A DNA stretch of 64,000 nt, taken from NCBI GenBank assembly GCA_965235115.1, contig OZ249438.1, forward strand, positions 39,494,001-39,558,000. Reading direction: 5' to 3'. Below, one piece after another: positions 1 through 64,000 of this stretch. The DNA comes from Laetmonice hystrix. Lineage: Eukaryota. Position numbers and translations under genes: made by a program. Positions within the stretch are counted from its first letter, which is position 1; the number at the start of each line of letters is the position of its first letter. The notes below the pieces were generated by a model. The model was not told the DNA's origin. It ran no database searches and saw nothing but the letters and a program-made list of their open reading frames with translations.

Positions 1-1856
1 GATAAAGCAGGTGCCAAACACAAGGCTTCAAATTCTGTTTTAAAAAAGGCCATTTGTGTTATTAACGCCAAATGAAGTAAAAGGATACACCTAATCACGA
101 TTCGCATTCATCTTGTCCCACAGTTAATAGGCCTACTGTCAGCTTCAGCTGCCAGGCAACGAGGTTACGACTCGACGTGCTGCTAAATTTGATTGAAGAA
201 AATGGAGCTATGTCTATGTGCACAAACCGAGTCGGTCCGTATTGAAGTCAGAACTAGCGGTGTCCCAAGTTGCAAATATCGCCGTTGTAGAAGTCCCGCA
301 GTCGTTCAAACAAATTCTCTGATTGGGTAACACTCGGTCTGTCCTGACATATTATATGGCCACGCCAATACTACTGCTATCGTCAACATGTGTTCAGACT
401 TTGGTGAGCATGAATAAGTTGGATGGTATTTTTGAAACACGACCTGGCGATCTGAATGACAAGGTATAACCGTAGTTCTCGCACAATATACCGGTTTCCA
501 GACAAGCCTTTCTCATCACGTTAAGCAATATTTGTAGACGGAGACTGTGTACGGTTGCACGGAGTACTGAGCCGGTGTTACGGTGGGATGAGGCAGCACT
601 TTAATCTCCACAGCCTGGAGCTCCTGCTCCTTGCATTCTGTGTGCCTTACCATGTCGTAGAATGGCACTTCCGTGTTGTGTGCTCGGGGAGTACTGGTGG
701 CGCCACCCTGGGGCGATCCCCCCCAACACCTCCTCCATATCAGACCTTCACGGTACCTTAAGTACGATATCACGTAGGCCTTAGAATGTAGAGTATTTGT
801 ATCCCAGAGATACCTAGAATGTCTTTTCTACTTCTGCTAGATTTTGTCCTGTCTTTGATGGGACATTATGGGGAGGGTATTTCGCTCTCATTTCCTTTTA
901 CGTTTGTTAGTGTCAGGATAAAAGTCAAGGCCACTGACGTCCCTCACTTTACAAATACAAACACCTAACATGTTATGCCATCCGTAAGAATGACGTTCAA
1001 AGCCTTGGCGGATTTTGATGAATGAATCCCAAATTATCCGAAACCATTGTTGGAGGCCGAGGGTATGTCACCGTATGCCAACTTTCAAGTTTCACTCACT
1101 AACGGTCTGCACCTCGAGTTCGCCCCAGCCGTTGGCTGTGTTTCAACTTTCATTCAGAAGAGCAGAATCTTTCGTTCTGGCTGTATTTAGATCTCCGGCA
1201 ACCATATTAATTTATAGAACATGTTCACTACCGTCCTTGACGAGTAGACGAGACAGATTTGATTCTAACTGATGTCCTTAGTTTTTCGTCAACCGCTAGG
1301 AGTCCTTCCCGATAAATATCTAAATCAGTTACAATGAGACAGAAAGGTCAATATAGAAAGGTTGGCAGGCGGAGAGTCTAGAGTGCAGTTGAATGTCAAG
1401 GAACTAAATTAGTTCTCGGGAAATGGGCAGAAGATGTAAGGCTATAAGAAAGCGCACATTATATTGGCTGTCTCTACTTTCTGTCGGTGTATTAGTGAAG
1501 GGATCTTCCACGTAGCCAGCTCTCAGTAAAGTCTATATGTTTCAATTTATTAGAATGCCATGTATGGATTTTTTTTCATACTTTGTATTTTTATACACGT
1601 ATGTAGAAAGGCTTTGTCTATATTTTGAAGGGATGACAAAGACTGGGCGAGAGAGCACTTTTTTTTATCTCGCTATTTCTTCCCTTTGTTCTCTTCATTG
1701 CTCGATGTTAAGGACCTCGTCCCTTTGCTGGATGTGTTGCTATTAGAGAGGTGTACATACTGCCGCTAAATGACAGGTAGACTGGAGCTGTTGGCCTAAA
1801 ACACAATGCCGAATTATCTGCGAGTGGCAGAATGAGCAATGCCAGCCAGGAGGAAG

Positions 1857-1912
1857 GGAGGGAAGGAGGAGGAGGAGGACGAGGAGGAGGAGGAGGAGGA
1901 GGAGGAGGGGGA
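1857..1912. repeat. (GGA)n microsatellite
   Basis: Visible ggaggagga run. Confidence 0.9.
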
Positions 1913-1958
1913 GGGGGTGCGTACAGGTACAGGTGAATCATACTTTGGTAAGGAAAAA

Positions 1959-2571
1959 CCTGAAAGTGCTAGCACTCAGGTAGGAATGTGAGGTATGGAG
2001 AACGGGGATCCCGCTACTATTGCCAATCCCTGCTACCTGAAAGTGCTAGCACTCAGGTAGGAATGTGAGGTATGGAAAACGGGGATCCCGCTACTATTGC
2101 CAATCCCTGCTACCTGAAAGTGCTAGCACTCAGGTAGGAATGTGAGGTATGGAAAACGGGGATCCCGCTACTATTGCCAATCCCTGCTACCTGAAAGTGC
2201 TAGCACTCAGGTAGGAATGTGAGGTATGGAGAACGGGGATCCCGCTACTATTGCCAATCCCTGCTACCTGAAAGTGCTAGCACTCAGGTAGGAATGTGAG
2301 GTATGGAGAACGGGGATCCCGCTACTATTGCCAATCCCTGCTACCTGAAAGTGCTAGCATTAAGGTAGGAATGTGAGGTATGGAGAACGGGGATCCCGCT
2401 ACTATTGCCAATCCCTGCTACCTGAAAGTGCTAGCACTCAGGTAGGAATGTGAGGTATGGAGAACGGGGATCCCTCTACTATTGCCAATCTCTGATACCT
2501 GAAAGTGCTAGCACTCAGGTAGGAATGTGAGGTATGGAGAACGTGAGTCCCGCTACTATTGCCAATCCCTG
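1959..2571. repeat. 77-bp minisatellite, ~8 copies
   Basis: cctgaaagtgctagcactcaggtaggaatgtgagg... recurs at 1959 and 2036. Confidence 0.95.
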
Positions 2572-2874
2572 ATAAAGGTCAGGCTTCATCAGAAACATTC
2601 CTACCGTATACTGTCGATTTCCTACACTTGAAAAAGTGTTACTTCAATTTCTTTGGAGGAAAAAGAGATGAATACACCCGAAACTAGGGTTAGGGTGATG
2701 GTAATAGGGGATGGGATGGGTGGGTTCCTGCGTGTACCTAACAAACCCTGCTGTTCCTTCAGGTTGTGTTTCCTCCAGAACAGTATTTCCTCCTATCGGT
2801 ATCGATGAACAGGGATTCAAGGCCGAAGCGTTCATTGACCTGATCAGTGAATGCAACTTCACTCACTATCTAAA

Positions 2875-3292
2875 ACCAGGATTAGAACATGTGTTTGTCA
2901 GTTATGTGAACCAGGATTAGAACATGTGTTTGTCAGTTATGTGAACCAGGATTAGAACATGTGTTTGTCAGTTATGTGAACCAGGATTAGAACATGAGTT
3001 TGTCAGCTATGTGAACCAGGATTAGAACATGTGTTTGTCAGTTATGTGTATGTGAACCAGGATTAGAACATGAGTTTGTCAGTTATGTGTATGTGAACCA
3101 GGATTAGAACATGAGTTTGTCAGTTATGTGTATGTGAACCAGGATTAGAACATGAGTTTGTCAGTTATGTGAACCAGGATTAGAACCTGTGTTTGTCAGT
3201 TATGTGAACCAGGATTAGAACATGAGTTTGTCAGTTATGTGTATGTGAACCAGGATTAGAACATGTGTTTGTCAGTTATATGTATGTGAACA
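2875..3292. repeat. 35/41-bp minisatellite, ~11 copies
   Basis: accaggattagaacatgtgtttgtcagttatgtga; variants carry an extra gtatgt. Confidence 0.93.
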
Positions 3293-4404
3293 ACATCATC
3301 TGACACACTTCTCGAGGCAATCTGCAGGTGCAACGCTAAGTGGCGGGGGCTGCTCGAGGCTGTTTGAGCGAATTGCGGCCTTTCTCATGAATGAAAAGCC
3401 GTCATCTCTGCAGTGAATCTACTTATGGATATCTTAAAAACAGGCATGCTGATATGACAGACGGAGATCTACGTACTCAGGGAATATTTATTTTTTATTC
3501 CCTTTTTATATGGGAATTCTTGTTTGAGAAAAGTCTGTACTGTTGGTACCCGGACAGTTACTACTCGATGGTGTTGTCTCATGGTGTAGGGGGTAGGGGG
3601 TGCAGCCAGGCACGCTGCTGGTCGGACAATGTGCTGATTGCTCCAACTAGGGCTTATTGGATGCAGGGCAATCATACTTTGAGGTCAGGTGGGTGCAGTA
3701 TCAAACGGAGGTCAGTGACCTCCGGGCGGCCTCCAGTGGCGCCGTGTACTGGAGGAGGTGGTCAGCCTCTTAACGATGATCTATATGCCTGGCCAGCATT
3801 CTTCTGGTTTGTTCAAACAAATAACGGTATAAGAGCCCACTGGGGGCGGGGGGAGGGGACTGTTCCACCAACCTCCTCAGTGAATTCATCATTGTTTGGG
3901 CGTTGATTGGTGGACAGTGACAGACCCACGGATGGTGGTTGAAGGCGGGGGGATGGGGTAAGGTAGACTGGCATTTATTGAGTTGCTGGAGCTGGAGTTT
4001 TCTGGTCCATAGAAGGGCCTGCACAGGGTGGGGGGCCTGGTAGCGCGGATCATGGGGGGGGGGGGGGACGTTCAGGGGGGGGGGCGTTCAAGGGTGGCGT
4101 TTAGGGGGGGGGGTTCAGGGGGGATGTCGGGGGGATACGGTATCTCTGGTACATACAGTAAGCAAGGACTTCGTGGACTCGCCCACCCCATTTTTCACGA
4201 ATACATGTGCCGACCTGTACATCTTCCTCAGCTTTGAAGCACCCGTATCTTGGTGAAGTCTGCTTTGTTTGGTCGTCTGAGGTTTCTGACTGACAGTAAC
4301 AGAATATGTCGGTGCGGTACTACTATAGTAACATGAAGTTATCCTTTTTTTACAAATGTTTGAATCACTGTATCATACATAAATTTTCTTAATTTTTGGG
4401 CTCC

Positions 4405-4790
4405 AGGTTCATTCTCTTTTCATGTTTGCCCATGTCTGCAGAATAGCATATCCATGGGAAAACGTGAGTTTTGAGGTTCATTTTGGTATGTTTGCCCATG
4501 TCTGAAGAATAGCATATCCATCGGAAAACGTGAGTTTTGAGGTTCATTCTGGTATGTTTGCCCATGTCTGAAGAATAGCATATCCATGGGAAAACGTGAG
4601 TTTTGAGGTTCATTCTGGTATGTTTGCCCATGTCTGAAGAATAGCATATCCATGGGAAAACGTGAGTTTTGAGGTTCATTCTGGTATGTTTGCCCATGTC
4701 TGAAGAATAGCATATCCATGGGAAAACGTGAGTTTTGAGGTTCATTCTGGTATGTTTGCCCATGTCTGCAGAATAGCATATCCATCGGAA
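4405..4790. repeat. 66-bp minisatellite, ~6 copies
   Basis: tttgcccatgtctgaagaatagcatatccatggg... at 4425 and 4491. Confidence 0.93.
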
Positions 4791-5562
4791 AAGATGGGTT
4801 TTGCACTGTCAGTGCTGGAGTCCAGATTCATTGTTCTCTGTTGGCGGAAACCCTACAGACATGGCGTCAGATGTTGGGAGAGATAAAGCCGTGGCCGCAG
4901 ATTATAGAGAGCATAAGACAGATGGTTCTGAGACTTGATGCAATGGTAAAGTGCAATTTCAAGACAGGATTATCCAAATCCTTATGTGGCGTTACCCGAT
5001 CTGACATTACTTATATTACTTGCTGTTCTAAGCTTAATCTTGGAACAGTAGACTGTGATGTACAGTGCAGGCCTCAGAACACAAAGCCATCAAATATTAC
5101 ATTTGTAAGACTAGAAGATTGTCATTATTCGCTGTGATCAGCTGGGGCAGAGCCATGGTAAATTCTATATACCGTAGGGATTTAGTTTTTGAACTAAAGC
5201 GGTAGGACTCTTATAACTTGGGGAAGCTATTCCGATTAAACCATTGCTTTTTCCGTTTACGGACTGGGATAAACTTAGCATATTTACCTGAGCCAAAAAG
5301 AAAAGAAAAAGAAAATCGGGAAATAACGGATGCTGTTAGTGGACATGGCTTGTGGCCAAGGTCAGCAGGCGCTGTGGGCCGACACTGGTGGCTGAGCCAG
5401 CCCGTATTTCCAACTAGATGCTCCTGTAACAGAAGTAGTGTAAAAGCCTGTCCCCCGGCCGTTATACAATGGTATCTGGCTGGCCCAGTGCGAGTCTCAT
5501 TACGACTGGTGGTAATGGAATCTCGAATTGTTCATCCAGCAATCAGTGTCTGAGCCGTCTGT

Positions 5563-7403
5563 TCCCGTCCACAATACAATCCTCATGGTGAGCCCATGCA
5601 GGTCGGGGGACCACACCCTGCGCTCTCCCACCGTCCACAATACAATCCTCATGGTGAGCCCATGCAGGTCGGGGGACCACACCCTGCGCTCTCCCACCGT
5701 CCACAATACAATCCTCATGGTGAGCCCATGCAGGTCGGGGGACCACACCCTGCGCTCTCCCACCGTCCACAATACAATCCTCATGGTGAGCCCATGCAGG
5801 TCGGGGGACCACACCCTGCGCTCTCCCACCGTCCACAATACAATCCTCATGGTGAGCCCATGCAGGTCGGGGGACCACACCCTGCGCTCTCCCACCGTCC
5901 ACAATACAATCCTCATGGTGAGCCCATGCAGGTCGGGGGACCACACCCTGCGCTCTCCCACCGTCCACAATACAATCCTCATGGTTATCCCATGCAGGTC
6001 GGGGGACCACACCCTGCGCTCTCCCACCGTCCACAATACAATCTTCATGGTGAGCCCATGCAGGTCGGGGGACCACACCCTGCGCTCTCCCACCGTCCAC
6101 AATACAATCTTCATGGTGAGCCCATGCAGGTCGGGGGACCACACCCTGCGCTCTCCCACCGTCCACAATACAATCCTCATGGTTATCCCATGCAGGTCGG
6201 GGGACCACACCCTGCGCTCTTCCACCGTCCACAATACAATCCTCACGGTAAGCCCATGCAGGTTGGCAGGCCACACCCTGCGCTCTCCCAGCCTCATGGT
6301 GAGCCCATGCAGGTTGACAGACCACACCCTGCTCTCCCAGCCTCATGGTGAGCCCATGCAGGTTGACAGACTAAACCCTGCTCTCCCAGCCTCATGGTGA
6401 GCACATGCAGGATGGCAGGCCACACCCTGCTCTCTCCCAGCCTCATGGTAAGCCCATGCAGATTGGCAGGCCACACCCTGCTCTCTCCCAGCCTCATGGT
6501 GAGCCCATGCAGGTTGGCAGACCAAACCCTGCTCTCTCCCGGCTCATGGTGAGCCCATGCTGGTTGGCAGGCCACACCCTGCGCTCTCCCAGCCTCATGG
6601 TGAGCCCATGCAGGTTGACAGACCACACCCTGCTCTCCCAGCCTCATGGTGAGCCCATGCAGGTTGACAGACTAAACCCTGCTCTCCCAGCCTCATGGTG
6701 AGCACATGCAGGTTGGCAGACCACACCCTGCTCTCTCCCAGCCTCACGGTGAGCCCATGCAGGTTGGCAGGCCAAACCCTTCTCTCTCCCAGCCTCATGG
6801 TGAGCCCATGCAGGTTGGCAGACCACACCCTGCTCTCCCAGCCTCACGGTGAGCCCATGCAGGTTGGCAGACCACACCCTTCTCTCTCCCAGCCTCATGG
6901 TGAGCCCATGCAGGTTGGCAGACCACACCCTGCTCTCTCCCAGCCTCACGGTGAGCCCATGCAGGTTGGCAGGCCAAACCCTTCTCTCTCCCAGCCTCAT
7001 GGTGAGCCCATGCAGGTTGGCAGGCCACACCCTGCTCTCTCCCAGCCTCACGGTGAGCCCATGCAGGTTGGCAGGCCACACCCTGCTCTCTCCTAGCCTC
7101 ACGGTGAGCCCATGCAGGTTGGCAGGCCAAACCCTTCTCTCTCCCAGCCTCATGGTGAGCCCATGCAGGTTGGCAGGCCAAACCCTTCTCTCTCCCAGCC
7201 TCATGGTGAGCCCATGCAGGTTGGCAGGCCAAACCCTGATCTCCCAGCCTCATGGTGAGCCCATGCAGGTTGGCAGACCACACCCTGCTCTCTCCCAGCC
7301 TCACGGTGAGCCCATGCAGGTTGGCAGACCACACCCTTCTCTCTCCCAGCCTCATGGTGAGCCCATACAGGTTGGCAGACCACACCCTGCTCTCCCAGCC
7401 TCA
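5563..7403. repeat. Composite minisatellite: 66-bp unit (~10 copies) changing to a related 49/51-bp unit (~23 copies)
   Basis: Shared core cctcatggtgagcccatgcaggt..ccacaccctg.ctctccca; switch near 6240-6290. Confidence 0.93.
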
Positions 7404-8578
7404 CCATATTCAATAATCGGTCCCAGTTTATGGCTGCCAAGAGAACCTCGGCATGGATATTGCATTTAGAATGGATTTCAAGGGTTTGTGTCCTAGCGGC
7501 TTTCTATTATCTGTCTAGAAACGAAGACCTGTAAGATGGCCATCGCTCAGGCTGCACGATTGGAAGTGGCGTCATTGGATTACAAGTGGTCGAGTGCTTG
7601 TATTGTGCTGCATGTACCTCTGAGGCAGCGCAGCCGGACAAATGCAAATGCCTCTCGCCAGAGGGCCAGATCGAGTCTGGAGCGTGGAGACGACATGTTG
7701 ACTTCCGCCGGCGGGGTGCTTGAATAACATGGTGCTGACCTCTGACCTCAGGAAGGGTGGTCTTGACCCAGGGCAAACAGTATCAGAGTATTGGAGCACT
7801 CCTAAACAACACCTGACCTTACTTACCACACAATGTGTCACAGGTGTTGGCGAACGCTGTATGCCCTCGTGCTCTCCAAGTCATAATCAAGTTTTGAAGG
7901 GAGAACTCAAGGTCAAGTAAAAGGCGATAGTATAGAGAATGACCTTGAGCACCAAGGGGTGTATTGCATGTGGTAGATAAATTACTTGTTAAGGTCGTAT
8001 CTATACCAAAGAGTTCCTATAATGAAGAGAGAGAGAGAGCAACGTACGAAATGAGTTGAATTTAAACGAACCGGTTGAAGCTCTGATGGAAGAGTAAAAG
8101 ATTGACACAGCGTTATAATGAAGGAGTTAGTAAACAAGCCAGTCTCCAGACGTCTCAACAAGATTCCGAGCAAGGCCCGGTTTGTCCATCTGTGAGTTGT
8201 TGTGGCCATCATGTGTAATTCGAGATGGTAGTTGCAGTGGGACGGAATAAAAAGGACACATATTCGGCGTAAGGACATGAGAGAAATGAAACACTCGAGT
8301 GGTTGCACCCGATGTGAGTCGGTTGCAGGTGGAGCCGAGGAGGAGGACGAGGAGGCTGACTTAAAACCGACCACTGAGAAACCTGAGCTTTAACCGGCTA
8401 CCGTCCCTCGCTTCATGCAGGAAGTATGCTGCAAATGTCAGGCGTCGCTTACGTTCTGTTCTGGCAGCTTATTTCCATGACAACGGTGGGATGTTTTAGC
8501 TGTGGAGTGGAGGGGTCTGCCCACCTGACTCGTCCCGTGAGGGGGCGCTCCGGTCGGGCGTTCGCGTCTGTACTTGCG

Positions 8579-8630
8579 TCCTCCTCCTCCTCCTCCTCCT
8601 CCTCCTCCTCCTCGTCCTCCTCTTCCTCCT
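8579..8630. repeat. (TCC)n microsatellite
   Basis: Visible tcctcctcc run. Confidence 0.9.
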
Positions 8631-10339
8631 CCCCAGGGAGTACACCTTCGGCAGTATGTAGCCATCGCTACATTTCTCTACTCAGTATCATCAACTCTCA
8701 TACAATAACGTCTTTGTATGCAGGCACACATGTCCCGTATAAAAAAAGGTTTTATTCATGTGGAAAGGCCCGTCGATGTCTTCAGGCTTGACCCCCTCCT
8801 TCCTGGATGAATGCGAGGCAGGTGAAAAATGACAGGCCCATTCATGATGTACAACAGGGAAAAAAATCTAATGATTTGTGAAGGGACATCGCCTGATAAA
8901 ATCTGCCATAACCCTGGTCGTAGTGGAGTGAGGGAGTGGGGCTGTATAATATGATAATAGTGCTTTTAAAACCAAATTATCATTAGGCAATGATCGTCCT
9001 CTTTTTATGGTTCTTCACAAATCACCGAAACTGCATAGTTTGGATGTATAAAGCTACAGCTGCATGCCTAAACACTATACGAGATACATTGTGATAGTGT
9101 TTTCAGAGAGTGCAGGCAGGCTGAGGTGGTAAAAACCGTGCCGCTCTAACCGACGTGGCACTCGGCAGACTCTCCTATTGTAGCCGGCATCAAATTCCAC
9201 TTTGCATGTACTACTCACAATACATTACGTTAATACGGGCCCATCGCCTGCCATTCTCATGTTCCGAGTGGAGGCATCGTGTATCAATTTATCCAAGTTA
9301 TCAGACAGATGTTGCTATTTTAATTCAATGGCCAAAAACAGTATCCCCCATGCGCGGGTATCGCGGAGTACACTGTAGTAAGAAATAATTAGTTTAATTT
9401 CCTATTCTAGTACCAGGAGGCCATCGGTTAGTTAGACGAGCTGCCTTGGGAGGCTGACCTTGACCGAGACTCACAATGTGTGACCTTGACCTGAAAGCTT
9501 GACCGAACCACAAACACCATTGAGTCTGTGACCCCCGGGAAGAGGGTGGGGAGATCGGCCAGGATCGAGGTGGCCTCTTAGAGCGGCGCCACCCTTGATG
9601 GACCGAGTTCTCTCTAGCCATTTGGAGCCTCAGGCTTGTGAAGTGACAGTGGCAAAGCAAAGTGAGAGGAGACGGCAGGCCACACTCTAACCACATCAAC
9701 TTAATGGATTCGTGAGGATGGGAAAAATAACGTGCTTGTCCCCACTGCCCCCGGAAGCTCACCTCCGGTGAACATGACAAATACTCTAAAGCCACAGTAA
9801 TCCTTTTAAAACAACTAGCTTTGAAATGAAAGCAAATATGAACTTAACGGGATTACTGATTTTTAATTAGTCTATCAGACAAGCCTGCAGTTGAAACTGC
9901 ATTTAGTTAAATTTGGTTAAGGGGGGCCATTTTTAGATTTGGGAACAGGTTTTGTCAATATAAGAAGAGTAGACCACACAAATATTGTTAATATCGACAT
10001 GACTAGATATCCACGGTCTGTGGTGGGTCTGCAAAAGTCTCCTCTTGCTGTTTGTCAGCTTTTGTTCTAAGGGACATGAAAGCGGCGAAAGATCAAAGAG
10101 CCATGTACTTTTCACCTGCTGCCCTGGCCGCTGTGGAGGGGTCTACAAGCGTCACCTATCGCTCCCGGCGTCAGGCTGCCTTTAACAACAGTACATATCA
10201 CCATTGGCACAATCAGAAACAAACACTGTCAAACACTGAGAGGGTTCCTTAAAAAAAACCTCTGTTTTGTGCCTGAACAAAGCTCTGACTTTGGACGAAA
10301 ATAATAAGTTTGTCTAAAACCATCATAACACAAATTTGT

Positions 10340-10712
10340 CATAAACCATCATAACACCTCCACGAGATAACCATAATGCCCACCATAAACCATAACACCT
10401 CCACGAGATAACCATAATGCCCACCATAAACCATAACACCTCCAAGAGATAAACATAATGCCCTCCATAAACCATAACACTTCCAAGAGATAAACATAAT
10501 GCCCTCCATAAACCATAACACCTCCAAGAGATAAACATAATGCCCTCCATAAACCATAACACTTCCAAGAGATAACCATAATGTTCACCATAAACCATAA
10601 CACCTCCAAGAAATAACCATAATGTTCACCATAAACCATAACACCTCCAAGAAATAACCTAATGTTCACCATAAACCATAACACTTCCAAGAGATAACCA
10701 TAATGTTTACCA
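10340..10712. repeat. 41-bp minisatellite, ~9 copies
   Basis: ccataaaccataacacctccaagagataaccataatg... at 10383, 10424, 10465. Confidence 0.92.
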
Positions 10713-10896
10713 TGATAAACCATCGTTACTTTTGTATCCTTGAATATAAGTTGAGAAATCCACGTGTATGGTTTGAAAGGATCACTTTTTGTACTGGTTA
10801 TTAATCGTCTGTAATACGCAGACATAGCTCTCTGTGCACCAGTTTCTATTGGTAGTCACTGTAGAAGAATACTGACCTTCCTTCAATTTGTTTCAG

Positions 10897-10965
10897 GACA
10901 CTGACTGTTTGGATATTTCTCTCATCAGAGACACACGGACAGGGAAGAATGCTCGTACACCAAAG
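10897..10965 (+). CDS. PLCB1: Phospholipase C-beta (PLCB1-3/Plc21C type) internal coding exon, PH domain: DTDCLDISLIRDTRTGKNARTPK
   Basis: 69 nt, phase 0/0. Acceptor cttcaatttgtttcag with branch-like ctgAc ~22 nt upstream; donor AAG|gtgagt. The peptide aligns with recalled human PLCB1 [23 protein letters not shown]. The symbol indicates the clade (PLCB1-like), not strict orthology. Confidence 0.93.
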
Positions 10966-13451
10966 GTGAGTGTTAGTTCCTGGTAATTGTTTGAGGTACT
11001 CATAACTCTAGAATAACCCGGGTTGTTGTTATTCTCATACCTCATTCAGACTACTGTATCATGACCTGAGCTGGGTCACTTCCTACAAACGGTATTAAAA
11101 CCACCAGGTAATATCATCAAGGATGGTGGAGTGTATTCTTGCTATCGTACTGACCTCCGGACTACAAGGTGAAATGTCCTAACTGGGTTCAACAAATGAC
11201 TCATGTTGGGCAAAGTTCACTTTGCAGGGAAAGAATTAGACACATATGATACATAGTGACCTTTTCCGTATGAATATGCTGTGATTTATCGAGCTTCAAT
11301 GGCAAGATAAACATTCTTTGGCATTTGCATATTACTTAGGTGATTAGCTGGCCGAGCTGGCCGCAGTCTGAGACTCTCTGTCGTGATTTGAGAGGACTGG
11401 CAGAGCGTGGATATGACATGAATCTCCAATGATCGATGTAGACATGGTTGACATTCTTTATCCGTATTGTTGAAGGGATGTGGAGAGGAAGGAGTGGTTG
11501 TCGTGAGCGTGCTGTTGTTTCTATAGTCAAGTAGGATGGTGGTGTTTGTCTTCTTTCTGTCTTCACCCACGCAGATATAGACACGGAGGTAACACTCGAC
11601 TCCCTCTTCATATTGTTGTGAAGTGGTGGTACAAGAAAACGTTTATCGTAGAGAAGCACTACGGAGGTGAAAGAAACAGACAACTGAAGGTTGCATCTTG
11701 CTTGAGTTGAATTGAATGATTAATTTTATGAGCAGTCTTTGCAATTTGTCTCTTTTAATTTCTTAGTACAGACAAGATATAATTATCACCTAAATAAAGC
11801 AAGCTCCAATGTCTACTTGACAAATCAATTTCCGTGCGAAGCTATCTTTTGGTAGACTTTTAATCTGTGTGGGTTTTCAAGGTAATTGAAATCGATGTCA
11901 GTATTATAGGGTTAATTCTACCCTATCTAAAGGACCACTTGAAAACCTCGACGGCTACTTTATGGATACTACACGTGATCTGACTAAGTTGATTATCCTT
12001 GCCGAGTGTTACCGAAGACCGACACCTTTTGATAGTCGCTTCACGTTAGGCGGTGTCAAATGATGTCTAATACAGACTTCGTGAGCCATAAATCGTCAAC
12101 AATGTCTTTTGACATGCCGATTTTAAAAATCATTCTTAAAGCAGTCACAATCCTGAACGTAGCTCAGAGTAATATCTATGGAAATATCGAAATAGCTTGG
12201 TGTGCCTTGTTTGTTATAGAAAGATGGAATTATAAACAATTGGGATCACCTAGATAAAAGGCAGCTTTCCAGGAAGACTGAAGAAACTGGTTTCGTATTC
12301 ATTGATATAAAGATGGCAGAGCACGATTAATATAATATTTTTATAGCCTTGTTTCCATGTATAGCCACGTAACATGAGGCGTCTTATTACAAGAGGATGG
12401 TATATTCTTAGGCTGTCAGTGCGCAAAGAGCGAGTGAATTCGCTGGAAGTTTGAAACAGTGAAACAACTCATTTACTGCTTGGTAATTTTCGATGATAAA
12501 ACCAAGTAACACATCAGTTACAAACTAATTTCTTTGTAAAGACAGACTCTACCTCAAAACTGTTCCTTTGTAGTAGCTGTGCAAACAAAAACAGATGTAA
12601 CCTTTTAGAAGAAAATGAAAGCGGTCAAAAAAACCAAATTGAACGGCACAAGATTGGAAGAATAGTGTGGACATGAAAAGGACCTGTTCCTGCTGGGCGC
12701 CTCCTCCAACGAGGACAAAATTATCACCTGTTGTTTGGAAGCCAAATTAAGGATCCAACCGATTTTGAAGATGCCACAAGGACCACAACATTGATTGTAG
12801 CCACGAAGTAAAACATCAGATTAACCTGGATTTTCGTGTCGGCCAGCAATCATTGTTGTATTTGTAACGTCACCGATGGATGGGTTAAAATAAATAATGC
12901 GTTGAACCATATTGTACATCTATAAAATAAAATACTGACAATAATGTACTGGCTGCGCTTTTTCAGCCGCACAAATATGTTCGGTAATCTCGCAAATTGG
13001 GACCGTTGAGGCTCAAAACTGGACCCCATTCGACCCGCCTTAAGTGAATGCCGTGGTCTTTGGTTTACTGACCATCCGAGAGGATACAGGTTGTTACCGT
13101 CCTTACCGTTGTCAATGTGAGTAGAATCTAGTGAATAGCGCCATGCGGTGCTCCGTGTACTACAGGCTCATGGTGACCGATGTACAGACACGCCTGCTGG
13201 TCGTGTCTCATAAAGTTCCTTGTACTGAGTTATTATACAAGAATGCAACGCTTCAAGTAATTACCTCATTTCAGGTAATTAGATAAACCGTAAAAAGTGC
13301 TTCTCAGATTCTCAAGTCAGTGTGATTTTTCACTTTATCATATCCTGAAATTTAGATCATTTTAACATATCTAAAATGTCTGCCATCTTTCCCATTAAAA
13401 TGAGACCCATCGAGCCCCGAGAAGCATTCATGGCTTCAGCCATCCCGGGTC

Positions 13452-15720
13452 CCGTCAGATCGTGTGGTGAATCGTTCTCCCCAGTCAGTGGTGTCCCAGC
13501 GATCAGGGATTCCATCATGTGGTGAATCGTTCTCCCCAGTCAGTGGTGTCCCAGCGATCAGGGATTCCGTCAGATCGTGTGGTGAATCGTTCTCCCCAGC
13601 CAGTGGTGTCCCAGCGATCAGGGATTCCGTCAGATCGTGTGGTGAATCGTTCTCCCCAGTCAGTGGTGTCCCAGCGATCAGGGATTCCGTCAGATCGTGT
13701 GTGGAATCGTTCTCCCCAGCCAGTGGTGTCCCAGCGATCAGGGATTCCGTCAGATCGTGTGGTGAATCGTTCTCCCCAGCCAGTGGTGTCCCAGCGATCA
13801 GGGATTCCATCGTGTGGTGAATCGTTCTCCCCAGTCAGTGGTGTCCCAGCGATCAGGGATTCCGTCAGATAGTGTAGTGAATCGATATCCCCAGCCAGTG
13901 GTGTCCCAGCGATCAGGGATTCCGTCAGATCGTGTGGTGAATCGTTCTCCCCAGTCAGTGGTGTCCCAGCGATCAGGGATTCCGTCAGATCGTGTGGTGA
14001 ATCGTTCTCCCCAGTCAGTGGTGTCCCAGCGATCAGGGATTCCGTCAGATCGTGTGGTGAATCGTTCTCCCCAGTCAGTGGTGTCCCAGCGATCAGGGAT
14101 TCCGTCAGATCGTGTGGTGAATCGTTCTCCCCAGTCAGTGGTGTCCCAGCGATCAGGGATTCCGTCAGATCATGTGGTGAATCGTTCTCCCCAGTCAGTG
14201 GTGTCCCAGCGATCAGGGATTCCGTCAGATCGTGTGGTGAATCGTTCTCCCCAGTCAGTGGTGTCCCAGCGATCAGGGATTCCGTCAGATCGTGTGGTGA
14301 ATCGTTCTCCCCAGCCAGTGGTGTCCCAGCGATCAGGGATTCCGTCAGATCGTGTTGTGAATCGTTCTCCCCAGCCAGTGGTGTCCCAGCGATCAGGGAT
14401 TCCGTCAGATCGTGTGGTGAATCGTTCTCCCCAGTCAGTGGTGTCCCAGCGATCAGGGATTCCGTCAGATCGTGTGTTGAATCGTTCTCCCCAGCCAGTG
14501 GTGTCCCAGCGATCAGGGATTCCGTCAGATCGTGTGGTGAATCGTTCTCCCCAGTCAGTGGTGTCCCAGCGATCAGGGATTCCGTCAGATCGTGTGGTGA
14601 ATCGTTCTCCCCAGTCAGTGGTGTCCCAGCGATCAGGGATTCCGTCAGATCGTGTTGTGAATCGTTCTCCCCAGTCAGTGGTGTCCCAGCGATCAGGGAT
14701 TCCGTCAGATCGTGTGGTGAATCGTTCTCCCCAGTCAGTGGTGTCCCAGCGATCAGGGATTCCGTCAGATCGTGTGTTGAATCGTTCTCCCCAGCCAGTG
14801 GTGTCCCAGCGATCAGGGATTCCGTCAGATCGTGTGGTGAATCGTTCTCCCCAGTCAGTGGTGTCCCAGCGATCAGGGATTCCGTCAGATCGTGTGGTGA
14901 ATCGTTCTCCCCAGTCAGTGGTGTCCCAGCGATCAGGGATTCCGTCAGATCGTGTGGTGAATCGTTCTCCCCAGTCAGTGGTGTCCCAGCGATCAGGGAT
15001 TCCGTCAGATCGTGTGGTGAATCGTTCTCCCAGGCCAGTGGTGTCCCAGCGATCAGGGATTCCGTCAGATCGTGTGGTGAATCGTTCTCCCCAGTCAGTG
15101 GTGTCCCAGCGATCAGGGATTCCGTCAGATCATGTGGTGAATCGTTCTCCCCAGTCAGTGGTGTCCCAGCGATCAGGGATTCCGTCAGATCGTGTGGTGA
15201 ATCGTTCTCCCCAGCCAGTGGTGTCCCAGCGATCAGGGATTCCGTCAGATCGTGTGGTGAATCGTTCTCCCCAGCCAGTGGTGTCCCAGCAATCAGGGAT
15301 TCCGTCAGATCGTGTGGTGAATCGTTCTCCCCAGCCAGTGGTGTCCCGGCGATCAGGGATCCCGTCAGATCGTGTGTGGAATCGTTCTCCCCAGCCAGTG
15401 GTGTCCCAGCGATCAGGGATTCCGTCAGATCGTGTGGTGAATCGTTCTCCCCAGTCAGTGGTGTCCCAGCGATCAGGGATTCCGTCAGATCGTGTGGTGA
15501 ATCGTTCTCCCCAGCCAGTGGTGTCCCAGTGATCAGGGATTCCGTCAGATCGTGTGGTGAATCGTTCTCCCCAGTCAGTGGTGTCCCAGCGATCAGGGAT
15601 TCCGTCAGATCGTGTGGTGAATCGTTCTCCCCAGTCAGTGGTGTCCCAGCGATCAGGGATTCCATCGTGTGGTGAATCGTTCTCCCAGGCCAGCAGTAAT
15701 GCCCCAGCGATCAGGGATTC
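13452..15720. repeat. 60-bp minisatellite, ~38 copies
   Basis: Near-identical consecutive 60-nt lines: tccgtcagatcgtgtggtgaatcgttctccccagtcagtggtgtcccagcgatcagggat. Confidence 0.98.
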
Positions 15721-15754
15721 TGGGAAACATGCTTCAGGGCCTTGATCAGACTAA

Positions 15755-15936
15755 AGGCCGGTTTATAGTCCGTCGGCCGACCATCGGCCGACCATCGCTG
15801 AACGTTTATAGTTCAGCGATCCGGCCGTCGTCCGACCGATCGCTGAGAGTTAAGCCTGCGTGAACTTTGACCTGACGTCGAGCGATGGTCGGCCGATGGT
15901 CGGCCGATGGTCGGTCGACGGACTATAAACCGGCCT
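15755..15936. mobile_element. PIF/Harbinger-type MITE (182 bp)
   Basis: TIR AGGCCGGTTTATAGTCCGTCG...CGACGGACTATAAACCGGCCT extending into ccgaccatcgg repeats; TAA duplicated at 15752-54 and 15937-39. Confidence 0.85.
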
Positions 15937-16831
15937 TAAAGCAAGGGAAAATACTGCACTCTGATTGGTTGAAAATGCTTGCAAATTGCAAATAAGGTCG
16001 TCGGCCAGCAGCAACATAAGGCAACATAACGACATATATCATCTTCGTTCATTTTTTCTCTTTCATTACATTGTCCGTCTTTTTGCATCGATTGATTGTC
16101 TAATAATATAATATTATGATTTTCTTTAAGATACTTTGTTGTGCATACTGGTATTATTAACACAGTAGAGACCACCTGGCCCTGATTTGCACGCTCCTCG
16201 ATAACATATGGTCAGGGAGGTGCTATTGGGTAAAAGTTACCATCTATAACCCGTCAATATATATAGCCGCAGTATCCGCGCCGGTCACCTTGGTAGGTCA
16301 CTTGTTGAACAACTCTGGACGATATGAACGGTGGTACAGACAAGAACCCAGCCCTACATGCGGCAGAACGTTTAGGATGGCAGGCAGGAGCCATCCAAGG
16401 TTTGCTGACGTGTGATGTCTGCGAGGTTGCCGGGAGATGGCGTCTTGTTGTGAAACCAGCCAGGTCTGGACACCCCCAGCCAATTTACAGCGGCCGACAC
16501 GTGTGAATCTGCCGGCGTGTATATTGTATGAGATGCCAGCCCCTCTCATATCCCATGAGATGACACAGCTACTCTGTCTACAGACTCGCCTTTCACACAC
16601 CATGAGCTAGACACGCTCACTGCTTGTCGACTTAGGCTTATTCTTTGTGGCTTTGTTACCAAAGCAGGTCTGATTTCCCAAGGCTGGGTTATGGATACCC
16701 GAGGAGGATACCCGATGTAAATAATTATAACACGCCCTCCCACCCATTTCTGTAAATCAGTGATTAGCTTTAGTTTACATAATATTATCTTTTCTTAAAG
16801 GGGCACGCCTTTCAGCATGGGTTCAGCATGT

Positions 16832-19279
16832 GGTCGATTCTCATGAGTCGTCGTCATTTGGGAATTTTGGCTTCTAGACCAAATAAATCGTCAGCAATAC
16901 CATATATGTGTATTGTTATTCTCTAATCCGATCAAACTCGTCGAGATCTTCAAAGGGATATATACTTTGCCCTACCTGTGGCCAATAATAAAAATGTTAT
17001 GATCAAAAAACCACCCAAATATGGCACTTTTTTGCCAAAAGAACAACAAAATCAACTAAGTTCCTATGAATACAAAATAATAGAAAGGTTGTGTGGGTAT
17101 TTCTTGTTATTTTTATATTGAGGAGGCATCACCGATATGTTCTATGCGAATTATTAATATTATATAGCAATATGTATCTTTGTCAGTGACCACAATCTTT
17201 GGTATATCTCAGCCGTAGAAACGAGAAACGCCCAAACAAGGCTTTGATATTATTAATTAAAAATAACATAATAGGGCAGTAATATTGTGTAGCATAAAGA
17301 GTAATACCTCTACCTATATGAGCATAAAGAAATAAGAGCCAGGTCCTCACACACTGGACAGCAGTAGGGATAACATGTCACAAAGTCAGTTTGGGGAACT
17401 TTTAGCATAGATACGAGAAACGCCCAACTTTATAGGGTATTTACGATACCTATTATATTTAACTATTTTCTTTATAGGATTAAATAACCGTGCCAAAAAC
17501 GGAAATATATATTAGTATATCAAGAATTATTGCTGGGTTGTATAAGCGCTGAGAGGCTAAAACCATTGGCATAGATGCGAGAAACGCCGTAGAAACGAGA
17601 AACGCCCAGTGGCCAGTTTAGGAATTAAAGGCATAGGGGGGCCACAATTGCCATCGAGTGAGGATGGGTTGAAACAACCGTGCACAACCTCGCCAGTGGA
17701 TGACGACATGGCCAGAGCCAGAAGTACAAACTCGGTCAGAATTTTGAATTTATGGCAGAATATGATAAATCAAAGATACTTCGTTAGAACTATGTAGGCC
17801 TAATATTAACTTTATAGACTCCTGTGGCACAAGCGGTAATGGTATTTAAGTGATTTTTTAAACAAAGAACCGACCACTAACGTCCCAGCATCGTCCAGTC
17901 CAGCGTACGTCATGCCTTTGGGTCAAGTACATTTGATATTTTACCGTCGTATAGATCTGTTCAAAGTGGGCGTTTCACGTTTCTATGGTCTCCTATCCAT
18001 ATAGTTACATGATGTATATAAGGTGTGTTCAGTCACAGAGCGAGTATGAAAGTAAAGGATAAGGGTAGTGATGATGATGTGCCATTATCAGAGCTGTTCC
18101 CAATTAAAACCATGCAAGAGACAAAGCAAGAGGCGCATCAAGAGGAAGGCCAGGAGATGCATGGGATTCAAGAAGCAGAGACAGATAGACACCAATAGGA
18201 GCAGGAAGGGACAGACCAGAAGATGAAGGATAAAGAGGCAGACACAGACCAAGGCGATGATGACACCTTGAACAAGGATGACATAATTATGTCTATACCT
18301 TTTAACACAGTTGCAAAAAGATTTAATGTTTGGATCATGAAGAACTGTATTACAACAGCGTAGAGTCTATATGGGTAGAAACGAGAAACGCCTTATTTAT
18401 AGAGAATAAAACGTACAGAATGATTAAGATCTCCATTTTCTTTGACTGCAGTAGGGTGATAATGTAGAAATATCTATTTTGACAAAATAAGGAATTATCT
18501 GAAGTCTTGAGCTGAATTTAGGAAGGAACACCGCCTTTTCCTTATATCTTGAACAAGATATGACGGGACAGCAAGAGATATATGACCCAAAAGAAAGAAT
18601 AATGTGTTGATTACATCATTTCATACAATAATAGATGATACATATAGGTTAATCATGACGTAGTAGTTACACGGAAATTCATAGGTTCTACAATCCCTGT
18701 ATTATAGCCGTCGGCGTAGATACGAGAAACGCCCTTACCATCGTCTACTATACAAAACCTATAAGATATTGTCTCACCATCCTTCAAGCATTGTAAATAT
18801 ATGCTCTTACAAAAGGCATATCTATATCTAGGACTGGTATATCTTCTATATTGAAGGAACTACCTTATTTGATAAGAAGAGATGTAGAGAATATCATGGG
18901 ACACAGGTATATGAACAATTTTCATCACCTCAGATATATATAAAAAGTATATGACTTCAAGATAAAAATATATAAAACAGGTGCAGTAGGTCCCATGTAT
19001 TAGGAAAAGCAAAAAAGAAGTATAAGAACCGGATTATTTTTCCTCACGACTCGGGTTAATCTATGGAGATATAGGGCGTTTCTCGTTTCTATGAGGGTAC
19101 CAGACAACACTATTTTGGCCCTGTTGCCATTCAAAGACTTTTCATATTTAACCTACCCGGCGTTACCTGCATATGCCCCACCCCCTCTAGTATATGTACG
19201 CAAAAGGATTTAATTATAGTCCCAAATTTTTTTAACTGCCCCTCCCAGGTCAAATGACGACGACTCGTGAGAATCGACC
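16832..19279. mobile_element. Unclassified non-autonomous TIR DNA transposon (2,448 bp) with 8 internal 18-bp motifs
   Basis: 29-bp TIRs GGTCGATTCTCA(T/C)GAGTCGTCGTCATTTG at 16832-16860 and 19251-19279 (1 mismatch); ATGT on both flanks (16828-31, 19280-83). Confidence 0.85.
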
Positions 19280-19345
19280 ATGTTCGCATTTTCAATTTGT
19301 GATGGGGCACTGCGGTATAACAAAAGAACCCACGCCCAGAGTGTA

Positions 19346-19873
19346 AATAGACTGTGGCCTCAAGGTAAAACTAGAGGTGGTTAAGATAGGAGAATAGACT
19401 GTGGCCTCAAGGTAAAACTAGAGGTGGTTAAGATAGGAGAATAGACTGTGGCCTCAAGGTAAAACTAGAGGTGGTTAAGATATGATAATAGACTGTGGCC
19501 TCAAGGTAAAACTAGAGGTGGTTGAGATAGGAGAATAGACTGTGGCCTCAAGGTAAAACTAGAGGTGGCTAAGATAGGAGAATAGACTGTCGCTTCAAGG
19601 TAAAACTAGAGGTGGTTGAGATAGGAGAATAGACTGTGGCCTCAAGGTAAAACTAGAGGTGGCTAAGATAGGAGAATAGACTGTGGCCTCAAGGTAAAAC
19701 TAGAGGTGGTTAAGATAGGAGAATAGACTGTGGCCTCAAGGTAAAACTAGAGGTGGTTAAGATATGATATTAGACTGTGGCCTCAAGGTAAAACTAGAGG
19801 TGGTTGAGATAGGAGAATAGACTGTGGCCTCAAGGTAAAACTAGAGGTGGTTAAGATAGGAGAATAGACTGTC
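19346..19873. repeat. 47-bp minisatellite, ~11 copies
   Basis: aatagactgtggcctcaaggtaaaactagaggtggttaagataggag at 19346 and 19393. Confidence 0.95.
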
Positions 19874-21140
19874 ACGTTGAGAGACTCGTTCAGATTTGAT
19901 TTATTTATTGCATTAAGAAAAGAAATGGTTCTACTTCTGATAAGCGTTGCATTTAAATTCTCGGGTAATGGGCTTGGACATCCTTGGTGTGTCGCATGAA
20001 ATTTCTGGTAATTCCATTGGAGTGCGGTATTAATAAATATTAAAATCGCTCCGGGTAAAAACTCGATAAAAAAAGAACGACTTAGCGGTGAATTTGAAGA
20101 CAAGCATGCTGTGAGGAATGGCTAGCGGCTGTGTTTTGTTGCCTTACATGGTTAATGTTTAGTTACGACACGCAGTTGTTCCAATCTCGGGAGGAACTCA
20201 TCATCTCTCATCCTTTTCGTCATTGTTATAACTTGAACCGGCTGTAAGAAAATCAAGTTAGCCCGAGGCGTCGCTCGGATGGCTGGGTGAAATGGCCAAA
20301 TTGATGCTGTATGAGATTTAATTGTGCGGGCCAGCGGTGCGGGCTATCAGTTCGGTGACCGGCCAAGACAAGCGTGCTGGTGCCGTGGGTCGGTAGGCGG
20401 GTGGCCAGCGTTGGATCCCCGCCCGAGCTGCCTCTACCCCAGCTGGAGAGATTACCACCCATTTCTGGGCCCAGATACTTAGATATAACCACGCGGCCTG
20501 GTCGAGAAATACGCCTTATCAGACGACGTCCGTGACGGGATTATAGGAACAAGGCCGCGAGATAAGGATGACCTTTGGCTGCGGGATCAACATAAAGCTT
20601 CAAACCCGAGTCTCAGAGTTATACGATAATGCTGGAAAAAAATGGGTGACCTCCAGCAGCAGCGGGCTGGCTAGTCAAAGCTATCGCACCATGGACAATC
20701 TACTACCTTGATACAGATCACGATAAGACTTGTTTCTTAGAGAACAAAATAAAACCATCGGAGTCGAGACTTGGTGAAGATTGAGGAGGGGATAATTTCT
20801 CTTGCTGGAAGCAGCCCTATGTCAGCGCTGATATTTGTATACATTTGACATGCTTGGCGTGGTAGTGGCAGGGAGGGTGCCACCATTTGGGCCAGTTCCT
20901 CCAGGGGCGCGTAGAAGCCGTGCTGAGAGCGGCTCCAGCAGTCGTCTTACCGCCAGGAGGAGGGGAGGAGGAGGAGGAGGCCTGCAGCAGGATGCCGAGT
21001 CTCCTGGAGCTCACACAGAAAGGCTGGCACGCGCCGATGCCGGTGGATATTGCGGGGCAAATTGATCTATTTGTCATGGGCCTTTCACAGTATATGTGGC
21101 GACGGCCGGTCGTGGTAGGGGAATGCTGAGTGGTGTGATG

Positions 21141-21283
21141 NNNNNNNNNNNNNNNNNNNNNNNNNNNNNNNNNNNNNNNNNNNNNNNNNNNNNNNNNNNN
21201 NNNNNNNNNNNNNNNNNNNNNNNNNNNNNNNNNNNNNNNNNNNNNNNNNNNNNNNNNNNNNNNNNNNNNNNNNNNNNNNNNNN
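21141..21283. other. Assembly gap (143 N)
   Basis: Run of N. Confidence 1.
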
Positions 21284-21470
21284 CCATCAGTGGGGTGGGC
21301 AGGGGATTCATTCAGAGAATACAGTAGATTGGGGTGCTGGCAGGTCCCCACCACTAGCCGCTGCTAAGAGTATACAGTCTACTTTAGCCATGGCACTATG
21401 AATCTGACCTCTCCGGAGAGTCACACACTGGAGACCGTTCCGGAATCTCTTTACATTCCACGTCGTCCCT

Positions 21471-22705
21471 GGAGGACTATCCTCCATACAGGATACTCCC
21501 GGCCAGTGCCAACCGTGTCTGGAGCACTGTCCTCCATACAGGATACTCCCGGCCAGTGCCAACCGTGTCTAGAGCACTGTCCTCCATACAGGATACTCCC
21601 GGCCAGTGCCAACCGTGTCTGGAGCACTGTCCTCCATACAGGATACTCCCGGCCAGTGCCAACCGTGTCTGGAGCACTGTCCTCCATACAGAATACTCCC
21701 GGCCAGTGCCAACCGTGTCTAGAGCACTGTCCTCCATACAGGATACTCCCGGCCAGTGCCAACCGTGTCTGGAGCACTGTCCTCCATACAGGATACTCCC
21801 GGCCAGTGCCAACCGTGTCTGGAGCACTGTCCTCCATACAGAATACTCCCGGCCAGTGCCAACCGTGTCTAGAGCACTGTCCTCCATACATGATACTCCC
21901 GGCCAGTGCCAACCTCTGGAGCACTGTCCCCCATACAGGATACTCCCGGCCAGTGCCAACCGTGTCTAGAGCACTGTCCTCCATACATGATACTCCCGGC
22001 CAGTGCCAACCTCTGGAGCACTGTCCCCCATACAGGATACTCCCGGCCAGTGCCAACCGTGTCTAGAGCACTGTCCTCCATTCAGGATACTCCCGGCCAG
22101 TGCCAACCTCTGGAGCACTGTCCCCCATACAGGATACTCCCGGCCAGTGCCAACCGTGTCTGGAGCACTGTCCTCCATACAGGATACTCCCGGCCAGTGC
22201 CAACCGTGTCTAGAGCACTGTCCTCCATTCAGGATACTCCCAGCCAGTGCCAACCGTGTCTGGAGCACTGTCCTCCATACAGAATACTCCCGGCCAGTGC
22301 CAACCGTGTCTGAAGCAATGTCCTCCGTACAGAATACTCCCGGCCAGTGCCAACCGTGTCTAGAGCACTGTCCTCCATACATGATACTCCCGGCCAGTGC
22401 CAACCTCTGGAGCACTGTCCCCCATACAGGATACTCCCGGCCAGTGCCAACCGTGTCTAGAGCACTGTCCTCCATACATGATACTCCCGGCCAGTGCCAA
22501 CCGTGTCTGGAGCACTGTCCTCCATACAGGATACTCCCGGCCAGTGCCAACCGTGTCTGGAACACTGTCCTCCATACAGGATACTCCCGGCCAGTGCCAA
22601 CCGTGTCTGGAACACTGTCCTCCATACAGGATACTCCCGGCCAGTGCCAACCGTGGTGGAACACTGTCCTCCATACAGGATACTCCCGGCCAGTGCCAAC
22701 CGTGT
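21471..22705. repeat. 50/47-bp minisatellite, ~25 copies
   Basis: cctccatacaggatactcccggccagtgccaaccgtgtctggagcactgt at 21481 and 21531. Confidence 0.96.
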
Positions 22706-23416
22706 GCCGCTGTCAAAACGTTGGCCGACAAGTATCCATGAGACAATCACATTTTGGTAATCCCAGGTCGGTGGGCTCGGCGCTACATCTATCAGGATTC
22801 CTCCTTTCATCCCCCTGGAACATACTTCAGCTTAATGACAAGAGCTTCTGTCAAACCCGTCAGCGAATGGAAACACAACAAATGTGGATTTGATCACTGA
22901 ATGAATAACTACTTTGATCGACACGACCCCAATCAGAAACTGCTTCATAACCGCAACTATGCTGAAAACAAAGGGAGACGTGTGAAATCTTTCTATATCC
23001 GTCCGTTCCATGGGGCTCAAAGACAGTGCACCCCCGGGTAAGCTGCGTCCCCGGAATGAGGGTTTGTCTGACTGGGCCGACGTGACGTGCTCTTCCTAAC
23101 GGCGACTCTAATCCCGTCGTTGATTCGTCACAGCCAGTGTGAAGAGCGGCCATCAAACAGTTCATTTGTCGAGTCTAAAGACCATGTGCGTCAATCCCAC
23201 GATCTAAGGTTGTTAGCCAGCAGCAGTAGCCTCGAACTGTGGACTTTAGGCTTGCAGCCAGTGGAGAACTCCGTATTTATCAAAGGCCGCGGTCGACACC
23301 GGAACCCCAATACATCGACCTCCGGGCAGGCAGTGTTGATCTACCGCCGGTTTGAAGCTGATAGAACCTCTCCAAGTGAGGGGTATACAATCACAGGCAC
23401 AACACCCTGGGAACAC

Positions 23417-24950
23417 TGGGTTCAGTGGGTCCTCAATATCTGGGCGGAGACCGGGTTCAGTTGGTCTTCAATATCTGAGCGGAGACCGGGTTCAGTTGGT
23501 CTTCAATATCTGAGCGGAGACCGGGTTCAGTGGGTCTTCAATATCTGAGCGAATACCTACCGGGTTCAGTTGGTCTTCAATATCTGAGCGGAGACCGGGT
23601 TCAGTTGGTCTTCAATATCTGAGCGGAGACCGGGTTCAGTGGGTCTTCAATATCTGAGCGGAGACCGGCTTCAGTGGGTCTTCAATATCTGAGCGGAGAC
23701 CGGGTTTAGTGGGTCTTCAATATCTGAGCGAATACCTACCGGGTTCAGTTGGTCCTCAATATCTGAGCGGAGACCGGGTTCAGTGGGTCTTCAATATCTG
23801 AGCGGAGACCGGGTTCAGTGGGTCTTCAATATCTGAGCGGAGACCGGGTTCAGTGGGTCTTCAATATCTGAGCGGAGACCGGGTTCAGTGGGTCTTCAAT
23901 ATCTGAGCGGAGACCGGGTTCAGTGGGTCTTCAATATCTGAGCGGAGACCGGGTTCAGTGGGTCTTCAATATCTGAGCGAATACCTACCGGGTTCAGTGG
24001 GTCCTCAATATCTGAGCGGAGACCGGGTTCAGTGGGTCTTCAATATCTGAGCGGAGACTGGGTTCAGTGGGTCTTCAATATCTGAGCGGAGACCGGGTTC
24101 AGTGGGTCTTCAATATCTGAGCGGAGACTGGGTTCAGTGGGCCTTCAATATCTGAGCGAATACCTACCGGGTTCAGTTGGTCCTCAATATCTGAGCGAAT
24201 ACCTACCGGGTTCAGTGGGTCTTCAATATCTGAGCGGAGACAGGGTTCAGTGGGTCTTCAATATCTGAGCGGAGACCGGGTTCAGTGGGTCCTCAATATC
24301 TGAGCGGAGACTGGGTTCAGTGGGTCTTCAATATCTGAACGAATACCTACCGGGTTCAGTGGGTCTTCAATATCTGAGCGGAGACAGGGTTCAGTGGGTC
24401 TTCAATATCTGAGCGGAGACCGGGTTCAGTGGGTCCTCAATATCTGAGCGGAGACTGGGTTCAGTGGGTCTTCAATATCTGAGCGGAGACCGGGTTTAGT
24501 GGGTCCTCAATATCTGAACGAATACCTACCGGGTTCAGTGGGTCTTCAATATCTGAGCGGAGACTGGGTTCAGTGGGTCTTCAATATCTGAGCGAATACC
24601 TACCGGGTTCAGTGGGTCCTCAATATCTGAGCGGAGACCGGGTTCAGTGGGCCTTCAATATCTGAGCGGATACCTACCGGGTTCAGTGGGTCCTCAATAT
24701 CTGAGCGAAGACCGGGTTCAGTGGGTCTTCAATATCTGAGCGGAGACCGGCTTCAGTGGGTCTTCAATATCTGAGCGGAGACCGGGTTTAGTGGGTCTTC
24801 AATATCTGAGCGAATACCTACCGGGTTCAGTGGGTCCTCAATATCTGAGCGAAGACCGGGTTTAGTTGGTCTTCAATATCTGAGCGGAGACTGGGTTCAC
24901 TTGGTCCTCAATATCTGAGCGGAGACCGGGTTCAGTGGGCCTTCAATATC
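23417..24950. repeat. 35/39-bp minisatellite, ~43 copies
   Basis: ccgggttcagtgggtcttcaatatctgagcggaga, with a gaataccta variant. Confidence 0.96.
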
Positions 24951-24986
24951 TCCACCCAGCCTGGGTATATTCCGGACCTGGTATAA

Positions 24987-25143
24987 ATTTACAAGCTCAC
25001 AAACCTATTGAAGTCTGCCATTATTTAATTTACAAGCTCACAATCCTATTGAAGTCTGCCATTATTTAATGTACAAGCTCACAAACCTATTGAAGTCTGC
25101 CATTATTTAATTTACAAGCTCACAATCCTATTGAAGTCTGCCA
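24987..25143. repeat. 41-bp tandem repeat, ~4 copies
   Basis: acaagctcacaaacctattgaagtctgccattatttaattt. Confidence 0.9.
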
Positions 25144-25552
25144 TTTTTTAAGGTTTTGACCACTCGTGTCTGTAGATGGCCAAAAAAGGATTAGGCCAAA
25201 CCATTAGGCCTATTTGAAAAGCTTCCTTCTGCAGCACCATTACCAAGTTATGTTAGGTGCAGATAGGCCGGAAATGTCCCACTCACGGTTTAAAAGATTT
25301 AAAGAGACTCATAAGATATTCTTTAAAATGTAAGATTGGGAATCTTTATCCTAAAAGCTCTGCTCGAAAGATTATAAGCCATGCCACACATGAATAAGTA
25401 ATAGTATTCTGTTTACAGGTATTCAGTGTGTCACAGCTATGAAGGATTCTCACTGATTCCCAGTGTTGTATTATTTAGCACTTCGGAAACCGTCATAATG
25501 TTTCCTACATGTTAAGTCTTCCATCTTACGAACCAGCAGCCCTGAATTATGT

Positions 25553-27276
25553 GTCAAACCGTCTATGAACGGGAGTTGGCTGTGTGTCAAGTCGTCTCTA
25601 TGATCGGGAGTTGGCTGTGTGTCAAACCGTCTCTATGATCGGGAGTTGGCTGTGTGTCCCAAACCGTCTATGATCGGGATTTGGCTGTGTGTCAAGTCGT
25701 CTCTATGATCGGGAGTTGGCTGTGTGTCAAGTCGTCTCTATGATCGGGAGTTGGCTGTGTGTCAACCCGTCTCTATGATCGGGATTTGGCTGTGTGTCAA
25801 ACCGTCTCTATGATCGGGAGTTGGCTGTGTGTCAAACCGTCTATGATCGGGATTTGGCTGTGTGTCAAGTCGTCTCTATGATCGGGAGTTGGCTGTGTGT
25901 CAAGTCGTCTCTATGATCGGGAGTTGGCTGTGTGTCAAACCGTCTCTATGATCGGGATTTGGCTGTGTGTCAAGTGGTCCCTATGATCGGGAGTTGGCTG
26001 TGTGTCAAATCGTTTCTATGATCGGGAGTTGGCTGTGTGTCAAACAGTCTCTATGATCGGGATTTGGCTGTGTGTCAAGTGGTCTCTATGATCGGGAGTT
26101 GGCTGTGTGTCAAACCGTTTCTATGATCGGGAGTTGGCTGTGTGTCAAACAGTCTCTATGATCGGAATTTGGCTGTGTGTCAAGTGGTCCCTATGATCGG
26201 GATTTGGCTGTGTGTCAAGTGGTCTCTATGATCGGGAGTTGGCTGTGTGTCCCAAACCGTCTATGATCGGGAGTTGGCTGTGTGTCAAACCGTCTCTATG
26301 ACCGGGAGTTGGCTGTGTGTCAAACCGTCTCTATGACCGGGAGTTGGCTGTGTGTCAAACCGTCTCTATGACCGGGAGTTGGCTGTGTGTCAAACCGTCT
26401 CTATGATCGGGAGTTGGCTGTGTGTCAAACAGTCTCTATGATCGGGATTTGGCTGTGTGTCAAGTCGTCTCTATGATCGGGAGTTGGCTGTGTCAAACCG
26501 TCTCTATGATCGGGAGTTGGCTGTGTGTCAAGTCGTCTCTATGACCGGGAGTTGGCTGTGTGTCAAACCGTCTCTATGACCGGGAGTTGGCTGTGTGTCA
26601 AACCGTCTCTATGATCGGGAGTTGGCTGTGTGTCAAACCGTCTCTATGATCGGGAGTTGGCTGTGTCAAACCGTCTCTATGATCGGGAGTTGGCTGTGTG
26701 TCAAGTCGTCTCTATGACCGGGAGTTGGCTGTGTGTCAAACCGTCTCTATGACCGGGAGTTGGCTGTGTGTCAAACCGTCTCTATGATCGGGAGTTGGCT
26801 GTGTGTCAAACCGTCTCTATGATCGGGAGTTGGCTGTGTCAAACCGTCTCTATGACCGGGAGTTGGCTGTGTGTCAAACCGTCTCTATGATCGGGAGTTG
26901 GCTGTGTGTCAAGTCGTCTCTATGATCGGGAGTTGGCTGTGTGTCAAACCGTCTCTATGATCGGGAGTTGGCTGTGTGTCAAGTCGTCCCTATGATCGGG
27001 AGTTGGCTGTGTGTCAAGTCGTCTCTATGATCGGGAGTTGGCTGTGTGTCAAGTCGTCTCTATGATCGGGAGTTGGCTGTGTGTCAAGTCGTCTCTATGA
27101 TCGGGAGTTGGCTGTGTGTCAAGTCGTCTCTATGATCGGGAGTTGGCTGTGTGTCAAGTCGTCTCTATGATCGGGAGTTGGCTGTGTGTCAAGTCGTCTC
27201 TATGATCGGGAGTTGGCTGTGTGTCAAACCGTCTCTATGATCGGGATTTGGCTGTGTGTCAAGTCGTCTCTATGAC
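25553..27276. repeat. 35-bp minisatellite, ~49 copies
   Basis: gtctctatgatcgggagttggctgtgtgtcaa(acc/gtc). Confidence 0.96.
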
Positions 27277-27856
27277 CAAGAGACATTTGTTCTCTGACAA
27301 GGTCGTCATCGTTACCGACACCGTCACGAACGCCCATATCTTGACGATAAGTAAATAGTTCCTGGTCATGCGTGACGTATTATAACCGGTTCCGTTGGGC
27401 CCCCACAGCCGGTATACAGCCCTATTAGGGTATGTAAGATTTGTCGACTCCATTGGCATGCTCTGACATTTTCTGCGCCAGTTTATGACGTCTGTTGTAC
27501 TCAGGCTGCGATTGCTGTTAACGTAGGTCAAAGATGTGACAATAGTGTAAAGTATTTTGTTTTTGTTGTATAGCCTCTACCTGATGGAAATAGGCATAAA
27601 GTCGGCGCAGCACGTCTGTCCCATGAGCCTGCCTTCACACGACTTAATTAACCTCTCTTTCTTTATTGAATTTGGCTTACAATCCTCTGGAGAAAAATCG
27701 AAAACGTGGGCAGACTATAAATACGCGAGACGAACATTGTAAAATGAATATGGCATTATGGAAATTTGCTACACAAATGCTGTTTGGTTTCGTGGAAAAA
27801 AGTCGTTCAAAGACTGGCTAGGTAGGAACGTGTACACATCCCTCATCCGGGTTCTT

Positions 27857-28022
27857 ACTCCTTGGTCGGATTAACGACTGCTCTGATCCAGGATTAACGA
27901 CTGCTCTGATCCAACCTGACGTGGATCTCTGATCGGTTCTGCCATGATGACTCCTTGGGCGGATTAACGACTGCTCTGATCCAACCTGACGTGGATCTCT
28001 GATCGGTTCTGCCATGATGACG
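27857..28022. repeat. Short tandem duplication (~71 bp x2 plus a partial copy)
   Basis: ggattaacgactgctctgatcca at 27868, 27891 and 27962. Confidence 0.85.
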
Positions 28023-29805
28023 TCCAGTAAAAACCTGTAACGTATAGCCGTTAGGTCTGTATATTACATGTACATGGGCTCAGAATTCTTTCATCTGGTT
28101 CACAATTTTTATTTGGTGCATAATAACACGGCTTTTCAAATGTGTAGGATTAAATGACTTTTTGTTGTAAATGATCACAACTTTCACTTTGTTGTTTTAG
28201 AACTCGTCATAACTTCGATTTGAGATTCGGCTTGATTTCTTGGACGATTGAAACTCAAAGAGTGGATCGCAAAGTTCAAATCCATTTGGTCGTAGATGTC
28301 TCTTGGCTCTTTTAAAAGGAATGTTTGTTTAAATGTTGTAGCTTCTTTCCTTAATGGGGCATTAACGATCCCGTTTTAACGCTCTCAGTACAACTCAGCC
28401 AGAGAACCCACACAATGAGAAGTTAGTTCAATGTCCTCAGCGGTTCTTGACGTTCTGATATTAAGCTTTCGTGGAAATGACACTTTTTTCTGTTCGAAGG
28501 GAGACTTCAGGATAATCCATTCCGACCCTGTTCACGTGCTCCAGTGGGTGCATTCACTCCCGTCTCGAGTAGGACAGCTTGACACTCTTTTGCCCTCACC
28601 CCTGGGTTTGGGCAGCTTAGCTTAGTTTTAAAATTTCTTTCAGCGTGTGGCTGTTTGAAAGAACCCAATAATTGCACCTGATCGTCGACCAGCCTCTCTT
28701 CATGACCATTGTTTGGTCAGAGAGTGCTGGCAGCGTGAGAGCCGGGAAATGGGGGCTCCATGCTTCATTTTTATTCGGCTTTTTTATCAGGCAATCACGG
28801 GACGCCCTGTCGGCAGTGAAATGCCATTGACTGCATGAATCGAGGGAGCCCGGAGCCGGGGAGACCCGAGTCTTGCGAGTTGTGCCAGTCCTTTCAGGGA
28901 ATGCGTCAGCGCTAGTTTTATGATACGCAGACGATATGACGGTGTGCATTCAGCAACCTGCCCAAATCTCTGCCAGCCACTCGGGTACGGGGGACGCAGC
29001 GGCGGAAAATCTCCACAATCAGCATTGTATACTTTCACAATGGAAGCGTAGACCGTGCTGAAGTCAAGTGTGCTTGCATTGAAAGTATCTCTATCCGAAT
29101 AGCTGTGGGTCGGTGGCGTTCAGATCCTGCGTGTGGCACAGTCTGCTCACACAAGGAATGCGAAATCGACCTGCTCAAACGTCCTAACAGAGATTGATTC
29201 AAACACGCATTCTTTGATGTCTTTGTGAAGAAGCATGTTGTGAGAATGTGGTAAAGTTTGGGTTCCAGCAGACATTTCCCGAGTGGCATTGTGTCCATAT
29301 TGAGTGTTCTTACAAGGCAGGTGTCGGTCTCTCTGGTTAATATCTAACGCCCGATCTTACGTGGGTCGGTGACGCCGATTGCCCGATTGGAGCGCTCCAT
29401 GCGGCCAGGTTATGAACTAGCTCCGACCGAAAAATGTTGAAATCGCAGGTAAATCGTAGAAAGAGCGTGCGACTGGTCGCAGAGGTTGTGAGTGATCGCC
29501 AGAGCAAAATCAGTCGTAGCAAGGTCGATGGTCATGTTCAAAACTTTTGACCTGTGAATCCAAATCGTAAGGTGGCAGACAGGTCTTATAATGGTCGTAC
29601 ATCCTGTCGTGCATGGTCGCACCACCTGTCGTGCATGATCGCAGGTCAAGCAGTCGCACGTTTGGTTGTGCAACTGGTCGTGCCACCTAACGATTGGTGG
29701 TGCCACCTGTCGTATGACCTCACGATCATCTGCACTGCGTTCTGGCTGCACTGGCTTTACTTTCATACAAGAAAAATAATTGTAGTTGAAGTATGGTGGG
29801 TTAGT

Positions 29806-29950
29806 GGGGGGCTCGGGTGGCCGAGTGGTCTAAGGTGTTTACTCATGACACCTAGGACCATCGCCTCACACCACTGCCGTCCGGGTTCGATCCCCGGCCA
29901 GGGCAGCATATATGAAAGGTTTTTCAGTCAGTTCCTCCCCAAAGGCAAAC
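29806..29950 (+). mobile_element. tRNA-derived SINE head
   Basis: A box TGGCCGAGTGG (~29818-28) and B box GGTTCGATCCC (~29884-94) separated by a long non-tRNA segment; no complete cloverleaf. 3' end uncertain. Confidence 0.7.
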
Positions 29951-30106
29951 CGTAAATCCCCAAATCTGTTACATGGAAATGGCTAGGTCGACGTTTCTTT
30001 AAACTTCCTATCTTATTGCGCATATCTCTACACAAGAATTGTATACATATTATGCACTGGTATATCCCACAAACCTACTGCCCCCCTCTGCTACAATCCG
30101 GTGTGA

Positions 30107-30564
30107 CTAGTGTGAGGGCAACAACAAATTCTAGACAGATTTTTTTTTAAAATGCAAATAAACAGAGTATGTTCTCCTCTTTCAAAATTCAGCCAAAAAA
30201 TGATACCCCACAAGGTTAGTTTTTTTTGTTAAGAGCTTTTGAAATTGGTATGTTCGTCATGTTAATAATGCACTGTTTGCGCATTTACACCACAGTAAAA
30301 ATACACCATGGTGTTATAACAAATAGAAATGGTAAAAAAAAGTTGCTGACGAACATACCAATTTACCATTACCAACATAATGACGAACATACCAATTTAC
30401 CATCACCAACATAATGACGAACATACCAATTTCAAAAGCTCTTAACAAAAAAACTAACCTGGTGAGGTATTATTTTTTTGCTGAATTTTGAAAGAGAACA
30501 TACTTTGTTTATCTGCAAAATTTCTAAAAAATCTATCTCGAAATTTTGTTTGGCCTCACACTAG
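30107..30564. mobile_element. Foldback/MITE-like element (458 bp) with long imperfect inverted arms
   Basis: ctagtgtgagg...gttaagagcttttgaaattggtatgttcgtcat is mirrored by atgacgaacataccaatttcaaaagctcttaac...cctcacactag; no clear TSD. Confidence 0.8.
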
Positions 30565-31460
30565 CATTTGTCCTTAAGTGCTCGCTATTCTGGGTCGTTG
30601 GTCAGCATCACTTCCACTCATAACGTGCTTCCATTTTCTCTCCCCTCAACCACCATTGCATGACAATTAAATTGCAAGTTAATACATTAGTCTGACTCAA
30701 AATGCATTTTTGATGTCAGCATTGATCTTAAAAAGCCTGTGTCAAGTCAGAGTATTGGATCATGGAAGGCATTTGTCAATACAGGCAGAGACCAGTTCAT
30801 GCTTAACTGGCTTTTCAAGAAAATGTCATCGATAAGAATTTCAATGAGACTAACAGCAGACTAGGGCTGTCCAGATATTACAGTTATTCGTAGGCTGCAG
30901 CAGCAGCTGCGCATTATGTAAATTACAGGACTTTGTCACGATATTAAGTAGGAATGAAGCATGGAGTAGTAGGGGGGAGGACAAAAGATCAATGGTAACG
31001 AATGGCCCTCTATGGTATTATCCCATTACTGTCTCCAGCGGGGCCTTCGTTAACGTTGTTATTTTGTCACATGTGCTCTTAACATGCTAGCGTATTGAAT
31101 ACGCCATGCTTCAGTGCCATCTAATTCGAGAGTCTGTGCGAATGTTAGGTTGAGCACGGGCCATATTACAAACGGCATGACTAGCCGTTACGGCGGTCAG
31201 GATCTAGCCCCACCGGGCCACGAATATATTTTCTGTGAACCTTTCGGGCAAACCATGGGACCATTAGCCAATCAGAGCACAGTTGTGACGTCACACTACG
31301 CTTTGAACTAACGCTAACCCTACTCTAACCTTAACTTGAACCCTTTGTATTTGTACAAACAGATGTCTAAGTCAACTATATAAACCTATACATTTTGTAT
31401 TCACTCGAAAACATGTAAACAGGGGCGGCGTCGTGAAGATGTAGCTAGTGGCACTGGTCC

Positions 31461-32137
31461 ATTGTGTAAACAGGGGCGGCGTCCCAACACCATCCCTTCC
31501 ATGTGTAAACAGGGGCGGCGTCCCAACACCATCCCTTCCATGTGTAAACAGGGGCGGCGTCTCAACACCATCCCTTCCATGTGTAAACAGTGGCGGCGTC
31601 CCAACACCATCCCTTCCATGTGTAAACAGGGGCGGCGTCCCAACACCATCCCTTTCATGTGTAAACAGGGGCGGCGTCCCAACACCATCCCTTCCATGTG
31701 TAAACAGGGGCGGCGTCCCAACACCATCCCTTCCATGTGTAAACAGGGGCGGCGTCCTAACACCATCCCTTCCATGTGTAAACAGGGGCGGCGTCCCAAC
31801 ACCATCCCTTCCATGTGTAAACAGGGGCGGCGTCCCAACACCATCCCTTCCATGTGTAAACAGGGGCGGCGTCCCAACACCATCCCTTCCATTGTGTAAA
31901 CAGGGGCGGCGTCCCAACACCATCCCTTCCATGTGTAAACAGGGGCGGCGTCCCAACACCATCCCTTCCATTGTGTAAACAGGGGCGGCGTCCCAACACC
32001 ATCCCTTCCATGTGTAAACAGGGGCGGCGTCCCAACACCATCCCTTCCATGTGTAAACAGGGGCGGCGTCCCAACACCATCTCTTCCATGTGTAAACAGG
32101 GGCGGCGTCCCAACACCATCTCTTCCATGTGTAAACA
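31461..32137. repeat. 39-bp minisatellite, ~17 copies
   Basis: atgtgtaaacaggggcggcgtcccaacaccatcccttcc. Confidence 0.96.
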
Positions 32138-34548
32138 TGTCGTCCATCATCTGGCCACCAGGGCAGGTTAATATTTCTGTCTACCTGCCTAACCTGCTTT
32201 AGAATGCACCATTAAGAGCTTTTTGTCGTGCACTTAGAACCTTTGAAAACGTGCCATCCATTCTTCTTTAATTATAAAACTAACTTGAGCTGGAACTGCT
32301 GCAGACCCAAGTGAGTGCATTTGATCTCGTGATGACGACATCGATGTTGAAGTGGGAGCGCTTTGAAATGTGAGCCCTGGGCGCCGTAAGTAGCACTCTT
32401 GCCCCTGGTAATCTATTGTTTTACTGATGCAGAAGATCAGCGTCGCTTTGAAGACATGTCTCAGCAACCAAGTCATACCGCGTGTTAATATGACAGTTAT
32501 AATCTCAGTCCGATCTGGCAAGAGTGCTCCTTAATCCCGTAAGTCATTTTAGGGGAAATCCTTTTAAATAATTTGAAAATTTTATACCTGACTTCCATAT
32601 TCATTTGCAAGTAGCTGGTAGATGTCGTCAACAATCAGTGTGGCCCGAATTCATCCTGAAATGAAGCGTGCTTTAGTGAAAGGTTGGGTTTAATGTAAGT
32701 GGACAATTGATAGTAGATTATTCGACGTGAACAGATAGTCGCCAACTTACTAAAAGGGTTCAGTTTGTTGAAGTAAATGAAAGATCCCCTAATGGCATGA
32801 ACCTTTCTTTAACCCAGATATTGGCTTTCTATACATGACATCCCTAGCGGGAAGACCAAATGTAGGCGATTACTTAAATGTCGGACTTCCCCCATGGAAT
32901 CTGTCTTCACTTGGCGTATAGCGTCGTTGATGAACTTTAAGGCTGCATTGGCAACCTGCCAATACCGGCCTGGTTTACATTTCAACCGAAAGAATGCTGT
33001 TAAAGCAATAGCTCAGAATCTTTTCTGTCTCGGTGTTTACAGAAAAAACAGATCTCCTGCTGTGTGATGGAACGGGCCTGACAGAGTGGGGCCAGGAATA
33101 CACCGCTGTAGGCACAGTCGTGTTTTTCTAACTCAGCTCTCCTGGCAATATTGTTTAGCATTGGCCGTGTCGAGTTGGTTGTTAATCATTCAATACTAAG
33201 AGAATTTCATTGTCAATAAAGTTGTCAGACAGTGGAAACTTGACTAGAATACTTTTAAAAAACTGTAGCTGAACTACAGTGATGGAGACAAGACAAGTGT
33301 GCTACCAGTCGAGACTTGCCAACATGATCTAGAAATTCAGTTTCAAATCTCGGAAATATTTCGGCAAATCAAGAAAGACAATCATAGTTTTCTCGTAACC
33401 GAGTGCCTATAGAATAGCCATGCAAGAGCCGAATTGATTCTTATACACATGTATGTTTTCAAGGATCATCAAACTCTGAAGTAAACCTTTCCTTGCAATC
33501 GAGTCCCGTCCTGAAACTTTTGCACCAGTTTTGATATGCAATGTTCAGCTGCAATGGCAAATAACTGACTACAAACATTTTTTGTAAACTTGGTCCGTTT
33601 TTAGCATTGTAGTGTGTTTTAGCGACTCATGAAAAATGCGATGCTTGATATTTCCAGCACACGTGCATGTAACTGATAGGATGGTACCGAAAGAAAGAAC
33701 TGGTTTTAGCGTTATATTTAGCCGGGGATGTTTGAAAACATCTTGGTAAACGTTGTTTACATGTCGGTACTATTGTTGTGTGAATGTCAAACAGTAGTCG
33801 GCAGGCTGGTGGCCAGAAATTACCTCCATCAACCAAGGCGAAGACAGTCGGTTCAGAATTACCATAGTGACTTAGTTAAACTCCGTCCTTTCTCAAACCA
33901 CGTTCGTAATGAACTCATGAACAAGTAATGATTCAGTAATGGTGCTGTCTGAAGTCGCTCTTGCTATTCAAACACGTGAAATAATTATCGCTAGATGGTG
34001 TGGAATTATAAGCAATAAGAAAACACTACTTTCAAAGGGTACAGATGTTTCTATGTGTTTTCCTATTCACCGGGCTCGTCAGGTATTTTCTACGCGGTAT
34101 TCATGGCGAAGAAAACTGGGTAAATTTTGCTGATCATTGAACAAAAGATTTGTTATGACTCTTTGGCGCGCCATTGTCGGCAGATCGTGCTCCGCCGTGG
34201 AGGGGCCTCAGCACACACAGAATCCGTTTGCCGCGCCTGCCTCATTATAAGATCACAGTTTTCACTGAAGATTATAGCGCAGCCGCACTGCTGTCTTAGT
34301 GGTATTTATTCATGGGAAATGAGCATGCTAAATAGTGAGACAGATGAGCAGTAGGTGTTTATTATGCTAAATGATTGAGCTATGCGTTTTACTTGTGCAC
34401 TTTTTTCATGTTTAATGCGGGGGATCTCTAATGAGGCATATAAATCAAGTTAAATTAGAGAGAGCGAAAGGAAGCGATGTTGTTAGATTTAGACAATGAT
34501 GCAAGAAACCAGAAACTAAACAAACGCAATGAAGTGAAAAATGGAAAG

Positions 34549-35336
34549 TACACCATTGTGTGTGTTCGAGACATGGGGATAGGGTGGTATGTGAGGGCCT
34601 TGATTCATGCAGGCGTGAGACATGGGGATAGGGTGGTATGTGAGGGCCTTGATTCATGCAGGCGTGTATATCAGTACACCATTGTGTGTGTTCGCGACAT
34701 GGGGATAGGGTGGTATGTGAGGGCCTTGATTCATGCAGGCGTGTATATCAGTACACCATTGTGTGTGTCCGAGACATGGGGATAGGGTGGTATGTGAGGG
34801 CCTTGATTCATGCAGGCGTGTATATCAGTACACCATTGTGTGTGTCTGAGACATGGGGATAGGGTGGTATGTGAGGGCCTTGATTCATACAGGCGTGTAT
34901 ATCAGTACACCATTGTGTGTGTCTGAGACATGGGGATAGGGTGGTATGTGAGGGCCTTGATTCATGCAGGCGTGTATATCAGTACACCATTGTGTGTGTC
35001 CGAGACATGGGGATAGGGTGGTATGTGAGGGCCTTGATTCATGCAGGCGTGTATATCAGTACACCATTGTGTGTGTCTGAGACATGGGGATAGGGTGGTA
35101 TGTGAGGGCCTTGATTCATGCAGGCGTGTATATCAGTACACCATTGTGTGTGTCCGAGACATGGGGATAGGGTGGTATGTGAGGGCCTTGATTCATGCAG
35201 GCGTGAGACATGGGGATAGGGTGGTATGTGAGGGCCTTGATTCATGCAGGCGTGTATATCAGTACACCATTGTGTGTGTCCGAGACATGGGGATAGGGTG
35301 GTATGTGAGGGCCTTGATTCATGCAGGCGTGTATAT
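34549..35336. repeat. 77/49-bp minisatellite, ~11 units
   Basis: gtacaccattgtgtgtgtccgagacatggggatagggtgg... at 34751 and 34828; occasional 49-bp short units. Confidence 0.94.
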
Positions 35337-36299
35337 CTTCTCCTATTTCTATAAATCGTTTCTAACCCCTCAATAGAGATCGGTGATCATAGTAAAAGCA
35401 AGGCTGTGTTTGAAAGCCGCCGACTGCAGTAAGAACTGCCTACTATCAGGGACAGCCACCCACAACTAGCCTTACCCGCGCTTGATGACAAGATGCATTA
35501 AGCTTTTCATCTGTTGCCGATTTCTCTTCCTGGAAATTTCCCGGAAAGGCTGAAAAAGAAAGCTTGCACTAGAGGCGGTCGGAGCTGGCCAACTTCCAGC
35601 TGGGAGCACGAGCTTGCTGATTGGCTCAGTCCCTCGTTGGCCCCTTTCACAGAAGAAACGTTTCAAAACACTGGCATCACAAAATATTGTCTTTTCAAAT
35701 TGTAGTCTTTGCATTGGTAGCAGCCAACAGCTGTATTGATTGTTAAACAATGATTATTGATTTATGTGGCCAATTTTGGCATATTGTGCAACTTATCTCA
35801 AGGTGATATAATATTCCTCGTCAATCTTTTGAGACATCAAGTCAAAGTATGTTTAGCCTGAAAAACGCAGCCCTCGTCAGTAGTCTTTGTCGTCCGATTA
35901 TTGCTCCAGAATTCTATTATCTGCAGCATGAAATAGACGAATTGGGACGGAGAGCCGGAGGAAGGGAAACGAGCCTTATATTTATGCATGAGGTTATTCT
36001 AGCCCAGGGAGAAAATGGCGACATGCAACATTGTTATTGGGTCATTGGTGTGTATTATTGGAAGGACATTTGGCGGGCTGACCGGTGGATATCATGTCAC
36101 CTCATGGTCAGTCTGTAGGCCGATGGCGTGCTGGCTATTCGTCTGGTCACCGCCAGATGGCGTCAGTGTGCAACCATTACCAATGTGGCCCGGATGGAGC
36201 AGTTCTGAGATCATGCCCTCCGAACATATCAGCACAGCCAATAGATGATCATCTAGTCCACTCTACATAGGTAGTTGGTGTCGTATAGAAAGCAATCTG

Positions 36300-36367
36300 A
36301 CTTTTATTGATCTTAGCGAACCAAGCCTGGCCTGCTGATGTAATCAGGGACCGTCTGAGCTCCCGCC

Positions 36368-36402
<35 letters not shown>

Positions 36403-36604
36403 GGCGGCGTCCCGACGAACGGCTCTCTATGGTCCTGTCACCATGACGACGGCGCCACGAGTGTACGTCTTGAATTTTTAAATTTTGTGGGGAAACAAGG
36501 AGTAGAGATGGTGTATGAAGAGGTAACAAAATGGAGAATATTCAATTTTAATGTGACCCTTGGTCTATGCGGCCGTAAAGTGTATGGTCCTTGTCTGACA
36601 GAGA
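36300..36604. mobile_element. Possible Helentron-associated (HINE/DINE-like) element start with (GTCT)n
   Basis: T-rich start cttttatt followed by a (GTCT)n tract at ~36368-36400; other end not visible because of the gap. Confidence 0.3.
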
Positions 36605-36704
36605 NNNNNNNNNNNNNNNNNNNNNNNNNNNNNNNNNNNNNNNNNNNNNNNNNNNNNNNNNNNNNNNNNNNNNNNNNNNNNNNNNNNNNNNNNNNNNNNN
36701 NNNN
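36605..36704. other. Assembly gap (100 N, probably of unknown size) followed by (GA)n to ~36761
   Basis: Run of N flanked by GA dinucleotide repeat. Confidence 1.
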
Positions 36705-36764
<60 letters not shown>

Positions 36765-38401
36765 CACAGGGTAGGTCTACCTAAAGACAAGTTCGGATTT
36801 TTACTTGATCCTTGTTTGCATCAATAATCAGCCACATGACGTTAGCCATGACAGTCCTGTGTTCTATAGCCTGTCGGGACTTTAAAATTTATGATGAAAG
36901 ACAGAAAAAGACAGAGGGAAAACGTAGGTTATGTATTCTCTCTGTTGAGAAGGGGATACAGCGCTGGAATTCATCAGGCAAAAAAAAACACGAAAAATTA
37001 TTATGACAAAGGCTTTCTCTGCGCCTGGTCCTTGATTCGCCAATATCATACTTTATTTAAATTAACCTTGACGTTGTTTATGAGAAACTGTAATAGATTG
37101 TACGGAGTGAACAACCGCGACGTGTTTCGTTATATGAATGTGTCCATGTTTGTAGGGATGAGTTCCTGTGTTTAGTCGTGTAATGACATTGGTGGCGGGC
37201 TCTGCTCAGGGCGATAACATTCCGCAATAATCGGAATTCCCTCAAGCATCTAAGTGATTCCGGCCTTGAATAGCTGGCGCGTAGATCTCTACGTCTCGTT
37301 GACTGATGGTGATGGTGTGAGGCACGGCGGCCGTCATTCCGTAGGTACACTGACCTTTAGCATGAGGAGTTAGTATGAACTGTGACATTCAGCAGGCAGT
37401 TATTAACCGGGGACATGGCTTACATTAACACAGAGTGCGAGGACCGACAGGCTGGGTGGTGTGTCACTGCACGGTCCGCCTCGCACCCTCACCCCGGCCA
37501 GCACGACTTCTGTGCGGTCGGCACAGCACACCTATTTGATCGAACACTTGCACTGACTCTCGGGAGGTTTATAGAGAAACCTTTCAAGTTCCTAATCTGT
37601 GCCACTTTTGTCTCATTTCCATTTCTTTGTATTGGTAGAGAAGTGTTAGCACTTGAAATATCTTTAAGGCATTTTTTTAGAAGTTTCTCCTCTCTTCTTT
37701 AAAAAAGGGGTGATCATTTATATTTAGTTTGATACTGGACAGCTAATGGAAACCTCATTAAATTCCATTTAAATAGATACAGAACAAGGAAACGTGTGGT
37801 TGAGCAGACACATTATCCTTACTTAAATATCCCATTTAGATTTATATACGAACATCATGAAACAAACGGATGGAAAATTCTATACGTTCACCTTATAATG
37901 AGAGCCGAGTATTGCATCCAAAATGCTAATGAGAAAATGGATGCGTTGTATTGAGATATTAAGGGTGTAGCTTGGTTTGCTATAGATGTGATTAGTGGAG
38001 CCGCAGGCGTCAATGTTACCAGCAGCAGTGGCACCTTGAAGTGGAGAGTAATCCGTGTCTGTGAACTGAACAAATTCAGACAAGTTGGACACCTTCCGTG
38101 GGCTCTCCTGTCATCATCTGAGGTTTGAAAAGAAAAGTCCTTGGTCTGGCAGTTCGCCGGGACCGTCACAGAATATCACATCTCGGAAGTCTGTAAGGAC
38201 ATTGTCAAGGCAACTGTCGTACTCCAACAGGAAATAATCACAGAACACGATATTTTAAATCTATCTATGTCGTTATCAGTGCTATGGCTAGATAATTTAA
38301 GAAATCAGTAATCACTGGAGATGGAACTGTAAAGATCATTTACTCTACGTCAGCAGGAACCTAAGGGAGTCATTGGATGGCGGTTAGGAATATAGCATAG
38401 T

Positions 38402-39528
38402 TATACCCGCAGGTCATACCTGGAGTAGACAATTGGTTCATACCCGCAGGTCATACCCGGGGTAGGCAATTGGTTCATACCCGCAGGTCATACCTGGAGT
38501 AGGCAATTAGTTCATACCCGTAGGTCATACCCGGAGTAGGTAATTGGTTCACACCCGCAGGTCATACCCGGGGTAGGCAATTACTTCATACCCGTAGGTC
38601 ATACCCGGAGTAGGCAATTAGTTCATACCCGTAGGTCATACCCGGAGTAGGTAATTGGTTCACACCCGCAGGTCATACCTGGAGTAGGCAATTGGTTCAT
38701 ACCCGCAGGTCATACCTGGAGTAGGCAATTGGTTCACACCCGCAGGTCATACCCGGGGTAGGCAATTGGTTCACACCCGCAGGTCATACCCGGGGTAGGC
38801 AATTAGTTCATACCCACAGGTCATACCTGGAGCAGGCAATTGGTTCATACCCACAAGTAATACCCGGAGTAGACAGTTGGTTCACACCCGCAGGTCATAC
38901 CCGGGGTAGGCAATTGGTTCATACCCGGAGTAGGCAATTGGTTCATACCCACAGGTCATACCCGGAGAAGGCAATTGGTTCATACCCACAGGTCATACCC
39001 GGGGTAGGCAATTGGTTCACACCCGCAGGTCATACCTGGAGTAGGCAATTGGTTCATACCCGCAGGTCATACCTGGAGTAGGTAATTAGTTCATACCCGC
39101 AGGTCATACCTGGAGTAGGCAATTGGTTCATACCCACAGGTCATACCCGGAGTAGGCAATTTGTCCATACCCACAGGTCATACCCGGAGTAGGCAATTGG
39201 TTCACACCCGCAGGTCATACCTGGAGTAGGCAATTGGTTCACACCCGCAGGTCATACCTGGAGTAGGCAATTGGTTCACACCCGCAGGTCATACCTGAAG
39301 TAGGCAATTGGTTCACACCCGCAGGTCATACCTGGAGTAGGTAATTGGTTCACACCCGCAGGTCATACCTGGAGTAGGCAATTGGTTCATACCCACAGGT
39401 CATACCTGGAGTAGGTAATTGGTTCACACCCGCAGGTCATACCTGGAGTAGGCAATTGGTTCACACCCGCAGGTCATACCTGGAGTAGGCAATTAGTTCA
39501 TACCCACAGGTCATACCTGGAGCAGGCA
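38402..39528. repeat. 37-bp minisatellite, ~30 copies
   Basis: catacccgcaggtcatacctggagtaggcaattggtt. Confidence 0.96.
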
Positions 39529-40700
39529 GGCCATCATAACATGAGCTGGCATTGAGTTGGTAACCGAATCAAGGATGCCAGCTCGTACCTGCTCGTGCCC
39601 AGCTCCAGGAGTGGGAGAGCTGACGGGTGGCATTGAGACGGTGAGCGTTGACTCAAGCCTGGAACTGGTGACAGATGTCGTATTACCGGAGGATGTGTGA
39701 GAGGTCTCCGGCAGGTGTTCTCACTCAACTCACGCCTGTCCTCAGTGTACAGAGGACAGGTGTTCGCGGAGTACTGACAGTACAAGAGCGGCAACTTGTC
39801 CTGGGGTCATACCAATACAGGCTGGAGAGTTGTGAGCTTAATTTGGCATCATAATTGGTGTTGGTGGGGCCAGTAGGATTGTTGCTGTGAGGGTACAACC
39901 CCAACCCCTCTCACACGGGTAGGCAGGAGGGCTGGTACGCGTTGGCTAATCGTTCTGATCCCAAGAGGTCAATGTTATGGCGTCCCATGGTATTACAAGG
40001 ACAATCAAAAGGTTCTGCGTGAAAGAACTAAGAAATAATAGTTAGACCCATTTAGATCACGCTGAATTGATATAAACGGAAAATGCTCCGGTTTCTCGTC
40101 ATGGAAATTTTAGTATTATGGAGCGGTACTGTAAGGAAATATGGCGCATGGATGTATAAAAAAAATAAATCTTTTATCACTCATAACGGCCGGAACAGCA
40201 AACAAATCGTGGCGCACGAATTATGAATTTCTAAATTTGTTCTGAATAAGAAAATCAGAAAAAGGCCATCTCATCCTGGCGGAGACATTGGTAACATCTG
40301 CCTTTTCTTATCAGGATTGGGAAGGAAGCTGATATGAAGCTGTGTGTCATGTCACTCGGCGGTGAAATATGCGACACGTGAGCCGGGTATTGGAAGGGGT
40401 GAGTGTACAGATGGACTCCTCCACCGGCCTGACGTACGGACCTCACCATTCAACCACTCCTTCTGACGGAGACACATTGTCAGGTGTTGTCAGACGAGTC
40501 CTAGAGTTTTACTCTCCTAATGGTCGTCGCAACCCTTGAACTGACGTCCGTCCCAACCAACCCCTGGAGTATAGGAGTCAATAAGCCTTGACACCGGTAA
40601 TTTACGGAGAGGTTAAAGGCTGTACTTATAGTGACAAGGGTCGTGAACTTAGGATCATTAGTACCAGTAGTTTTCTAGCATTTCTCTTCAGCTTTGGGTC

Positions 40701-40927
40701 GCAGTTTCCAGTCTGAGACAAGGTTCGCAATTTCCAGTCTGAGACAAGGTTCGCAGTTTCCAGTCTGAGACAAGGTTCGCAGACAAGGTTCGCAGTTTCC
40801 AGTCTGAGACAAGGTTCGCAATTTCCAGTCTGAGACAAGGCTCGCAGTTTCCAGTCTGAGACCAGTCTGACACAAGGCTCGCAGTTTCCAGTCTGAGACA
40901 AGCCTCGCAGTTTCCAGTCTGAGACAA
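40701..40927. repeat. 26-bp minisatellite, ~9 copies
   Basis: gcagtttccagtctgagacaaggttc. Confidence 0.92.
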
Positions 40928-42980
40928 GTTTGTTTCTTATTAGAGTTAGGCCAAAACGTTTTTCGTGTGATGAATATGCCTACATATACAGTGACTATGC
41001 GTCGAGTCCCAGTTTATACAAATTAAGTTTTAACCCACGAAATAAACAACCCATGATCTGCCCCCTTTTTCTTAAAAAATATAACTTGCCCAGGGCGACC
41101 TTTCCATGTGAGTGTGCGCCAGGCGAGGGTGTGACCGATAAAACGTGGCTGTCGGCGGGAGAGGTCTTTACTGCGTCCCGTCCATGGCGCTGACACTAAG
41201 TACCAATAAAGTCCGCACGGTGGCGTGTGTCTTCATCAACAATTAAGAGACTTCCCTGGCCGTTAAACAAGCAGCGTCAGCAAGCCCTCTAGAGGGTGCC
41301 ACAAACTGCCTTACCTCACTTCAGGAAACTTGGCTCTGTCAATCCGGGCCCAACGTGACCCCAGCGGCTGTCAATGGGAACCCTATCAAATATTCACACG
41401 AGATAGGCTGCGCTGGGGATTTGGTACAATAAGTAATGAGCAAAACGTGCTGGATTATTTACTTGATTCTGAAATTACTGAGATAATTTGTTTTTAAGAA
41501 TCCAATGGGCTCTAGATTAAGTCCATTTTACGGCACAAAAATGCAGTTTGGCCTTTCTGTTTGAAATGGTTTGTGCGAAATAGGGGTCTCGTCATCACAC
41601 TTGGTCCAGTGGTCAGGGAGTAGAACTATGTGCCTGCTTCCTTTCGCCCAGTCGGAAGAAGTCTAAGGTAATCTCCCCGAGTGGAATAATCACTTTGTTT
41701 CTGCACACTGAACATTAGTATGATGAAAACGGGCCTCAAAATGAACTATAATATCTAAAGAGGCCAGCCAAATATACATTAAACGGTCCGGAAGATCGAT
41801 TCAAAACACAGACTCGGCAGGCAGGACATCTGCTATGATTTTTTATTGTTCCGATTCAACCAGAGTGAAAGAAAGCTTTTACCCCAATCAATTCCCATGG
41901 GGACGGTAAATGTAGATACCCATGGTTCGATAGGATGTTTGATATCATTTTAAATGGATGTTTTCTGGCTGTTCCTTCCCGGGGAGTCTCACACAGATTC
42001 TCCACAGCTCATATAGAGCTCCTTAAAGCCGTGAACCCAGGAGCCAGCTTCCCACGAGTATGGTTCCATCTCTCCTACAGGCTGCAACACCTGCTGAGGA
42101 GAGGCATCACGGCATCTTCGGTGGGGCTTAGTATGAAGTAAGACGATACGTTAGAAACAGCAGAAAACAAGAGAAGTGAAAAGAAACACCTGCAGGAACG
42201 TTCCCCTGCATGTGCTCACGCGACGGGTTGAAACGGGTTGAGACATGGGCTAGAGGTGAAGGTCAGAACGATGGCTGGGTGGTGAAGGCGGGGCGCGGGG
42301 AGAGGGCTGAGTACAGGAGGTAGGCGGCGGGAGTCGTCCCAAGACAAGAGGTTAATATCTGCACGTCCGGCTGACAAGGGCAATGGTCTGCGGGCAGCCA
42401 GGCACTGCTGATTGGAACATCGTTGTAGTGGTCAGACTCTCCCGGTGGTGAACGGTTCACAAGGCCTGCCAGGCTGGTGTGTGGGTGGGTGTGAGGTGAT
42501 TTTAGTTGTGGTCAATGTCCAGGCTTGGTTTCTTGGGTCAATAGAGGCAGTTGTCTGGCTGAGTGCAGATGAAGACAAGCATCATCTTCATAAGGCCGTC
42601 CTCTCCATCAACAGGCCTGAAGCGTTATGGGAGCGGGCCGGGGGTTGGCCGGGATGGGGTGGGTTGGGGGGGGGGGTGAATAAGTCGTGTGCCCATGATA
42701 TATCCCAGACCATTACATCATGACGACGTTCATGAGGTCTCATTATAGTTCTACTTAAGTTCCCAGCCCTCTTTGACTGGCCTTTCTTGGCTGCGGTCGG
42801 GGGAATAAAGGCCTCGGGTTTCACCATAGCATCCTCCCATGGATCATGGTAGGGCTCCCATGGATCATGGTAGGGCTGCACTTTGTTAGATCGACCTGTC
42901 CATATGTCATAGTAAAACGAACGCGACCGGAAGCTAGCCCGTTCTGGGAATGCTATGAAACCCGCAAACTTTACGGCAAA

Positions 42981-43106
42981 CAGCAGAATGGGACATGATC
43001 TTCAGCAGGAGTAAGACTCCTTAACGTTTTGGGTGTGTAAATATTTCATGAAGTTCAGCAAGCAGCAGAATGGGACATGATCTTCTACAGGAGTAAGACT
43101 CCTTAA
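42981..43106. repeat. Detached ~1.5 copies of the 82-bp minisatellite
   Basis: Same unit as 44236-45060. Confidence 0.9.
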
Positions 43107-44235
43107 AGCGATCCGAAACCGCCACTAGCAATAGGGCCCATGGATAACCATGGTATAGTGCCTTTTACCTGCCACCATCTAATTCCCACAAAGTCTGTGT
43201 GTTAAAAGTAATCCCCGATAGAAACTGACAGTTGCCCGTTTGCTCACGGCGTCCATCTTGCCGAAATTCACTGCCGTGAGACCTTAAAAAATGGCGTCCC
43301 TAGAGCCTACCCCATTCCGCCATCACTGTGTTGGTCAACCATCTTCACGGACACTATGTACAATAATGGTTACTGGTGAACTCGGACCATGGTTATCTCG
43401 GCCCATGTCGATTACATGACTTCATGTCCCCTTCATGCGTGCCCTGTCCCAGGCTCCATGCCTCACTCACCCCGACACCCGAGTCAGGTGGTGAAGTCAA
43501 CAACGGGGCAGCACGGTGCTCCCGACGGGCGTGCACTGGTGGTTGGACGGGGCCAGACATGCCAATTTGGTCGATCGACAACGTATTGAAAAATCTCTTA
43601 CCGGGCGCTTAAACGAACAGAAATTCGTCGCAATACCCTCCAACGCATGAAATGGTGGCTGAAAGCTATTATTTATACGGAGAATTGTCAACTAGAGAAT
43701 GAAATGTACACTGGTTGGGTCATGGATGGAGTCTGACAGTAGTGACAGACTACGGCAGTCTACGGCCGGGGACATGGCGTGCACTGCCACTGTCAAAGCG
43801 TCGGGCTACCGTTCAGCTAGCACACCCAGGCATATCTTCACGAAGGATCAGCACCAAGTCAGTGGTGTGGTTAGACCTGCTGATCGGTCTCCTAGTACTA
43901 TGACACGGGTAATCTTACTCGCAGCTCTCAGTCTAGACTCTCTGACTACCTTGTATCCTCACCCGATCTGACAGCTGGTGGAAACTCGCGGCTCTGGCGA
44001 CGTCACACTTCCGGGTGACCTGACTGTTTTTGATTGGCTGAATCAATCTCCCATGTGATAATGTGATGTAAAATGGCGCCGAGTTCATTTCTCGGCTAGA
44101 GGTACGGTACTCGTAGTTTAAGGTTGGCATTCTCGTTTATGTAAAACCTATTGACCTGCATTTATTGCTGATGTTATTCTTTATTGTATAAGGCATATGG
44201 GAAGGTATAAGGTAGCTGGATTGTTGCATTTGGCT
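43107..44235. mobile_element. 1,129-bp insertion in a duplicated TTAA site (Kolobok-like, non-autonomous)
   Basis: ...gactcc TTAA agc ... gct TTAA cgttttggg... Removing the insert and one TTAA restores the intact unit gactccTTAAcgttttggg. Termini AG...CT; TIR weak. Confidence 0.65.
43134..43404. mobile_element. Possible nested MITE with imperfect TIRs
   Basis: GGGCCcatgGATAACCATGGT versus reverse complement GGGCCgaGATAACCATGGT; TSD not clear. Confidence 0.45.
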
Positions 44236-45060
44236 TTAACGTTTTGGGTGTGTAAATATTTCATGAAGTTCAGCAAGGCAGCAGAATGGGACATGGTCTT
44301 CAGCAGGAGTAAGACTCCTTAACGTTTTGGGTGTGTAAAGATTTCATGAAGTTCAGCAAGCAGCAGAATGTGACATGATCTTCAGCAGGAGTAAGACTCA
44401 TTAACGTTTTGGGTGTGTAAAGATTTCATGAAGTTCAGCAAGCAGCAGAATGGGACATGATCTTCTACAGGAGTAAGACTCCTTAACGTTTTGGGTGTGT
44501 AAAGATTTCATGAAGTTCAGCAAGGCACCAGAATGGGACATGATCTTCTGCAGGAGTAAGACTCCTTAACGTTTTGGGTGTGTAAAGATTTCATGAAGTT
44601 CAGCAAGCAGCAGAATGGGACATGATCTTCTGCAGGAGTAAGACTCCTTAACGTTTTGGGTGTGTAAAGATTTCATGAAGTTCAGCAAGCAGCAGAATGG
44701 GACATGGTCTTCAGCAGGAGTAAGACTCCTTAACGTTTTGGGTGTGTAAAGATTTCATGAAGTTCAGCAAGCAGCAGAATGGGACATAATCTTCTGCAGG
44801 AGTAAGACTCATTAACGTTTTGGGTGTGTAAAGATTTCATGAAGTTCAGCAAGGCACCAGAATGGGACATAATCTTCTGCAGGAGTAAGACTCCTTAACG
44901 TTTTGGGTGTGTAAAGATTTCATGAAGTTCAGCAAGGCACCAGAATGGGACATGATCTTCTGCAGGAGTAAGACTCCTTAACGTTTTGGGTGTGTAAATA
45001 TTTCATGAAGTTTAGCAAGCAGCAGAATGGGACATGATCTTCAGCAGGAGTAAGACTCCC
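44236..45060. repeat. 82-bp minisatellite, ~10 copies
   Basis: ttaacgttttgggtgtgtaaagatttcatgaagttcagcaag... at 44401 and 44483. Confidence 0.96.
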
Positions 45061-45352
45061 TCTAACCTTGATATTAAGTCCACATATAGATCTATAGCGT
45101 GACCAAGTTTCATGACGTATATCATCGGGTAAACAAAGCATTTCATCATGTATGTGGGGAAATATAGGTGAAATCGACAGTGATCAGCAAGGGATTCTCT
45201 TTTATATATATATAAATGCTACGCTCATGCTTAAAGCTTAAATTTCTTTGCAAAAGAAGTATACAAGTTATTACTCATGGGTGTGTCATTAAAAAATAAC
45301 TATCAGATTGAGTGTTGTACAGTTACAGTCTCCATGAATGGCGGTCTCTTGA

Positions 45353-45485
45353 CCACTGTCAGGAGTAGGTAAATTCAATGGAACAGCCAGCGTTAAGGAG
45401 GATGTGCCCTGTGTTATCTCCCCGGTCCACTGACCATGCTGACCATGCTGGCTCTTCCATTGAAATTACCAACTCCTGACAGTGG
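45353..45485. mobile_element. Small MITE-like hairpin element (133 bp)
   Basis: ccactgtcaggagtaggtaaattcaatggaacagccagc versus gctggctcttccattgaaattaccaactcctgacagtgg; no clear TSD. Confidence 0.65.
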
Positions 45486-45910
45486 AATATTGGACTTAGA
45501 AAATTTCGCCTAGGTATGACGCTAGGTATGTCTCCTGGATGTATTCGTCTTGTAACATTTGATTTGGCAGATGGTGGGGATATCTGTCGTTAGTCGTCGT
45601 CAGATTAATGACACCCCCGATTTTATGATTACTTTTATTGGGAGGAAACGAAGGCTTGGCCGTCTCATCCGGTTTACACTATGTCCTCGCACTGTTATCT
45701 AAGTGCTGCAGCATTCGAATCATTCCACCAACGCGTGCACCATCGAGATACATTGCCTTTATTGCTATATTGGCGTGCCATAAAACTTGTCTGTGGCTAA
45801 TTTTCAGTACCAACATTTTTATTTTTGTCCAACACCAGATGTTAAAGCTAGCTCCATTGATTTTTCCCCCTCCTCGTATATTTATTTATATCAGCATTAT
45901 GGTAATAATC

Positions 45911-46966
45911 GTTTGTCAGTACATGTACGCCTGTTGTGGCAGGACGAGTGACAGAAAATACTCGTTTGTCAGTACATGTACGCCTGTTATGGCAGGACGA
46001 GTGACAGAAAATACTCGTTTGTCAGTACATGTACGCCTGTTATGGCAGGACGAGTGACAGAAAATACTCGTTTGTCAGTACATGTACGCCTGTTATGGCA
46101 GGACGAGTGACAGAAAATACTCGTTTGTCAGTACATGTACGCCTGTTATGGCAGGACGAGTGACAGAAAATACTCGTTTGTCAGTACATGTACGCATGTT
46201 ATGGCAGGACGAGTGACAGAAAATACTCGTTTGTCAGTACATGTACGCCTGTTATGGCAGGACGAGTGACAGAAAATACTCGTTTGTCAGTACATGTACG
46301 CCTGTTATGGCAGGACGAGTGACAGAAAATACTCGTTTGTCAGTACATGTACGCCTGTTATGGCAGGACGAGTGACAGAAAATACTCGTTTGTCAGTACA
46401 TGTACGCCTGTTATGGCAGGACGAGTGACAGAAAATACTCGTTTGTCAGTACATGTACGCCTGTTATGGCAGGACGAGTGACAGAAAATACTCGTTTGTC
46501 AGTACATGTACGCCTGTTATGGCAGGACGAGTGCCAGAAAATACTCGTTTGTCAGTACATGTACGCCTGTTATGGCAGGACGAGTGCCAGAAAATACTCG
46601 TTTGTCAGTACATGTACGCCTGTTATGGCAGGACGAGTGACAGAAAATACTCGTTTGTCAGTACATGTACGCCTGTTATGGCAGGACGAGTGCCAGAAAA
46701 TACTCGTTTGTCAGTACATGTACGCCTGTTATGGCAGGACGAGTGCCAGAAAATACTCGTTTGTCAGTACATGTACGCCTGTTATGGCAGGACGAGTGCC
46801 AGAAAATACTCGTTTGTCAGTACATGTACGCCTGTTATGGCAGGACAAGTGACAGAAAATACTCGTTTGTCAGTACATGTACGCCTGTTATGGCAGGACA
46901 AGTGACAGAAAATACTCGTTTGTCAGTACATGTACGCCTGTTATGGCAGGACAAGTGCCAGAAAAC
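45911..46966. repeat. 53-bp minisatellite, ~20 copies
   Basis: cgtttgtcagtacatgtacgcctgttatggcaggacgagtgacagaaaatact. Confidence 0.97.
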
Positions 46967-47251
46967 TCATTTGCATAGCCAATGTGATTCACATAACATA
47001 ACTGCCCAGAAATCGGCTGAAATGGATTTTTGCGATTGGCGATTAAAAGGTGGTTACTAGTAATAAGCGATGATTTCACTTTTATACCTGTTAATGAGTG
47101 CATGTCATCGGCAGACGACCCTTACACAATGGGCTCTTTGATTGGCATTGGTGCAATTACCTTCCCTAAACTGGATTAGAATTAAAAGGTTGATGAGTGT
47201 GCGTGCACGGCCTCTTTCATTCATTTGTGTCACTGTGGCGATGGTACTGGT

Positions 47252-47563
47252 GCAGTGAATAGAGCTGGCTACAAGTTTTGGGGAGGGATGGGAGGCTGAC
47301 AGTGTCACCAAGTCTGTGGACGTCATGGAGGTGTGGGTCTCACAGCACCATGATGATACGATACTTTGTGCCTGGATTGGACGGACAAGTTGTTCCCCCT
47401 GAAGGTATGGCAGTGAATAGAGCTGGCTACAAGTTTTGGGGAGGGATGGGAGGCTGACAGTGTCACCAAGTCTGTGGACGTCATGGAGGTGTGGGTCTCA
47501 CAGCACCATGATGATACTTTGTGCCTAGATTGGACGGACGAGTTGTTCCCCCTGAAGGTATGG
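47252..47563. repeat. Tandem duplication, ~158 bp x2
   Basis: gcagtgaatagagctggctacaag... at 47252 and 47410. Confidence 0.9.
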
Positions 47564-49176
47564 CTGGGGATGAGAGCTCGGGGATGGATGACGAAGCCTG
47601 CCACAGGTAGTTGGGGTGTTGGGGGTGTGTGATCAGATTGGGGGTGAGAGTGGCTGTCTGCCCTGAAGACACTGACCATAGATGGAAGATGGCTTGATAG
47701 GACTGCCAGTACAATCTCAACGTTGGTCGAGTAGTACCGCCAACCTCCGGCAGGAGGACTGCCACTGTAGGTGGCAGCACCGACCTCCGACATGACCCTC
47801 GAGGTGTTAGCGGACACATAGCGCAGGATGAGATTATCAAGGCCAATATGGTATAGGGTGCAGAGTGTAAGTACAGGCACCTGGAATGATAATCAGTCAG
47901 GCCACGCCACACATTGAGAGTTGCGAGTACCAAGGTTAAAGTCGAAAATAGAAAATGTCATTAAAAGGCCCCTACAAAAATCCCTGGATCCGCGCCAGCC
48001 AAGTACTACCAGCCAGATCCGTTGTGGAACGATACAGATCCACAAATCAGCATATCTTGGAGGGGGAATTAATTTGTTTGAAGGAGATTTCTGCCCAAAC
48101 AATTCTTCTTGTAGACGAATGCATTGGCTTAGTCATGGTATCGTAAGATGTCTCTCTGCACAGAGCTCCGGGATAAGTAAGATCTTTGAAAGGATTGGGA
48201 CGGAGGAAAGGTCGGGACGATGTCCTCAAATGTTGATGTATTATGCAGACAGCGCGAACGAATGGTCGCAGTGAGCCTGCGCCATACATCATAATCGGAT
48301 CGTAAACACAAGCTTGGGCCGGGCCACCGCCCGACAAACAAGGCCTTTTTACCGTGAGCGTTTCATTCATCAGGATTGTTGTGGTCCCCAGTAGACTAGA
48401 GGGGAAGGCCCCGTCACTCGCCCGCTTCCTGGCCATCCATGCCTGTCTGAGGGTCCGGATATGAGCAAACCCAGGGTCTGATCGTGGCACGCTGGCGGAT
48501 TGCCGCCACCGCCCCAGTCACGTGACGGTGGTCACGTGATCTTCACACCAATCGTACGTTCTGTCATACACTGAGCTACCTTGCCGAATGGTGAGAGGGT
48601 CGTAGGGAGGCTCTCGTGTTTACGTGTTTCCACCAACAGGTGGCAGGACGGTTTGTCTGTCGACGCCAACGATAACGAAGCATCAGTCCAGTCTCCCAGA
48701 AGTTTGTCTGCGCTCATTTTGACGACATCATGCAGATGTTTATAGAAACCTGCCATCGCTGCGGAGTTCGATCTCTCGGTGAAGCAACTCGCAATAAACA
48801 CCCCATTGTAAAGTTGGAAGATATATTGTTTTATTAACAATATTCAAATATAAGCGCACATACACACCCCTAATGGTAGAGTGCAATACTGCCACCGACA
48901 GTCCTTCGAGTGAAAAACATGGGCCCAGGCTACGTCCATTCACGTTCTCAGGTCTACGGCATGAACGACCTGCCATGTGCTTCTCCCGCCCCAATATATG
49001 TATCTGTCGACTATAGCTAACACCCTTGCGCTGTACGGGTTTGCACTTGAGTACTAATGTTCGCCTAAATGAAGGGGGACTGCTACAGGCGGGTAAATGC
49101 GGTTGTGTAAAAGAGCACACGATGCCCCGAAATGATCAGACATGTATGTTTATTTAGCACTATAAATATACGTTTA

Positions 49177-49385
49177 CCTTATTGACGCACTTTTAGGCGC
49201 GTGCGGCTATAAGCGGATTTTTGTGTTTTTTGAGGAAATTTCGAAATAAAAAATAATGGGTGCGCTATTATGTGAATATTGGTTTTCACGATGGAAGTGC
49301 CCCAGATATAGGCGCATGCGCCTGTATCCGGGTATAGGCCCATGCTTACTTATATGCGCATGCGCCTAAAAGTGCGCCAATACGG
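49177..49385. mobile_element. Tc1/mariner-pogo-type MITE (209 bp)
   Basis: TIR cc(t/g)tattg(a/g)cgcacttttaggcgc at both ends; TA at 49175-76 and 49386-87. Confidence 0.8.
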
Positions 49386-49451
49386 TATGTAAAAACTTCA
49401 TATGTATTGGATGCAATGTCTATTTGGTTCCTTTCACATTATTTGAGATGA

Positions 49452-49544
49452 TTTTAATGTGTTTTTTCTTTGTATTTTTCAGGTAAGCATGCTGTACCAG
49501 AAATACTCTGTCACGTCTAGTGGGTCCTTTCAGTGGTGGTAAGT
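49452..49544 (+). promoter_or_regulatory. Candidate recursive splice site (ratchet point) with 56-nt RS-exon
   Basis: tttaAt branch motif (A49457), tract gtgttttttctttgtatttttc, AG 49481-82 directly followed by GTAAGC 49483-88, second donor GTG|GTAAGT at 49539-44. Confidence 0.6.
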
Positions 49545-49720
49545 TAAATAGATCCCTACCATTGGTCACAGAATACCATGTCCTATGTAGTCGCTCATTT
49601 AGGTAGTAAGTTACATGTATTACTAATCCGAGAAATGATATACCAAGTCCATGTCGCCGGTCTCATGGTGGAGCAACGAGACTAGACAGAGTTCTAGTCT
49701 TGTTGGTTGGAGGCATTACT

Positions 49721-51397
49721 GGCAGTAAGTGACGGGTTGGTGGCAGACGTACTGGTATATCAAAGTAACCACTGGCACCCTGTGGTCTGTGGCAGTAAGT
49801 GACGGGTTGGTGGCAGACGTACTGGTATATCAAAGTAACCACTGGCACCCTGTGGTCTGTGGCAGTAAGTGACGGGTTGGTGGCAGACGTACTGGTATAT
49901 CAAAGTAACCACTGGCACCCTGTGGTCTGGGGCAGTAAGTGACGGGTTGGTGGCAGACGTACTGGTATATCAAAGTAACCACTGGCACCCTGTGGTCTGT
50001 GGCAGTAAGTGACGGGTTGGTGGCAGACGTACTGGTATATCAAAGTAACCACTGGCACCCTGTGGTCTGTGGCAGTAAGTGACGGGTTGGTGGCAGACGT
50101 ACTGGTATATCAAAGTAACCACTGGCACCCTGTGGTCTGTGGCAGTAAGTGACGGGTTGGTGGCAGACGTACTGGTATATCAAAGTAACCACTGGCACCC
50201 TGTGGTCTGGGGCAGTAAGTGACGGGTTGGTGGCAGACGTACTGGTATATCAAAGTAACCACTGGCACCCTGTGGTCTGTGGCAGTAAGTGACGGGTTGG
50301 TGGCAGACGTACTGGTATATCAAAGTAACCACTGGCACCCTGTGGTCTGTGGCAGTAAGTGACGGGTTGGTGGCACGTACTGGTATATCAAAGTAACCAC
50401 TGTCACCCTGTGGTCTGTGGCAGTAAGTGACGGGTTGGTGACAGACGTACTGGTATATCAAAGTAACCACTGTCACCCTGTGGTCTGTGGCAGTAAGTGA
50501 CGGGTTGGTGGCAGACGTACTGGTATATCAAAGTAACCACTGTCACCCTGTGGTCTGTGGCAGTAAGTGACAGGTTGGTGGCAGACGTACTGGTATATCA
50601 AAGTAACCACTGGCACCCTGTGGTCTGTGGCAGTAAGTGACGGGTTGGTGGCAGACGTACTGGTATATCAAAGTAACCACTGTCACCCTGTGGTCTGTGG
50701 CAGTAAGTGACGGGTTGGTGGCAGACGTACTGGTATATCAAAGTAACCACTGTCACCCTGTGGTCTGTGGCAGTAAGTGACGGGTTGGTGGCAGACGTAC
50801 TGGTATATCAAAGTAACCACTGGCACCCTGTGGTCTGTGGCAGTAAGTGACGGGTTGGTGGCAGACGTACTGGTATATCAAAGTAACCACTGGCACCCTG
50901 TGGTCTGTGGCAGTAAGTGACGGGTTGGTGGCAGACGTACTGGTATATCAAAGTAACCACTGGCACCCTGTGGTCTGTGGCAGTAAGTGGCGGGTTGGTG
51001 GCAGACGTACTGGTATATCAAAGTAACCACTGTCACCCTGTGGTCTGTGGCAGTAAGTGACGGGTTGGTGGCAGACGTACTGGTATATCAAAGTAACCAC
51101 TGGCACCCTGTGGTCTGTGGCAGTAAGTGACGGGTTGGTGGCAGACGTACTGGTATATCAAAGTAACCACTGGCACCCTGTGGTCTGTGGCAGTAAGTGA
51201 CGGGTTGGTGGCAGACGTACTGGTATATCAAAGTAACCACTGGCACCCTGTGGTCTGTGGCAGTAAGTGACGGGTTGGTGGCAGACGTACTGGTATATCA
51301 AAGTAACCACTGGCACCCTGTGGTCTGTGGCAGTAAGTGACGGGTTGGTGGCAGACGTACTGGTATATCAAAGTAACCACTGGCACCCTGTGGTCTG
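49721..51397. repeat. 70-bp minisatellite, ~24 copies
   Basis: ggcagtaagtgacgggttggtggcagacgtactgg... at 49721 and 49791. Confidence 0.97.
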
Positions 51398-51875
51398 TTG
51401 GCGGCACGGCTCCATTAAGTACCAGCCCTAGCAACATTAAACGCCTTGTCCTCGGGGACAACAGAACGACAGTGATAAAACCGAAAGGAAGGATTCCGTG
51501 GGATTAAAGACTAGCCGACGTGTACAGCCGCTGGTTGGGGCTGACCTTTCGCTAACCCTCACCTCCGGAAGGTCACCCAACCACCGGCGCGTTCCGCTTT
51601 CTCTGTCCACCGCTAGGGGTAGATTTTAGGTTCTCCTCGACCCGATTTCAAGACCTATAACTGGGGGTGTTAGTTGCATCTGTTAATCTGGGTTCGTAAG
51701 AAGGTAAACGATCCAATTTTAAACTGACAGGCTTAGTTGTTTTGAGACATATTCAGAAGCCATGTTTCGGTATAAAAGCTCACTCAGTGTGGTTGGAGCG
51801 ATGCTATGTCTTGACTGTTAGTTAATGTACCAATGTGGAGACAGGAATAAGACTGAACATGAAGTTGCATGCCAA

Positions 51876-52257
51876 GTGGTACATTATACAATAAGTCGTG
51901 GAAGTAAGTGGTATACATTATACAATAAGTCGTGGAAGTAAGTGGTACATTATACAATAAGTCGTGGAAGTAAGTGGTACATTATACAATAAGTCGTGGA
52001 AGTAAGTGGTACATTATACAATAAGTCGTGGAAGTAAGTTGTACATTATACAATAAGTCGTGGAAGTAAGTGGTACATTATACAAAAGGTCGTGGAAGTA
52101 AGTGGTACATTATACAATACGTCGTGGAAGTAAGTGGTACATTATACAATACGTCGTGGAAGTAAGTGGTACATTATACAATACGTCGTGGAAGTAAGTG
52201 GTACATTATACAAAAGGTCGTGGAAGTAAGTGGTACATTATACAATAAGTCGTGGAA
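51876..52257. repeat. 32-bp minisatellite, ~12 copies
   Basis: aagtggtacattatacaataagtcgtggaagt. Confidence 0.95.
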
Positions 52258-54027
52258 ATATTGATTCTCTAACCTATACATGGATTTAGCTGGTATGTAT
52301 GTGCTGATTACGTTTGGTAGGAGGTACTGGCAGAAGAACTACAAGGAACACGTTGTATCTGTTGTACTGTTCACGAATTGATCTTTACCTGTTCCAGTAC
52401 GAATAATGCAGTATTCAGAAAGAAAGAGCAGACAATAGGTCCAGACGATCGTCTCGTAAAACGTTATTTTCCGAATATGGTTCCTATTTCTCTTTTCCTA
52501 TGTTTTCCCCACCATTGGAATTAAACCTGATGTGGATTGAAGCGAACCAGACAAGTAAAAAATAAAATAAAATAAATGAAAGGCGAATCAAATAGACTTG
52601 GCGTTTGTGTGGGGCCGCTTGGTTTTCGGTTTCAATTTAGGCAGTGGCAATGATGTGGCTATGCATTGAATACTTTGAAGTAGCTTTGGGGGTTGATTCT
52701 TAAACTCGGAACCCGGAGAAGGCCCCTAATTGACAGGGTATATCCATAAGTGTTGCCCTGGGCGAAGCTCAGGATGTGCATGGTCACGTGATGCCGTCAA
52801 ACTGTCAAGTGAGATGTAGCGGTAAAGGGCGCGAAGACCCACTCGTGTGTCCAGCGGCTGCTCGTAGCGCTACCTGGTGGTGAGTGTGTTCTCCACCATG
52901 TCCCCATGACGATTTTCATGGCAGCTCTCCGTGTGTACACAGGAAGTGTTCATCGCTCCTTACAACATTCATGAAAGGTCACACAATGAATTTATCATTG
53001 AGTGCCCACCTTGCACGGCACAGCCCTCGATTCTCGTCACTCTCTGGGGATCAAGAAACGGTTGGACTTCACAGGAGGACGTATAAATGGCTCTAGACGT
53101 GCCGAGATGGCCTCCGCCCGCTGCCTCCCAGCCAGCAAAAGATGAAAGCCAGCCTTTGTTGACTTATGCACAAACGGAAGCAATTTAGCATCCTTCAAAC
53201 GAAAAAGGCTTAATTTGGTGACCCGTGTTCACTATGATGGGAAACCGTTAATGGGTCAGAATTCATCAACATGTAAAATTGCCCTATTCATATCTTCCCT
53301 TTTACATGTTTATAACAAAGACATATAATATATACGTTACAAAACTGGCAAAATTTGCTAATAACAGTACCCCCCCCCCCCCGATAGAACATACCTAAAG
53401 AAAGAAGGCTAATTGATAGTCTACAGTAAGTAGAATCTGCCCTGCTAAGAGCACTTGAACTATATATGCCATCAAGTATGCACGCTGTAAGAAAATGAAA
53501 TCAATATCCTGTAAGCGGTTGAGCTATCACGAGTTAGATCCCATGAACTTTATGTATTGACTCTTCTAAAGCAATTGTCTGTAGTCTATAGCCGACTGCT
53601 TGTTGAGAATATTCCTTCCTTTCTTCTATTACCAAGTGTTCAGGTCTGTCAGGTGACTGAACCACATTATTGTGTTCTCAAATTGCTCATTTGCCGAGGA
53701 TTGAAATGCGATCGTCGTCCCAGAGAGGCTAGAATGTCGAGTCTGCCCAGACCAATCCCACCGTTTTTACAGTAAAATGTCACACTGCCGGATACACCAT
53801 GTCTCATGTTTAGTTCGGGGATTAGCTGTTTAACATTTTGGGATGGCTGCAGAATTGTTACATAAATGAGACAATCTTCTGGTCTGTTCTCTGACTTATT
53901 TACTTTCCTATATATGGAAACAGTAATTTAATTTACAGTAGCCGTATGTGGATTATATCTTTTGTTTAACGCTGGCAATGTGATACGTTTTAGGCGAATA
54001 TGCTGATCAAACAGTGGTTGCCACGGC

Positions 54028-54400
54028 TGTAACCTTTGGCGATTTTGGCTATGGATATCGACATGCCGTCAGATACCATATTCCATCAAATGCATCAGCG
54101 TCTTGCGGCAAGGATTTGTAGTTCTTTTCCTCCCGCTCTCTGGCTCCTTGCCCCAAGGCCGGGCGGAGCTGGGTGGCCTAGTTCACACAATAATAGCGAG
54201 CGATAGGATCGGGGCACGACGCGAGCCGGCCGAGGCCGTATGTCAGACCGGCAGCCGGGCGCCCGGCAGCCGAACACCGCTGGCTGTCACCCTTTTATAC
54301 CAACATCCGTCATGCCGGTAACTCGCAGGCTCAGGGGAGAACACGTTTCTATCTGTAGGCCGACCGTGTGCCCACCCTCTACCCATCCTACTCACTTACA
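54028..54400 (-). mobile_element. Candidate solo LTR (373 bp)
   Basis: TGTAA...TTACA termini; flanks cggc/cagc (3 of 4 match); TATAAAAGGG on the minus strand near 54290-99; no clear poly(A) signal. Confidence 0.35.
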
Positions 54401-54571
54401 CAGCGCATTACCAGGGTCCATGCAAGAGTCTGCCGAATAACAACACACTGTTTTCACGACCTCAGCTGATCAATGTGATGACATTCAGACATAGACTGCA
54501 ATGGACAGGCCGGTGTGACAGTCCTCTTGGTCCAGGGTGGGATCGGGGGGAAATATATGGAGGTAAAGCGT

Positions 54572-55735
54572 TGGTTTGTTCCAGGAGCCAGGTTACATTA
54601 TGAATATTTGAAGGGACGCCATTGGTTTGTTCCTGGGGCGAGGTCCCATGTCAATATTTGAAGGGACGCCATTGGTTTGTTCCAGGAGTGAGGCCCTATG
54701 TCAATATTTGAAGGGACGCCATTGGTTTGTTCCAGGAGTGAGGCCCCATGTCAATATTTGAAGGGACGCCATTGGTTTGTTCCAGGAGCGAGGTCCCATG
54801 TCAATATTTGAAGGGACGCCATTGGTTTGTTCCTGGAGCGAAGTCCCATGTCACTATTTGAAGGGACGCCATTCGTTTTTTCCTGGGGCGAGGTCCCATG
54901 TCAATATTTGAAGGGACGCCATTGGTTTGTTCCTGGAGTGAGGTCCCATGTCAGTATTTGAAGGGACGCCATTGGCTTGTTCCAGGAGCGAAGTCCCATG
55001 TCACTATTTGAAGGGACGCCATTGGTTTTTTCCTGGGGCGAGGTCCCATGTCAGTATTTGAAGGGACGCCATTGGTTTGTTCCAGGAGTGAGGCCCTATG
55101 TCAATATTTGAAGGGACGCCATTGGTTTGTTCCAGGAGTGAGGCCCCATGTCAATATTTGAAGGGATGCCATTGGTTTGTTCATGGGGCGAGGTCCCATG
55201 TCAATATTTGAAGGGACGCCATTGGTTTGTTCCTGGAGTGAGGCCCCATGTTAATATTTGAAGGGACGCCATTGGTTTGTTCCTGGGGCGAGGTCCCATG
55301 TCAATATTTGAAGGGACGCCATTGGTTTGTTCCTGGGGCGAGGTCCCATGTCAATATTTGAAGGGACGCCATTGGTTTGTTCCTGGGGCGAGGTCACATG
55401 TCAATATTTGAAGGGACGCCATTGGTTTGTTTCTGGATTGAGGCCCCCCCCCCCATGTCAATATTTGAAGGGACGCCATTGGTTTGTTCCTGGAGTGAGG
55501 CCCCATGTCAATATTTGAAGGGACGCCATTGGTTTGTTCCAGGAGTGAGGTCCCATGTCAATATTTGAAGGGACGCCAGTGGTTTGTTCATGGGGCGAGG
55601 TCACATGTCAATATTTGAAGGGACGCCATTGGTTTGTTCCAGGAGCGAAGTCACATGTCAATATTTGAAGGGACGCCATGGCTTGTTCCAGATCATGGTT
55701 TGTTCCAGGAGTGAGGCCCTATGTCAATATTTGAA
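54572..55735. repeat. 50-bp minisatellite, ~23 copies
   Basis: tcaatatttgaagggacgccattggtttgttccaggagtgaggccccatg. Confidence 0.96.
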
Positions 55736-56052
55736 GAACAAGCAGTTCAGATTTCAGGCCTTATTCTACGACCGTTATGCTCTCCTATTACCTTACCGAT
55801 ACCATACCCGTTTTGCAATTCCGTACATGCACAACGGACGAGGGAAACAAACCATGTGCCCTATGTCAATATTTGATATATCGTGCTGAGATATGTCTTT
55901 AACTAACGTTTAATGAACGTGTCTTGAAACTTTTCTCACGGAGGAAATTACAGCTCATTACTACGTCCTGTTTTGATAATTCAGTTTATGAAACAGACTG
56001 ATTAGCTCACAACAGATTAGAATCTGTAATCCAATAATACGATTGGTTAGTT

Positions 56053-57366
56053 GACTAGAGGACATTCTGCCTGTCTGGAATGATACCTGTGTGACTAGAG
56101 GACAGTCTGCCTGTCTGGAATGATACCTGTGTGACTAGAGGACAGTCTGCCTGTCTGGAATGATACCTGTGTGACTAGAGGACAGTCTGCCTGTCTGGAA
56201 TGATACCTGTGTGACTAGAGGACAGTCTGCCTGTCTGGAATGATACATGTGTGACTAGAGGACAGTCTGCCTGTCTGGAATGATACCTGTGTGACTAGAG
56301 GACAGTCTGCCTGTCTGGAATGATACCTGTGTGACTAGAGGACAGTCTGCCTGTCTGGAATGATACATGTGTGACTAGAGGACAGTCTGCCTGTCTGGAA
56401 TGATACCTGTGTGACTAGAGGACAGTCTGCCTGTCTGGAATGATACATGTGTGACTAGAGGACAGTCTGCCTGTCTGGAATGATACCTGTGTGACTAGAG
56501 GACAGTCTGCCTGTCTGGAATGATACCTGTGTGACTAGAGGACAGTCTGCCTGTCTGGAATGATACCTGTGTGACTAGAGGACAGTCTGCCTGTCTGGAA
56601 TGATACCTGTGTGACTAGAGGACAGTCTGCCTGTCTGGAATGATACATGTGTGACTAGAGGACAGTCTGCCTGTCTGGAATGATACCTGGTGACTAGAGG
56701 ACAGTCTGCCTGTCTGGAATGATACCTGTGTGACTAGAGGACAGTCTGCCTGTCTGGAATGATACCTGTGTGATTAGAGGACAGTCTGCCTGTCTGGAAT
56801 GATACCTGGTGACTAGAGGACAGTCTGCCTGTCTGGAATGATACCTGGTGACTAGAGGATAGTCTGCCTGTCTGGAATGATACCTGTGTGACTAGAGGAC
56901 AGTCTGCCTGTCTGGATTGATACCTGTGTGACTAGAGGACAGTCTGCCTGTCTGGAATGATACCTGGTGACTAGAGGACAGTCTGCCTGTCTGGAATGAT
57001 ACCTGTGTGACTAGAGGACAGTCTGCCTGTCTGGAATGATACATGTGTGACTAGAGGACAGTCTGCCTGTCTGGAATGATACCTGGTGACTAGAGGACAG
57101 TCTGCCTGTCTGGAATGATACCTGTGTGACTAGAGGACAGTCTGCCTGTCTGGAATGATACCTGTGTGACTAGAGGACAGTCTGCCTGTCTGGAATGATA
57201 CCTGTGTGACTAGAGGACAGTCTGCCTGTCTGGAATGATACCTGTGTGACTAGAGGACAGTCTGCCTGTCTGGAATGATACCTGTGTGACTAGAGGACAG
57301 TCTGCCTGTCTGGAATGATACATGTGTGACTAGAGGACAGCCTGCCTGTCTGGAATGATACCTGTG
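56053..57366. repeat. 40/38-bp minisatellite, ~33 copies
   Basis: gactagaggacagtctgcctgtctggaatgatacctgtgt. Confidence 0.97.
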
Positions 57367-58585
57367 GGTTAGTTTCTCTCATGTAGATGACATTTGCATT
57401 TTAAGTTGGCTATAACCACCCGCCACTGAACACTGTCTAAAATGTCTAGAAATTAGATAGTTAAAGGACTCTTTATTCTATTATGAATCATAAAACGAAA
57501 AGCTACTTTAGCGAACAATTATCCCTGCGGCTGTATTTTTTTTATTCATTGCAACTGAAAGGCTTAAAGGTCGCCACAGATGACGATATAATATTACTTC
57601 GCAGATGTTTTATCTATGCAAAGCATAAACAAGTCAAGAATTGGTGGCCTATGTGACTTTCTGTTCTAATCTGTTTAAAAACTCGCTCGCCAACAGTAAA
57701 TTGCTACCAAAGTACCAAAAGTACCAAATGCCTGTTAGAATTTAAAAGGGGTAAAAGGCAATTAAAGTTTAAAACTGGATGTTGTTTGATAAGTAAACTT
57801 CATATGGCCTCTGGCCGTTTCTTTTGCTATAGAAATGTTCCCGTTTGTTTAGACACGAAGTGAAAACGTGACGCTATCGAGGATAGATAAACGTCAAATC
57901 GGGTTTCTCCATGTATCCCTTCAAAATGTGGACCCTGCATAATAGAGACCTCTGTTAGAAATGCTCCTCTTCCTTTGGAAAGGCCCCGTTTTATACTGGA
58001 TCCAGTGGACCCGTCCCTTTCCAATGTTCATGCTCCGCCCCTTTCCAAGTTCAGGTTGGCCGGTTTGAACACTAAAACCCCACCAGTTGTGTGCTACCCC
58101 CGCCAGGTGTCACGTCGATCGCCCCCAGAGTGGCCGAGAGTGTGCCGTATGACAACCAGCCTCTGTTTGAACAGAGTATCGGCACAATTAGGGCCGCCCA
58201 GAGACCGGGCTGTAGACGGCTATCAAGTGTACTTACCGGCCGACCGTGCCGACTGGGACGGTTCGGTGTCATTATCAAAGTGACACCTTGTACCGGCCTG
58301 ATCAGATTCTGGTCGGCCTGGGCCTGGATTACGTTTTCAGGACCCGATCAACTTTAGAAAGAAATCTGTAAGATTACGGCGGGTCGTGTCGAATGTGTGA
58401 AACGACCAGAGACTTGGGCCTGGCGCCGGAGCTGGTAGTCCCCCCCCCCCTCCATCTGGAATTGATGTCAGTCGAAAGAACATGTATGACTTCCTATTCA
58501 TGTTCAATAGTAACCATGGCTTTATCTTTAGTCCTGATTGTAAAATTCAAAGTCAAGTAGGCCTTAATTGTTACCGGACTTCTTA

Positions 58586-58852
58586 CTGGGAATCCAGGGG
58601 CCAGTGGGAATATCCAGGGGCCAGTGGGAATATCCAGGGGTAGTGGGAATATCTAGGGGCCAGTGGGAATATCCAGGGGCCAGTGGAAATATCCAGGGGC
58701 CAGTGGGAATATCCAGGGGCCAGTGGGAATATCCAGGGGCCAGTGGGAATATCCAGGGGCCAGTGGGAATATCCAGGGACCAGTGGGAATATCCAGGGGC
58801 CAGTGGGAATATCCAGGGACCAGTGGGAATATCCAGGGACCAGTGGGAATAT
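58586..58852. repeat. 20-bp minisatellite, ~13 copies
   Basis: gggaatatccaggggccagt. Confidence 0.95.
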
Positions 58853-59919
58853 TTTTGGTAATCTAAGATTAGATTAAGCCAGAAACGTTTGATTGGTTCA
58901 GCTGGCTGAAGTAGAGGAGGGTGACAGACCTCTGCGGGTATTGCCCTCTACTGTGGTTAGTGGTCGTCCGATGGAATGACCCTCCTTCTCTTTACACGGC
59001 ACTGGTAAGAGCTGACGCCTGACTCTTACAGTCCGCCCCATGCGCCACCTACAGGCGCCACCCTCAAGCGTCATCGAGTGCTCACGCATAGCACTTCACA
59101 AATCGCACACCGAACGTTCGCTCACTAGTCATTCTTTAAAAGCTAATGTAATTCTCACACGAACTTTAACATACAAACATGCTTAATGGCAAGGGATCAT
59201 GTGACCAATCAGGAGAGAAAGCAACATCCAGCAAAGCTGCACGCAATGTCAAATTGCTCCCCGGTACCTGTGTGAGAATGTCTTTTTGTTAGCCTTGTGT
59301 TGTCATAGCAACATCAGGTGGCCCAGGGGAGGCCGCTGTGCTGACAAGTGGATTCATTTCGACATATTTGGGAGATGATTCGTATTGCTATGGCCGCCTG
59401 ACAAATCATTATCCGTCTGATGAGGTTAAGGAGACAGTGCTCCTTTACAGCCAGACACATGGCCGATTTTCCCCCCGGTCTTTAGGTACTATCTCATCTT
59501 GTCTTAGCCTCACCGAACGTGTTTCAGTGAATTCCACTGAAGCAAATGATTTACTCCTTTTTTAACAGTGACAGCTGTCATTGATTTCAATACCGAAGTT
59601 CAAAGCACGTTGTCAAGGGTAATGGAAATAAATCCGCAGAAATCTTTTTTTAATGTCATAAATGTTTCAACTAATGACAAATCTTTTGTGTGACTGTAGA
59701 TTGGATTAGTTTTCTTTCCGATCAGTCGTTGATGGGTAAAGAAAGCTTTGGTCTATGCCGACTGATTAATGTACGGGTTGGGAGGTAGGATGCTGACTGA
59801 CTCGTACCGTCAGTCAACGTCAAGACATCAGACGTGACGCTCGTCATCTTAATGTTCGTAGTGCCCTCTGGCGGTGATTCTGACGTCAGACCGATGTCAT
59901 CATGGCCGACGTTTACATG

Positions 59920-60048
59920 GTTACCTGGTTACCTTGGAGATAGAGTGTATCATTATCTGTGACCTGTGACTGATGGCGGACCTGTTACCTGGTTACCTTG
60001 GAGATACAGTATATCATTATCTGTGACCTGTGACTGATGGCAGACCTG
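59920..60048. repeat. Tandem duplication, 64 bp x2
   Basis: gttacctggttaccttggagat at 59920 and 59984. Confidence 0.88.
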
Positions 60049-60880
60049 ATGTGGCTCTCAAGGACCGCTCCAGTCAGCAATAGGAGGACAAGGAGAAGAA
60101 GGCGGCGGAAGAGGACAGGATGGCGCATGTTGTGGCTCTCAAGGCCCACTCCAGTCAGCAATACGAGGACGAGGAGAAGGAGAGGATGGCCCATGTTGTG
60201 GCTCTCAAGGCCCACTGCAGTCAGCAATAGGAGGACAAGGAGAAGAAGGCGGCGGAAGAGGACAGGATGGCGCATGTTGTGGCTCTCAAGGCCCACTCCA
60301 GTCAGCAATACGAGGACGAGGAGAAGGAGAGGATGGCCCATGTTGTGGCTCTCAAGGCCAACTGCAGTCAGCAATAGGAGGACAAGGAGAAGAAGGCGGC
60401 GGAAGAGGACAGGATGGCCCATGTTGTGGCTCTCAAGGCCCACTGCAGTCAGCAATAGGAGGACAAGGAGAAGAAGGTGGCGGAAGAGGACAGGATGGCC
60501 CATGTTGTGGCTCTCAAGGCCCACTGCAGTCAGCAATAGGAGGACAAGGAGAAGAAGGCGGCGGAAGAGGACAGGATGGCCCATGTTGTGGCTCTCAAGG
60601 CCCACTGCAGTCAGCAATAGGAGGACAAGGAGAAGAAGGCGGCGGAAGAGGACAGGATGGCCCATGTTGTGGCTCTCAAGGCCCACTGCAGTCAGCAATA
60701 GGAGGACAAGGAGAAGAAGGCGGCGGAAGAGGACAGGATGGCCCATGTTGTGGCTCTCAAGGCCCACTGCAGTCAGCAATAGGAGGACAAGGAGAAGAAG
60801 GCGGCGGAAGAGGACAGGATGGCCCATGTTGTGGCTCTCAAGGCCCACTCCATGCAGTCAGCAATAGGAGGACAAGGAGC
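60049..60880. repeat. 81/66-bp purine-rich minisatellite, ~10 copies
   Basis: ggatggcccatgttgtggctctcaaggcccactgcagtcagcaataggaggacaaggagaagaaggcggcggaagaggaca. Confidence 0.95.
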
Positions 60881-62069
60881 AGGAGGAGAGGATGGTGCAT
60901 GCTGTGGTCGTGATCCCAGAGGTGCCCCAGGATGCCGCCTCACTCTAAGAAAAAGCCATACAAGGCGAACATGTTGTCACAAGCCTATTAGTGACACTTA
61001 ATTAGGAGTCTGACTACCTTGATTGAGAATAAGAAAGCCTGAGAGTTGTTATCAAGGGGTCCTTAGTGTCGCTACTAATACCGTCAGAATCAGCCATGAC
61101 AGCCGCGGCTTGTATCAGTCCGATATCTGACAGATCTCCTGTCTCCTGTCTCCCTGTCTCCTGTCTCCCTGTCTCCTGTCTTCACCCATAGGAACAAACG
61201 ATATATTGTTAGAACGTCCTACTGAGCTTATATAGTTCTCATGTTATAACCTGAAACCTGACTTGTTGTATATGTGTCTCGGGCACCGCCCAATATTAAC
61301 GATGGGAGTAGGTGTTCGCGGCTAACCAGAGCCTGTACGACGAACCTGCCGTTGTTCTTTCCGTGGTTAGTGGGTGAAGTAGTGCCTTGTAATGGACGCC
61401 TTTCTACCATGCCCTCCATAAGTACCCTCAGACATGAGCTCTACCTTGATTGCCTTCCCGTTCATAATAGCACCTGATTTTTATCATGGCCAAGGATAAT
61501 GAAGCGGTCGTGCGGACACTTTGTTTATGGGAAAGTCAGAAGAAGGGGAAATGAGGCGAGGTAAGGAAGGAACTAAATGAAGATGGATTCCCATCCCAGT
61601 GGACTGCGTGCGATTGGTGGTTAATGTCGTAATTAGAATTGATACGGGAGGTAGTGAGAGAAAAGCATCCCTGGCAAGGAGTGACGCCTTTCAAGATAGG
61701 ATCGGCTATGGTCGCTGGGAGTGTGTGGACCAGGGGACTGCTTGCCGGATGACAACCCCCAAACAACCACTAATATGGTCTTTGTAAACCCTCTTGACTC
61801 GCTTGGGACCATGGGGGCCTTGCCTTGGGACCGATAACCGGGTGTCAACCCCGCTCCACTCGCTCCGTGTGCTGGGCCCCGCAAGGTTTGGCATGGCATT
61901 AGATTAATCCAACCACGCGGGAGCTATCTGTACCTATTATTGTAAAATAGCACAGTCCATCTTTTTAGGTCAGGGAGAGCTCTCTATAAGCTCCAATTAC
62001 TCAGGAACATCATGTTCCAAAAGAACCTGCAAGACCTCCCGACCTACGACCTACTAGAAGCTGCATGGT

Positions 62070-62429
62070 GTTTCTGGTCGGTGTTTCAGGATCAGAAGTT
62101 GTGTGACATGACGATGTTTCTGGTTGTTGTTTCAGGATCAGAAGTTGCGTGACATGACGATGTTTTTGGTTGTTGTTTCAGGATCATGACATGACGATGT
62201 TTTTGGTTGTTGTTTCAGGATCAGAAGTTGTGTGACATGACGATGTTTCTGGTTGGTGTTTCAGGATCAGAAGTTGCGTGACATGACGATGTTTCTGGTT
62301 GTTGTTTCAGGATCAGAAGTTACGTGACATGACGATGTTTCTGGTTGGTGTTTCAGGATCAGAAGTTGCGTGACATGACGATGTTTCTGGTTGGTGTTTC
62401 AGGATCAGAAGTTGCGTGACATGACGATG
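62070..62429 (+). repeat. 46-bp tandem array made of the 3' splice site plus first 27 nt of the PLC-beta exon (8 acceptor copies)
   Basis: Unit tttctggttggtgtttcag|gatcagaagttgcgtgacatgacgatg. Exon-start positions 62090, 62136, 62182, 62219 (preceding unit has a 9-nt deletion), 62265, 62311, 62357, 62403. Confidence 0.97.
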
Positions 62430-62543
62430 ATGGGGACGCCGGACGTCCCACTCGAGGACAAGATGATCTCCATCGTCTACGGTGCCGACATGGTCAACCT
62501 GAGTTATCTTAACTTCGCGTCCACCTCGCGTGATGTAGCCAGT
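62403..62543 (+). CDS. PLCB1: Phospholipase C-beta internal coding exon: DQKLRDMTMMGTPDVPLEDKMISIVYGADMVNLSYLNFASTSRDVAS
   Basis: 141 nt, phase 0/0; tttcag acceptor, AGT|gtaagt donor. Aligns with recalled PLCB1 [46 protein letters not shown] and continues directly from the exon ending ...TPK. Confidence 0.95.
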
Positions 62544-63932
62544 GTAAGTATATCTACACTCAGGTCAAGCAAGCAGTGTCTGTCGACTGCTGATTGATAG
62601 AAAAGACAAGAGACTTCTCGTTATAACGAACCCATGACCTCTCGAGGAACCAGAATCCAGAATCGGGGGGCGTGGGAAGTACCGTTTGTATCTCAGGGTC
62701 TCCATGAAGGCCTTTTTCTCCGATGTCTAGGGATATCATTTATGTCTTTGACTTGATATAGTACCTATGGACCTTGATTCCTCGTTACGAAGTGATACAT
62801 CTACCTTTAGTCCTTGACGCTGCCGGAACCAACTTTATTTATTGGGGAAAGGTGGTGTCTGTTCATGAAGCCTTTCAAATCGACGTGATCCTCTTGTACA
62901 GTGTCACATTATGTACCCCTGTAATGGCTGCCAGTACAGTGTCACATTATGTACCCCTGTAATGGCTCTCAGTACAGTGTCACATTATGTACCCCTGTAA
63001 TGACTCCCAGTACAGTGTCACATTATGTACCCCTGTAATGGCTCCCAGTACAGTGTCACATTATGTACCCCTGTAATGGCTCCCAGTACAGTGTCACATT
63101 ATCTACCCCTGTAATGGCTCCCAGTACAGTGTCACATTATGTACCCCTGTAATGGCTCCCAGTGCAGTGTCACATTATGTACCCCTGTAATGGCTGCCAG
63201 TACAGTGTCACATTATGTACCCCTGTAATGGCTGCCAGTACAGTGTCACATTATGTACCCCTGTAATGGCTGCCAGTACAGTGTCACATTGTGTACCCCT
63301 GTAATGGCTGCCAGTACAGTGTCACATTATGTACCCCTGTAATGGCTCCCAGTACAGTGTCACATTATGTACCCCTGTAATGGCTGCCAGTACAGTGTCA
63401 CATTATGTACCCCTGTAATGGCTCCTAGTACAGTGTCACATTATGTACCCCTGTAATGGCTCCCAGTTGCCGAATATGCATGATTTCAGTTACAGGTGTA
63501 ATGTAAGTAGAGAGAAAGCAGTCAGACATTCATGTAGCGGATCCAGATGTGGACTATTGTATAAAATCTACATTTGTATGGAGCTATTGGACGTGTGAAT
63601 GTGTCCCAGCCGACCTGTTCTGGCCGTCCTATACCATGTCAGACATTCAATGTGCCCCCATGGGGTGGGATAAACCAGCCAGCACAGGTTGTCAATCCCG
63701 CTCTATGTGTCTGCTCCAGCAACCATTAACCCTGAGTGCACATTTGATAGCAGATACCTCCCAGATCAAAAGGATCATTTCATTGTTCTATAAATCCACA
63801 TTACAGTTTCTTTATAGAAATTCCTGGATATGTAGCAGTACAATATTCGTCAGGTACACGTAGAACTTAAAACCAACCAGGTAAGCCGACAGACACAGAC
63901 TTAACATCATCTCTTCCTCCTTTGCTGTTTAG
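62544..63932 (+). other. GT-AG intron of the PLC-beta gene (1,389 nt)
   Basis: gtaagt...tttag; in-frame join ...DVAS|EWTE... Confidence 0.93.
62896..63467. repeat. 38-bp minisatellite, ~15 copies, in the short intron
   Basis: gtacagtgtcacattatgtacccctgtaatggctccca. Confidence 0.96.
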
Positions 63933-64000
63933 GAATGGACGGAAAAACTGTTTCGGTATGCAACAAACTTACTGCGGCAGAATGCCTGCCCTCTGGCCTT
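63933..64000 (+). CDS. PLCB1: Phospholipase C-beta coding exon, truncated by window end: EWTEKLFRYATNLLRQNACPLA...
   Basis: Strong acceptor ctcttcctcctttgctgtttag. Aligns with recalled PLCB1 EWTNEVFSLATNLLAQNMS. Confidence 0.95.

What the first reader, a model, noticed from the sequence alone, without database searches (positions are those of the whole stretch)
16832..19279. 2.45-kb TIR element studded with eight dispersed copies of an 18-bp motif TAGAWACGAGAAACGCCC
Seen: 29-bp TIRs with ATGT duplicated (an alternative reading is TIR starting TGG with a TG duplication). The motif occurs at 17216, 17408, 17572 and 17590 (tandem), 18376 and 18717 on +, and at 17968 and 19074 on -. The copies are far better conserved than the unrelated AT-rich segments between them, and I saw none outside the element. 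Spacings of 192, 182, 378, 408, 341 and 357 nt are loosely 1x or 2x of ~180-200. Inference: the motifs could be transposase-binding sites spread through the whole interior (usually these are subterminal), recombination or capture sites separating cargo modules, or host-factor/nucleosome-phasing sites. I cannot assign the termini to a known superfamily.
Basis: partly seen in the sequence, partly recalled or inferred. Interest (0 to 1): 0.7.

Follow-up and report, generated by a model that had tools for sequence, protein, structure and literature searches.

The report
Non-autonomous Sola2-like transposon with binding-site array
This is a recently mobile, protein-less DNA transposon whose eight 18-base motifs are most likely docking sites for its transposase, inherited from the two arms of a larger parent element; a tidy example of a known kind of mobile DNA, not a new kind of system.

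Summary
Window 16832-19279 is a 2448-bp element with 29-bp terminal inverted repeats (TIRs) and a 4-bp target-site duplication (ATGT). It holds eight copies of TAGAWACGAGAAACGCCC; 0.07 are expected by chance. The genome has 12 full copies (mean 98.5% identical), each with AT-rich 4-bp duplications. The source sample also carries the precise empty site, so this insertion is polymorphic and recent.

Related elements explain the motifs. Autonomous relatives of 6.9 and 12.2 kb share the outer TIR and encode one roughly 700-aa transposase. It has no Pfam match, three invariant aspartates in an RNase H-like core, and Sola2-like motifs. These relatives carry nine 18-mers at nearly the same offsets and orientations: six in the left arm and three in the right.

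Each family has its own 18-mer sequence. Spacers between sites have diverged almost to saturation, yet their lengths differ by only 1-3 bp. Within this family the sites vary about four times less than the rest (p=0.003).

So the element is a deletion derivative made of the two fused arms, and the motifs are best read as family-specific transposase-binding sites. The recombination or cargo-module reading is not supported. No matching autonomous partner was found, and binding is untested.

The parts
16828..16831 (.). left copy of the 4-bp target-site duplication (ATGT)
   Evidence: The same 4 bases flank the right end. Twelve other copies have their own 4-bp duplications. A contig from the source sample joins 16826 to 19279, skipping 2452 bp, which is the element plus one duplication.
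16832..16860 (+). left terminal inverted repeat, GGTCGATTCTCATGAGTCGTCGTCATTTG
   Evidence: The first 15 bp are shared with families B, C and D.
16861..17080 (+). conserved subterminal block, about 60% identical between families
   Evidence: Element positions 30-250 align between families A-D with z 9.6-13.3, whereas later spacers give z 2-6. BLAST matches cover positions 93-219.
17216..17233 (+). 18-mer site 1 (element position 385)
   Evidence: The homologous sites lie at 383, 386 and 386 in families B, C and D.
17408..17425 (+). 18-mer site 2 (position 577)
   Evidence: The homologous sites lie at 574, 577 and 576 in B, C and D.
17448..17463 (+). second short conserved motif (ATATTTAAC core), left arm
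   Evidence: It repeats at 19137-19152 (D5). GATATTTAACT is invariant in the A/B/C left-arm alignment. Its function is unknown.
17572..17607 (+). 18-mer sites 3 and 4, a head-to-tail pair (positions 741 and 759)
   Evidence: The same 18-bp tandem pair is present in B, C and D, and also in family E with a different motif.
17968..17985 (-). 18-mer site 5, inverted (positions 1137-1154)
   Evidence: The homologous inverted sites are at 1120-1137 in C and 1519-1536 in D; D also carries a nested 394-bp insertion.
18070..18132 (+). relic of the 3' end of the transposase gene (encodes DDDVPLSELFP...)
   Evidence: tblastn against residues 691-711 of the family-D transposase gives 48% identity, E 0.006 in a two-sequence search. 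This is weak, but the position is right for a deletion derivative.
18376..18393 (+). 18-mer site 7 (right arm, 904 bp from the right end)
   Evidence: The homologous sites lie 914, 930 and 936 bp from the right end in B, C and D.
18717..18734 (+). 18-mer site 8 (563 bp from the right end)
   Evidence: The homologous sites lie 576, 561 and 564 bp from the right end in B, C and D.
19074..19091 (-). 18-mer site 9, inverted (188 bp from the right end)
   Evidence: The homologous sites lie 190, 187 and 186 bp from the right end in B, C and D.
19137..19152 (+). second short motif (ATATTTAAC core), right arm
   Evidence: D5.
19251..19279 (-). right terminal inverted repeat
19280..19283 (.). right copy of the target-site duplication (ATGT)

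Best explanation
Window 16832-19279 is one copy of a young, non-autonomous cut-and-paste DNA transposon, called family A here. It belongs to a Sola2-like lineage: 29-bp TIR, 4-bp AT-rich target duplication, and a DDD transposase supplied in trans. It arose by internal deletion of an autonomous element, keeping only the left arm (five sites) and the right arm (three sites). The 18-20-bp motifs are inferred to be family-specific binding sites for the transposase's N-terminal DNA-binding region. Several transposase molecules would load along both arms, mark the two ends as different (six sites against three, in fixed orientations), and help pair the ends before the RNase H-like domain cuts at the TIRs and inserts with a 4-bp stagger. 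Shown here: the anatomy, the copies, the target duplications, the polymorphic empty site, the conserved site map in five families, the family-specific motif sequences, the reduced variation in sites, and the transposase fold and invariant aspartates. Inferred: that the transposase is what binds the motifs, and that site spacing matters.
For: 1. Mobility. There are 12 full copies 97.7-99.7% identical to each other, plus fragments. Every full copy has a 4-bp duplication. A precise empty-site contig occurs in the source sample at flank depth, and element depth is about 13 times flank depth.
2. Autonomous relatives. L051 2597-9510 is a 6914-bp element with TSD ATAT and one 711-aa open frame. C3:1046785-1058954 is 12.2 kb with a 684-aa open frame. 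Both share the first 15 TIR bases.
3. Same site map. Sites lie at +385, +577, +741/+759 and -1137 (plus -1499 in C and D) on the left, and at about 930, 562 and 188 bp from the right end, in families A, B, C and D. Family E has the right-arm layout with an unrelated motif.
4. Family-specific motifs. A is TAGAAACGAGAAACGCCC, B is TAGAAACGCGTAACTCCC, C is TAGACGCGTCTCATTCCC and D is TAGACGTRCRTCATTCCC. Each is uniform across the 8-9 sites of its family.
5. Spacers. They are only 50-57% identical (z 2-6), yet their lengths are 174/173/173/172, 146/148/147, 355/353/356/356 and 158/160/157/156.
6. Selection within family A. Only 3 of 144 site columns vary against 199 of 2304 elsewhere (Fisher p=0.0027), and 1 of 58 TIR columns varies. 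An old A-like copy shows decayed sites.
7. Transposase. D417, D501 and D542 are invariant in 13 homologues. They sit at the end of strand 411-416, the end of strand 495-501 and just before helix 544-557 of the model. The core 394-580 matches integrase and Mos1 catalytic cores at Z 8.6-10.3.
8. A relic of the transposase C-terminal tail lies at the deletion junction.
Against: No experiment or binding data exist for any Sola element that I could find. No autonomous element carrying the A-type (or B-type) motif was found in this assembly. The protein that recognises A's sites is therefore unidentified, and covariation between protein and motif could not be tested for A. The spacing of 165-380 bp over more than 1 kb is much wider than in classic subterminal site clusters. 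The Sola2 assignment rests on the target duplication and on motif matches judged by eye, not on a profile comparison. The protein search of the genome scored only 65 of 4132 candidate loci.
Confidence: 0.72

Rival explanations
1. The motifs bind a host factor rather than the transposase, for example a transcription factor, an insulator or chromatin protein, or a nucleosome-positioning protein. They would set expression or chromatin accessibility of the element, and the roughly 185-bp spacing would reflect a phased nucleosome array.
For: Spacings are about 1x or 2x of 165-192 bp, and spacer lengths are conserved to 1-3 bp despite near-saturated divergence. The A motif contains GAAANNGAAAC, which resembles an interferon-regulatory-factor type site; this resemblance is from my own knowledge and was not tested.
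Against: Each transposon family has a different motif at the same positions. A host protein would not change specificity family by family. Sites lie downstream of the gene as well as upstream, and they persist under selection in copies that have no gene to regulate.
Confidence: 0.1
2. The motifs bind a second element-encoded product, such as a splice variant or a regulator analogous to TnpA of En/Spm, rather than the catalytic transposase itself.
For: In CACTA elements the subterminal repeats are bound by a separate protein (my knowledge). The autonomous elements have about 1.4 kb of unassigned sequence between the left arm and the open frame.
Against: Only one long open frame is present in the intact 6.9-kb element. 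No second conserved coding region was seen. Spliced genes were not searched.
Confidence: 0.08
3. The motifs are functionless relics of an ancient internal duplication or decayed tandem repeat.
For: Dispersed repeats with roughly regular spacing can arise that way. One pair is an exact 18-bp tandem.
Against: The spacers are unrelated to each other. The sites are kept in five families while the rest diverged to about 50% identity. Sites vary four times less than flanks within family A. Concerted, family-specific sequence change across all sites is not expected of relics.
Confidence: 0.05
4. The motifs are site-specific recombination or capture sites that separate exchangeable cargo modules, as in integrons.
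For: The sites occur in both orientations and bound segments with unlike sequence.
Against: All 12 full copies are collinear over positions 1-2448. Variants of the sister family are simple deletions with breakpoints away from motifs, plus one 1.45-kb insertion. The spacers are homologous between families position by position. No recombinase is encoded; the only open frame is a DDD transposase.
Confidence: 0.03

Closest known systems
Sola2 DNA transposons (Sola superfamily; Bao et al. 2009 as cited in PMC4455052; Bao and Jurka 2013, PMC3627910)
   Same: 4-bp AT-rich target duplications (AWWT, ATAT in PMC3627910; ATAT, TTAT, GTAT, ATGT here). TIR-bounded elements of 7-15 kb with deletion derivatives. 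A transposase without a Pfam model (PMC5751038). The three catalytic motifs resemble the two Sola2 transposases printed in that paper's supplement: MDFKEN / WSDGAKHFKS / YHGKSDVD against VDYSENW / SDSPSSQYRN / GHGKGPCDG here. By my count the aspartate spacings are about 87 and 43 residues there, against 84 and 41 here.
   Different: No profile or pairwise alignment to reference Sola1, Sola2 or Sola3 sequences could be run. I found no description of arrays of subterminal sites in Sola elements. The elements here carry no Fanzor gene.
Subterminal transposase-binding repeats of hAT, CACTA, P and pogo-like elements (Ac/Ds AAACGG hexamers, En/Spm 12-bp motifs, Hermes subterminal repeats; Lemi1/Emigrant, PMC1636448)
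   Same: Short motifs repeated in both orientations inside both ends. They are retained in non-autonomous derivatives, arranged asymmetrically between the ends, and specific to the element family.
   Different: Those clusters are dense, with many sites within about 100-300 bp of the ends (my knowledge). Here the sites are 18-20 bp long and 165-380 bp apart, and they reach 1.5 kb into the left arm and 0.93 kb into the right. Their positions are conserved to a few bp across families whose spacers have diverged to near saturation.
IR/DR ends of Sleeping Beauty-type Tc1 elements
   Same: Transposase sites sit at fixed distances inside each end (outer and inner sites roughly 165 bp apart, my knowledge), and the spacing itself is conserved.
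   Different: That is a different superfamily with a TA duplication. It has only two sites per end, within long inverted repeats. Here the arms are not inverted repeats of each other beyond the first 29 bp.

Membership tests
Cut-and-paste (TIR) DNA transposon | Terminal inverted repeats flanked by a target-site duplication of fixed length, in several copies at unrelated loci | tested here: met
   29-bp TIR. The 4-bp duplication is intact at 11 of 12 full copies; L003 shows GTAT/GTAC.
Cut-and-paste (TIR) DNA transposon | Presence/absence polymorphism with a precise empty site | tested here: met
   A contig in all three runs of the source sample skips 16826 to 19279 (2452 bp, the element plus one duplication) at flank depth. 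All runs come from one sample, so this is not independent population evidence.
Non-autonomous deletion derivative | Shares ends and subterminal regions with a coding element but lacks the gene | tested here: inconclusive
   The element shares the TIR core, the site map and a C-terminal relic with autonomous families C and D. No autonomous element with the A-type motif was found.
Sola2 (Sola superfamily) | 4-bp, AT-rich target-site duplication | tested here: met
   ATAT x5, GTAT x3, TTAT/ATAA x3, ATGT/ACAT x2, against AWWT/ATAT in PMC3627910.
Sola2 (Sola superfamily) | DDD catalytic triad in an RNase H-like fold | tested here: met
   D417, D501 and D542 are invariant. Their placement in the model is canonical. 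The core matches integrase and Mos1 at Z 8.6-10.3, rmsd 2.5-4.2 A over 128-166 residues. This rests on a model, not a solved structure.
Sola2 (Sola superfamily) | Significant sequence similarity to reference Sola2 transposases, and better than to Sola1 or Sola3 | tested here: inconclusive
   Only a by-eye match of the three catalytic motifs and their spacing to Sola2_DFa-2 and Sola2_PPa-1. No alignment statistics, and no Sola1 or Sola3 references were available.
Transposase-binding subterminal repeats | The motif is bound by the element's transposase and is needed for transposition | not testable with these tools
   Supported only indirectly, by conservation, family specificity and position.
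Integron-like or site-specific recombination cassette system | Modules gained, lost, inverted or permuted at the repeated sites, with a recombinase encoded | tested here: not met
   Copies are collinear. Breakpoints lie away from motifs. The only open frame is a DDD transposase.

The most novel reading that the evidence does not exclude
The arms of this transposon lineage form a spacing-constrained scaffold. Nine transposase sites are held at fixed distances of roughly one or two nucleosome-repeat lengths (165-192 and 340-380 bp) for as long as it took the spacers to diverge to about 50% identity. Meanwhile the site sequence and the transposase's DNA-binding specificity co-evolved, splitting the lineage into mutually incompatible families. 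That would imply a large transposition complex, possibly templated on chromatin, and not described for any eukaryotic DDE/D transposon. It would also make Sola2 a natural system for studying how transposon families become reproductively isolated from each other.
Probability: 0.2. Interest if true: 0.65.

Novelty: new member of a known kind. Interest (0 to 1): 0.4.

Why it matters
Sola elements are among the least studied eukaryotic DNA transposons, and I found no binding-site or biochemical data for them. This locus and its relatives provide three things:
- an apparently intact autonomous element;
- young non-autonomous families, one still polymorphic in the sequenced animal;
- a ready-made map of nine candidate transposase sites whose sequence differs between families while their positions stay fixed.

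That makes end recognition, family specificity and cross-mobilisation in Sola2 directly testable. For genome annotation the result is ordinary: this is a transposon insertion, reportedly inside a long intron. It is not a regulatory array or a recombination system.

Tried and rejected
- **Alternative boundary (TIR starting TGG with a TG duplication).** Rejected, because copies with TTAT or GTAT flanks do not fit it.
- **Known RNA families.** None at E up to 0.1 in 16500-19700.
- **Transposase family and structure by sequence.** Pfam finds nothing at E up to 10 beyond noise. No sequence match to any solved structure. Foldseek against the PDB gives only weak RNase H-like hits. The Atlas lead to DUF7869 and ISAzo13 was not confirmed by hmmscan.
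- **12.6-kb and 14-kb pairs of family-B TIRs as candidate autonomous elements.** The first is a solo end plus a standard 2.46-kb copy. Neither contains a transposase match.
- **A 5.4-kb A-like element at C8:26670874-26676132 (82-86% identical ends).** No transposase similarity in the parts held, and its sites are decayed. The middle 1.6 kb was not retrievable.
- **Flanks of 18 further transposase loci, for a wider motif-protein table.** I did not work around it.
- **Reference Sola papers.** Bao et al. 2009 and Yuan and Wessler 2011 are not held. The machine-read Sola2 alignment supplement is unusable.
- **Formal alignment to the Sola2 sequences printed in a supplement.** Left out, because they have no reference id.

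Full report
**Observation.** A pattern search finds eight copies of TAGAWACGAGAAACGCCC, at 17216, 17408, 17572, 17590, 18376 and 18717 on + and 17968 and 19074 on -. None lies elsewhere in the 64-kb window; 0.07 are expected, and 0 of 100 shuffles reach eight. The arms 16831-16860 and 19251-19280 are 97% complementary. The segments between motifs do not resemble one another. No Rfam family matches.

**It is a mobile-element family.** The window lies in a 627-Mb eukaryotic assembly of 35 contigs. The genome holds 12 full-length copies that are collinear over positions 1-2448, plus fragments and copies interrupted by other insertions. The full copies are 97.7-99.7% identical to each other, mean 98.5%.

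Every full copy ends in GGTCG...CGACC and is flanked by a 4-bp duplication. In element orientation the duplications are ATAT five times, then GTAT, TTAT/ATAA and ATGT/ACAT.

Contigs of the source sample's own sequencing runs include one that joins 16826 to 19279. It skips 2452 bp, exactly the element plus one duplication, with five ambiguous letters (CATGT), and it has flank depth. The element itself has about 13 times flank depth. The unoccupied allele is therefore present beside the occupied one. The insertion is polymorphic and the family moved recently. All three runs come from one sample, so this is a single observation.

**Relatives explain the motifs.** Searching the genome for the TIR with mismatches reveals sister families that share the first 15 bases, GGTCGATTCTCAYGA.
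- **Family B** is about 2.46 kb and non-autonomous. It can be aligned to family A by BLAST only in the TIRs, in positions 93-219 and weakly in the last ~130 bp. Yet it has eight copies of a different 18-mer, TAGAAACGCGTAACTCCC, at 383, 574, 740, 758, 931, 1545, 1883 and 2251-2268 (inverted).
- **Family C** has 2.0-kb non-autonomous copies and a 12.2-kb copy (C3:1046785-1058954) with a 684-aa open frame.
- **Family D** has 3.3-kb copies that keep the N-terminal third of the gene, and an intact-looking 6914-bp element (L051 2597-9510). That element has TSD ATAT, a single 711-aa open frame and a nested 394-bp foldback insertion.

In the two autonomous elements the family's own 18-mer (C: TAGACGCGTCTCATTCCC; D: TAGACGTRCRTCATTCCC) occupies the same map. 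On the left the sites are at +386, +577, +742, +760, -1137 and -1499. The gene follows. On the right the sites lie about 930 and 562 bp from the right end, with an inverted one about 187 bp from it.

Family A has +385, +577, +741, +759 and -1137-1154, then 904, 563 and 188 bp from the right end. Family E has a 774-aa open frame 41% identical to D's. It shows the right-arm layout with an unrelated motif, CACGTACGGTTACACG.

Family A is the left arm (five of six sites) fused to the right arm (three sites). At the junction, 18070-18132 still encodes DDDVPLSELFP, which resembles the acidic C-terminal tail of the D transposase. The match is weak: E 0.006 in a two-sequence search.

**The protein.** The open frame has at least 72 matches in this genome at 26-100% identity, and only 65 of 4132 candidates were scored. 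A library of 1.84 billion representatives holds 12,016 relatives at E up to 0.001. None of those tested has a Pfam domain. No solved structure matches by sequence.

Thirteen homologues share invariant D417 (in QxDY[AS]EN), D501 (in SDSPSSQYRN) and D542 (in GHGKGxCDGVGG). In the AlphaFold model (mean pLDDT 69, core 80-94) these lie at the end of strand 411-416, at the end of strand 495-501, and just before helix 544-557. Those are the canonical positions of an RNase H-like triad. Residues 394-580 align with retroviral integrase and Mos1/SETMAR catalytic cores at Z 8.6-10.3.

A 4-bp AT-rich duplication (AWWT, ATAT) is the stated hallmark of Sola2 elements (PMC3627910). The two Sola2 transposases printed in that paper's supplement show the same three motifs (MDFKEN, WSDGAKHFKS, YHGKSDVD) with aspartate spacings of about 87 and 43 residues, against 84 and 41 here. 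I did not run a formal alignment, because those sequences have no reference id and I did not type them. Sola2 is therefore the probable label, not a proven one.

**What the 18-mers do.** Five lines of evidence point to family-specific binding sites for the transposase.
1. The sites lie in both arms of coding elements and are kept in derivatives that have lost the gene.
2. Each family has its own version, uniform across its 8-9 sites. The versions share the frame TAGA-N11-CCC, with a CpG-rich and often palindromic core (GACGCGTC in C, GACGTACGTC in D). A host factor would not change specificity from one family to the next.
3. Position and orientation are conserved while spacers have diverged to 50-57% gapped identity (z 2-6 against shuffles). 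Spacer lengths are 174/173/173/172, 146/148/147, 355/353/356/356 and 158/160/157/156. More internal intervals vary by 12-34 bp (alignment).
4. Among the 12 copies of family A only 3 of 144 site columns vary, against 199 of 2304 elsewhere (p=0.0027), even though each site holds two CpGs. Only 1 of 58 TIR columns varies. An older A-like copy has sites decayed at the CpGs.
5. Nothing suggests recombination at the sites. Copies are collinear. Family-B variants are deletions with breakpoints at 249/644 and 899/2337, plus one 1.45-kb insertion.

The likely mechanism is inferred from what is known of hAT, CACTA, P and Tc1 elements. Several transposase molecules bind along the arms. The unequal arrays (six sites against three, in fixed orientations) distinguish the left end from the right. 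Bound protein helps pair the ends. The DDD domain then cuts at the TIRs and integrates with a 4-bp stagger at ATAT-like targets.

**Open points.** No autonomous element with A-type or B-type 18-mers exists in this assembly. My tally of known A copies accounts for about 116 of the 117 A-motif hits, and all 100 listed places lie in those copies; all 52 exact B-motif hits lie in B-type non-autonomous copies, none next to a transposase match. Either the partner is absent from this individual or assembly, or another family's transposase moves A through the shared outer TIR. The selection seen on A's own sites argues mildly against the second option.

Site spacing is far wider than in classic subterminal clusters, and it approximates one or two nucleosome-repeat lengths. 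The length conservation suggests that spacing matters, but I have no neutral indel expectation and no chromatin data.

I therefore could not tabulate motifs for the other transposase lineages or read the middle of a 5.4-kb A-like element on contig 8.

**Verdict.** The element is a new family of a known kind, a non-autonomous and probably Sola2 cut-and-paste transposon. Its motifs are best read as transposase-binding sites inherited from the two arms of the parent element. The exotic cargo-module reading is not supported. What is worth keeping is the nine-site map, conserved in position but specific in sequence to each family, in a superfamily with no biochemistry, together with an apparently intact autonomous relative with which to test it.

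Noticed in passing
window 19346-19872: A 47-bp tandem repeat, 11.2 copies at 95% match, starts 67 bp to the right of the element. It is not part of the transposon, since other copies have different flanks.
   Followed up: partly
window 17448-17463 and 19137-19152: A second short motif with core ATATTTAAC occurs once in each arm. GATATTTAACT is invariant between families A, B and C at the same left-arm position. It may be a second protein-binding site.
   Followed up: partly
window 17357-17378, 18444-18465, about 18981: GCAGTAGG-containing 20-22-mers recur three times inside the element (D4). Conservation in other families was not checked.
   Followed up: no
L051 3256-3649: A 394-bp foldback or MITE-like insertion with 34-bp inverted ends sits between sites 2 and 3 of the autonomous family-D element. 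It shifts the later left-arm sites by about 394 bp.
   Followed up: partly
L051 5527-5790 and 8039-8463: The autonomous element has a 59-65-bp tandem repeat (4 copies) just upstream of the transposase open frame, and a 112-121-bp repeat (3-4 copies) just downstream. These may be promoter or terminator region repeats.
   Followed up: no
L031 about 1226-2678 (family B copy, G000:C5:35627170-35630872): A 1.45-kb insertion replaces site 3 of the tandem site pair in one family-B copy. Its identity was not examined.
   Followed up: no
G000 genome-wide (one search list): The transposase family is very diverse in this genome, at 26-61% identity and open frames of 440-945 aa, many without stops. Several near-identical 883-aa and 899-aa copies suggest other currently active lineages.
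   Followed up: no
L052 (G000:C2:39101843-39112037): The family-E element is about 10.2 kb with a 774-aa open frame. Several homologues (P0003, P0004, P0005) carry an extra conserved C-terminal domain, with motif GxxVxxxYGxxWYxAxV and a W-KWG motif, that families C and D lack.
   Followed up: no

What the first reader, a model, noticed from the sequence alone, without database searches (positions are those of the whole stretch)
49452..49544. Canonical recursive-splicing ratchet point with a 56-nt RS-exon inside the 51-kb intron
Seen: branch motif tttaAt 25 nt upstream, an almost pure U-rich tract, then CAG|GTAAGC, then a second strong donor GTG|GTAAGT 56 nt later. It is the best AG|GT junction I found by eye in the intron, 38.5 kb from the donor and 12.9 kb from the acceptor. 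Known: Drosophila and vertebrate long introns use this architecture (3'SS fused to a 5'SS, defined through a short cryptic downstream exon). Inclusion of the 56-nt exon would frameshift (VSMLYQKYSVTSSGSFQWWIRSCVT*) and act as a poison exon. Inference: the intron is removed stepwise. I am not aware of this being well described outside insects and vertebrates, and the host taxon is not determined from the sequence.
Basis: partly seen in the sequence, partly recalled or inferred. Interest (0 to 1): 0.8.

Follow-up and report, generated by a model that had tools for sequence, protein, structure and literature searches.

The report
Predicted recursive splice site, PLC-beta intron
A 51-kb intron of a worm's phospholipase C-beta gene contains a site where an intron-end signal directly abuts an intron-start signal, followed by a 56-base decoy exon. 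Sites built this way are about ten times more common in this genome than chance allows, so the intron is probably cut out in two steps, as in flies, though no RNA data exist to prove it.

Summary
The motif is exactly as described. It is by far the best AG|GT junction in the intron: 26.5 bits against at most 17.4 elsewhere on either strand. It is single copy, lying in a roughly 190-nt island between a high-copy transposon and a 70-bp minisatellite.

No RNA run exists for this animal, so use of the site is unproven. The available pieces of the orthologous intron in distant relatives show no such site.

The decisive new evidence is genome-wide. The full architecture (T-tract, YAG|GTAAG, second donor 36-66 nt on) occurs at 15 independent loci. 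The reversed pattern gives 2, and patterns with the first donor scrambled give 1-2. Members share decoy exons of 36-79 nt, TT at -5/-6 and a branch-like motif near -26. They form same-strand pairs, and where I could check (Eph, ephrin, this gene) they lie sense-oriented upstream of coding exons.

This site is therefore very probably (about 0.7) a fly-type ratchet point with a cryptic exon. The mechanism is known. Its occurrence in an annelid-like animal is undescribed in the literature I searched.

The scan has already reported the same architecture in other genes of this genome (ephrin, Eph, shep, srGAP).

The parts
10897..10965 (+). PLC-beta exon A (PH domain, ends in phase 0 with AAG); its donor AAG|GTGAGT starts the long intron at 10966
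   Evidence: translation DTDCLDISLIRDTRTGKNARTPK; donor 11.9 bits
10966..62402 (+). 51,437-nt intron; 36% of it is minisatellite arrays
48810..49391 (.). High-copy transposon-like repeat just upstream of the site, with an inverted repeat at 49175-49213 / 49349-49387; it does not include the splice motif
49453..49458 (+). Branch-point-like TTTAAT (candidate branch A49457, 25 nt before the AG)
   Evidence: most class members carry a YTRAY motif at -20 to -30
49460..49479 (+). Polypyrimidine (T-rich) tract with TT at -5/-6
49480..49488 (+). Ratchet point CAG|GTAAGC: acceptor (15.4 bits) fused to a donor; after ligation to exon A it reads AAG|GTAAGC (10.7 bits)
49483..49538 (+). 56-nt cryptic RS-exon; out of frame, gives a premature stop if retained
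49536..49544 (+). RS-exon donor GTG|GTAAGT (9.1 bits), proposed to define the cryptic exon
49720..51398 (.). 70-bp minisatellite (24 copies) just downstream; degenerate copies begin near 49580
62403..62543 (+). PLC-beta exon B; its acceptor is weak (6.5 bits) and is the last of eight tandem copies (62069-62429)

Best explanation
The site is a fly-type intronic ratchet point with a short cryptic RS-exon.

Proposed mechanism (inferred): once about 38.6 kb of the intron has been transcribed, the 56-nt interval 49483-49538 is recognised as an exon. The signals are the branch at A49457, the T-tract, AG49482 and the downstream donor at 49539. Exon A is ligated to 49483, which releases a 38.5-kb lariat.

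The ligation recreates a donor, AAG|GTAAGC. This donor is mostly used in preference to the slightly weaker GTG|GTAAGT, and it removes the remaining 12.9 kb, including the 56 nt, on splicing to exon B. The mature mRNA therefore carries no trace of the first step.

A minority use of the second donor would insert 56 nt, shift the frame and give a premature stop, which should trigger NMD.

Shown: the motifs, their strength, the single-copy status, the sense orientation in a 51-kb intron, and membership of a genome-wide enriched class. Inferred: that the spliceosome uses the site, and the order of steps.
For: (1) Outlier strength: 26.5 bits against at most 17.4 for any other AG|GT in the intron on either strand. 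The acceptor is stronger than those of the real exons.

(2) Whole-architecture pattern TTTTYAGGTAAG-N{30,60}-GGTRAGT: 19 hits, which are 15 independent loci including this one. The reversed control gives 2. The same pattern with the first donor scrambled gives 2 and 1. The expected false share is therefore about 10-15%.

(3) Of 39 strict Y10-N-YAG|GTAAGT sites, 16 have a donor of at least 8 bits 20-150 nt downstream. The upstream control gives 1 and the antisense control 3 (Fisher 5e-5 and 1e-3). All 16 donors lie at +36 to +79.

(4) Of 53 TTTTTCAGGTAAG sites, 10 have such a donor, against 2 of 159 control windows.

(5) Fly-like details. TT at -5/-6 occurs in 14 of 16 class members against 10 of 23 non-members, and is present here. 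The intron length and both segment lengths lie within the Drosophila ranges (Duff et al.). The exon is out of frame and stop-containing, and the regenerated donor is at least as strong as the RS-exon donor, as described for fly cryptic RS-exons (PMC8605326).

(6) Among 31 candidates there are three same-strand pairs 70-118 kb apart, where 0.22 pairs are expected.

(7) Class members lie sense-oriented upstream of coding exons. Two lie 31 and 18.6 kb upstream of the Eph ligand-binding exon, and one lies 42 kb upstream of the ephrin exon.
Against: - No RNA evidence of any kind. No RNA run is on record. The one run of unknown kind (X4), which holds exon B words, lays nothing on 46970-49719.
- No comparable site in 19.8 kb upstream of exon B in one relative, nor in 8.8 kb in another. 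These relatives are distant (about 75% exon DNA identity) and their introns were not covered in full.
- The bare core TTTTTYAGGTAAG is not enriched (92 hits against 117 in the control).
- The +6 base is C, not T. By U1 pairing the two competing donors are about equal (7 contiguous pairs each), so skipping of the 56-nt exon is not assured.
- The scoring matrix is generic and typed from general knowledge, not trained on this species.
- The site is flanked by young repeats, so its present context is recent.
Confidence: 0.7

Rival explanations
1. Regulated poison (cassette) exon. The 56-nt exon is a genuine alternative exon whose purpose is to down-regulate PLC-beta through frameshift and NMD. The donor-like start is secondary to that role, and subdividing the intron is not the point.
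For: There are strong sites on both sides. Inclusion gives a stop seven codons into exon B. The two competing donors are nearly equal in U1 pairing. Expressed RS-exons exist in flies and mammals.
Against: Scrambled-start controls show that ordinary short exons with these flanks are about 10 times rarer per starting 5-mer than the GTAAG form. The donor at the exon start is therefore the selected feature. No transcript evidence of inclusion exists. This rival overlaps mechanistically with the best explanation.
Confidence: 0.13
2. Chance pseudo-site. A T-rich tract, AG|GTAAG and a nearby GGTAAGT arose by chance in repeat-inflated intronic DNA. The site is either ignored or used without consequence, because a site of this form erases itself from the mRNA.
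For: The bare 13-nt core occurs at chance frequency genome-wide (92 against 117). The full pattern still has about 2 chance hits per genome. No conservation was found in the stretches examined. The scan has read hundreds of windows of this genome, so the best-by-eye site is a selected observation.
Against: The expected chance share of full-architecture sites is only about 10-15%, and a chance site would lie sense-oriented in a long intron only a minority of the time. The site also has the class's extra features: TT at -5/-6, a branch-like motif at -26 and a 56-nt spacing inside the 36-67 nt cluster.
Confidence: 0.12
3. Exon of another transcript (a nested gene, a non-coding RNA or an alternative terminal exon), or a splice site carried in by the neighbouring transposon.
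For: The site sits about 90 nt from the end of a high-copy element and next to a minisatellite.
Against: The repeat family ends near 49391 and none of more than 100 copies extends over the motif. The stretch 49380-49640 is unique in the genome. There is no Rfam match at the site. No RNA contig covers it.
Confidence: 0.05

Closest known systems
Drosophila intronic ratchet points with short cryptic RS-exons (Ubx, kuz, luna and others; Duff et al. 2015; Joseph et al. 2018; Joseph and Lai 2021, PMC8605326)
   Same: A long pyrimidine tract with TT at -5/-6, YAG fused to GTAAG, and a second donor a few tens of nt downstream that defines an out-of-frame cryptic exon. The regenerated donor is at least as strong as the cryptic-exon donor. 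The host intron (51 kb) and segments (38.5 and 12.9 kb) lie within the fly ranges of 11-133 kb and 2.6-64 kb.
   Different: A different phylum (annelid-like). There are no RNA intermediates and no shown conservation. The +6 base is C. The class looks far sparser per megabase than in flies: tens of stringent sites in 627 Mb, against more than 500 ratchet points in the fly genome.
Vertebrate RS-exons in long neuronal genes (Sibley et al. 2015; Blazquez et al. 2018, PMC6224609)
   Same: Exon definition of an RS-exon, followed by competition between the reconstituted 5' splice site and the RS-exon donor. Inclusion gives an NMD-prone isoform.
   Different: Only a handful of fully suppressed intronic sites are known in mammals. 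Most mammalian RS-exons are annotated, included exons that the EJC protects. Nothing about the EJC could be tested here.
Poison exons / pseudoexons of long introns
   Same: A short, frame-shifting, stop-generating exon with good splice sites deep in an intron.
   Different: Ordinary pseudoexons do not begin with a donor consensus. Here that feature is the one enriched genome-wide.

Membership tests
Intronic ratchet point (recursive splice site), Drosophila type | Juxtaposed 3' and 5' splice-site consensus: pyrimidine tract, YAG|GTAAGT | tested here: met
   acceptor 15.5 bits, donor 11.1 bits, CAG|GTAAGC (+6 is C, not T).
Intronic ratchet point (recursive splice site), Drosophila type | TT at positions -5 and -6 (99.5% of fly ratchet points) | tested here: met
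   TT is present here. It occurs in 14 of 16 class members against 10 of 23 non-members.
Intronic ratchet point (recursive splice site), Drosophila type | Lies in the sense orientation inside a long intron (over about 11 kb) | tested here: met
   a 51,437-nt intron between two in-frame PLC-beta exons; the site is on the coding strand.
Intronic ratchet point (recursive splice site), Drosophila type | Short cryptic exon defined by a downstream donor, poorly coding or out of frame | tested here: met
   a 9.1-bit donor at +56. The length is 56 nt (mod 3 = 2) and inclusion gives a stop. Class lengths are 36-79 nt.
Intronic ratchet point (recursive splice site), Drosophila type | Regenerated donor stronger than the cryptic-exon donor, so the exon is skipped | tested here: inconclusive
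   10.7 against 9.1 bits with a generic matrix, but the U1 pairing lengths are equal.
Intronic ratchet point (recursive splice site), Drosophila type | RNA intermediates: exon-to-ratchet junction reads, sawtooth coverage, lariats | not testable with these tools
   no RNA run on record. Only DNA contigs and one run of unknown kind, which lays nothing on the site.
Intronic ratchet point (recursive splice site), Drosophila type | Evolutionary conservation of the motif in the orthologous intron | tested here: inconclusive
   no such site in 19.8 kb and 8.8 kb upstream of exon B in two distant relatives. Their introns were not covered in full. The closest relative (P0002) has no DNA available.
Intronic ratchet point (recursive splice site), Drosophila type | The architecture occurs more often than chance in the genome | tested here: met
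   15 independent loci against 2, 2 and 1 in three controls. Searches give the downstream-donor enrichment.
High-copy repeat-borne splice-like motif | The motif recurs in other copies of a repeat family | tested here: not met
   the family ends near 49391, and the site is single copy by search and by depth.
Poison / cassette exon | Inclusion of the exon in mature transcripts | not testable with these tools
   No RNA data.

The most novel reading that the evidence does not exclude
Fly-type recursive splicing through short cryptic exons operates in an annelid, a third major bilaterian branch. At least about 30 stringent sites lie in long introns of neuronal and developmental genes, and this PLC-beta site is one of them. 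The mechanism would then be either ancestral to bilaterians or repeatedly evolved wherever introns grow long.
Probability: 0.65. Interest if true: 0.65.

Novelty: new member of a known kind. Interest (0 to 1): 0.5.

Why it matters
Recursive splicing has been demonstrated only in insects and vertebrates. A sequence-level signature of the same architecture in a spiralian worm suggests the mechanism is much older or more readily evolved than thought.

It also gives a concrete, short list of sites, including this one, where a single total-RNA experiment could prove it.

For PLC-beta itself, the site predicts a two-step removal of a 51-kb intron and a possible NMD-coupled 56-nt isoform.

The value of this individual site is moderate. 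The mechanism is known, the scan has already flagged the same architecture in other genes of this genome, and no RNA proof is available.

Tried and rejected
- **RNA evidence.** Both run searches returned only runs of one sample and none on record as RNA. Laying them gave DNA contigs only. X4 (58 Mb of contigs, holds 4 of 7 exon B words) laid nothing, so there is no verdict on expression.
- **Repeat origin.** Rejected.
- **Bare-core enrichment.** Absent: 92 against 117. The strict core is only 2-fold enriched: 39 against 19. Only the full architecture is informative.
- **GC-skew orientation proxy.** Uninformative. Flanks of class sites (+0.085) and non-class sites (+0.064) are both skewed in the motif's orientation.
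- **Wider flanks of candidates.** I did not pursue it by other means.
- **Conservation.** Exon B fragments from other genomes were found. The closest (85% identity) has no DNA. One relative was walked to 19.8 kb upstream. Further walking was blocked because the remaining called ORFs start with GTG. Other relatives gave 8.8 kb or less. No RS-like site was seen in any of them.
- **Protein word searches.** Searches with exon B and with P0002 found nothing new. This blank says little, given the length window of that tool.
- **Rfam.** Only a sub-threshold mir-2450-like hit (E 0.12) in the transposon hairpin.
- **Literature.** No paper in the library links recursive splicing to annelids or molluscs other than incidentally.

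Full report
**Observation.**
- A TTTTAAT branch-like motif has A49457 25 nt before the AG.
- In the 20 nt before CAG there are 16 T and 1 C.
- CAG|GTAAGC is cut between 49482 and 49483.
- GTG|GTAAGT is cut between 49538 and 49539. The enclosed interval is 56 nt.

**Host gene.** The gene is a phospholipase C-beta.
- Exon A (10897-10965) and exon B (62403-62543) read through in frame as a PH-domain segment.
- ORF fragments of the orthologous exon in other genomes hit Pfam PH_14, with PI-PLC-X downstream.
- The intron is 51,437 nt. The site lies 38,517 nt from the donor and 12,920 nt from the acceptor.
- Retaining the 56 nt shifts the frame and gives a stop seven codons into exon B.

**Is the site more than chance within the intron?** I used a generic acceptor and donor matrix. 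It is my own approximation of metazoan consensus frequencies, not trained on this species.
- The site scores 15.5 + 11.1 = 26.5 bits.
- The next best AG|GT junctions score 15.5 on the sense strand and 17.4 on the antisense strand.
- Its acceptor is stronger than that of exon A (12.3 bits) and much stronger than that of exon B (6.5 bits).

**Repeat status.**
- DNA contig depth jumps from about 50 to thousands over 48810-49453, then returns to single-copy depth from 49454 on.
- A search of the whole genome with 48780-49500 finds more than 100 copies of a transposon-like family. All of them end at or before about window 49391.
- The stretch 49380-49640 matches only itself.
- Downstream, a 70-bp minisatellite begins, degenerate from about 49580 and perfect from 49720.
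- The site therefore sits in a unique island of about 190 nt between two young repeats and is not carried by either.

**RNA.** Neither the intronic stretch nor exon B finds any run on record as RNA.
- The four runs, all from one sample, were laid on 46970-49719.
- Three are DNA assemblies and confirm the sequence, with no variant at the site.
- The fourth (X4, 58 Mb of contigs) holds exon B words but lays nothing here.
- This is no verdict on expression.

**Genome-wide test.** This test changed my reading.
- The strict motif Y10-N-YAG|GTAAGT has 39 hits, against 19 for the reversed pattern. The bare core TTTTTYAGGTAAG has 92 against 117. The fused motif alone is therefore hardly enriched.
- When I fetched the 39 strict sites, 16 had a second donor of at least 8 bits within 20-150 nt downstream. 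An equal upstream window gave 1 and the antisense strand gave 3 (Fisher 5e-5 and 1e-3).
- All 16 donors lie at +36 to +79. The chance of that under a uniform spread is 4e-6.
- Among the 53 TTTTTCAGGTAAG sites, which are the reference class of this site, 10 have such a donor at +25 to +100 (9 excluding a tandem array). Control windows gave 2 of 159.
- The whole architecture written as one pattern, TTTTYAGGTAAG-N{30,60}-GGTRAGT, gives 19 hits. These are 15 independent loci, this one included. The reversed control gives 2.
- Replacing the first donor GTAAG with the scrambles GAATG or GATAG gives 2 and 1 hits. Ordinary short exons therefore do not explain the excess. The excess exists only when the acceptor is fused to a donor.
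- The expected false share among such sites is about 10-15%.

**Features of the class**.
- Cryptic-exon lengths are 36-79 nt, median 48. This site's is 56.
- Most members have a YTRAY branch-like motif at -20 to -30. This site's is at -26.
- TT at -5/-6 occurs in 14 of 16 members against 10 of 23 non-members. This is the feature Duff et al. found in 99.5% of fly ratchet points.
- Stop codons occur in most frames of the cryptic exons.
- Among 31 candidates there are three same-strand pairs 70-118 kb apart, where 0.22 pairs are expected (P about 0.0015).
- Two candidates lie 31 kb and 18.6 kb upstream of the only Eph ligand-binding-domain exon, on its strand.
- One candidate lies 42 kb upstream of the only ephrin-domain exon, on its strand.
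- These two placements reproduce, from an independent pattern search, what other agents of this scan had noted for those genes.

**Mechanism.** The anatomy matches the model established in flies (PMC8605326).
- The ratchet point is recognised through a short cryptic exon.
- The upstream exon is ligated to it.
- The regenerated donor, here AAG|GTAAGC at 10.7 bits, outcompetes the cryptic-exon donor, here GTG|GTAAGT at 9.1 bits.
- The rest of the intron is then removed together with the cryptic exon.
- Intron and segment lengths fall within the fly ranges.
- The margin between the two donors is small and their U1 pairing lengths are equal. Some inclusion, giving an NMD-prone isoform, is therefore plausible.
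- All of this is inference from sequence.

**Conservation.**
- Exon B fragments from other genomes were found.
- The closest (85% identity) has no retrievable DNA.
- In one relative (about 75% exon DNA identity), 19.8 kb upstream of exon B contains neither exon A nor any AG|GT above 17 bits.
- Another relative gave 8.8 kb with the same result.
- These are distant species with incompletely covered introns. The result weighs only weakly against deep conservation.

**Comparison with what is known, and novelty.**
- The site meets every sequence-level criterion of a Drosophila-type ratchet point with a cryptic RS-exon.
- The RNA criteria could not be tested, and the conservation criterion is inconclusive.
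- The mechanism is known.
- My searches of the open literature found no report of it in annelids or molluscs.
- That the host is an annelid (polychaete) rests on other agents' notes, not on a test made here.
- The scan has already reported the same architecture in other genes of this genome (ephrin, Eph, RBMS/shep, srGAP). This is therefore one more member of that set. What this report adds is a controlled genome-wide enrichment test.

**Verdict.**
- Novelty: a new member of a known kind.
- Interest is moderate.

Noticed in passing
window 62069-62429: Eight tandem 46-nt copies of the exon B acceptor plus the first 27 nt of the exon. Only the last copy continues the reading frame, and that real acceptor scores only 6.5 bits. 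Another first-reader note (s1-311069) already flags this.
   Followed up: partly
window 10966-62402: About 18.6 kb (36%) of the intron consists of 24 minisatellite arrays with periods of 20-162 nt and mostly 90-100% unit identity. The intron appears recently inflated by tandem-repeat expansion.
   Followed up: partly
window 48810-49391; copies e.g. L003-L013: A high-copy transposon-like family of about 300-600 nt, with copies 80-92% identical. It has a 39-nt inverted repeat. In some copies (C1:71.73 Mb, C21:5.46 Mb) an internal unit of about 47-53 nt is expanded into an array.
   Followed up: partly
G000:C13:12290107-12290360 (-): A minisatellite whose 47-53-nt unit is itself a fused acceptor-donor motif (TTTTCAG|GTAAGT). 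At least six ratchet-like sites stand in tandem.
   Followed up: no
G000: C12:13993258 and 14111255 (-); C3:30686283 and 30756116 (-); C13:6350523 and 6459513 (+); C30:6216793 and 6229271 (+); C11:18311227 (-): Other full-architecture ratchet-like sites occur in same-strand pairs or upstream of Eph and ephrin exons. At least about 30 stringent candidates exist genome-wide (loci L017-L115 hold 0.8 kb around many of them).
   Followed up: partly
run X4: A small run of the same sample (58 Mb of contigs, longest 20 kb) holds 4 of 7 sampled words of exon B but nothing of the intron stretch. It may be the project's RNA library, though it is not recorded as such.
   Followed up: no
window 1-64000: G exceeds C on the coding strand across the whole window (cumulative GC skew rises to 2.2; 70% of 700-nt chunks are positive). 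This may be a transcription-linked strand asymmetry.
   Followed up: partly
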